Below, one piece after another: positions 1-64,000 of a DNA stretch of 64,000 nt. The notes beneath the pieces were generated by a model that was given only the letters and a program-made list of their open reading frames with translations, had not been told where the DNA came from and did no database searches. The stretch is taken from assembly GCF_003334405.1 (NCBI RefSeq), contig NZ_QOWM01000002.1; one strand, given 5' to 3'. The position numbers were made by a program, and so were the translations under genes. This stretch comes from Escherichia coli. Lineage in GTDB: Bacteria > Pseudomonadota > Gammaproteobacteria > Enterobacterales > Enterobacteriaceae. The first letter of the stretch is position 1; the number at the start of each line of letters is the position of its first letter.

Positions 1-1412
1 GTCTGGTATGGATGGACGGTGAAGGCCAGGTGCAGCCCGCTCAGGCTGAACGCTGGGAGATACTGGACGGCGGCAAGCGCTATATTTTCCATCTGCGTAG
101 CGGTTTGCAGTGGTCCGACGGTCAGCCTCTGACGGCAGAGGATTTTGTCCTCGGCTGGCAGCGCGCGGTTGACCCGAAAACGGCAAGCCCTTTTGCTGGC
201 TATCTGGCACAGGCGCACATTAACAATGCCGCAGCTATTGTTGCGGGTAAAGCAGATGTTACATCGCTGGGTGTCAAAGCGACGGATGATCGTACTCTTG
301 AAGTTACGCTTGAGCAGCCGGTTCCTTGGTTCACGACGATGCTCGCCTGGCCGACGCTGTTCCCGGTTCCTCATCATGTCATCGCTAAACATGGCGATAG
401 CTGGAGTAAGCCAGAGAACATGGTTTACAACGGTGCCTTTGTGCTTGATCAGTGGGTAGTTAACGAAAAGATTACTGCACGCAAAAATCCAAAGTACCGC
501 GATGCGCAACATACAGTATTGCAACAGGTTGAGTATCTGGCGCTAGATAATTCGGTCACCGGCTATAACCGCTATCGCGCGGGAGAGGTCGATCTCACCT
601 GGGTTCCGGCGCAGCAAATTCCCGCCATTGAAAAATCACTGCCTGGCGAGCTACGAATTATTCCGCGTCTGAACAGCGAATATTACAACTTCAACCTTGA
701 GAAACCGCCATTTAACGATGTGCGAGTGCGTCGGGCGCTATATCTTACGGTTGATCGACAGCTTATTGCGCAAAAGGTACTGGGGTTGAGAACGCCCGCA
801 ACCACGCTGACGCCGCCAGAGGTAAAAGGCTTTAGCGCGACGACGTTCGATGAACTGCAAAAGCCAATGAGTGAGCGCGTCGCGATGGCAAAAGCCTTGC
901 TGAAACAGGCGGGATACGACGCCTCTCATCCGCTACGCTTTGAGCTGTTCTACAACAAGTACGATCTGCATGAAAAGACCGCGATAGCGTTGTCTTCCGA
1001 ATGGAAAAAATGGCTGGGTGCACAGGTGACGCTGCGCACAATGGAGTGGAAAACCTATCTTGATGCCCGACGAGCCGGTGATTTCATGCTGTCTCGGCAG
1101 TCGTGGGATGCGACGTACAATGATGCTTCCAGCTTCCTGAACACGCTCAAAAGCGATAGTGAAGAAAACGTCGGTCACTGGAAAAATGCGCAGTATGACG
1201 CCTTACTAAACCAGGCCACGCAGATCACTGATGCGACAAAGCGTAATGCGTTGTATCAGCAGGCAGAAGTGATCATCAACCAACAGGCACCGCTGATTCC
1301 TATCTACTATCAGCCGTTAATCAAACTGCTTAAACCCTACGTTGGCGGTTTTCCGCTGCATAATCCCCAGGATTATGTCTACAGCAAAGAGTTGTATATC
1401 AAGGCACATTGA
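1..1412 (+). CDS. ygiS: Periplasmic oligopeptide-type solute-binding protein YgiS, 5'-truncated by the window edge
   Basis: Open frame runs from the window edge to the stop at 1412. Translation has an SBP family-5 (OppA/DppA-like) appearance. Position immediately upstream of parC matches K-12 synteny. Confidence 0.8.
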   Translation, partial: LVWMDGEGQVQPAQAERWEILDGGKRYIFHLRSGLQWSDGQPLTAEDFVLGWQRAVDPKTASPFAGYLAQAHINNAAAIVAGKADVTSLGVKATDDRTLEVTLEQPVPWFTTMLAWPTLFPVPHHVIAKHGDSWSKPENMVYNGAFVLDQWVVNEKITARKNPKYRDAQHTVLQQVEYLALDNSVTGYNRYRAGEVDLTWVPAQQIPAIEKSLPGELRIIPRLNSEYYNFNLEKPPFNDVRVRRALYLTVDRQLIAQKVLGLRTPATTLTPPEVKGFSATTFDELQKPMSERVAMAKALLKQAGYDASHPLRFELFYNKYDLHEKTAIALSSEWKKWLGAQVTLRTMEWKTYLDARRAGDFMLSRQSWDATYNDASSFLNTLKSDSEENVGHWKNAQYDALLNQATQITDATKRNALYQQAEVIINQQAPLIPIYYQPLIKLLKPYVGGFPLHNPQDYVYSKELYIKAH

Positions 1413-1549
1413 TGCCTTTATCGCCGTCGGAGCACGTCCGGCGGCGCTATTCACGCTGATCTCCTGTGACTCGACGCGGCAGATAATGTAGTATCTCCGG
1501 CAATATTGCCCCTTTGAAGGCTGGCGAATAAGTTGAGGAATCAGAATTA

Positions 1550-3808
1550 ATGAGCGATATGGCAGAGCGCCTTGCGCTACATGAATTTACGGAAAACGCC
1601 TACTTAAACTACTCCATGTACGTGATCATGGACCGTGCGTTGCCGTTTATTGGTGATGGTCTGAAACCTGTTCAGCGCCGCATTGTGTATGCGATGTCTG
1701 AACTGGGCCTGAATGCCAGCGCCAAATTTAAAAAATCGGCCCGTACCGTCGGTGACGTACTGGGTAAATACCATCCGCACGGCGATAGCGCCTGTTATGA
1801 AGCGATGGTCCTGATGGCGCAACCGTTCTCTTACCGTTATCCGCTGGTTGATGGTCAGGGGAACTGGGGCGCGCCGGACGATCCGAAATCGTTCGCGGCA
1901 ATGCGTTACACCGAATCCCGGTTGTCGAAATATTCCGAGCTGCTATTGAGCGAGCTGGGGCAGGGGACGGCTGACTGGGTGCCAAACTTCGACGGCACTT
2001 TGCAGGAGCCGAAAATGCTACCTGCCCGTCTGCCAAACATTTTGCTTAACGGCACCACCGGTATTGCCGTCGGCATGGCGACCGATATTCCACCGCATAA
2101 CCTGCGTGAAGTGGCTCAGGCGGCAATCGCATTAATCGACCAGCCGAAAACCACGCTCGATCAGCTGCTGGATATCGTGCAGGGGCCGGATTATCCGACT
2201 GAAGCGGAAATTATCACTTCGCGCGCCGAGATCCGTAAAATCTACGAGAACGGACGTGGTTCAGTGCGTATGCGCGCGGTGTGGAAGAAAGAAGATGGCG
2301 CGGTGGTTATCAGCGCATTGCCGCATCAGGTTTCAGGTGCGCGCGTACTGGAGCAAATTGCTGCGCAAATGCGCAACAAAAAGCTGCCGATGGTTGACGA
2401 TCTGCGCGATGAATCTGACCACGAGAACCCGACCCGCCTGGTGATTGTGCCGCGTTCCAACCGCGTGGATATGGATCAGGTGATGAACCACCTCTTCGCT
2501 ACCACCGATCTGGAAAAGAGCTATCGTATTAACCTTAATATGATCGGTCTGGATGGTCGTCCGGCGGTGAAAAACCTGCTGGAAATCCTCTCCGAATGGC
2601 TGGTGTTCCGCCGCGATACCGTGCGCCGCCGACTGAACTATCGTCTGGAGAAAGTCCTCAAGCGCCTGCATATCCTCGAAGGTTTGCTGGTGGCGTTTCT
2701 CAATATCGACGAAGTGATTGAGATCATTCGTAATGAAGATGAACCGAAACCGGCGCTGATGTCGCGGTTTGGCCTTACGGAAACCCAGGCGGAAGCGATC
2801 CTCGAACTGAAACTGCGTCATCTTGCCAAACTGGAAGAGATGAAGATTCGCGGTGAGCAGAGTGAACTGGAAAAAGAGCGCGACCAGTTGCAGGGCATTT
2901 TGGCTTCCGAGCGTAAAATGAATAACCTGCTGAAGAAAGAACTGCAGGCAGACGCGCAAGCCTACGGTGACGATCGTCGTTCGCCGTTGCAGGAACGCGA
3001 AGAAGCGAAAGCGATGAGCGAGCACGACATGCTGCCGTCTGAACCTGTCACCATTGTGCTGTCGCAGATGGGCTGGGTACGCAGCGCTAAAGGCCATGAT
3101 ATCGACGCGCCGGGCCTGAATTATAAAGCGGGTGATAGCTTCAAAGCGGCGGTGAAAGGTAAGAGCAACCAACCGGTAGTGTTTGTTGATTCCACCGGTC
3201 GTAGCTATGCCATTGACCCGATTACGCTGCCGTCGGCGCGTGGTCAGGGCGAGCCGCTCACCGGCAAATTAACGTTGCCGCCTGGGGCGACCGTTGACCA
3301 TATGCTGATGGAAAGCGACGATCAGAAACTGCTGATGGCTTCCGATGCGGGTTACGGTTTCGTCTGCACCTTTAACGATCTGGTGGCGCGTAACCGTGCA
3401 GGTAAGGCTTTGATCACCTTACCGGAAAATGCCCATGTTATGCCGCCGGTGGTGATTGAAGATGCTTCCGATATGCTGCTGGCAATCACTCAGGCAGGCC
3501 GTATGTTGATGTTCCCGGTAAGTGATCTGCCGCAGCTGTCGAAGGGCAAAGGCAACAAGATTATCAACATTCCATCGGCAGAAGCCGCGCGTGGAGAAGA
3601 TGGTCTGGCGCAATTGTACGTTCTGCCGCCGCAAAGCACGCTGACCATTCATGTTGGGAAACGCAAAATTAAACTGCGCCCGGAAGAGTTACAGAAAGTC
3701 ACTGGCGAACGTGGACGCCGCGGTACGTTGATGCGCGGTTTGCAGCGTATCGATCGTGTTGAGATCGACTCTCCTCGCCGTGCCAGCAGCGGTGATAGCG
3801 AAGAGTAA
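1550..3808 (+). CDS. parC: DNA topoisomerase IV subunit A
   Basis: 752-aa ORF whose translation is GyrA/ParC-like and of the length expected for E. coli ParC. Followed by plsC as in K-12. Confidence 0.97.
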
Positions 3809-4041
3809 TATGCCGGGGAGGGCGCTGTTTCCTCCCGCTTGCAAGGAACGCCGGATGAAACGTTAAGTCGTCATCCGGCAGCGTATTCAACCCCCGGAAA
3901 CGATAAAAATTCCCTTGAAACCGTTGTTTATTCATGCGTTGCGATTAACAATACGCTTTTCCAGAGAGCGGCTTTTAACAATGCCCTAACCTGATTTCAG
4001 GTGACGTACAATGCCAGTCTCTCAGACCTTCAGAGGGTGTT

Positions 4042-4779
4042 ATGCTATATATCTTTCGTCTTATTATTACCGTGATTTACAGCATCTTAGTCTGTGTATT
4101 CGGCTCCATTTACTGCCTTTTCAGCCCGCGTAACCCGAAACATGTGGCCACCTTTGGGCATATGTTTGGCCGTCTTGCGCCGCTGTTTGGCCTGAAAGTT
4201 GAGTGCCGTAAACCTACAGACGCTGAAAGCTACGGCAATGCTATCTATATCGCTAACCACCAGAACAACTATGACATGGTGACAGCATCGAACATCGTGC
4301 AACCGCCGACGGTGACGGTAGGTAAAAAGAGCTTGCTGTGGATCCCCTTCTTCGGGCAGTTGTACTGGTTAACCGGCAACTTATTGATCGACAGAAACAA
4401 TCGCACTAAAGCTCACGGCACCATTGCGGAAGTAGTGAATCACTTCAAAAAACGCCGTATTTCCATCTGGATGTTCCCGGAAGGAACCCGCAGCCGTGGT
4501 CGCGGCCTGCTACCGTTCAAGACTGGAGCATTTCACGCGGCAATTGCGGCGGGCGTCCCGATTATTCCCGTGTGCGTCTCTACAACTTCGAATAAGATTA
4601 ATCTTAATCGACTGCACAACGGTCTGGTGATTGTCGAAATGCTGCCGCCAATTGACGTCAGTCAGTATGGCAAAGATCAGGTTCGTGAGCTGGCTGCCCA
4701 TTGTCGTTCGATAATGGAACAAAAAATCGCCGAGCTCGATAAAGAAGTCGCAGAACGCGAAGCCGCCGGAAAAGTTTAA
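4042..4779 (+). CDS. plsC: 1-acyl-sn-glycerol-3-phosphate acyltransferase
   Basis: 245-aa ORF with the acyltransferase HX4D motif (NHQNNYD) and an N-terminal membrane helix. Sits between parC and ftsP. Confidence 0.95.
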   Translation: MLYIFRLIITVIYSILVCVFGSIYCLFSPRNPKHVATFGHMFGRLAPLFGLKVECRKPTDAESYGNAIYIANHQNNYDMVTASNIVQPPTVTVGKKSLLWIPFFGQLYWLTGNLLIDRNNRTKAHGTIAEVVNHFKKRRISIWMFPEGTRSRGRGLLPFKTGAFHAAIAAGVPIIPVCVSTTSNKINLNRLHNGLVIVEMLPPIDVSQYGKDQVRELAAHCRSIMEQKIAELDKEVAEREAAGKV

Positions 4780-4853
4780 GTCGGCAATCTGTATTTTTGC
4801 GGGGAACACTTTCCTGCACGGTATTACTTTAGCCAGTTTTACATGGAGCAAAT

Positions 4854-6266
4854 ATGTCACTCAGTCGGCGTCAGTTCATTCAGGCATCGGGGATTGCACT
4901 TTGTGCAGGCGCTGTTCCCCTGAAGGCCAGCGCAGCCGGGCAACAGCAACCGCTACCCGTTCCGCCGCTACTTGAATCTCGCCGTGGGCAACCGCTGTTT
5001 ATGACTGTACAACGTGCGCACTGGTCATTTACGCCAGGGACACGCGCGTCGGTCTGGGGAATCAATGGTCGTTACCTGGGGCCGACTATCCGCGTCTGGA
5101 AGGGCGACGATGTTAAGCTTATTTACAGCAACCGCCTGACAGAAAATGTCTCAATGACGGTGGCCGGGCTACAGGTACCAGGCCCGCTGATGGGCGGTCC
5201 GGCACGGATGATGTCGCCAAACGCTGACTGGGCACCCGTACTGCCCATTCGCCAGAACGCAGCTACTCTGTGGTATCACGCCAATACTCCCAACCGCACG
5301 GCTCAGCAGGTCTATAACGGCCTTGCCGGAATGTGGCTGGTGGAAGATGAAGTCAGCAAGTCGCTGCCTATCCCCAACCATTATGGTGTGGATGATTTTC
5401 CGGTCATTATCCAGGATAAACGGCTGGATAACTTTGGTACGCCAGAATACAACGAACCGGGAAGCGGCGGCTTTGTTGGTGATACGCTGCTGGTTAACGG
5501 TGTACAAAGCCCGTACGTTGAAGTCTCGCGTGGCTGGGTGCGTTTGCGACTGCTGAACGCGTCGAACTCTCGTCGCTATCAACTACAGATGAACGATGGT
5601 CGCCCGTTACATGTGATTTCTGGCGATCAGGGATTCCTGCCTGCTCCTGTATCGGTGAAGCAACTTTCGCTGGCACCGGGCGAGCGCCGCGAGATTCTGG
5701 TGGATATGAGCAACGGCGATGAAGTGTCGATCACCTGTGGCGAAGCGGCGAGCATTGTTGATCGTATTCGTGGCTTCTTTGAGCCATCCAGTATTCTGGT
5801 TTCTACCCTGGTGCTAACGCTGCGCCCAACCGGCCTTCTGCCGCTGGTCACAGACAGTCTTCCGATGCGCTTGCTGCCAACTGAAATCATGGCTGGTTCG
5901 CCAATTCGCAGTCGCGATATCAGTCTGGGTGATGACCCGGGTATTAATGGACAGCTGTGGGACGTCAACCGTATTGATGTCACCGCGCAGCAAGGAACGT
6001 GGGAACGCTGGACGGTACGCGCGGACGAGCCGCAAGCGTTCCATATTGAAGGCGTAATGTTCCAGATCCGTAACGTGAATGGCGCGATGCCGTTCCCGGA
6101 AGACAGAGGCTGGAAAGATACCGTTTGGGTTGACGGACAAGTGGAGCTGCTTGTTTATTTCGGTCAGCCTTCCTGGGCGCACTTCCCGTTCTACTTCAAC
6201 AGTCAGACGCTGGAAATGGCGGACCGTGGCTCGATTGGGCAACTGTTGGTCAATCCGGTACCGTAA
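4854..6266 (+). CDS. ftsP: Cell division protein FtsP (SufI), Tat-exported multicopper-oxidase-like
   Basis: 470-aa ORF with a twin-arginine signal (SRRQFIQASGIALCAGAVPLKASA) and a cupredoxin-like body. Confidence 0.95.
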   Translation: MSLSRRQFIQASGIALCAGAVPLKASAAGQQQPLPVPPLLESRRGQPLFMTVQRAHWSFTPGTRASVWGINGRYLGPTIRVWKGDDVKLIYSNRLTENVSMTVAGLQVPGPLMGGPARMMSPNADWAPVLPIRQNAATLWYHANTPNRTAQQVYNGLAGMWLVEDEVSKSLPIPNHYGVDDFPVIIQDKRLDNFGTPEYNEPGSGGFVGDTLLVNGVQSPYVEVSRGWVRLRLLNASNSRRYQLQMNDGRPLHVISGDQGFLPAPVSVKQLSLAPGERREILVDMSNGDEVSITCGEAASIVDRIRGFFEPSSILVSTLVLTLRPTGLLPLVTDSLPMRLLPTEIMAGSPIRSRDISLGDDPGINGQLWDVNRIDVTAQQGTWERWTVRADEPQAFHIEGVMFQIRNVNGAMPFPEDRGWKDTVWVDGQVELLVYFGQPSWAHFPFYFNSQTLEMADRGSIGQLLVNPVP

Positions 6267-6376
6267 TCTTCATACTCGCCCGAGGAGGGCGAGTATGGAA
6301 TACCTTTCGATTTCTCTTTCGTTCCGGCTTATAATCCCCGGCCTTTGATTATTTTTTTATCATTTCTGGAAGCAAA

Positions 6377-8596
6377 ATGAGCTCTATCTCCCTGATCCAA
6401 CCGGATCGCGACCTGTTCTCCTGGCCGCAGTACTGGGCCGCCTGTTTTGGACCGGCACCGTTTTTGCCGATGTCTCGTGAAGAGATGGATCAACTTGGCT
6501 GGGATAGCTGCGACATCATTTTGGTTACTGGCGACGCGTATGTCGATCACCCAAGCTTCGGGATGGCGATTTGCGGTCGTATGCTGGAAGCGCAGGGCTT
6601 TCGCGTCGGGATCATCGCCCAGCCGGACTGGAGCAGCAAAGACGACTTTATGCGTCTGGGTAAACCGAATCTGTTTTTCGGTGTTACTGCTGGCAACATG
6701 GATTCGATGATCAACCGTTATACCGCCGATCGCCGTTTACGTCATGACGATGCCTACACGCCGGATAACGTCGCGGGTAAGCGCCCGGATCGCGCCACAC
6801 TGGTTTATACCCAGCGTTGTAAAGAGGCGTGGAAAGATGTACCGGTGATCCTCGGCGGTATTGAGGCTAGTCTGCGCCGTACCGCGCATTATGATTACTG
6901 GTCCGATACCGTGCGCCGTTCCGTGCTGGTGGATTCGAAAGCCGACATGCTGATGTTTGGTAACGGTGAGCGTCCGCTGGTGGAAGTGGCGCATCGTCTG
7001 GCGATGGGCGAGCCAATTAGTGAAATCCGCGATGTGCGTAATACCGCGATTATCGTGAAAGAGGCGCTGCCTGGCTGGAGCGGCGTGGATTCCACCCGTC
7101 TTGATACCCCTGGAAAAATCGACCCAATCCCGCATCCGTATGGTGAAGATTTGCCGTGCGCGGATAACAAACCGGTGGCACCGAAAAAGCAGGAAGCCAA
7201 AGCCGTAACCGTGCAGCCACCGCGCCCGAAACCGTGGGAAAAAACCTACGTGTTGCTGCCTTCTTTCGAGAAAGTGAAGGGCGATAAAGTGCTGTACGCC
7301 CATGCTTCGCGTATTCTGCACCACGAAACCAACCCAGGCTGTGCCCGCGCATTGATGCAAAAACACGGCGACCGCTATGTGTGGATCAACCCGCCTGCTA
7401 TTCCGCTTTCTACCGAAGAGATGGACAGCGTTTTTGCGCTGCCATACAAGCGCGTGCCACATCCGGCCTATGGCAATGCCCGTATTCCGGCTTACGAAAT
7501 GATCCGTTTTTCGGTCAACATTATGCGTGGCTGCTTTGGCGGCTGCTCTTTCTGTTCTATCACCGAGCACGAAGGGCGCATTATTCAGAGCCGTTCCGAA
7601 GATTCGATCATTAATGAGATCGAAGCGATCCGCGACACCGTTCCAGGTTTTACGGGCGTGATTTCCGATCTTGGTGGGCCAACTGCCAACATGTATATGT
7701 TGCGCTGCAAATCGCCACGCGCTGAACAAACTTGTCGCCGTTTGTCGTGCGTTTATCCGGATATTTGTCCGCACATGGACACGAACCACGAACCAACGAT
7801 CAACCTCTATCGCCGTGCGCGTGATCTGAAAGGCATTAAAAAGATCCTGATTGCCTCTGGTGTGCGTTATGACATAGCCGTAGAAGATCCGCGCTATATC
7901 AAAGAACTGGCGACCCATCACGTCGGCGGTTATCTGAAGATTGCCCCGGAACATACCGAAGAAGGGCCGTTATCGAAGATGATGAAGCCGGGCATGGGCA
8001 GCTATGACCGCTTTAAAGAGCTGTTCGATACTTACTCAAAACAGGCAGGTAAAGAGCAGTATCTGATCCCCTATTTCATCTCCGCGCACCCCGGTACGCG
8101 TGATGAAGATATGGTGAATCTGGCGCTGTGGCTGAAAAAGCACCGCTTCCGCCTCGACCAGGTGCAGAACTTCTATCCGTCGCCGCTGGCGAACTCAACC
8201 ACCATGTATTACACCGGGAAAAACCCGCTGGCGAAGATTGGTTATAAGAGCGAAGACGTCTTCGTACCGAAGGGCGACAAACAGCGTCGTTTGCATAAAG
8301 CGTTGTTGCGTTACCACGATCCGGCAAACTGGCCGTTAATCCGCCAGGCGCTGGAAGCGATGGGCAAAAAGCATCTGATTGGCAGCCGTCGCGATTGCTT
8401 AGTGCCTGCGCCAACCATTGAAGAGATGCGTGAAGCTCGTCGCCAGAACCGCAATACCCGTCCGGCGTTGACGAAACATACGCCGATGGCGACCCAGCGT
8501 CAGACGCCTGCTACGGCAAAAAAAGCGTCGTCTACGCAATCTCGTCCGGTGAATGCTGGTGCGAAGAAACGGCCTAAAGCGGCGGTTGGACGTTAA
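6377..8596 (+). CDS. ygiQ: Radical SAM protein YgiQ (UPF0313)
   Basis: 739-aa ORF with a Cys-rich radical-SAM-type segment ([17 protein letters not shown]) and a basic C-terminal tail. K-12 synteny. Confidence 0.92.
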
Positions 8597-8603
8597 AAAA
8601 TAT

Positions 8604-8638
8604 CCCCGGCAACTGACACGCTACCGGGGATTTTTTTA
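8604..8638. terminator. Bidirectional rho-independent terminator between ygiQ and yqhH
   Basis: GC stem ccccggcaactgacacgctaccgggg followed by a T7 run on the + strand and preceded by an A-run, so it can serve both convergent genes. Confidence 0.7.
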
Positions 8639-8896
8639 TCATTCTGCGTACATACGCAAGCAGCGCAGGCAATCAAAATAGTCCTGAGCATCAAGACGCG
8701 TATTGGCTCTGTTAGCTTCGGATTTGGCAGCATAGATTTGTGGGCGTAGTGCTTTCATATCCTGCTCAAGCCGGGCGATTTTGGCATTTAATGTTTGCAC
8801 ATTGCTCGCCAGCTGATTGACCTTTTGCTCATTGACGCAGCCACTGAGCAAGCAGGTTGCCAGAACAACAGCTCCCACGGTGAAAATCGTTTTCAT
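8639..8896 (-). CDS. yqhH: Small lipoprotein YqhH
   Basis: 85-aa ORF with a lipobox (LLSGC) after a signal peptide and an Lpp-like coiled-coil body. Confidence 0.8.
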
Positions 8897-8946
8897 ATAG
8901 TGTTCCCTTTTATTTATTGTTCCGGCTAATTGTTATTTAATTCAGC

Positions 8947-9873
8947 TCATTGCTTTAATCTGGCGGCAGTTTTTGCCTCAATCTGCTTAAGTAGGCTGCC
9001 GCTGTTCGGGCGGATAAAATCAGCGATTTCCCACTTGCCTTCGCGCCGCTGTAAAACCAGTTCTTGCTCTTCGTTGTTGCCATTGGTCAGCGTAAAACGA
9101 ACATGAATGCGGGCGGAATCGGCGGTTTTCTCCAGGACTCGAATTTCATCAACGCGTGAAAATAGCGACTCTTCGCCAAAACAGATCGGATTGTCGTAAA
9201 TAAATTGCCGTTCTATTTGCATATCTTCATCGGGATTATTGGCCGTCTTGAAGGTGGTTTTATAGAAGGCATTAACCGCCTGGCGGTAAGAGTCGGAAAC
9301 CACCCACGTCCACGGCCAGCTATAATCAGCAATATGTTCAAAGAGTTCGGCAACAAAGGCTTCCGGCTGTTCTTTTTGCAACGAAGCTAAAGCGGCCAGC
9401 GTTTTTTCATTCTCGCTATTAACTGCTTGTAAGACGCTGCCATGATTGCTGACAATATCGTCAATGACCCAACGACCATTTTCCGCCACCATTTTCAGTG
9501 TCTGCGTGGTCTTTTCTTTATCATCTTTAAAGATACGAAAGCGCACAACGGCATCGGCATGATCGGCGTCAGTTTGGGTTATCGCAACGCTTTCTAGCAC
9601 CAGATCGCCAAAATCCTGACAATCACAAACCGGATCATAATCCAGCCAGCCAATATTGCCCGGCAGCGTAAGATTGTCGTTCAGGGTAAGCGCCTGTTGA
9701 ATACGCGCAGAAGTTATCGCCCGCTCTCCGGTTTCACCAAAATAAGGGGCAGTGGCATCTGATTTATAGTTCTGATAAATATGCCGGACTGTTTGTTCTA
9801 CGGTCTGTGAGGGGGGCTGTGCGTGTACGGTAAAACTTGCCAGGGCTGCTAAAAACAGAAGTATTATTTTCAT
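8947..9873 (-). CDS. yqhG: Periplasmic protein YqhG (DUF3828 family)
   Basis: 308-aa ORF with an N-terminal signal peptide (MKIILLFLAALASFTVHA). Position between yqhH and dkgA. Confidence 0.8.
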   Translation of the reverse strand: MKIILLFLAALASFTVHAQPPSQTVEQTVRHIYQNYKSDATAPYFGETGERAITSARIQQALTLNDNLTLPGNIGWLDYDPVCDCQDFGDLVLESVAITQTDADHADAVVRFRIFKDDKEKTTQTLKMVAENGRWVIDDIVSNHGSVLQAVNSENEKTLAALASLQKEQPEAFVAELFEHIADYSWPWTWVVSDSYRQAVNAFYKTTFKTANNPDEDMQIERQFIYDNPICFGEESLFSRVDEIRVLEKTADSARIHVRFTLTNGNNEEQELVLQRREGKWEIADFIRPNSGSLLKQIEAKTAARLKQ

Positions 9874-10072
9874 CTGTTTTTCACCTCTCCGTTGCGTTTA
9901 TCCCGGATATAGATGAGTTGTTCTTTTAAGAGCTTCCGGCTCTGCATGATGATGTCCTTATATTTGGCATTCCTGAACAAGGAAGAGTAACAACGGGCGG
10001 GACGCGAGGGGAATAAATGATTTCTGAAAAGTCCGGTAGCGGAACATTACCGCCACCGGGAGAATTTGCATG

Positions 10073-10900
10073 TTAGCCGCCGAACTGGTCAGGATCGGGA
10101 CCGAGACGCTTGCCCTGATCGAGTTTTGCAATTTCGCCGAGTTCGTCTTTGTCGAGACGGAAATCCCAGACATCAAAGTTTTCGGCAATACGTGAAGGTG
10201 TGACCGATTTCGGGATCACCACCAGGCCGCTATCCAGATGCCAGCGGATAACAATCTGCGCCGGGGTTTTGCCGTATTTATCTGCCAGATCGCGAATGAC
10301 TTTCTGATCGAAAACGCCTTTCCCTCCTTGCGCTAATGGGCTCCAGGATTCGGTCTGGATTTTGTGTGTCGCGTTCCAGGCGTGTAGCTGGCGTTGTTGC
10401 ATCAGCGGATGAAGTTCGATCTGGTTTATCACAGGCGTCACGCCAGTTTCATCAATCAGGCGTTGCAGGTGATGGATCTGGAAGTTGCACACGCCGATGC
10501 TTTTGATTAATCCCTCTTTTTGCAATTCGATCATGCCTTTCCATGCTTCGACATAATGGTCGATAGCGGGAACGGGCCAGTGCATTAAGTAGAGGTCGAT
10601 ATAATCAAGCTGGAGTTTTTTCAGGCTGTCGAGCAGGGCTTCGCGGGGGCGCTTGTGGTCGTCGTTCCACAGCTTAGTGGTGATGAACAGTTCTTCTCTG
10701 TTGACTGAGGCATTTTTCAGGGCTTTGCCGACACCTTCTTCGTTCTTGTAGGCCGCGGCGGTATCAATCGAGCGATAACCCACTTCTAACGCTTTTTGAA
10801 TGGCGGTGATTACTTCCTCATTACTTGCTTGCCAGACGCCCAGTCCCAGCTGGGGCATGACATTGCCATCCTGTAGCTTAATAACGGTTGGATTAGCCAT
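10073..10900 (-). CDS. dkgA: 2,5-diketo-D-gluconate / methylglyoxal reductase A (aldo-keto reductase)
   Basis: 275-aa ORF with aldo-keto reductase features (IDTAAAY, LMHWP). Adjacent to yqhD. Confidence 0.93.
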   Translation of the reverse strand: MANPTVIKLQDGNVMPQLGLGVWQASNEEVITAIQKALEVGYRSIDTAAAYKNEEGVGKALKNASVNREELFITTKLWNDDHKRPREALLDSLKKLQLDYIDLYLMHWPVPAIDHYVEAWKGMIELQKEGLIKSIGVCNFQIHHLQRLIDETGVTPVINQIELHPLMQQRQLHAWNATHKIQTESWSPLAQGGKGVFDQKVIRDLADKYGKTPAQIVIRWHLDSGLVVIPKSVTPSRIAENFDVWDFRLDKDELGEIAKLDQGKRLGPDPDQFGG

Positions 10901-11004
10901 ACGTTCCTCCTTTATATGAACTCACCGGAGCAGGCTCCGGTGAGGTGTTGTGAACTTAAGTCTGGACGAAATGCCCGAAAACGAAAGTTTGAGGCGTAAA
11001 AAGC

Positions 11005-12168
11005 TTAGCGGGCGGCTTCGTATATACGGCGGCTGACATCCAACGTAATGTCATGATTTTCGCCCAGTTGGGTCATGCCGTGCTCTTCCAGTTTTTTCAG
11101 CAAAGCCGGGATGGAGCTGCCGTCCAGACCGTAGTCGGAGAGGTGGGTCGGCACGCCTAATTGCTCAAAGAAATTGCGGGTTGCGGCAATCGCGGCGTCA
11201 ATACGCTCATCATCGGAACCTTCAGTGATGTTCCAGACGCGTTCAGCATATTGCAGCAGCTTAGCGCGCTTGGTATCGCGTTTTTCATTCCACAGTGCAG
11301 GCAGGACGATAGCCAGTGTTTGCGCGTGATCCAGACCGTGCATCGCAGTCAGTTCGTGGCCCAGCATATGCGTTGCCCAGTCCTGCGGTACGCCAGCGCC
11401 AATCAAACCGTTCAGCGCCTGAGTCGCCGCCCACATGACGTTGGCGCGCACATCGTAGTTTTCTGGCTCTTTCAGGGCTTTCGGACCATCTTCGATTAGC
11501 GTCAGCAAAATGCCTTCTGCGAAACGGTCCTGAATTTTGGCATCAACCGGTTTGGTAACATACTGTTCCACGGTGTGTACAAAGGCGTCCACTACGCCGT
11601 TAGCCACCTGACGCGGCGGCAGGGTGTAGGTATAAACCGGATCGAGCACGGCAAATACCGGCTGAACATGGGCAGAATGGAACGCCTGCTTGTCGCCTGT
11701 GGTTTTACGGGAGATCACCGCGCCTGCGTTGGATTCTGAACCGGTTGCTGGCAGCGTCAGCACACAGCCCATCGGGATGGCGCTTTTAATCTCTTTACCG
11801 CCCGTTTGCAGAATGTGCCACGGATCGATATTTTCCGGATAGTTAGCCGCTGCGGCGATAAATTTGGTGCCGTCCAGTACAGAACCGCCGCCAACCGCCA
11901 GCAGGAAAGTCACTTTCTGTTCGCGAACCAGTTTCACGGCGTTCATCAGCGTTTCATAAGCCGGGTTTGGCTCAATACCGCCAAATTCCAGCACGTCCAT
12001 GCCTTTCAGGGCATCCAGAACTTGATCGAGAACGCCGGTTTTTTTCACGCTGCCGCCGCCGTAGGTAATCAATACGCGAGCATCGTGAGGAATTTGTTCG
12101 CGTAAACCAGCGATTGCGCCTTTACCAAACAGAATGCGGGTTGGGGTGTGCAGATTAAAGTTGTTCAT
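11005..12168 (-). CDS. yqhD: NADPH-dependent aldehyde reductase YqhD (iron-containing alcohol dehydrogenase family)
   Basis: Fe-ADH family ORF. Start placed at the internal Met ([15 protein letters not shown]), giving 387 aa; the six-frame call is 8 codons longer. Confidence 0.94.
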
Positions 12169-12304
12169 TACTTGCTCCCTTTGCTGGGCCAATATGAGGG
12201 CAGAGAACGATCTGCCTGATGTTTTTCATTGTGATCGCCAGCGCCCAGGCTCTCAATGCTCATTTCTGCCAATGTCTTGCCTATTTCTCCAGAGTGCTGG
12301 AGAA

Positions 12305-13261
12305 ATGCTACAAAATTGCGCACAATCAAATTGCCGCATTATTCCTAAGAAATTACGCGATATGAAACGTGAAGAGATTTGCCGCTTGCTGGCGGATAAA
12401 GTTAATAAACTGAAAAATAAAGAAAATAGTTTGTCAGAACTGTTGCCCGATGTGCGTTTGTTGTATGGCGAGACGCCTTTCGCACGTACACCGGTGATGT
12501 ACGAGCCTGGCATCATAATTCTCTTTTCCGGGCATAAAATCGGTTATATCAATGAACGCGTGTTTCGTTATGATGCCAATGAATACCTGCTGCTGACGGT
12601 GCCGTTGCCGTTTGAGTGCGAAACCTATGCCACGTCAGAGGTGCCGCTGGCAGGGTTGCGTCTCAATGTCGATATTTTGCAGTTACAGGAACTGTTGATG
12701 GACATTGGCGAAGATGAGCATTTCCAGCCGTCGATGGCAGCCAGCGGGATTAACTCCGCCACGTTATCAGAAGAGATTTTATGCGCGGCGGAGCGGTTAC
12801 TCGACGTGATGGAGCGACCACTGGATGCGCGTATTCTCGGCAAACAGATCATCCGCGAAATTCTGTACTACGTGCTGACCGGACCTTGCGGCGGCGCGTT
12901 ACTGGCGCTGGTCAGTCGCCAGACTCACTTCAGTCTGATTAGCCGCGTGCTGAAACGGATTGAGAATAAATACACCGAAAACCTGAGCGTCGAGCAACTG
13001 GCGGCAGAAGCCAACATGAGCGTATCGGCGTTCCACCATAATTTTAAGTCTGTCACCAGTACCTCGCCGTTGCAGTATTTGAAGAATTACCGTCTGCATA
13101 AGGCGCGGATGATGATCATCCATGACGGCATGAAGGCCAGCGCAGCAGCGATGCGCGTCGGCTATGAAAGCGCATCGCAATTTAGCCGTGAGTTTAAACG
13201 TTACTTCGGTGTGACGCCGGGGGAAGATGCGGCAAGAATGCGGGCGATGCAGGGGAATTAA
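12305..13261 (+). CDS. yqhC: AraC-family transcriptional activator YqhC
   Basis: C-terminal AraC-type HTH. Divergent from yqhD. Start placed at the internal Met (MLQNCAQ), giving 318 aa; the upstream ORF extension overlaps the yqhD start. Confidence 0.88.
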
Positions 13262-13300
13262 ATACGTTCCCGGTACAGCAACCGGGAACGGGGAAAATCG

Positions 13301-13960
13301 TCAGGCGTTACAGTATTTTTTTTTAATCACCACAAACAGCGTGCCTAACAAGCCAGCGGTTAACAAGGCAATTGGCAGGATCATCAGGAACGTCATTACC
13401 TGATCTTCATGGCGTTTAACGAACGGAATCATACTTAAGGCATAGCCAAAACTGGTTACCACGCTGACCCACAGCAATCCACTTAACCAGTTGAAAAACT
13501 GGAAGCGGCGGTTTGGCAGACCGGAAATTCCCGCCATGGTTGGCAGCAGCGTACGGACAAATGCAAGAAAACGTCCAGCCAGCAGCGCCAGCAGACCGTG
13601 GCGGTCAAACATGCAGGTGGCGCGCTGGTGATATTTAGCAGGAAGCTGTGCCAGCCAGCCTTTCACCGTTTTGGTATTCCCTAACCAGCGCCCCTGAATA
13701 TAACTTAGCCAGCAGCCCAGACTTGCTGCGGCGGTCAGAATCGCAATCGTAGGCAGAAAATCCATAACCCCCTGGGCAATCAATGCGCCTGCCAGTATCA
13801 ACAAGCTGTCGCCTGGCAAAAATGAGGCGGGCAGCAGGCCGTTTTCTAAAAACAGCGTGGCAAACATGACAAAGTAAACAACGCTAACAATATGAGGATC
13901 CGCCAGCGCGGCAAAGTCGTGTTGCCAGAGCGCAGCGATGATATCTTGAATAACAGCCAT
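13301..13960 (-). CDS. yghB: DedA-family inner membrane protein YghB
   Basis: 219-aa multi-pass membrane ORF of the DedA/Tvp38 type. K-12 synteny. Confidence 0.9.
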
Positions 13961-14099
13961 GGACTTTCCTGTGGAACAGCGTTTAAGCCTTTATCTGCCT
14001 ATTGTACTCCTGAATCGTCCGGGACGCCTTGATCCCGGACGCAACAATTTAAGACTTTTCACAATAAAATGTCTGCAAAATTGTCCAAAAGTGGCAATG

Positions 14100-15287
14100 T
14101 TATACAATTCGCGCAAAACCGGCGTCCAGATCGGCAATCAGATCGTCGACATCTTCCAGACCAATATGCAGGCGAATCAAGGTCCCGCTAAAATCGATCT
14201 CGCCTTGTGGGCGAATGGCGGCGATATGTTCTGGTTGATTTGCCAGGATCAACGATTCATACCCGCCCCACGAGTAGGCCATGCTGAATAAACTGAAGTT
14301 ATCCAGATAGTTCGCCAGCTCTTCATTATTGAGTTTTTTCTTAAGCACAAAGGAAAATAGCCCGCTGCTGCCTGTAAAGTCTCGTTTCCAGAATTCGTGA
14401 CCTTTACTGCCAGGCAGAGCAGGGTGGTTAACTCGCGCAACTTGCGGATGTTCTGCCAGCCATTCAGCCACTTTCAGACTGCTTTCATGATGTTGACGCA
14501 AACGCACACCTAATGTGCGCAGGCCACGGCTGGTTATATAGGCGGTATCGGCATCGACCATCTGGCCCATCAGATAGGCATTTTCCCGTAGCTGCTCCCA
14601 GCAACGGGCATTGCACACGGCAGTGCCAATCATCGCATCTGAATGCCCAACCAGATATTTGGTGGCGGCTTGAATAGAAACATCGATGCCAAAATCCAGC
14701 GCCTTAAACAGCACACCGGCTGCCCAGGTGTTGTCGATCATAATGATGGCATCCGGCACCACACTGCGTACGGCGGCAACAATCGCCGGAACGTCGTGGA
14801 CTTCCATGGTGATGGAGCCTGGCGATTCCAGAAACACGATTTTAGTGTTTGGCTGCAGATGCTTAACGATATCGGCACCAATCAGCGGATCAAACCATGA
14901 TGTCGTTACGCCCAGTTTGCTGAGGATTTTGCTACAGAAATCCTGACTCGGTTCATAGGCGGTGTTGGTCATCAACACATGATCGCCCTGTTCGATAAAA
15001 GCAAGAATGGAATTAGCAACCGCTGCCGCCCCGCAGGGAAATAGCACGCAGCCTGCGCCACCTTCCAGTTCACACATCGCTTGTTGTAAGGAGAAATGGG
15101 TTAACGTTCCGCGCCGTCCATAGAACAACTCTCCATTGGCGCGATTACGTGTCGCGTGTTTTTTGGCTTCTACACTGTCAAAGACCAGCGAAGAAGCGCG
15201 CTGAATCACGCTATTTACCGCGCCGAGAGTGTATTTTTTGCTGCGTCCTGCATTCACCAGTTGAGTATCAAGCTTTTTGTCCGCCAT
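14100..15287 (-). CDS. metC: Cystathionine beta-lyase
   Basis: PLP-dependent Cys/Met-metabolism enzyme with the Lys-containing motif ([11 protein letters not shown]). Start at [11 protein letters not shown] gives 395 aa. Confidence 0.95.
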
Positions 15288-15305
15288 GTCGGGATTCCTG
15301 TTTTT

Positions 15306-15329
15306 ATACGTCTGGATGTCTAAACTAGC
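15306..15329 (-). promoter_or_regulatory. Putative tandem MetJ boxes upstream of metC
   Basis: atacgtct / ggatgtct octamers resemble the AGACGTCT met-box consensus, sitting just 5' of the metC start. Confidence 0.35.
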
Positions 15330-15451
15330 ATGAATATTCGCGGGCGCATCCTGAAGAATTGGCATAAAGCAGAAAATTTTCGCAAATGGCGTGCTGGTGA
15401 CTTTTTTACTGCGTAAACGCAAGGAAAAGAAAGCAAAGGTACGGCAGTATG

Positions 15452-15476
15452 CAAATAGTAATGAGAACGACTATCA
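15452..15476 (+). promoter_or_regulatory. Putative Fur box in the exbB promoter region
   Basis: aatagtaatgagaacgactatc matches the Fur consensus GATAATGATAATCATTATC at about 13 of 17 positions, about 65 bp upstream of the exbB start. Confidence 0.35.
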
Positions 15477-15538
15477 ATTCGACGTCGTTTTGATATTATT
15501 ATGCGCAGATTTTGTGACTTGCGTCCTGGAGATACACA

Positions 15539-16273
15539 GTGGGTAATAATTTAATGCAGACGGACCTTTCCGTCTGGGGTATGTATCAGCACGCCGATAT
15601 TGTCGTTAAGTGCGTGATGATTGGGCTTATTTTGGCCTCCGTAGTCACCTGGGCAATCTTCTTCAGTAAGAGCGTAGAGTTCTTCAATCAGAAGCGTCGC
15701 CTTAAGCGCGAGCAGCAACTGCTGGCTGAAGCGCGTTCCTTAAACCAGGCCAACGATATCGCCGCTGATTTTGGTAGCAAAAGCTTAAGCCTGCATTTGC
15801 TCAATGAAGCGCAGAATGAGCTGGAACTGTCAGAAGGCAGCGACGATAACGAAGGTATTAAAGAACGTACCAGCTTCCGTCTGGAGCGTCGGGTCGCCGC
15901 AGTGGGTCGTCAAATGGGCCGCGGTAACGGCTATCTGGCAACCATCGGCGCGATTTCTCCGTTCGTTGGTCTGTTTGGTACGGTCTGGGGCATCATGAAC
16001 AGCTTTATTGGTATCGCGCAAACGCAGACCACTAACCTGGCAGTCGTTGCGCCGGGTATCGCAGAAGCTCTGTTAGCAACGGCAATCGGCCTCGTGGCAG
16101 CGATTCCTGCGGTCGTTATCTATAACGTATTTGCACGCCAGATTGGCGGCTTTAAAGCGATGCTGGGTGATGTTGCAGCGCAGGTATTGTTGCTGCAAAG
16201 CCGTGACCTGGATCTGGAAGCCAGCGCCGCTGCGCATCCGGTTCGTGTCGCACAAAAATTACGCGCAGGATAA
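15539..16273 (+). CDS. exbB: TonB-system energiser ExbB
   Basis: 244-aa MotA/TolQ/ExbB-type membrane protein, followed by exbD. Confidence 0.95.
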   Translation: MGNNLMQTDLSVWGMYQHADIVVKCVMIGLILASVVTWAIFFSKSVEFFNQKRRLKREQQLLAEARSLNQANDIAADFGSKSLSLHLLNEAQNELELSEGSDDNEGIKERTSFRLERRVAAVGRQMGRGNGYLATIGAISPFVGLFGTVWGIMNSFIGIAQTQTTNLAVVAPGIAEALLATAIGLVAAIPAVVIYNVFARQIGGFKAMLGDVAAQVLLLQSRDLDLEASAAAHPVRVAQKLRAG

Positions 16274-16279
16274 TATCCG

Positions 16280-16705
16280 ATGGCAATGCATCTTAACGAA
16301 AACCTCGACGATAACGGCGAAATGCATGATATCAACGTGACGCCGTTTATCGACGTGATGTTGGTTCTGCTGATTATCTTTATGGTGGCGGCACCGTTAG
16401 CGACGGTAGATGTGAAGGTGAACTTGCCTGCTTCTACCAGCACGCCGCAGCCGCGCCCGGAAAAACCGGTTTATCTGTCGGTGAAGGCAGACAACTCGAT
16501 GTTTATCGGTAACGATCCGGTCACCGATGAAACAATGATTACGGCGTTGAATGCGTTAACCGAAGGCAAGAAAGACACCACCATCTTCTTCCGAGCGGAC
16601 AAAACCGTCGATTACGAGACGTTGATGAAGGTAATGGATACGCTGCATCAGGCGGGTTACCTGAAGATAGGTCTGGTCGGCGAAGAAACCGCCAAAGCGA
16701 AGTAA
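16280..16705 (+). CDS. exbD: TonB-system protein ExbD
   Basis: 141-aa ExbD/TolR-type ORF with a single TM helix, 6 bp after exbB. Confidence 0.95.
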   Translation: MAMHLNENLDDNGEMHDINVTPFIDVMLVLLIIFMVAAPLATVDVKVNLPASTSTPQPRPEKPVYLSVKADNSMFIGNDPVTDETMITALNALTEGKKDTTIFFRADKTVDYETLMKVMDTLHQAGYLKIGLVGEETAKAK

Positions 16706-16713
16706 AGTAGAAT

Positions 16714-16925
16714 TGCCTGATGCGCTACGCTCATCAGGCCTACAAAATCTATTGCAACATGTTGAATCTTCGTGCGTTTGTAGGCCGGATAAGGCGTTCA
16801 CGACGCATCCGGCATTAGGTGCTCAATGCCTGATGCGCTACGCTTATCAGGCCTACAAAATCTATTGCAACATGTTGAATCTTCATGCGTTTGTAGGCGG
16901 ATAAGGCGTTTTCGCCACATCAGGT
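16714..16925. repeat. REP/BIME cluster: two near-identical ~75-bp units
   Basis: gcctgatgcgctacgctYatcaggcctacaaaatctattgcaacatgttgaatcttcRtgcgtttgtaggc occurs twice, with the gccggatAAGGCG / cggatgcgtcg palindromic motifs typical of E. coli REP elements. Confidence 0.85.
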
Positions 16926-16945
16926 AAGAGTGAATTCACAATGAT

Positions 16946-16978
16946 GCCCGGTTGCTTTTCACAACCGGGCATTTTTTT
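16946..16978 (+). terminator. Rho-independent terminator after the exbBD/REP region
   Basis: Stem gcccggttgcttttcacaaccgggc followed by a T7 run; it overlaps the yghA stop codon. Confidence 0.7.
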
Positions 16979-17861
16979 AACCTAAATGCTCGCCGCCGCA
17001 CACGCCGTGCACTTCTGCGGTGACGTAGCTCGACTCCTGACTTGCCAGATAAACATATACAGGGGCCAGTTCCGCCGGTTGCCCCGCACGTTTCATCGGC
17101 GTTTGCTGACCAAACTGCGGGATCTTATCCTGCGTTTGTCCGCCGGAAATTTGCAGTGCTGTCCAGATCGGGCCTGGCGCGACAATATTCACCCGAATAC
17201 CTTTCTCCGCGACCTGTTTTGCCAAGCCACGGCTGTAGTTCAGAATCGCCGCCTTCGTAGCCGCATAGTCCAGTAAATGCGGACTTGGCTGGTATGCCTG
17301 GATTGACGAAGTGGTGATGATACTTGCACCTTTCGGTAGCAGGGGGATCGCTTCCTGGGTTAGCCAGAACAGCGCGAAAACGTTAATGGCAAAGGTCTTT
17401 TGAAACTGTTCGCTGGTGAGGTCTGCAATATCCGGAATGGCAACCTGTTTCCCGGCGACCAGCGCCATAATATCCAGCCCGCCTAACGCCTTGTGCGCTT
17501 CGTGAACCAGCGAACGGGCAAATTTCTCATCGCTTAAATCGCCTGGCAGCAGAACGGCTTTGCGTCCGCATTCTTCAATGATCTTTTTCACATCCTGAGC
17601 GTCTTCTTCTTCCACGGGAAGATAACTGATCGCCACGTCAGCCCCTTCACGCGCGTAAGCGATGGCGGCAGCGCGACCTATTCCGGAATCGCCCCCTGTC
17701 ACCAGTGCTTTACGATCTTTCAGGCGACCGCTACCAACATAGGTTTTCTCGCCGCAATCCGGTACCGGTGTCATCTTCGCCTGGATGCCTGGCGTCGGTT
17801 GTTTCTGTTTGGGATATTCACCAGTGTAATACTGCGTGGTCGGGTCTTTTAAATGAGACAT
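16977..17861 (-). CDS. yghA: Short-chain dehydrogenase/reductase YghA
   Basis: 294-aa ORF with an SDR Rossmann motif ([12 protein letters not shown]). K-12 synteny. Confidence 0.9.
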
Positions 17862-17982
17862 CGTTTTTCTCCCTTCAGGTTCAACGTCCTTTAAGGGTAG
17901 ACGTTCTCGATGCGTTGATAAGGGAACCAGGAAGATCCCTAAACCTCAGAATTATGCGACAAAGGTTTAACGTATATGTTGA

Positions 17983-18546
<564 letters not shown>

Positions 18547-18585
18547 TCTGATTCGGGCGCGGTTCGCGCGCCCGTTATTAACAGG

Positions 18586-19626
18586 TCATTTATCGGAAGA
18601 CGCCTGCCACAGATTCAGCTCGCCATCGGCGATATGCTGATCAATCTGCGCCAGCTCCTTGGTGCTAAATGTCAGATTATTCAGCGCCTGCACGTTCTCC
18701 TCTAGTTGCTCCGCGCGGCTGGCACCAATCAATACCGACGTCACGCGATCATCTTTCAGCAACCAGCTTAACGCCATTTGCGCCATTGATTGTCCACGCT
18801 GCTGTGCCATTTCATTCAATAAGCGCAGGCTGTTGAGGTTGGCTTCGGTAAGCATTTTCGGTGTCAGACCACGAACTTTATTCCCTTCACGATGCATCCG
18901 TGAATCTTGCGGAATGCCGTTGAGATATTTTCCGGTCAGCAATCCCTGAGCCAGAGGAGTAAAGGCAATACAGCCCACGCCGTTATTTTGCAGGGTATCC
19001 AGCAGGCCGCTTTTATCCACCCAGCGGTTCAGTAAATTGTACGAAGGTTGATGAATTAACAGCGGAATTTTCCACTCGCGCAGCAACTCGACCATTTTTT
19101 GCGTCCGCTCTGGCGAGTAAGAGGAGATCCCGACATACAGCGCCTTACCGCTTTGTACCGCATGAGCCAGCGCAGAGGCGGTTTCTTCCATCGGCGTATT
19201 TTCATCGACGCGATGAGAGTAAAAGATATCGACATACTCAAGCCCCATACGCTTCAGGCTTTGGTCGAGGCTGGCGAGCAGGTATTTACGTGAACCGCCA
19301 GAGCCGTAAGGGCCGGGCCACATATCGTAGCCAGCCTTGGTAGAGATAATCAGTTCATCGCGATAAGCGGCAAAATCCTCCCGCAGCAGGCGACCAAAGT
19401 TCTCTTCTGCGCTTCCTGGAGGCGGCCCGTAATTGTTGGCTAAATCAAAGTGCGTAATGCCCAAATCAAACGCTTTACGCAGGATCGCACGCTGTGATTC
19501 CAGCGCGTTAACGTGACCGAAATTGTGCCATAAACCGAGCGATAACGCGGGCAGGCGTAAACCACTTTTTCCGCAATAGCGGTATTGCATCTGCCCGTAA
19601 CGTTCGGGATTCGCTAACCAGACCAT
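18586..19626 (-). CDS. gpr: L-glyceraldehyde-3-phosphate reductase (aldo-keto reductase YghZ)
   Basis: 346-aa aldo-keto reductase family ORF. K-12 synteny. Confidence 0.9.
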   Translation of the reverse strand: MVWLANPERYGQMQYRYCGKSGLRLPALSLGLWHNFGHVNALESQRAILRKAFDLGITHFDLANNYGPPPGSAEENFGRLLREDFAAYRDELIISTKAGYDMWPGPYGSGGSRKYLLASLDQSLKRMGLEYVDIFYSHRVDENTPMEETASALAHAVQSGKALYVGISSYSPERTQKMVELLREWKIPLLIHQPSYNLLNRWVDKSGLLDTLQNNGVGCIAFTPLAQGLLTGKYLNGIPQDSRMHREGNKVRGLTPKMLTEANLNSLRLLNEMAQQRGQSMAQMALSWLLKDDRVTSVLIGASRAEQLEENVQALNNLTFSTKELAQIDQHIADGELNLWQASSDK

Positions 19627-19782
19627 GACCTCTCCTTTCCACCGTTCAATTTCGAAACAATGTTTCTAGTTTAGCGATTCGCCAGCGCGTATCCCGTAGT
19701 CTGGCTCACAGAGTGACGAAAAACTGGGCAAAAACACGTGCTTATGCTTTGCTTAAAAAAACACCAACTGAGGAGTGCAACG

Positions 19783-20667
19783 ATGCCGCGTTTAACCGCC
19801 AAAGATTTCCCACAAGAGTTGCTGGATTACTATGACTATTACGCTCACGGGAAAATCTCGAAACGTGAGTTCCTCAACCTTGCGGCGAAGTGCGGTAGGC
19901 GGGATGACGGCATTAGCGTTGTTTGATTTGCTCAAGCCAAATTATGCGCTGGCGACTCAGGTAGAGTTTACCGACCCGGAAATTGTTGCTGAGTACATCA
20001 CGTATCCTTCGCCAAATGGTCACGGCGAGGTGCGGGGTTATCTGGTGAAGCCCGCAAAGATGAGCGGCAAAACGCCAGCCGTAGTGGTGGTGCATGAGAA
20101 TCGTGGACTGAATCCGTATATCGAAGATGTGGCACGGCGAGTGGCGAAGGCGGGGTATATCGCCCTGGCACCTGACGGCTTAAGTTCCGTTGGAGGTTAT
20201 CCGGGAAATGATGATAAAGGTCGTGAGCTGCAACAGCAGGTTGATCCAACAAACTGATGAATGATTTCTTTGCCGCAATTGAGTTTATGCAACGCTATCC
20301 GCAAGCGACAGGCAAAGTGGGTATTACCGGATTTTGCTATGGCGGTGGCGTATCGAACGCGGCGGCTGTCGCGTATCCGGAACTGGCCTGCGCGGTGCCG
20401 TTTTATGGTCGTCAGGCACCCACTGCCGATGTGGCGAAGATTGAAGCGCCTTTACTACTCCACTTCGCGGAACTGGACACCCGAATCAACGAGGGCTGGC
20501 CTGCTTACGAGGCGGCGTTGAAAGCCAATAATAAGGTTTATGAGGCGTATATCTATCCGGGGGTTAATCACGGATTCCATAATGATTCCACGCCCCGTTA
20601 TGACAAATCTGCCGCCGATCTTGCCTGGCAAAGGACACTGAAATGGTTCGATAAATATCTCTCCTGA
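19783..20667 (+). pseudogene. yghX: Dienelactone-hydrolase-family gene yghX, disrupted by frameshifts
   Basis: Three consecutive ORF pieces in different frames (19738-19926, 19832-20257, 20257-20667) together read as one alpha/beta-hydrolase protein, with a frame change near 19860-19925 and another at about 20255. Confidence 0.8.
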
Positions 20668-20785
20668 TAGGTTTATCTCTTACGGGATTACGTCTTAAAC
20701 AAGCATGAAAAAATAGCGTGCGCAAAAGTCGTTCTTTGCCTAAAATATCGCTATATATGACAATATATAGCGAATGAGGTGAACG

Positions 20786-21073
20786 ATGAATAACCATTTT
20801 GGTAAAGGCTTAATGGCGGGATTAAAAGCAACGCATGCCGACAGTGCGGTTAATGTGACAAAATTCTGTGCCGATTATAAACGCGGTTTTGTATTAGGCT
20901 ACTCACACCGGATGTACGAAAAGACCGGAGATCGCCAGCTTAGCGCCTGGGAAGCGGGTATTCTGACGCGCCGCTATGGACTGGATAAAGAGATGGTAAT
21001 GGATTTCTTTCGTGAGAATAATTCCTGTTCTACGTTGCGCTTTTTTATGGCCGGTTATCGCCTCGAAAATTGA
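20786..21073 (+). CDS. yghW: Small protein YghW (DUF2623)
   Basis: 95-aa ORF immediately upstream of the hyb operon, as in K-12. Confidence 0.8.
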
Positions 21074-21261
21074 TCAAACATACGTATTATCTTGCTTTAA
21101 TTAATTACACTAATGCTTCTTCCCTTCGTTTTAGCGCCCCGCCGCAGTATCATGATATCGATAACCATAATAAATGTGTGGTAAATGGCGCATCGATCGC
21201 ATTATTGATTTTGCGATTGAGGCAAAATATATGCCAGGTCTTCGCAACGGAATAACTATAA

Positions 21262-22380
21262 ATGACTGGAGATAACACCCTCATCCATTCTCACGGCATT
21301 AACCGTCGTGATTTCATGAAGCTTTGTGCAGCATTAGCCGCCACCATGGGGTTAAGTAGCAAAGCCGCTGCAGAGATGGCCGAATCGGTTACTAACCCGC
21401 AGCGTCCGCCAGTTATCTGGATTGGCGCGCAGGAGTGCACCGGTTGTACGGAATCTCTGCTTCGTGCAACGCATCCAACGGTAGAAAACCTCGTACTGGA
21501 GACTATCTCTCTGGAGTATCACGAAGTGCTTTCCGCCGCCTTCGGTCATCAGGTCGAAGAGAACAAACATAACGCTCTCGAGAAGTACAAAGGGCAGTAT
21601 GTGTTAGTGGTGGATGGTTCCATCCCATTAAAAGATAACGGTATTTATTGCATGGTTGCCGGTGAGCCGATTGTGGATCACATCCGCAAAGCGGCGGAAG
21701 GCGCAGCAGCCATTATCGCTATCGGTTCCTGCTCTGCGTGGGGCGGTGTTGCCGCAGCTGGAGTTAACCCAACTGGCGCAGTCAGCCTGCAAGAAGTTCT
21801 GCCAGGCAAAACCGTTATCAATATTCCGGGCTGCCCGCCGAACCCGCACAACTTCCTCGCGACCGTTGCGCACATCATCACTTACGGCAAACCGCCGAAA
21901 CTGGATGACAAAAACCGTCCGACCTTCGCCTATGGCCGTCTGATTCACGAACACTGCGAACGTCGCCCGCACTTCGATGCTGGTCGTTTTGCCAAAGAGT
22001 TCGGTGATGAAGGCCACCGCGAAGGCTGGTGCCTGTACCACCTCGGCTGTAAAGGGCCAGAAACTTACGGCAACTGCTCAACGCTGCAATTCTGCGATGT
22101 TGGCGGTGTGTGGCCGGTGGCGATTGGTCACCCGTGCTATGGCTGTAACGAAGAAGGTATCGGCTTCCATAAAGGCATCCATCAGCTTGCCAACGTCGAA
22201 AATCAAACTCCGCGTTCACAGAAACCGGATGTTAACGCTAAAGAGGGCGGCAACGTCTCTGCAGGCGCTATTGGTTTGCTCGGCGGTGTGGTTGGGTTGG
22301 TTGCCGGTGTCAGCGTGATGGCGGTGCGTGAACTGGGTCGTCAGCAAAAGAAAGATAACGCTGACTCACGGGGAGAATAA
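21262..22380 (+). CDS. hybO: Hydrogenase 2 small subunit
   Basis: Tat signal ([23 protein letters not shown]) and Cys clusters typical of a [NiFe]-hydrogenase small subunit; 372 aa. Confidence 0.96.
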
Positions 22381-22382
22381 CC

Positions 22383-23369
22383 GTGAACAGACGTAATTTT
22401 ATTAAAGCAGCCTCCTGCGGGGCATTGCTGACGGGCGCGCTGCCGTCTGTCAGTCATGCGGCTGCTGAAAACCGCCCGCCAATTCCGGGATCGCTGGGGA
22501 TGTTGTACGACTCGACCTTGTGCGTAGGCTGCCAGGCTTGCGTCACCAAGTGTCAGGATATCAATTTCCCTGAACGTAACCCGCAAGGGGAACAGACCTG
22601 GTCGAACAACGACAAACTGTCGCCGTATACCAATAACATCATTCAGGTGTGGACCAGCGGCACAGGGGTCAACAAAGACCAGGAGGAGAACGGCTACGCG
22701 TACATTAAGAAACAGTGTATGCACTGCGTCGATCCGAACTGTGTCTCTGTGTGCCCGGTCTCTGCACTGAAAAAAGATCCGAAAACCGGCATTGTCCATT
22801 ACGACAAAGATGTGTGCACCGGCTGCCGTTACTGCATGGTCGCCTGTCCGTACAACGTGCCGAAGTACGACTACAACAACCCGTTTGGTGCGCTGCATAA
22901 GTGCGAGCTGTGCAACCAGAAAGGTGTGGAACGTCTCGATAAAGGCGGTCTACCTGGCTGCGTAGAAGTGTGCCCGGCGGGCGCGGTGATTTTCGGTACG
23001 CGTGAAGAGCTGATGGCGGAGGCGAAAAAACGTCTGGCGCTGAAGCCTGGCAGCGAATACCACTATCCGCGTCAGACGCTGAAATCTGGCGACACTTACC
23101 TGCATACGGTGCCGAAATATTATCCGCATCTGTACGGCGAGAAAGAGGGCGGCGGTACTCAGGTTCTGGTACTGACGGGTGTGCCTTATGAAAATCTCGA
23201 CCTGCCGAAACTGGACGATCTTTCTACCGGTGCGCGTTCCGAAAATATTCAACACACCCTGTATAAAGGCATGATGCTACCACTGGCTGTGCTGGCGGGC
23301 TTAACCGTGCTGGTTCGTCGCAACACCAAAAACGACCATCACGACGGAGGAGACGATCATGAGTCATGA
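22383..23369 (+). CDS. hybA: Hydrogenase 2 ferredoxin-type 4Fe-4S subunit
   Basis: Tat signal and multiple CxxCxxCxxxCP motifs; 328 aa. Confidence 0.95.
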
Positions 23370-24537
23370 TCCACAACCGCTGGGCGGCAAAATCATCAGT
23401 AAACCGGTCATGATTTTTGGACCGTTAATCGTCATCTGTATGCTCCTGATTGTGAAGCGTCTGGTGTTCGGTCTGGGCTCTGTCTCTGACCTGAACGGCG
23501 GCTTCCCGTGGGGCGTGTGGATCGCGTTTGACCTGCTGATTGGCACCGGCTTTGCCTGTGGCGGCTGGGCGCTGGCGTGGGCGGTATACGTCTTTAACCG
23601 TGGGCAATACCATCCGCTGGTGCGTCCGGCGCTGTTGGCGAGTCTGTTTGGTTACTCACTGGGTGGCTTGTCGATCACTATCGACGTGGGTCGCTACTGG
23701 AACCTGCCGTACTTCTACATTCCGGGTCACTTCAACGTGAACTCGGTACTGTTCGAGACGGCGGTCTGTATGACCATCTATATCGGCGTGATGGCACTGG
23801 AGTTTGCTCCGGCACTGTTTGAACGTCTGGGGTGGAAGGTGTCGCTACAGCGACTAAACAAGGTGATGTTCTTCATCATCGCGCTCGGTGCGCTGCTGCC
23901 GACCATGCACCAGTCTTCAATGGGGTCGCTGATGATCTCGGCGGGCTACAAGGTGCATCCGTTGTGGCAGAGCTATGAAATGTTGCCACTGTTCTCGCTG
24001 CTGACGGCGTTCATCATGGGCTTCTCGATTGTCATCTTTGAAGGTTCGCTGGTGCAGGCGGGTCTGCGTGGCAACGGTCCGGATGAAAAGAGTCTGTTTG
24101 TTAAGCTGACCAACACCATCAGTGTGTTGCTGGCGATTTTCATCGTGCTGCGCTTTGGCGAGCTTATCTATCGCGACAAGCTGTCGTTAGCGTTTGCCGG
24201 TGACTTCTACTCCGTGATGTTCTGGATTGAAGTCCTGCTGATGCTCTTCCCGCTGGTCGTTCTGCGTGTGGCGAAGCTGCGTAATGATTCCCGCATGCTG
24301 TTCCTGTCAGCACTGAGCGCACTGTTAGGTTGTGCAACCTGGCGTCTGACCTATTCGCTGGTGGCATTCAACCCGGGCGGCGGTTACGCCTACTTCCCGA
24401 CCTGGGAAGAACTGTTGATTTCTATTGGTTTTGTGGCTATTGAGATTTGCGCTTACATCGTACTCATTCGTCTACTGCCGATACTTCCTCCTTTAAAACA
24501 AAACGATCATAATCGTCATGAGGCGAGCAAAGCATGA
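23359..24537 (+). CDS. hybB: Hydrogenase 2 membrane anchor (NrfD/PsrC family)
   Basis: 392-aa polytopic membrane protein, overlapping the hybA stop. Confidence 0.95.
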
Positions 24538-35114: not shown

Positions 35115-36464
35115 TTGGCGGGTTTTAACATCAAACATTGGTTTGCAGATGGCGCGTTTCGCACCATTATTCGCAATAGCGCCTGGTTAGGCTCCAGTAA
35201 TGTCGTGAGCGCCTTGCTGGGTCTGTTGGCGCTCTCGTGTGCCGGTAAAGGGATGACGCCCGCCATGTTTGGCGTACTGGTGATTGTGCAATCGTACGCC
35301 AAGTCGATCAGCGATTTTATTAAGTTTCAGACATGGCAACTGGTGGTTCAGTACGGAACACCAGCATTAACCAACAATAATCCGCAGCAATTCCGCAATG
35401 TCGTCTCATTTTCCTTCTCGCTGGATATCGTCAGCGGCGCGGTGGCGATTGTCGGTGGCATTGCCTTACTGCCATTCCTTTCCCATTCATTAGGTCTGGA
35501 TGACCAAAGTTTTTGGCTGGCAGCGCTCTATTGCACGCTCATTCCTTCAATGGCTTCCTCCACGCCGACCGGCATTCTGCGTGCGGTAGATCGCTTCGAT
35601 TTAATTGCTGTACAGCAGGCGACGAAACCTTTTCTGCGCGCAGCGGGGAGCGTCGTAGCCTGGTATTTTGACTTTGGTTTTGCGGGTTTTGTTATTGCCT
35701 GGTACGTGTCGAATCTGGTTGGCGGCACCATGTACTGGTGGTTTGCCGCGCGCGAATTACGCCGCCGAAATATCCATAACGCCTTCAAATTGAATCTGTT
35801 TGAGTCTGCCCGATACATTAAAGGCGCGTGGAGTTTTGTCTGGTCAACCAACATTGCCCACTCCATCTGGTCGGCGCGTAACTCGTGCAGCACAGTGTTG
35901 GTGGGGATCGTGTTAGGACCCGCTGCCGCCGGGTTATTTAAAATCGCCATGACATTCTTCGACGCCGCCGGAACGCCAGCGGGTTTGCTGGGTAAAAGTT
36001 TTTACCCAGAGGTGATGCGTTTAGATCCGCGCACCACCAGACCGTGGTTGTTAGGTGTGAAGTCCGGTTTACTGGCGGGCGGAATCGGTATTCTGGTGGC
36101 GCTCGCGGTGTTGATCGTCGGCAAGCCGCTCATTTCGCTGGTGTTTGGCGTTAAGTATCTCGAAGCGTATGACCTGATTCAGGTGATGCTGGGCGCAATT
36201 GTGATTTCGATGCTGGGCTTCCCTCAGGAGTCATTGCTATTGATGGCGGGAAAACAGCGCGCTTTTCTCGTGGCGCAAACCATCGCCTCAATCGGCTACA
36301 TCGTATTGCTGTTCATGTTCTGTCATCTGTTTGGTGTGCTGGGAGCAGCGTTTGCTTACTTCGGTGGGCAATGTCTGGACGTGGCGCTCTCGTTAATTCC
36401 AACCTTAAAGGCATTTTTTCAGCGCCATTCCTTGCTTTATAACGCAGCCGGAGAGAAATCCTGA
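35115..36464 (+). CDS. yghQ: MOP-superfamily (Wzx/MurJ-like) polytopic membrane flippase YghQ, full length
   Basis: 449-aa ORF with about 12-14 hydrophobic helices; its stop overlaps the next gene's start. My recollection is that the K-12 copy is annotated shorter. Confidence 0.78.
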   Translation: MAGFNIKHWFADGAFRTIIRNSAWLGSSNVVSALLGLLALSCAGKGMTPAMFGVLVIVQSYAKSISDFIKFQTWQLVVQYGTPALTNNNPQQFRNVVSFSFSLDIVSGAVAIVGGIALLPFLSHSLGLDDQSFWLAALYCTLIPSMASSTPTGILRAVDRFDLIAVQQATKPFLRAAGSVVAWYFDFGFAGFVIAWYVSNLVGGTMYWWFAARELRRRNIHNAFKLNLFESARYIKGAWSFVWSTNIAHSIWSARNSCSTVLVGIVLGPAAAGLFKIAMTFFDAAGTPAGLLGKSFYPEVMRLDPRTTRPWLLGVKSGLLAGGIGILVALAVLIVGKPLISLVFGVKYLEAYDLIQVMLGAIVISMLGFPQESLLLMAGKQRAFLVAQTIASIGYIVLLFMFCHLFGVLGAAFAYFGGQCLDVALSLIPTLKAFFQRHSLLYNAAGEKS

Positions 36465-37288
36465 TGATGAGAAAATATTTCCCGCTTGAGGCGAGCGAGC
36501 GTCTATTTGTTGCGATTGAAGAAGATGATGTCGTTGATGCACAGGTTAGTTTGCCGCCGACTATTGCACTAAGTTGTACCACCGAAATCATTCATGATAA
36601 TTACGCGTTATGCCTGCAATTCTGGCTCAATGGCGTTGATCGTCAGGAGTTACTGCGTTTAGTTCGCAAACAAGCCAAAGGCGATGAGCTGACTGCTGAT
36701 GAGCGCAAACAATTTAAATACATGCGAGCGCGCTACAAGCACCTGCGTTTTGCGCAACGGCTGTATTTAAAGAAGCATCAGGCCGGATTTTTATTCGGCA
36801 AAACGACCGTTTTTCTGGGGCGTTTTCAGGACGGCTTTCGTAACGGTAAGAAAAATATTGTGTCGTATTACGGCAACCTGTTACGGATTTATTTAAGCTC
36901 TCCGGTCTGGTCGTTGGTGAACTATTCATTACGCCATAGCCAGTTAGAAAGCGTAAGCAGTTTTATTGCCTATCGGCAAAAGCAAATGCATACCCTGAAA
37001 GAGATTATTGCCAAACCGCGACTAACCGGTAGGGAATTTCATGATGTGCGAAAAATCATCAGCCAGCAGGTTTCTTATTACGACACCTTAAGATCGCTTG
37101 ATCCTGAAAATAAAGAGGCGTTACAGATATCCCGCTTCCTCGCCGCCATTAATGGCCTGATGGGAGATAAACACGACGACATGGTGGCGGATGATATGGA
37201 AAACCGCCAGTCGTATGATGCACCGGTGGCGCTGGATAGCGATATTCGTCAGCGCTTAGAGCTGCTGATTTCGCGTTTTCCGCTATAG
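36464..37288 (+). CDS. Hypothetical protein, co-operonic with yghQ
   Basis: 274-aa soluble ORF with no motif I recognise, translationally coupled to yghQ by a TGATG overlap. Confidence 0.6.
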   Translation: MMRKYFPLEASERLFVAIEEDDVVDAQVSLPPTIALSCTTEIIHDNYALCLQFWLNGVDRQELLRLVRKQAKGDELTADERKQFKYMRARYKHLRFAQRLYLKKHQAGFLFGKTTVFLGRFQDGFRNGKKNIVSYYGNLLRIYLSSPVWSLVNYSLRHSQLESVSSFIAYRQKQMHTLKEIIAKPRLTGREFHDVRKIISQQVSYYDTLRSLDPENKEALQISRFLAAINGLMGDKHDDMVADDMENRQSYDAPVALDSDIRQRLELLISRFPL

Positions 37289-37296
37289 CCGGAGCA

Positions 37297-37860
37297 ATGA
37301 TGTCATCTCGTTTGATTATTGCGTTGATTATCATGCTCTTAGCCCCGGGTGTGCAGGCACACAATTTCGTCACTGGCAAAACGGTTACCCCTGTTTATAT
37401 CCAGGAAGGCGGCGAGCTGCTTCTGAATAGCGACGACGAAATTCACTACCAAAAGTGGAACAGCACACAATTAGCGGGAAAAGTCCGCATTATTCAGTAT
37501 ATCGCCGGGCGTAAGTCGGCGAAGAAAAAGAACTCACTGTTAATTAAAGCGGTTGAAGCGGCAAACTTTCCGCAGGATCGTTTTCAGCCCACCACCATTG
37601 TGAACACCGATGATGCCATCTTTGGTACTGGCTATTTTGTTGTTGGCAAAATCGAAAAAAATAAACGCCGCTATCCGTGGGCGCAATTCGTTATTGACGG
37701 CAATGGACAGGGACGCGTTGCCTGGCGCTTGCCGGAGCAGAGTTCAACCATTCTGGTGCTGAATAAAGCCGGGCAAATTCAGTGGGCAAAGGACGGCAGC
37801 CTGACGCCGGAAGAGGTAGATCATGTCATTGCGTTGGCGCAGAAACTGATCAATGAATAA
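37297..37860 (+). CDS. YtfJ-family periplasmic protein (paralogue)
   Basis: 187-aa ORF with a signal peptide (LIIALIIMLLAPGVQA) and YtfJ-like blocks (KWNSTQLAGKVR, TTIVNTDDAIFG, QWAKDGSLTPEEV). Confidence 0.65.
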   Translation: MMSSRLIIALIIMLLAPGVQAHNFVTGKTVTPVYIQEGGELLLNSDDEIHYQKWNSTQLAGKVRIIQYIAGRKSAKKKNSLLIKAVEAANFPQDRFQPTTIVNTDDAIFGTGYFVVGKIEKNKRRYPWAQFVIDGNGQGRVAWRLPEQSSTILVLNKAGQIQWAKDGSLTPEEVDHVIALAQKLINE

Positions 37861-37890
37861 AAAACTCAAAGGATTGAGGGCGTTAGTGAG

Positions 37891-38961
37891 ATGAAGCTGG
37901 TTGAACACTACATCATGCGTGGTACGCGCCGTCTGGTGCTGATTATCGTCGGTTTTCTGATCTTTATTTTCGCCAGCTACTCCGCACAGCGTTATCTGAC
38001 CGAAGCGGCAAATGGGACATTAGCTCTTGATGTTGTGCTGGATATCGTTTTCTACAAAGTACTGATTGCACTGGAGATGTTGTTACCTGTTGGTCTGTAT
38101 GTGTCAGTTGGCGTGACGCTAGGGCAGATGTATACCGACTCGGAAATTACCGCTATCTCTGCGGCGGGGGGCAGTCCGGGACGCTTGTACAAAGCCGTTC
38201 TTTATCTGGCGATACCGCTAAGTATTTTTGTCACCCTTCTGTCGATGTATGGTCGTCCGTGGGCTTATGCGCAGATTTATCAACTGGAGCAGCAGTCGCA
38301 GTCGGAGCTGGATGTTCGCCAGTTGCGGGCAAAGAAATTTAACACTAACGATAACGGACGAATGATCCTTTCGCAGACGGTTGATCAGGATAATAATCGC
38401 CTGACTGACGCGCTGATTTATACTTCTACTGCCAATCGAACCCGCATTTTCCGCGCCCGTTCGGTTGATGTGGTTGACCCATCACCCGAGAAACCGACCG
38501 TTATGTTGCACAACGGCACTGCCTATCTTATCGATCATCAGGGGCGTGATGACAACGAACAGATCTACCGTAATCTGCAATTACATCTGAATCCGCTGGA
38601 TCAAAGCCCTAACGTCAAACGCAAAGCGAAATCGGTCACGGAGCTGGCGCGCTCCGTCTTTCCAGCCGATCATGCCGAACTGCAATGGCGGCAAAGCCGT
38701 GGCCTGACCGCATTGTTGATGGCGCTGCTGGCCATTTCATTAAGTCGGGTAAAACCGCGGCAAGGGCGATTTTCAACGTTATTGCCACTGACGTTGCTGT
38801 TTATTGCCATTTTTTATGGCGGTGACGTCTGCCGTACGCTGGTGGCTAACGGCGCGATTCCCCTCATTCCTGGTTTGTGGTTAGTACCCGGACTCATGCT
38901 AATGGGCCTGCTGATGCTGGTCGCACGCGACTTCTCTTTGCTGCAGAAATTTTCCCGATGA
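37891..38961 (+). CDS. LptF-like permease (YjgP/YjgQ family)
   Basis: 356-aa ORF with the LptF/LptG architecture: N-terminal TM helices, a periplasmic beta-jellyroll-sized insert, and C-terminal TM helices. Confidence 0.75.
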   Translation: MKLVEHYIMRGTRRLVLIIVGFLIFIFASYSAQRYLTEAANGTLALDVVLDIVFYKVLIALEMLLPVGLYVSVGVTLGQMYTDSEITAISAAGGSPGRLYKAVLYLAIPLSIFVTLLSMYGRPWAYAQIYQLEQQSQSELDVRQLRAKKFNTNDNGRMILSQTVDQDNNRLTDALIYTSTANRTRIFRARSVDVVDPSPEKPTVMLHNGTAYLIDHQGRDDNEQIYRNLQLHLNPLDQSPNVKRKAKSVTELARSVFPADHAELQWRQSRGLTALLMALLAISLSRVKPRQGRFSTLLPLTLLFIAIFYGGDVCRTLVANGAIPLIPGLWLVPGLMLMGLLMLVARDFSLLQKFSR

Positions 38962-40037
38962 ATGTTTTCAGCCGCTATTTAATCCGTCATCTCTTTCTCG
39001 GTTTTGCCGCCGCCGCAGGGCTATTGCTGCCGCTTTTTACCACCTTCAACCTGATTAACGAACTGGATGATGTCAGCCCGGGCGGTTATCGCTGGACTCA
39101 GGCGGTGCTGGTGGTGCTAATGACCTTACCGCGCACACTGGTCGAACTTTCGCCATTTATCGCCTTATTGGGAGGGATTGTCGGCCTGGGGCAGTTATCG
39201 AAAAACAGTGAGCTTACCGCCATTCGCAGCATGGGGTTTTCTATCTTCCGTATTGCACTGGTGGCGCTGGTTGCAGGGATATTGTGGACTGTTTCGTTAG
39301 GCGCGATAGATGAGTGGGTAGCGTCGCCATTACAGCAACAGGCGTTGCAAATCAAATCGACCGCCACCGCGTTGGGGGAGGACGATGACATTACCGGCAA
39401 TATGCTGTGGGCCAGGCGTGGTAATGAATTTGTGACGGTGAAATCGCTGAACGAGCAGGGCCAGCCGGTGGGCGTGGAGATTTTTCATTATCGCGACGAT
39501 CTCTCGCTCGAATCCTACATTTATGCACGCAGTGCCACCATTGAAGACGACAAAACGTGGATCCTGCATGGTGTGAATCATAAAAAATGGCTGAATGGCA
39601 AAGAAACGCTGGAAACATTAGATAATCTTGCCTGGCAATCGGCCTTCACCAGTATGGATCTTGAAGAGTTATCAATGCCGGGCAATACTTTTTCTGTCCG
39701 TCAGCTTAATCATTACATCCATTATTTGCAGGAAACCGGGCAACCCAGCAGCGAATACCGCCTTGCACTGTGGGAAAAACTGGGGCAACCCATCCTGACC
39801 CTGGCGATGATTTTGCTGGCTGTGCCGTTTACCTTTAGCGCCCCGCGCTCGCCAGGGATGGGTAGCCGTCTCGCTGTAGGTGTCATCGTTGGCTTACTCA
39901 CCTGGATCAGCTATCAAATCATGGTCAATCTGGGATTGCTATTTGCGTTGAGCGCACCTGTTACCGCGCTCGGTTTACCGATAGCGTTTGTGCTGGTGGC
40001 GTTGAGCCTGGTGTATTGGTATGACAGACAACATTAA
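38958..40037 (+). CDS. LptG-like permease (YjgP/YjgQ family)
   Basis: Start at MNVFSRYLIRH gives 359 aa, overlapping the upstream stop as ATGA. Same architecture as the preceding gene. Confidence 0.75.
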   Translation: MNVFSRYLIRHLFLGFAAAAGLLLPLFTTFNLINELDDVSPGGYRWTQAVLVVLMTLPRTLVELSPFIALLGGIVGLGQLSKNSELTAIRSMGFSIFRIALVALVAGILWTVSLGAIDEWVASPLQQQALQIKSTATALGEDDDITGNMLWARRGNEFVTVKSLNEQGQPVGVEIFHYRDDLSLESYIYARSATIEDDKTWILHGVNHKKWLNGKETLETLDNLAWQSAFTSMDLEELSMPGNTFSVRQLNHYIHYLQETGQPSSEYRLALWEKLGQPILTLAMILLAVPFTFSAPRSPGMGSRLAVGVIVGLLTWISYQIMVNLGLLFALSAPVTALGLPIAFVLVALSLVYWYDRQH

Positions 40038-40071
40038 ACCCGCCGTGGCGCAACACCACGGCGGGCTCACA

Positions 40072-41244
40072 TTACTGCTTCAGAGTAGCAAATGCCTGAA
40101 TGATGGCATCGATTTGCTCACGACTGTGAGCAGCGTTTACGCTACAGCGCAGCAGCGTGATGCCTGCAGGCGCGGCAGGTGGCAGGATAAGATTCACATA
40201 AACGCCCAGCGAAATAAGCTCGCGCCAGATGCGTAAACCGTCCTCTTTCGAACCGATTATTACCGGCACTACCGGGCTAATATGTGAACTTAACTCATAA
40301 CCCAGTTTTTGCAGACCGTCATACAGATGGTTGGCATTATCCATCAGCTTTTGCCGCAGCTCTGGTTGTGTGGCAATAGTTCTTAACGACGAGCGCACGG
40401 TCGCAATGCAGGACGGAGAAGGAGAGGCGGTAAAAATATACGGGCGGCTGCCGTAGCGCAGCACTTCCATCGCTTCCGAACCGACAGCAAAACCGCCAAT
40501 CGAGGCCAGACTTTTACTGAAGGTGCCAACGATAATATCCACATCATCTTCAACGCCGACAGCTTCAGCCAGTCCGCGCCCCGTTGCGCCTAACACGCCA
40601 AACGAATGCGCTTCATCGACAATCAAATAACCACCGAGACGACGTTTGATATCAACAATTTCCGCTAACGGCGCAACGTCACCGAGCATGCTGTAGATAC
40701 CCTCAACGATGATAATCGCCTCTTTCGCCCGTTCACCGAGGCGAACCATGCGCCGTTCCAGATCTTTAGCATCGTTATGGCGGAAACGAATAATTTCCGC
40801 GCCACCGAGAGAACAGGCGTCATAAATACTGGCGTGGCTGTCGGCATCCAGTAACACCACGGCGTTATGGTCGGCAAGTGCGCTGATGACGCCTAAATTA
40901 GCGGTATAACCGGTTGAAAAAACGATAGCGGTAGGGCGATTGAAAAACTCGGCAATCTCTTTCTCTAACGCCAGGTGCGGCGCATAACTGCCGTTTGCCA
41001 TACGAGAACCGGTGGTGCCGGTACCTTGGGCCGCTAACGCGGCCTGACCTTCGCTGATGGCATCATGATTAAAGGTTAAACCGAGATAATTATTGGTCCC
41101 GGCCAGAATCACTTTTTTATTGCCGATCCGGCCTTCGGTGGCGGAATACACTTCATCAATACAGGTGCCAAACGGTGTTAACCCGTTGTCACTAAATTGC
41201 AGTCGCTCGCCAGCAAGGCGCGCATATTTATCGTATAGCCCCAT
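40072..41244 (-). CDS. Alpha-oxoamine synthase family PLP enzyme (serine palmitoyltransferase / AONS / CqsA-like)
   Basis: 390-aa ORF with the AOS-family fold signature, including the PLP-lysine region (GTFSKSLAS) and the DEAHSFGVLG block. Confidence 0.85.
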   Translation of the reverse strand: MGLYDKYARLAGERLQFSDNGLTPFGTCIDEVYSATEGRIGNKKVILAGTNNYLGLTFNHDAISEGQAALAAQGTGTTGSRMANGSYAPHLALEKEIAEFFNRPTAIVFSTGYTANLGVISALADHNAVVLLDADSHASIYDACSLGGAEIIRFRHNDAKDLERRMVRLGERAKEAIIIVEGIYSMLGDVAPLAEIVDIKRRLGGYLIVDEAHSFGVLGATGRGLAEAVGVEDDVDIIVGTFSKSLASIGGFAVGSEAMEVLRYGSRPYIFTASPSPSCIATVRSSLRTIATQPELRQKLMDNANHLYDGLQKLGYELSSHISPVVPVIIGSKEDGLRIWRELISLGVYVNLILPPAAPAGITLLRCSVNAAHSREQIDAIIQAFATLKQ

Positions 41245-41492
41245 TATTTATTCTCCAGCCATGGAAGTAGAGTTTCCATTAATTGCGCAGGGGTTTTGAC
41301 ATCCAGCAGAATATTAATAGGAATGGAAATATCGAATCTGTCTTCCAGCATCATTAAGAGATCCATCACTTTGATCGACTCCAGGCCAAGATCGTTGACG
41401 AGATCGCTGTCGGGCTTAATTTCCACACCGTTTTCGACCAAATCCTGTAAACAGGAAAGGATGTAATCCATTACTATTTCACGATTTACCAT
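41244..41492 (-). CDS. Dedicated acyl carrier protein
   Basis: 82-aa acidic ORF with a phosphopantetheine-attachment motif (DLGLESI). Its stop is adjacent to the AOS gene start. Confidence 0.8.
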   Translation of the reverse strand: MVNREIVMDYILSCLQDLVENGVEIKPDSDLVNDLGLESIKVMDLLMMLEDRFDISIPINILLDVKTPAQLMETLLPWLENK

Positions 41493-41523
41493 AGAAACGT
41501 TAACACACCTTTAAACAAGACAA

Positions 41524-42438
41524 TCAAAATAGCCCGTTGCGTAATGCGTGTTCCAGGCTAATCCCGGGAAACCAATTAATATCTTCAGAAATACGGTTAT
41601 TACTTGCCGACCAGTCGGCGTGGGTTAATTCACGAATTTTCGAGCGGGTCAGCATAGGTTCTTTACCTGCCAGGCGACTCAACGCGGTACTGATATCCGC
41701 AAGGCCGGTGAGTACCGGCAGAGGAATGCCAACCATTCGCACGGAACCGCAACGGGCGTCGGCGGCAAGTTGCTGTACGCGTTGCCAGTCATAGCCGCCG
41801 GCGACGCCATCGCATAATTCATAGGTTTGCGTCTGTATAGTTTCGGCGCTTAACCACTGACCCACTGCTTGCGCGAAATCGGTGACGTGCAGAAAAGAGA
41901 GCTGTGTATCTGGCGCACCAAGTCGTGGCAGCAGGCCGCGCAGCATCCAGTCAAACAGCGGTTTTAACTCTTTATCGCCGGGACCATACACGGCTGTCGG
42001 GCGAAAAACGCCCAGCGTAATTTCGTCCGCCATTGCTGCCAGTCGTTGCTCGGCGACGTATTTGGATTTTGCATACCAGGAGAGCTCGGGATGGCGCGCC
42101 GCCAGCGAAGAGATAAACAGAAAACGTTGGCAAAAGCCGCTCTCTTTTGCTGCTTGCATCAGGCGCAGGCTGCCGTCAACGTTACAGCGGGTGAAAATCT
42201 CTTCTTTGTGCCCGCGCACTTGCCCGGCGCAATGGACCACTACGCTGGCTCCGGCAACCAGCTCGCTAAGTGAATGAGTATCTTCCAGCGAACCGCGCAC
42301 CCAGGTGAGATTATCATTGACGTGAGCGCGGGCAGTACGCGTCAATACGCGAACGTGAAAGCCGCGGGCGAGCAGGTTATCGATAATATATTTACCGATA
42401 AACCCGGTAGCGCCCGTCACCGCGACAGTTTGATTCAT
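41524..42438 (-). CDS. NAD(P)-dependent epimerase/dehydratase-family (extended SDR) reductase
   Basis: 304-aa ORF with an N-terminal Rossmann motif (VTGATGFIGKYI). Confidence 0.8.
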   Translation of the reverse strand: MNQTVAVTGATGFIGKYIIDNLLARGFHVRVLTRTARAHVNDNLTWVRGSLEDTHSLSELVAGASVVVHCAGQVRGHKEEIFTRCNVDGSLRLMQAAKESGFCQRFLFISSLAARHPELSWYAKSKYVAEQRLAAMADEITLGVFRPTAVYGPGDKELKPLFDWMLRGLLPRLGAPDTQLSFLHVTDFAQAVGQWLSAETIQTQTYELCDGVAGGYDWQRVQQLAADARCGSVRMVGIPLPVLTGLADISTALSRLAGKEPMLTRSKIRELTHADWSASNNRISEDINWFPGISLEHALRNGLF

Positions 42439-44165
42439 GCCAGGGATTCCTGCACATTAAGACTGGCAGCATAAGCCTTCTGATAACGTTTTTTCGCTTC
42501 CGCACGGGCAGGCTTGCCGGAGGACGTTCGGGGAATACTGTGGGGCGGCAACAGATCGATAGCCGCGGTCACGCCAAATTCGCTTTGGATCCGTGCCGCC
42601 AGCGCGTGGATAAGCTGCCCGCGACGTTCTTCGTCGCTGATCCGACACTGGATCTGCAAAATGATTTTTTCCTGGGCGGTAACAAAAGCAATCGCATCGC
42701 CAGAATGAATTTCCGGTTCCTGTTCCGCTATATATTCAATATCCTGCGGCCAGATATTACGGCCACGAATAATAATCAGATCTTTAATGCGTCCGGTGAC
42801 ATACAGATAACCGTCCAGCAGATAACCGAGGTCGCCGGTGTCTAACCAGCCCGTCGCGGCAATCTCGTCTTGCGAAACCTGGTCGCCAAAGTAACCGCTC
42901 ATCAGACTGGGACCGGAGATGCAAATATGGCCTACCACACGTTCCGCGACCGGCATACCTGCTTCATTGCGGATTTCAATACCATGTTCCGGCAACGCTT
43001 TGCCGCAGTTGACGAAAGTCGATACGGCGCGTGTCTCTGCACCCGGCGCGACGGCTTTACCCTGATATTCGAGGATGTCGCGATCCACTTCGTTAACCAC
43101 AACCCCGGAGGCTTCATCAGAGAAGCTGACAGCCAGCGCATTTTCTGCCAGTCCGTAGCACGGCATGAAAGTTTTATTGTCAAAGTTAACCTGACGGAAA
43201 CATTCAGCGAATTGATGGAGTTGTTCTGCGGAGATGGGTTCTGCACCAATACCAGCGACGCGCCAGCAGGAAAGATCCAGTTCAGCGAGATCTTTTTCAT
43301 TCACGCGGCGCTGGCACAATTCATAGCCAAACGGCGGCGCAACGGAAACGGTGCCGCGATTTTTACTGATCAATTTAAGCCATTGCAGAGGACGCATGGC
43401 AAAATCCTGAGTGCGCAAATAATCTACTGAAAGCTGCGTGGCGACGGGGGTCAGGAGAAAGCCGACCAGTCCCATATCATGGTAGAAAGGCAGCCAGGAG
43501 ACGCAGCGGTCGCCAGGGCGTAATTTAATGCCGTCGTGGCTTATAGCACGTAGATTAGCCATCACTTCGCGATGGGTGATAATGACGCCACGGGGAAAAC
43601 GGGTGCTGCCGGAGGTGTACTGGAGGTAGGCGATATCGTTCGGAACTGGACGCTGGAGCGCAACATCGGCTTCCGGTAATGCCTTAAACCAGGCGTGGCT
43701 TAAAACATGTAATTCGGGGTTGTCATGCGTCGCGGCATTGACCAGTGGCAACCACTCATCACCAGTGATAATGGCTGCGGGCTGGCAACTTGCCAGTAAA
43801 CCCTGCAATTTGGCGCTCCAGGAATCCCGCTGACCAACGCCCATTGGAATCGCCAACGGGACGGCGACTAAGCCGGCATACTGGCAGGCAAAAAAAGCCT
43901 CTACGAACTCGCTACTTGTTTCGGCAATCAGTGCCACGCGATCGCCTTTTTTCAGGTTCAGCGATAACAACCGCTTCGCACCAGCTTCGGCACGTGCTTT
44001 TAACGTCTGATATTCCAGTTGATCTTCAAGTTGGCAACGTCTGTCATAAAAATTCATTCCGGCGCTACTCAGAGCGGCGTAGTCCAAAGCATCAACAAGC
44101 GTTGGAAAATCGGCATAGCGCATAGGTAGGGAATGCGTAAAGATTTTATTAGACATATACACCAC
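42435..44165 (-). CDS. Fatty acyl-AMP ligase / acyl-ACP synthetase (adenylate-forming enzyme)
   Basis: 576-aa ORF with the AMP-binding signature (YTSGSTRFPRGV) and a FAAL-like insertion. Overlaps the reductase gene by 4 nt. Confidence 0.85.
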   Translation of the reverse strand: MVYMSNKIFTHSLPMRYADFPTLVDALDYAALSSAGMNFYDRRCQLEDQLEYQTLKARAEAGAKRLLSLNLKKGDRVALIAETSSEFVEAFFACQYAGLVAVPLAIPMGVGQRDSWSAKLQGLLASCQPAAIITGDEWLPLVNAATHDNPELHVLSHAWFKALPEADVALQRPVPNDIAYLQYTSGSTRFPRGVIITHREVMANLRAISHDGIKLRPGDRCVSWLPFYHDMGLVGFLLTPVATQLSVDYLRTQDFAMRPLQWLKLISKNRGTVSVAPPFGYELCQRRVNEKDLAELDLSCWRVAGIGAEPISAEQLHQFAECFRQVNFDNKTFMPCYGLAENALAVSFSDEASGVVVNEVDRDILEYQGKAVAPGAETRAVSTFVNCGKALPEHGIEIRNEAGMPVAERVVGHICISGPSLMSGYFGDQVSQDEIAATGWLDTGDLGYLLDGYLYVTGRIKDLIIIRGRNIWPQDIEYIAEQEPEIHSGDAIAFVTAQEKIILQIQCRISDEERRGQLIHALAARIQSEFGVTAAIDLLPPHSIPRTSSGKPARAEAKKRYQKAYAASLNVQESLA

Positions 44166-44532
44166 GAAAAAATTGGATATCCAAAATAAAATGACAATAA
44201 TGCGGTGGATTATATAGGCATAAAAGATAAATGAGATAGTATTTTCATCAGTGTGAAAATGAACATTGATTTAAATAATGAGTTTGAGTTTTTTTGTTTT
44301 TATTGTGAATGATATTTAATTTATGAATATATTAAGAAGAAGCCTTGTCCGGTCGCCTTAAATCGACAAAAGGCATTGTGGCGCTTCTGTGTAGTCTCTG
44401 ACCTTATCGTAATCATTAATAAATACTATTTATTCGTCGTTTGTATTCATTGGGTTGATTATTAAGGTGCCGTTCGTTGCTGTTGCAACCTGTTTGTCAC
44501 CGTTAATTATTTGTTACCCACAGAACAGAACT

Positions 44533-64000: not shown

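Follow-up and report, generated by a model that had tools for sequence, protein, structure and literature searches.

REP222 between exbD and yghA of Escherichia coli: a strain-variable tandem REP/BIME array in the 3'UTRs of two convergent genes

In the Escherichia coli DNA analysed here, a short repeat stands twice between the convergent genes exbD and yghA. This raises the question of what kind of element it is, how it came to lie there, and what it may do to the two mRNAs that would run through it. By "the window" we mean the whole stretch of 64,000 nucleotides that was analysed, and all coordinates refer to it unless another locus is named. Alone, the array matters little: knowledge of REP/BIME arrays goes back four decades, and the one at this site, REP222, has been catalogued and probed on Northern blots. 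The locus as a whole offers a clean natural allele series, whose members have an empty site, a single unit (of more than one sequence form), two units, or an interruption by IS621. In the account that we favour, with a probability of roughly 0.75, REP222 consists of two tandem BIME-1-type units that were inserted and duplicated, and it acts as a dispensable exonuclease barrier in the 3'UTRs on both strands.

Location and architecture of the array

The preliminary description had placed the repeat between exbD and yghA, upstream of a strong terminator hairpin, and both points hold. The stop codons of the two genes lie at 16703-16705 and 16977-16979, records that are 100% identical to this region are annotated in the same way, and a predicted hairpin of 12 pairs followed by seven T (-20.5 kcal/mol) stands downstream of both units. 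The array is thus extragenic, lying wholly between the end of exbD (16705) and the end of yghA (16977), and it begins 9 nt past the stop codon of exbD, upstream of the intrinsic terminator. Nine nucleotides (16706-16714) separate this stop codon from G16715, the first paired base of the first REP stem. The spacer between the two genes measures 271 bp, as in MG1655, and in a comparison of 651 bases K-12 derivatives match the window with 100% identity. The stop codon of yghA overlaps the T-run of the exbBD terminator. The features of the locus are as follows.

16280-16705, plus strand: exbD coding sequence, ending in TAA at 16703-16705, taken from the list of open reading frames and from 100%-identical records; the array stands in its 3'UTR.
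16706-16713, plus strand: left flank of the insertion, AGTAGAAT, defined by comparison with the empty allele.
16714-16743, plus strand: short Z-type REP (Z1) of unit 1, with a CTAC end; predicted RNA hairpin of -15.3 kcal/mol.
16744-16779, plus strand: L linker of unit 1, 36 nt, aligned to a tkt BIME-1; it contains the palindrome CAACATGTTG and, on its minus strand, the IHF-like core ATTCAACATGTTG (16755-16767).
16780-16814, plus strand: inverted Y-type REP of unit 1, with a GTAG start; predicted RNA hairpin of -17.0 kcal/mol.
16783-16853, plus strand: match to the Rfam family naRNA4 (RF02564), covering the Y of unit 1, the inter-unit linker and the Z of unit 2; 61.0 bits against a gathering threshold of 59.5.
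16815-16826, plus strand: inter-unit linker, TTAGGTGCTCAA, 12 nt, resembling the Y-Z2 linker of REP325.
16827-16856, plus strand: short Z-type REP (Z1) of unit 2; predicted hairpin of -13.2 kcal/mol.
16857-16892, plus strand: L linker of unit 2, containing the IHF-like core ATTCAACATGTTG as well, again on its minus strand (16868-16880).
16893-16926, plus strand: degenerate inverted Y-type REP of unit 2 (Y'), with one deletion and 5 substitutions relative to the Y of unit 1.
16927-16942, plus strand: sequence that borders the insertion on the right, AGAGTGAATTCACAAT; read on the minus strand, it occupies the place that the U-tract after the hairpin has in the empty allele.
16943-16978, plus strand: intrinsic terminator of exbBD, with a 12-bp stem, a 7-nt loop and seven T; predicted -20.5 kcal/mol.
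16977-17861, minus strand: yghA coding sequence, stop codon at 16977-16979, converging on exbD; the array forms its 3'UTR (list of open reading frames, annotation, and Northern data in PMC10100675).

Two side observations concern the surroundings of the array. The ExbB protein WP_000527844.1 carries the RefSeq/PGAP name "tol-pal system-associated acyl-CoA thioesterase" in many genomes, while the MG1655 record gives the correct name, "Ton complex subunit ExbB"; the former name, we assume, belongs to YbgC. A second BIME is present in the window at 27819-27890, between hybG and yghU. In it an 11-nt linker joins an inverted REP of the long Z2 type to a Y-type REP, and the element starts about 10 nt past the hybG stop codon.

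The repeat had been described as a 75-bp unit present in two near-identical copies differing at a few positions. Its duplication is borne out by self-alignment, which gives two direct copies with a mean identity of 91% over about 120 columns. A repeat search of the window aligns 16714-16785 with 16827-16898 (72 nt, 97% identity, 2 mismatches) and continues the match with 16786-16812 against 16898-16924 (27 nt, 81% identity, one 1-nt indel). The start-to-start spacing of the units is 113 bp, and the figure of about 75 bp applies to the near-identical core only. Likewise, the description of few differences fits the cores, which are nearly alike, and fails for the 3' REPs, in which 5 of 27 positions are substituted and one indel is found. 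A search of the 64-kb window with a 34-nt piece of the unit gives exactly two hits, and 100 shuffles give none. Tandem Repeats Finder called no tandem repeat over the array, because two copies of a long period (113) that differ by an indel score too low; the repeat was therefore defined by the repeat search and the pairwise alignment instead.

The earlier assignment to the REP/BIME class is also correct, with the amendment that the unit is a composite, Z1 - L - Y, of 113 bp. The palindromes match known REP sequence: 16827-16856 is identical at 29 of 30 positions to the REP query GCCTGATGCGCTACGCTTATCAGGCCTACG (Durrant 2024, PMC11208160). CTAC or GTAG feet are present at 16740-16743, 16780-16783, 16853-16856 and 16893-16896, the fourth palindrome being degenerate, and the site is extragenic. 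Copies are dispersed, queries containing the array finding a median of 14-16 matching places per E. coli genome, among the matches listed. Moreover, Murashko et al. 2023 (PMC10100675) list REP222, a name taken from EcoCyc, for exbB, exbD and yghA. The array is REP222, an ordinary catalogued E. coli repeat, and is nothing new in kind. EcoCyc, as quoted in PMC10100675, gives REP222 five REPs (REP222a-d plus REPv222e), against the four palindromic units visible in 16714-16926. The fifth may be the terminator hairpin or an unrecognised variant.

The class of BIME is less straightforward. According to Ton-Hoang 2012 (PMC3333891), BIME-1 elements combine z1 and y around a long L linker that often holds an IHF site and are found in single copy; BIME-2 elements combine z2 and y with short linkers (S) in tandem copies; and atypical BIMEs are multi-copy chimeras of the two. 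Each unit in the window has the make-up of BIME-1, with one short Z and one inverted Y, and this Z falls 7 nt short of the Z2 in the naRNA4 model. The 36-nt L linker aligns with the linker of the BIME-1 at the tkt locus of another strain and has in common with it the core ATTCAAC-N-TTG, although its sequence is divergent and does not fit the strict consensus for IHF. The units are, however, in tandem, and the single-copy state typical of BIME-1 occurs in 110 single-unit genomes only. Assignment to BIME-2 is contradicted by the short type of Z and by the long L linker within the unit, the tandem arrangement alone being in agreement with it. Judged by its sequence, the array would best be called a tandem BIME-1-type, or atypical, BIME, because it has the composition of BIME-1 while standing in tandem.

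The L linkers raise the possibility, which we place on the unlikely side, that the array acts at the level of DNA. Each linker would bind IHF, as in the RIB/RIP class, so that two bends 113 bp apart might set the local DNA topology at the end of the two converging transcription units. Consistent with this, BIME-1 L linkers frequently carry an IHF site (PMC3333891), and both linkers align with the canonical tkt linker and have the same one-mismatch core (ATTCAACATGTTG here, ATTCAACATATTG at tkt). On the other hand, the strict consensus WATCAANNNNTTR has no match in the array, one-mismatch matches occur about 1.1 times per kb in the window, and L has diverged here from the canonical L at about one third of its positions. 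Since the strict consensus is missed and one-mismatch matches are common, the case for IHF would be one of positional homology rather than motif score.

Alleles across genomes and the history of the site

The preliminary description had also stated that such arrays vary in copy number between strains and had suggested a comparison across E. coli. In the survey set of 5,426 complete E. coli genomes, variation of this kind is indeed found, with alleles of 0, 1 and 2 units and an IS621-interrupted form. The empty site, GCGAAATAAAAATGATGCCCGG, is present in 1,575 genomes (29%), and two units, recognised by the junction between unit 1 and unit 2, in 3,538 (about 65%). One unit is found in 110 (2%). 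This last count comes from a separate query, since the query with the one-unit allele was uninformative: the search joins two overlapping pieces and so failed to split one-unit from two-unit genomes. By subtraction, 203 genomes (about 4%) fall in no class. No allele with at least three units was seen among 50 sampled full-length rows. Empty-site strains include EC958 and JJ2434, and two-unit strains include K-12, BL21 and O157:H7; these memberships suggest a split which, we presume, runs along phylogroups.

The single-unit alleles comprise at least two sequence classes (loci L005, 2945-3075; L013-L017; L002, 507-632). The first, with more canonical L and Y, is found in E69, EC42405, R32_14_1F, Z0117EC0005 and MFDS1022581. 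The second has the unit sequence of K-12: the unit in EC931 is fully identical to unit 2, and the one in RM9513 is a hybrid of unit 1 and unit 2. Their sequences suggest that EC931 and RM9513 could be two different, independent products of unequal crossover in a two-unit array.

IS621, an element with a bridge-RNA recombinase, accounts for the interrupted form. The 11-mer ATCAGGCCTAC within a REP is a natural target of IS621 (PMC11208160), and it occurs exactly at 16733-16743 and 16846-16856, once in each Z REP. In L3Cip3, WWCOL-315 and E7476 (one of these insertions at locus L004, 3355-4633), IS621 sits after ATCAGGCCT in the Z REP of unit 2. All three of the unclassed genomes that were fetched have IS621 inside unit 2, and the row for H90 is consistent with this. 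Probably about 200 of the 5,426 genomes carry the interrupted allele. The subtraction gives 203, and 217 is an upper bound, as the two IS621 junction queries are confounded by IS621 in similar BIMEs elsewhere.

The array was probably inserted, as the outgroup, Escherichia sp. MOD1-EC7003, shows the empty site in identical form. This outgroup evidence consists of one Escherichia sp. genome, a scan of species representatives for the terminator hairpin having given three loci only. A locus in an Akkermansia MAG (L006, 3310-3338) has the same 11-nt arms, ATGCCCGGTTG and CAACCGGGCAT, with another loop and unrelated flanks, and was set aside as a chance match that is not E. coli DNA. All filled alleles have one common left junction. 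On the simplest reading of these sequences, a single unit would have been inserted in the A-tract between the exbD stop codon and an originally bidirectional terminator. This unit would have diverged and later been duplicated once, giving two units, and unequal crossover between the copies may occasionally, in a few lineages, have collapsed the array back to one unit.

Such a history raises the question of whether the array has any selected function at all. It could be neutral or selfish DNA, a leftover of REP/BIME proliferation driven by a RAYT-type transposase or by recombination, which drifts through crossover and has no selected effect on its neighbours. We give this reading somewhat less than an even chance; it partly overlaps the main account and differs from it only on whether the RNA effects matter. 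Ton-Hoang 2012 (PMC3333891) ties the spread and copy-number variation of REP/BIME sequences to the TnpA-REP transposase, and the polymorphism found here (1,575 empty, 110 single and 3,538 double), the degenerate last REP and the tolerance of IS621 inside the array in about 200 genomes are all consistent with drift. Two observations weigh against it. First, the two-unit form is nearly unchanged, most of the 25 full-length two-unit rows sampled being at least 99% identical. Second, RNA fragments of yghA that contain the REPs are measurably more stable (PMC10100675). At any rate the array is dispensable, because 29% of genomes are without it and about 4% have an IS inside it, and the same figures argue against a strongly selected function.

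The allele series also bears on two further readings. The Y-linker-Z junction scores above the naRNA4 threshold on the plus strand (61.0 bits against 59.5, 16783-16853), so that a small RNA might be processed out of the array and condense the chromosome with HU. Given the other evidence, we consider this very improbable. The model in essence detects any Y-linker-Z pair of REPs, the Z of the array is of the short type, 7 nt below the Z2 of the model, and the minus strand, with 44.9 bits, falls below the threshold. The match is confined to the two-unit allele: one-unit alleles give 40.8 or 20.8 bits and the empty allele gives none, and for this reason we regard the match as a by-product of the duplication. 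Moreover, the function of the family itself is disputed, a 2026 preprint (10.64898/2026.03.23.713779) having found REP325/naRNA4 to be without measurable nucleoid compaction. A weak match of the terminator to STnc310 (E = 0.23) was dismissed as that of a generic hairpin.

The list of open reading frames also holds a frame of 63 codons with a TTG start across the array (16713-16904, plus strand), and PGAP annotates a comparable "hypothetical protein" of 63 aa inside a tandem REP array in the yahI-yahG spacer of strain N3 (locus L012, 398-589). The chance that the frame at exbD-yghA is a small protein gene is virtually nil. Its sequence consists of REPs and linkers, no record examined at the locus annotates it, 29% of genomes lack it, and one-unit alleles have it halved. 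We rejected it as REP-derived, and the frame in N3 likewise looks like a REP artefact.

Terminators and transcripts across the array

The empty and filled sites differ in their terminators. In the empty allele (locus L003, 511-541) the hairpin is terminator-like on both strands, because TAAAAA upstream and TTTTTTT downstream provide a U-tract for each. In the window the hairpin (16943-16973) is terminator-like on the plus strand only, since insertion in the A-tract took out the U-tract of the yghA strand, where CAUUGUGAAUUC now comes after the hairpin. On the plus strand the array would be transcribed as the 3'UTR of exbBD, because it is located between the stop codon and an intact terminator; by this reckoning the insertion lengthens the exbBD 3'UTR from about 45 to about 275 nt. 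Transcription of the minus strand would make the array the 3'UTR of yghA, the loss of the U-tract being seen in the sequence and read-through being backed by a published RNA of about 300 nt.

The predicted structure of these RNAs is considerable. Three of the four REPs form stable hairpins on either strand (-13 to -17 kcal/mol), the Y of unit 1 reaching -17.0, whereas Y' of unit 2 gives a weak, non-canonical one (-9.4 kcal/mol, z = -2.0). For the whole 3'UTR the predicted folding energies are -110.8 kcal/mol (plus strand, z = -7.1) and -115.4 kcal/mol (minus strand, z = -8.6).

Published data bear directly on yghA. On Northern blots of K-12 RNA with a REP probe, the full-length yghA RNA of about 1,000 nt has a half-life of 2.8 min, and a REP-containing intermediate of about 300 nt has one of 6.2 min (PMC10100675). 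Both RNAs are stabilised by fluoride-induced depletion of ATP, by inactivation of RNase E and by loss of the degradosome scaffold, and exbB, exbD and yghA are all up under fluoride (PMC10100675). The size of the fragment fits the loss of the yghA terminator, as the intergenic region is 271 nt long. The earlier suggestion that such an array can stabilise the upstream mRNA thus receives support on the yghA strand, where the intermediate outlives the full-length RNA; for the upstream exbBD mRNA we infer a similar effect.

Most likely the array works on both strands as a barrier to exonucleases in the 3'UTR and as a local terminator and stabiliser. The REP hairpins would stall 3'-to-5' exonucleases and so leave long-lived intermediates that contain the REPs, which the RNase E degradosome would then clear; both steps have been demonstrated in the literature for yghA and would apply to exbBD by extension. 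This role agrees with the preprint of Harris et al. 2026 (10.64898/2026.03.23.713779), in which REPs act as 3'UTR terminators and stabilisers, 30% of convergent gene pairs hold one, and convergent pairs with REPs are more highly expressed. REP325 itself is described there as a stabiliser that also acts as a partial, Rho-dependent terminator. Genome-wide, according to this preprint, genes with terminal REPs are without longer half-lives. On the exbBD strand the added REPs may contribute little, because a strong terminator hairpin already guards the 3' end.

The first REP hairpin might instead, or in addition, act on translation. According to the rule of Liang 2015, as quoted in PMC12306157, REPs less than 16 nt downstream of a stop codon lower translation, and the first REP stem, 9 nt past the TAA of exbD, is inside this range. 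It could stall terminating ribosomes, leading to mRNA cleavage and ribosome rescue, and would in this way lower ExbD relative to ExbB. We consider such a brake unlikely. The hairpin of the REP-less allele is even closer to the exbD stop codon, at 4-5 nt, and is stronger than the REP stem, so that stalling specific to the REP is doubtful and the REP may add nothing.

A more speculative consequence, and in our judgment quite an improbable one, would come from the split of the bidirectional terminator. The insertion would have extended the overlap of the exbBD and yghA transcripts from about 35 nt to about 270 nt of full complementarity, and in this way might couple the fates of the two mRNAs. 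If so, the Fur-regulated exbBD mRNA and the yghA mRNA would interact through processing of double-stranded RNA or through transcriptional collision in strains with the array only, and the 29% of strains with the empty site would show no such interplay. Alleles with 0, 1 or 2 units and the IS621-interrupted allele are a ready test series for this possibility. More generally, this series and the lost U-tract of yghA make the locus a handy test case for whether REPs in 3'UTRs act as terminators, as stabilisers or as translational brakes.

Comparison with known REP systems

Four known systems resemble the array in part. It is like BIME-1 (RIB/RIP) in its short Z and inverted Y, in a long L linker that can be aligned to the canonical one, and in the IHF-like core that is kept. 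It differs in that BIME-1 is a single-copy element, while here two units stand in tandem, L has diverged and the Y of unit 2 is degenerate; at the exbD-yghA site there are also single-unit alleles whose L and Y are more canonical. The array is like the atypical BIMEs in being tandem, in having a BIME-1 L linker together with a short linker between units as in arrays of the BIME-2 type, and in having a copy number that varies among strains. The atypical class is, however, a catch-all and has no positive definition.

REP325/naRNA4, in the yjdM-yjdN intergenic region, is another array of tandem Y and Z REPs in a 3'UTR, and the Y-linker-Z junction of REP222 passes the threshold of its model. REP325 has six units of 77 bp with the long Z2 and no L linker, and lies between tandem genes. 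The array described here, in contrast, has two units of 113 bp with Z1 and L, and lies between convergent genes.

Finally, the REPs of osmC, malE-malF and hisJ-hisQ form 3'UTR hairpins that impede 3'-to-5' exonucleases and give rise to stable intermediates, which are cleared by the degradosome. The yghA/REP222 intermediates have been shown alongside those of osmC (PMC10100675). The difference is that the array between exbD and yghA serves two converging transcripts and, on the exbBD strand, stands upstream of a separate terminator.

Follow-up and report, generated by a model that had tools for sequence, protein, structure and literature searches.

Is the broken yghX gene found in this Escherichia coli DNA an old scar of the whole species or a recent break in one of its lineages, and does anything functional survive the break? 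The complete former coding region lies at 19783..20667 on the + strand of the window, the 64,000-nt stretch of DNA that was analysed; as read from the open reading frames and their translations, it runs from the native ATG to the native TGA over 885 nt, against 888 nt in the intact gene. Its neighbours are gpr/yghZ (18586-19626, - strand) on one side and yghW (20786-21073, + strand) on the other, with hybO and the hyb operon downstream, and both the window ORFs and the annotated neighbours at identical loci place yghX between gpr (yghZ) and yghW. There is no second copy of the locus elsewhere within the 64,000-nt window. An Rfam scan of 19000-21500 matched no RNA family, and a promoter/terminator consensus scan of 19600-20800 returned nothing above shuffled expectation on the + strand 5' of yghX.

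Two deletions in one gene

The protein encoded by this region is spread over three segments of the + strand. Segment 1 (19783..19926) holds native codons 1-36 (MPRL...LAAK, the native end) followed by 11 out-of-frame codons and a TGA; segment 2 (19891..20257) holds native codons 38-156 in a second frame and ends in ...QQQVDPTN, with its TGA at 20255-20257; segment 3 (20251..20667) contains native codons 157-295 and the stop, again in the original frame, and an in-frame internal ATG at 20257 opens a 136-aa ORF within it (MNDFF...KYLS, then the stop). The original prediction had the protein readable across three frames; only two are used, in the order 1, 2, 1, the starts at 19783 and 20257 both being 1 mod 3 and the middle piece 2 mod 3. 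Taken singly, segments 1 and 3 match the NCBIfam YghX model below its cut-off of 460 bits (E=5e-15, 55 bits, and E=5e-78, 262 bits, respectively, the latter over profile positions 158-292). With these profile matches and the exact repair described below, the three segments are one protein, not a product of chance.

The lesions were placed by aligning the window to strain LHM10-1, whose yghX is annotated intact; the match is 1004 nt long and its sole differences from the window query (19700-20700) are three gap positions. Lesion 1 is a 2-bp deletion at junction 19890/19891 (19890..19892, + strand), located by alignment to intact alleles and by reconstruction, and it falls inside the interval of about 19860-19925 in which a first shift had been predicted. 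The intact allele reads GCG AAG TAT GCG and the window GCG AAG T GCG, the missing bases being TA or AT; the deletion takes out the invariant Tyr37 and changes the frame. Lesion 2, located by alignment, is a 1-bp deletion at junction 20250/20251 (+ strand), where one C of CCAACCAAACTG is missing. Here the intact allele reads CCA ACC AAA CTG and the window CCA ACA AAC TGA; the codons hit are ACC AAA CTG (T157 K158 L159), and reading goes back to the original frame. This second lesion sits 5 nt ahead of the segment 2 stop and just before the ATG at 20257, in agreement with the expectation of a second shift at about 20255, between a VDPTN stop and MNDFF.

Putting TA and C back into the window yields the LHM10-1 gene base for base, and with it a 295-aa YghX, which bears out the reading of a gene inactivated by two frameshifts. 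Together the two lesions remove three bases, by which segment 3 regains the original frame; since nine stop codons interrupt the native start frame from one lesion to the other, this net loss gives no rescue of the protein. Between yghX and yghW, 13 nt ahead of the yghW start, 20748-20773 forms a perfect inverted repeat with 11-bp arms (TCGCTATATAT-tgtc-ATATATAGCGA), a possible operator or terminator-like element; the four SNPs that separate the window from LHM10-1 downstream of yghX (20751, 20759, 20760 and 20762) all fall inside it.

The yghX gene sequence is identical in the window, K-12 W3110 and K-12 MG1655. The window and K-12 thus share their lesions, as had been suspected, and the window carries the K-12-type pseudogene allele. 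Over window positions 19423-21223 there is a single difference from MG1655, at 19735 (C in the window, T in K-12, where W3110 and MG1655 share it), 48 nt ahead of the ATG of yghX/yqhI; the window thus does not come from K-12 itself. Many natural isolates are also a 100% match to the window at the yghX locus. Compared with the MG1655 entries yghX (b4658) and yqhI (b4755), the locus and both deletions are alike and the annotation alone differs: the MG1655 pseudogene begins at an out-of-frame ATG equivalent to window 19832, so that just one frameshift is recorded there, and window 19783-19926 is listed as a separate protein-coding gene, yqhI. In other genomes, PGAP treats the identical 885 nt (19783-20667) as one gene, 'YghX family hydrolase, frameshifted'. 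The yghX pseudogene is thus already known, and because it is annotated in K-12 and by PGAP its scientific weight is small.

The repaired protein and its N-terminal stump

Repaired YghX scores 587 bits against NCBIfam NF041440 'YghX family hydrolase' (cut-off 460) and matches Pfam DLH PF01738 over model positions 1-217 of 217 (E=3.3e-48), confirming that this is a gene of the dienelactone hydrolase family; from the family match, intact YghX is predicted to be a dienelactone-hydrolase-fold enzyme. An uninterrupted frame for the whole fold is absent in the window copy, where translation from the native start halts after 47 codons, and this copy is a pseudogene of the YghX/DLH family, not a functional member. 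The nucleophile elbow (G184-F-C186-Y-G188), D233 and H264 are invariant in YghX orthologues; Cys186/Asp233/His264 align with Cys123/Asp171/His202 of ClcD, and by this alignment the catalytic codons all lie in segment 3 on the + strand (Cys186 at 20335-20337, Asp233 at 20476-20478 and His264 at 20569-20571). ClcD of Pseudomonas (PDB 1DIN, 4U2C), the founding member of PF01738, has the alpha/beta-hydrolase fold and the Cys-Asp-His triad in common with YghX, but the two are distant (E ~1e-15), and ClcD is cytoplasmic with no N-terminal extension whereas YghX has a 58-residue signal-like N-terminus. The YghX of O157:H7 (WP_001302757.1) is encoded at the same locus by 888 uninterrupted nt and differs from the repaired window protein at 2/295 residues; PDB 4ZV9, deposited as 'uncharacterized protein', is this O157:H7 orthologue from about residue 60 to residue 295.

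Residues 1-58 of the repaired protein (window 19783 to ~19953) comprise a polar n-region, the motif S-K-R-E-F-L, a mildly hydrophobic h-region at 37-48 (Kyte-Doolittle maximum ~1.85), Lys52 and A-L-A at 56-58, directly after which the 4ZV9 construct begins. KREFL is invariant in Enterobacteriaceae YghX, and RRxF[LIVMA] stands at the matching place in 34/59 distant full-length homologues. The overall layout is like that of Tat signal peptides, except that enterobacterial YghX has KR in place of RR; the Pfam TAT_signal model did not match repaired YghX. Judging from these features, a Tat-type signal peptide probably directs intact YghX to the periplasm. The first 31 residues, which end in KREFL, are near-invariant across enterobacterial genera, a conservation beyond that of the enzyme domain, and the n-region contains a LYDxYxH motif; a dedicated chaperone or some other role could account for such a constrained n-region.

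In K-12 the start of this N-terminus goes by another name. The 47-aa translation of segment 1 is identical to the YqhI sequence of PMC6001520, and the MG1655 yqhI coordinates map to 19783-19926: yqhI is made up of codons 1-36 of yghX and 11 frameshifted ones, and it is a separate ORF only in genomes with lesion 1. Pfam PF23678 'YqhI-like' covers residues 1-36 of intact YghX and appears in the precomputed domain lists of all orthologues returned; this family is in fact the N-terminus of full-length YghX hydrolases. YqhI synthesis was detected in K-12 by chromosomal epitope tagging, and YqhI was listed as a newly identified small protein (PMC6001520). Under Mg2+ starvation, ribosome profiling and RNA-seq show more footprints and more RNA for YqhI, and yqhI deletion results in a lower growth yield in low Mg2+; plasmid-encoded YqhI failed to complement the deletion phenotype, and its overexpression was without effect (PMC11429745). 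The word 'pseudogene' is absent from PMC6001520 and PMC11429745, one of which is the first YqhI report. The most plausible view of YqhI is that it is what remains of YghX's probable Tat signal peptide and is still expressed, and the reported yqhI phenotypes and regulation would most likely belong to the yghX promoter/locus, not to a dedicated small-protein gene.

Distribution, order and age of the lesions

When 19700-20700 was compared by megablast with 5,426 complete E. coli genomes, every genome had a match to the locus; matches 1001 nt long were 99.8% or more identical to the window, and those of 1004 nt ranged from 99.7% down to 94.8%. In identity bands that tolerate at most 1 SNP for lesion 1 and 0 SNPs for lesion 2, and in a collection that is biased and rich in laboratory K-12 derivatives, so that percentages describe the collection and not nature, lesion 1 is present in 1,505/5,402 genomes (~28%; at least 99% over 101 nt) and lesion 2 in 1,197/5,384 (~22%; exact 81-nt match). 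The lesion-1 site is undeleted in 2,549 genomes at 99% or more over 103 nt, to which are added diverged alleles with an undeleted 103-nt span, and the lesion-2 site is undeleted in 3,235 genomes (exact 82-nt match). Both lesions are absent in the remaining ~72% of the 5,426 complete genomes. With the 1001-nt query, matching places outnumbered genomes by ~670, and one further place was on a plasmid, vs ~5 extra for the 81- and 101-nt lesion queries; a minority of genomes therefore have some part of the locus in more than one copy.

The distribution of the lesions is nested. About 1,197 of the ~1,505 lesion-1 genomes have lesion 2 too, and the allele with lesion 1 alone occurs in ~300 genomes (of 60 evenly spaced ranks, the first 4 were 100% matches, in agreement with 1,505 minus 1,197); Ecol_448 and KSEC38, which give 1002-nt matches, are examples in which lesion 1 is present and lesion 2 absent. 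A synthetic query for the allele with lesion 2 alone found no exact match in the genome collection, the best matches being fully intact alleles at 99.8%. Because of this nested pattern, the 2-bp deletion is most likely the earlier event and the 1-bp deletion a later one, in a sub-lineage including K-12 and the window; the nestedness comes from one database, and recombination or reversion could in principle also yield alleles with lesion 1 alone. Haplotype identity (at least 99.8%) suggests that the lesions had a single origin.

Several lines of evidence bear on the age of the lesions and on selection outside the lineage that carries them. The lesion-bearing alleles sampled are all within 0.2% of the window, whereas intact alleles diverge by up to ~5% (to ~94.8% identity), and the LHM10-1 allele, intact and with no further difference over the 888-bp ORF, still circulates. 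One intact allele is shared by BL21(DE3) (NC_012971.2), REL606 (NC_012967.1), E. coli C, BLR and C41/C43(DE3), and the intact yghX of strain DL21 (471-1358) is identical in DNA to the BL21(DE3)/REL606/C/C41/C43 allele. The gene is also annotated intact in O157:H7 and in the urinary isolate 1162T7 (94.8% identical); CFT073 is undeleted across both lesion sites and one ST131 strain at the lesion-1 site. Six intact alleles, compared in pairs by the Nei-Gojobori method, give dN/dS values of 0.03-0.13 (dS up to 0.28), which are consistent with purifying selection on yghX outside the lesion lineage. Full-length YghX orthologues of 294-299 aa (85-92% identity) are present in Citrobacter koseri, Pseudescherichia, Enterobacter, Kosakonia, Leclercia and Silvania, and the residues at the lesion sites, Tyr37 and Pro156-Thr-Lys-Leu-Met160, are invariant in them; the orthologues returned are all 292-299 aa long, and the nine that were aligned read through both lesion sites without a shift. 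The decay of yghX seen here is recent, stepwise and confined to one lineage, and selection was relaxed there after the first lesion.

Other breaks of yghX also occur. IS1 insertions interrupt the gene in three genomes of the collection (H1, H2 and H251), strain GF130 has an independent break by a 2-bp GC insertion at gene position ~129, an O127:H6 strain has an IS insertion in yghX, and NCTC9041 keeps only the 3' 130 nt of the yghX-region query. Independent breaks in unrelated lineages show that yghX is occasionally dispensable despite general purifying selection.

Proposed history, its rivals and what follows from it

We propose that the gene decayed in two steps. A 2-bp deletion at codon 37, within the signal peptide, would have shifted the frame in a K-12-like ancestor; this lesion falls between the KR motif and the h-region, and translation from the native start would stop after 47 residues. 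In the sub-lineage of K-12 and the window, a 1-bp deletion at codon 157 would then have struck a gene already dead. The yghX promoter and start codon remain in use, the 47-aa stump being produced in K-12, and the locus would provide no functional hydrolase. The internal 141-aa and 136-aa ORFs could conceivably be translated. We regard it as very nearly certain that yghX is a lineage-specific, recently formed pseudogene resulting from two stepwise deletions and common to K-12.

The original prediction had leaned towards a different history, in which yghX would be relaxed throughout E. coli and the K-12 lesions would be old shared scars. The lesions are indeed common to K-12 and other lineages have breaks of their own (IS1, the +2 bp of GF130, the O127:H6 IS and the strain with only the 3' 130 bp), but an ancient, species-wide decay is very improbable given that only ~28% and ~22% of genomes carry the lesions and ~72% of complete genomes lack both, that lesion alleles stay at 99.8% or more identity to the window while intact ones range down to ~94.8%, and that an intact allele with no other ORF difference is extant; the low dN/dS of intact alleles (0.03-0.13) and the full-length conservation of orthologues across Enterobacteriaceae likewise speak against relaxed selection in the species at large. 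It had further been proposed that sequencing error at homopolymers could undo the finding, in which case yghX would really be intact in this strain. Nothing specific favours such an artefact beyond small indels being a common error class of long-read assemblies, and its probability is close to nil: neither lesion lies in a homopolymer run (lesion 1 is TA within GTATG and lesion 2 is C within CC), and more than 1,000 complete assemblies, each independent, share the same alleles; both deletions occur in ~1,200 independent complete genomes, among them the MG1655 reference, where the gene is annotated as a pseudogene. On this non-homopolymer context and the presence of the same lesions in ~1,200-1,500 independent complete genomes, sequencing error was rejected.

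Could the frameshifted gene still be functional, through programmed ribosomal frameshifting or as an enzyme split between the 141-aa and 136-aa fragments? The net loss of three bases returns the C-terminal part to the original frame, and the last segment, with an ATG of its own, contains the complete catalytic triad. Against this, the shift is absent from full-length orthologues and from ~72% of E. coli genomes, so that there is no conserved recoding site; nine start-frame stops separate the lesions; the middle fragment is without the KR motif and the n-region and would therefore not be exportable; the alpha/beta-hydrolase core would be split in two; K-12 curators and PGAP both call a pseudogene; and the locus is routinely disrupted as a neutral integration site. 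Taken together, this makes a surviving function for the hydrolase highly unlikely. A last possibility, compatible with the recent stepwise loss of the hydrolase itself, is that a gene was born: the YqhI stump would have been co-opted in the K-12-like lineage as a selected small protein that responds to Mg2+ starvation. YqhI is detectably made (PMC6001520), and the induction under Mg2+ starvation and the growth-yield effect of the deletion fit such a role, but the same study found neither plasmid complementation nor an overexpression effect (PMC11429745), the ORF exists only where lesion 1 does (~28% of genomes), its last 11 residues are frameshift read-through, and the allele is too young for any selection test. 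We therefore consider co-option unlikely, with a small chance of being right.

The preferred history, a recent loss in the K-12-like lineage, has a practical side. The yghX locus is widely used as a 'neutral pseudogene' chromosomal integration site, and it has been treated as a pseudogene integration site in BL21(DE3) as well (PMC12617950). That status holds for K-12, not for BL21(DE3), REL606 or strain C, in which yghX is intact; insertions at this site in BL21(DE3) thus destroy a live gene. For the species, there is no sign of an E. coli-wide loss of yghX; its decay is recent, stepwise and datable, and if YqhI has in fact been co-opted, the signal peptide of a decaying gene would have given rise to a small protein, a birth that comes with a date.

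Follow-up and report, generated by a model that had tools for sequence, protein, structure and literature searches.

Introduction

LptF2 and LptG2 of Caulobacter, paralogues of the LptF and LptG permeases, were proposed earlier to transport sphingolipid (PMC11324152), and a 2026 preprint concludes from genetics and co-purification, not from a transport assay, that they export it (bioRxiv 10.64898/2026.04.12.717747). Caulobacter tolerates deletion of lptF2 and lptG2 only in cells that lack the sphingolipid or its anionic head group, and co-purification links the two proteins to each other and to the housekeeping LptB. The same preprint indicates that lptC2 is seemingly confined to Caulobacter and draws the locus of Escherichia coli UTI89 as homologous (Fig. 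2B). In the canonical extractor, LptG residues K34, K40, K41 and R133 contact the phosphates or core of lipid A, and the K34E substitution is lethal. As for sphingolipid synthesis, AasR, AcpR and Spt from E. coli BL21 have been assayed and are active, and yghO (ECD_02850) was equated with CC_1154 (PMC9386255).

Here, we analyze a window of 64,000 nucleotides from E. coli (RefSeq assembly GCF_003334405.1, contig NZ_QOWM01000002.1), focusing on four consecutive genes of a locus that has the same gene order in UTI89. These genes probably represent the transport half of a sphingolipid cluster and combine a second LptF/LptG pair of the Caulobacter sphingolipid-export kind with two putative helper proteins. 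A dedicated export route for the product of the adjacent lipid-synthesis genes, suggested in the initial annotation of the window, is supported by the Caulobacter homologues that borrow LptB, and this core finding is already published, with the UTI89 locus drawn. The helpers are a protein of CHAD fold and a YtfJ paralogue whose thioredoxin fold has no cysteines. They appear to be undescribed so far, as do their occurrence in a single block with yghQ and the lack of this block in Pseudomonas loci.

Results

Organization of the locus

The four open reading frames are intact and tightly coupled on the plus strand, directly downstream of yghS (33566–34279), yghR (34311–35069) and yghQ (35115–36464), all on the same strand. 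The gene for a 274-aa protein (36464–37288) is translationally coupled to yghQ in the TGATG arrangement recognized initially, with the yghQ stop codon TGA (36462–36464) sharing bases with the ATG at 36464. It is followed after 8 bp by ytfJ2 (37297–37860), whose start is placed at 37300 in RefSeq and at 37297 in the list of open reading frames. After a spacer of 30 bp comes lptF2 (37891–38961), which overlaps lptG2 (38958–40037) in an ATGA sequence at 38958–38961. The mechanical list of open reading frames runs lptG2 back to a GTG at 38877; all orthologues start with MN[IV]FSRY at the ATG at 38958.

YghQ is a MOP/Wzx-type protein whose orthologues match PF01943/PF13440, and it is a candidate inner-membrane sphingolipid flippase. 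Just upstream of yghS, at 33488–33516, is the region's best sigma-70-like match. The initial annotation placed the four genes in one operon with yghQ, which holds, except that the first gene of the operon is probably yghS and not yghQ. Thus, the four genes probably lie at the distal end of an operon of seven genes, yghS-yghR-yghQ-(274 aa)-ytfJ2-lptF2-lptG2.

As noted originally, the operon converges on a lipid-biosynthesis operon of the minus strand, and 35 bp separate the end of lptG2 from the stop codon of spt. Between the two operons, a strong, GC-rich hairpin of 16 pairs, including 10 G-C pairs, spans 40035–40069 with no strand assigned and is likely to act as a bidirectional terminator of both. 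The label of FAAL/ACP/AOS genes given initially to the minus-strand operon has to be replaced, as the operon encodes a sphingolipid pathway and not generic lipid synthesis. It comprises spt for serine palmitoyltransferase (40072–41244; RefSeq annotation, with the BL21 enzyme assayed in PMC9386255), acpR for a specialized acyl carrier protein (41244–41492; RefSeq and PMC9386255), cerR/epi for an NAD-dependent reductase (41524–42438; RefSeq annotation) and aasR for acyl-AcpR synthetase (42435–44123; annotated as fatty acyl-AMP ligase). The adjoining plus-strand gene yghO (44533–45675) encodes a homologue of bacterial ceramide synthase (bCerS/aca; RefSeq and PMC9386255).

A second LptF/LptG pair with a remodeled cavity

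Over their full length, LptF2 scores 318 bits against TIGR04407 (cut-off 230) and LptG2 scores 308 bits against TIGR04408 (cut-off 240), and PF03739 is present in the orthologues of both. The proteins are 29% (LptF2 versus LptF) and 28% (LptG2 versus LptG) identical to their canonical counterparts. The canonical pair is found in the order pepA-lptF-lptG in all 5426 complete E. coli genomes, and the second pair is found in 4104 of them and is deleted in K-12. lptF2 and lptG2 are a true second copy of lptFG, in line with the original description of an ATGA-coupled pair distinct from the essential lptFG, and this distribution argues against the canonical LPS exporter function that is implied by the RefSeq name.

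The alignment to canonical LptFG indicates that the binding cavity of LptF2G2 is remodeled. LptG residues K34, K40, K41 and R133 are replaced by N31, D37, D38 and L130 in LptG2, and these replacements are conserved across orthologues. Because four basic residues that contact lipid A are gone, and two of them have become aspartates, LptF2G2 should not carry LPS. A point against the sphingolipid export proposed below is that the acidic residues of LptG2 are a poor match for a lipid with strong negative charge. Other basic residues are retained, including LptG K62 (R59 in LptG2), LptG R136 (K133 in LptG2) and LptF R33, whose equivalent LptF2 R34 is kept in all aligned orthologues. The coupling-helix glutamate (E85) is likewise kept in all aligned LptF2 and all LptG2 orthologues.

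P-loop proteins encoded in or beside the operon

The cluster contains no ABC ATPase gene, as the initial annotation stated for an LptB-type enzyme. Three P-loop proteins of 230–252 aa, YghS, YghR and YghT, were considered for this role and rejected. The yghT gene (32700–33392, minus strand) is divergent from the operon and is present in most Enterobacterales loci. All three proteins contain Walker A and DR[YF] motifs (DRF in YghR and DRY in YghT) and lack the LSGGQ signature. Their best matches are dTMP-kinase models, which cover most of the protein length at weak scores, as exemplified by YghR (TIGR00041, E 7.5e-8 over residues 23–203, under the cut-off) and YghT (weak TIGR00041/NF005923 match); the kinase-like assignment of YghS draws on RefSeq, model matches and motifs.

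Two putative helper proteins

The secreted protein encoded upstream of the permease pair, already described as YtfJ-like, is a full-length member of the YtfJ family (187 aa; TIGR01626, 212 bits with a cut-off of 151; PF09695, 2e-59) and is 54% identical to K-12 YtfJ (b4216). YtfJ2 starts with a hydrophobic signal-like segment, and its structure model adopts an alpha/beta thioredoxin fold, not the OstA/LptC beta-jellyroll, which argues against a bridge of the LptC/LptA type. YtfJ2 has no cysteines and hence no CxxC active site, and therefore cannot be a thiol oxidoreductase of the TlpA/DsbE type. In our reading, an AGRxSAK motif that is invariant in the family would occupy the CxxC site of the thioredoxin fold.

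The 274-aa protein, listed initially as unknown, is basic (pI 9.3) and does not match any Pfam or NCBIfam model, and it has no significant match to the CHAD model PF05235. Among 66 family members, PF05235 matches one at E<=1e-3 and 18 at E<=0.1. A profile of the family finds the CHAD structure 6QV5 at E 1.1e-3, and the protein displays two four-helix bundles with duplicated conserved His/Arg/Lys motifs. It is thus a cytoplasmic CHAD-fold protein. Distant CHAD-like relatives sit outside sphingolipid loci, which weighs against the role suggested for it below.

Distribution and linkage

The sphingolipid cluster is present in most wild E. coli and lost in K-12. Among the 5426 E. coli genomes, the transport half occurs in 4104, the biosynthetic half in 4068 and the whole region in 4058, and the two halves are kept or lost jointly. 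The locus is missing from about 24% of strains (about 1,240 of 5,426 genomes), and some genomes have IS insertions. In K-12, an IS5-associated deletion removed yghQ through aasR, and yghQ is truncated by IS5. Given these losses, E. coli can do without the locus, which might stay silent under laboratory conditions.

The co-occurrence with biosynthetic genes that the initial annotation predicted extends to other species. Of 40 loci, drawn from many genera of Enterobacterales and from Pseudomonas, 37 have spt, acpR and cerR within 10 kb of lptF2/lptG2, and the remaining three are interrupted by contig ends. The linkage to spt survives several rearrangements in two orders of bacteria. Across about 40 species, the locus genes maintain 52–98% protein identity, far above chance, and all 13 keep their open reading frames across many genera with translational coupling retained. 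yghQ, the 274-aa gene and ytfJ2 travel as a single block across loci, and none of the three Pseudomonas loci has any of them.

Discussion

We consider it likely, by analogy with Caulobacter, that the four genes belong to the half of the E. coli sphingolipid locus that serves head-group formation and transport and that LptF2G2 exports the lipid via LptB. In this proposal, AasR, CerR, AcpR, Spt and YghO would generate (dihydro)ceramide on the cytoplasmic side, with biochemical support for the BL21 AasR, AcpR and Spt steps. YghR, YghS and YghT probably build a phosphate-containing head group. The CHAD-fold protein in the cytoplasm and the redox-dead YtfJ2 in the periplasm may assist flipping, given that both travel with yghQ, and each would bind an anionic head group on its own side of the membrane. 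We infer the roles of these two proteins and the kinases from fold and gene linkage. LptF2 and LptG2 would then pair as a heterodimer, bind the housekeeping LptB via the conserved coupling-helix glutamates and extract the sphingolipid so that it reaches the outer membrane, in the way that the preprint concludes for the Caulobacter homologues.

A cryptic or decaying locus, whose intact genes make no lipid naturally and leave the permease pair without a working substrate, would account for the deletion in K-12, which has no obvious phenotype, for the strains that lack or have interrupted the region and for the absence of any E. coli sphingolipid from the literature that we searched. However, the retention of reading frames, identity and coupling in all 13 genes, the activity of the BL21 enzymes and the joint fate of the two halves make this explanation unlikely. 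Even less probable is the extraction of LPS or another glycolipid, such as modified lipid A or enterobacterial common antigen, with incidental proximity to spt. Both proteins do exceed the NCBIfam equivalog cut-offs for LptF and LptG, with concordant RefSeq names, and they retain the basic cavity residues LptF2 R34 and LptG2 R59 and K133. Nevertheless, the lipid A-contacting residues of LptG, including the one whose K34E change is lethal, are replaced, every genome retains the canonical pair, the spt linkage withstands rearrangement, and Caulobacter genetics connect the paralogues to sphingolipid.

The energy source could also differ, with LptF2G2 being powered by YghR, YghS and YghT instead of LptB. 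These proteins are encoded in or beside the operon, are of LptB-like size and match ABC ATPase models weakly, although only at the P-loop. We regard this arrangement as highly improbable because, in addition to their kinase-like motifs and model coverage, their genes are not within 10 kb of lptF2G2 in Rosenbergiella, Sodalis sp. dw_96 and two of the three Pseudomonas loci, whereas the glutamates that contact LptB are conserved and the Caulobacter pair binds LptB. Sphingolipid export through LptB thus remains our preferred reading.

Comparison with known systems

The canonical LptB2FGC complex of E. coli and Shigella shares with LptF2G2 the PF03739/TIGR04407/TIGR04408 family, protein length, overlapping F and G genes, the coupling-helix glutamates and basic residues of the LptF R33 and LptG K62/R136 type. 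In contrast, LptF2G2 is only 28–29% identical to it, resides in a sphingolipid locus and not beside pepA, is dispensable and differs at the four LptG positions changed to N, D, D and L.

YtfJ2 shares its fold and N-terminal signal-like segment with YtfJ (b4216) and the TlpA/DsbE/ResA-type proteins but is a cysteine-free, locus-specific paralogue. Characterized CHAD domains (PF05235; PDB 6QV5, 3E0S/6QVA, PptA 6RN5 and YgiF 5A60) bind inorganic polyphosphate (PMC6537752). The 274-aa protein resembles them in its two four-helix bundles, its basic character and a duplicated motif of conserved His, Arg and Lys followed by G..(H)D. Unlike them, it falls below any Pfam threshold, and its gene is coupled to that of a lipid flippase and shows no linkage to genes for polyphosphate kinases, phosphatases or CYTH enzymes.

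The E. coli pair is asserted to be orthologous to Caulobacter LptF2/LptG2 (CCNA_01214/CCNA_01213; CC_1156/CC_1155) on the basis of the UTI89 figure in the preprint. Both species have an adjacent F-G pair in an spt/acpR/cerR/aasR/bCerS locus without lptB, canonical lptFG elsewhere in the genome and a MOP-type flippase gene in the locus (CC_1166, IPR002797; yghQ in E. coli). However, the E. coli locus lacks LptC2, and its CHAD-fold protein and YtfJ paralogue have no Caulobacter counterpart. For the head group, Caulobacter uses the DAGK-like CpgB, a Tam41-like protein and a CDP-alcohol transferase in place of the three dTMP-kinase-like proteins, and the absence of these genes from the E. coli locus suggests that the substrate differs. 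The Pseudomonas loci (P. capeferrum, P. mandelii and P. agarici) encode LptF2 and LptG2 with 51–60% identity beside spt, acpR, cerR, aasR and a yghO homologue. In place of the yghQ block, the P. capeferrum locus, which was the one examined in detail, encodes an MsbA-like ABC exporter and a YegS/DAGK-type lipid kinase.

Organization of the locus

The four-gene feature at the end of the yghQ operon is real, was correctly read in the initial annotation and has already been described in the literature. All four ORFs are found in the sequence on the plus strand: a 274-aa gene (36464-37288), ytfJ2 (187 aa; 37297-37860), lptF2 (356 aa; 37891-38961) and lptG2 (359 aa; 38958-40037). The TGATG overlap between yghQ and the 274-aa gene and the ATGA overlap between lptF2 and lptG2 can both be read directly, and the remaining gaps inside the set are 8 and 30 bp. 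Because the upstream gaps are also short (yghS-yghR, 31 bp; yghR-yghQ, 45 bp) and a promoter scan of the region gave its sole good promoter-like site before yghS, the operon probably extends over yghS-yghR-yghQ-274aa-ytfJ2-lptF2-lptG2. Promoter and terminator scans of the region stayed at background level, except for a GC-rich hairpin of 16 pairs (40035-40069) between the convergent operons, across which this operon ends 35 bp from the stop of the convergent gene.

The segment 33500-44500 is 100% identical to E. coli strain 300709, and the window is E. coli chromosome. K-12 carries an IS5-associated deletion that reaches from the middle of yghQ to yghO. In strain MRE162 (NZ_CP119404.1), an IS1B transposase is annotated inside the match to 36464-40037, which aligns as two pieces, and is a further insertion-sequence disruption of the locus.

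Elsewhere in the window, a low-GC block (0.32-0.45) at 51066-56887 on the plus strand carries genes for a SLATT-domain protein and for a Qat anti-phage system. These names are taken from RefSeq records of other strains with 100%-identical DNA, in which a KAP P-loop NTPase, QatC and QatD are listed; by our own ORF assignment, the plus-strand genes are the NTPase (52328-54112), an unnamed ORF (54112-54864), QatC (54846-56165) and QatD (56162-56887). The block occupies the site of glcF/G/B/A in strain 300709, and 50400-58000 is present at a threshold of at least 80% in only 234 of 5426 E. coli genomes.

A second permease pair linked to sphingolipid synthesis

RefSeq names the two permeases lptF and lptG because LptF2 (318 bits) and LptG2 (308 bits) exceed the NCBIfam equivalog cut-offs of 230 and 240, respectively. 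The resulting label 'LPS export permease LptF/LptG' is misleading for these paralogues, which share 29% (LptF2 with LptF) and 28% (LptG2 with LptG) identity with the canonical proteins. All 5426 complete E. coli genomes carry the K-12-type pepA-linked lptFG, and 4104 of them carry the region 36464-40037 (counted as present at a coverage of at least 80%), so the pair is indeed distinct from the essential lptFG.

The neighbouring convergent operon serves sphingolipid synthesis. Its genes carry the RefSeq annotations serine palmitoyltransferase, acyl carrier protein, NAD-dependent epimerase and fatty acyl-AMP ligase, and yghO comes next. In E. coli BL21, ECD_02851, ECD_02853 and ECD_02854 have been identified as AasR (a specialised acyl-ACP synthetase), AcpR (its carrier protein) and Spt, which jointly yield 3-oxo-sphinganine, and ECD_02852 and yghO have been equated with the reductase and N-acyltransferase of dihydroceramide synthesis (Padilla-Gomez et al., PMC9386255).

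The proposed co-occurrence of the pair with the biosynthetic genes holds both within E. coli and across species. Next to the 4104 E. coli genomes with the transport half, 4068 carry the biosynthetic half and 4058 the whole 11 kb; the two halves are therefore retained or lost together. A cross-species scan by LptG2 alignment, with one genome per species, gave 38 loci from Escherichia, Shimwellia, Sodalis, Pluralibacter, Serratia, Erwinia, Mangrovibacter, Citrobacter, Pantoea, Cedecea, Rahnella, Tatumella, Rosenbergiella, three Pseudomonas species, a record labelled Martelella alba and two Enterobacterales metagenome bins. One locus (L048, 26% identity) resembles canonical lptG and was left out, and three further loci found via the 274-aa protein joined the tblastn matrix, for a total of 40. 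LptF2 lies directly upstream of LptG2 in every locus, and the pair has Spt, AcpR and CerR no more than 10 kb away in 37 of 40, the other three being cut off by contig ends. Gene order has been rearranged several times, with the gene set maintained.

The Martelella-labelled record (L019, BGMRC 2031, an alphaproteobacterial label) contains a full Enterobacterales-type locus with 61-79% protein identity, which points to a labelling error or contamination of the assembly rather than to horizontal transfer. Between the window and four other Escherichia loci (L011-L014), divergence is faster in the 274-aa protein (89-96% identity) and in YtfJ2 (86-91%) than in the neighbouring LptF2/G2 (93-98%) and Spt (98-99%).

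Probable cargo and energy source of LptF2G2

The cluster contains no ABC ATPase gene. YghR, YghS and YghT possess a Walker A and a DR[YF] motif, lack the LSGGQ signature and match dTMP-kinase models weakly over most of their length, which agrees with the earlier statement that the operon is without a cognate LptB-type ATPase gene. That one of these P-loop proteins powers LptF2G2 in place of LptB is extremely unlikely. The coupling-helix glutamates of LptF and LptG contact LptB, and they are kept in all aligned orthologues (LptF E84 as LptF2 E85; LptG E88 as LptG2 E85), a pattern that fits the use of LptB by the second pair. In Caulobacter, co-purification links LptF2 to LptG2 and both to the single LptB, and a delta-spt or delta-cpgB background is required for deleting lptF2, lptG2 or lptC2 (Uchendu, Isom and Klein, bioRxiv 10.64898/2026.04.12.717747). 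The same study reports that many alpha- and gammaproteobacterial sphingolipid loci contain lptF2 and lptG2 and draws the operons of E. coli UTI89 (Figure 2B), whose locus is exactly the same as that of the window. LptF2G2 therefore quite probably serves in sphingolipid export, and the dedicated export route suggested initially is both supported and already in the literature.

An alternative role of LptF2G2 in extracting LPS or another glycolipid is very unlikely. Some LptG residues listed as contacting the lipid A phosphates or core (Tang et al., PMC6744409) are kept, namely K62 (LptG2 R59) and R136 (K133), as is LptF R33 (LptF2 R34). K34, for which K34E is lethal (PMC6744409), is lost in LptG2 (N31), as is R133 (L130), and K40 and K41 are replaced by the acidic D37 and D38, which lie in an 'NELDDV' motif conserved from E. 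coli through Pseudomonas. The re-specified cavity argues against LPS as cargo. Alternatively, the locus could be cryptic; it is disrupted in K-12 and MRE162, its gene set is maintained across genera and AasR, AcpR and Spt of BL21 are active enzymes, and we consider this reading unlikely. We favor sphingolipid export, in which E. coli would make a phosphorylated sphingolipid, YghQ would flip it, the CHAD-fold protein and YtfJ2 might assist flipping and LptB2F2G2 would extract the lipid. Our confidence in the two accessory roles is much lower than in LptF2G2 export.

The genes yghT, yghS and yghR (32700-35069) encode three paralogous dTMP-kinase-like proteins that are part of the Enterobacterales sphingolipid locus. 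The RefSeq name 'dTMP kinase' on two of them is probably wrong. Comparison of YghR with PDB sequences gave nothing useful. Homology of the three to CpgB, the Caulobacter ceramide kinase, was rejected, as CpgB is DAGK-like with a GGDG motif.

CHAD-fold protein and YtfJ2

The initial description of the 274-aa protein as unknown stands insofar as Pfam and NCBIfam searches gave zero matches, but remote homology assigns it a fold: the best PDB match of the family profile is the CHAD domain 6QV5 (E 1.1e-3), with the two motif copies aligned in order. A search of 1.84 billion representative proteins gave 212 relatives, down to approximately 20% identity; tandem duplications are among them, as are fusions with an APH/choline-kinase-like domain. 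In a 66-sequence alignment, the duplicated motif contains invariant R88, H193, R196, D123 and D238 and nearly invariant K92, R95, K197 and H237, and 18 of the 66 members match Pfam CHAD weakly. The AlphaFold model is confident (pLDDT 97.1), and we file the protein as CHAD-fold, not as a proven member of the CHAD family. It has a pI of 9.3 and no hydrophobic segment, and is thus assigned to the cytoplasm. CHAD domains bind polyphosphate and have basic patches that surround a central pore (PMC6537752).

No flippase occurs among the fusion partners of the CHAD-like domain, which comprise tandem copies and an APH/choline-kinase-like kinase. The metagenomic relatives P0250, P0264 and P0268 place two tandem copies behind this kinase-like domain (HGDLKPxNLFFD), with a signal-like N-terminus in P0250 and P0264 and none in P0268; P0123 simply has the domain duplicated in tandem. 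Around distant CHAD-like relatives (L008-L010), the neighbourhoods are short or unrelated to sphingolipid genes.

The 187-aa protein belongs to the YtfJ family, as initially assigned, with 54% identity to K-12 YtfJ. Having a thioredoxin fold without cysteines, it is not a thiol oxidoreductase, nor is it a jellyroll of the LptC/LptA type, and its candidacy as an LptC2 substitute was rejected on fold. Comparison with PDB sequences gave nothing useful, and the published literature contains no function for any YtfJ.

Discussion

A complete locus for sphingolipid synthesis and export is present in most natural E. coli strains, among them the uropathogen UTI89 and the production strain BL21. K-12 has lost it, and the standard picture of the E. 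coli envelope was therefore worked out in a strain without the locus. Should the lipid be produced in the host, it and LPS would have LptB in common, and perhaps the remainder of the Lpt bridge as well, which would bear on Lpt-targeting antibiotics and on host recognition of bacterial sphingolipids. The present analysis adds a quantified co-occurrence of permease and biosynthetic genes, a remodelled LptG2 cavity and the folds of two undescribed accessory proteins. The remaining interest lies in the E. coli lipid product and in this CHAD-fold/YtfJ pair.

One joint reading, speculative and unlikely, is that the Enterobacterales sphingolipid has a head group unlike the Caulobacter ceramide phosphoglycerates and that YghQ, the CHAD-fold protein and YtfJ2 form a previously undescribed three-part flipping module. 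The head group, such as a ceramide oligophosphate, might be built stepwise by YghT, YghS and YghR; the cytoplasmic CHAD-fold protein would capture this phosphate-rich group for the MOP flippase, and YtfJ2, with its cysteine-free thioredoxin fold, would take it over or shield it on the periplasmic side ahead of extraction by LptB2F2G2. Such a module would give the YtfJ family its first function and the CHAD fold a lipid-linked role.

The yghQ, CHAD-fold and ytfJ2 genes stay together as a block. In most rearranged loci they share a single strand; the Sodalis loci L005 and L016 both have ytfJ2 on the opposite strand. With respect to lptF2G2, the block is inverted in loci such as those of Sodalis, Serratia sp. 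M24T3 and Rosenbergiella. None of the three Pseudomonas loci contains any of these three genes. The P. capeferrum locus (L036) has an MsbA/HepA-like ABC exporter downstream of spt (707-2446 of that locus, minus strand), and its lptG2 is followed by a YegS/DAGK-type lipid kinase (11064-12077, plus strand). The exchange suggests a role for the yghQ block equivalent to that of an MsbA-like flippase. A hotdog thioesterase and two proteins without a family match are also encoded in the P. capeferrum locus.

In Caulobacter, CC_1168, CC_1156 and CC_1155 (LptC2, LptF2 and LptG2), together with the flippase-like CC_1166, have been proposed to carry phosphosphingolipids to the outer membrane (Olea-Ozuna et al., PMC11324152). 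The 274-aa protein and YtfJ2 were rejected as counterparts of CC_1167, a CDP-glycerol glycerophosphotransferase-like protein, and CC_1157, a HIT protein. E. coli lacks the head-group genes of Caulobacter (Tam41-like, CpgB, CDP-alcohol transferase and nucleotidyltransferases), and the three dTMP-kinase-like proteins of E. coli are absent in Caulobacter, whose ceramide kinase is DAGK-like. Because these gene sets are mutually absent, the head group probably differs between the two organisms.
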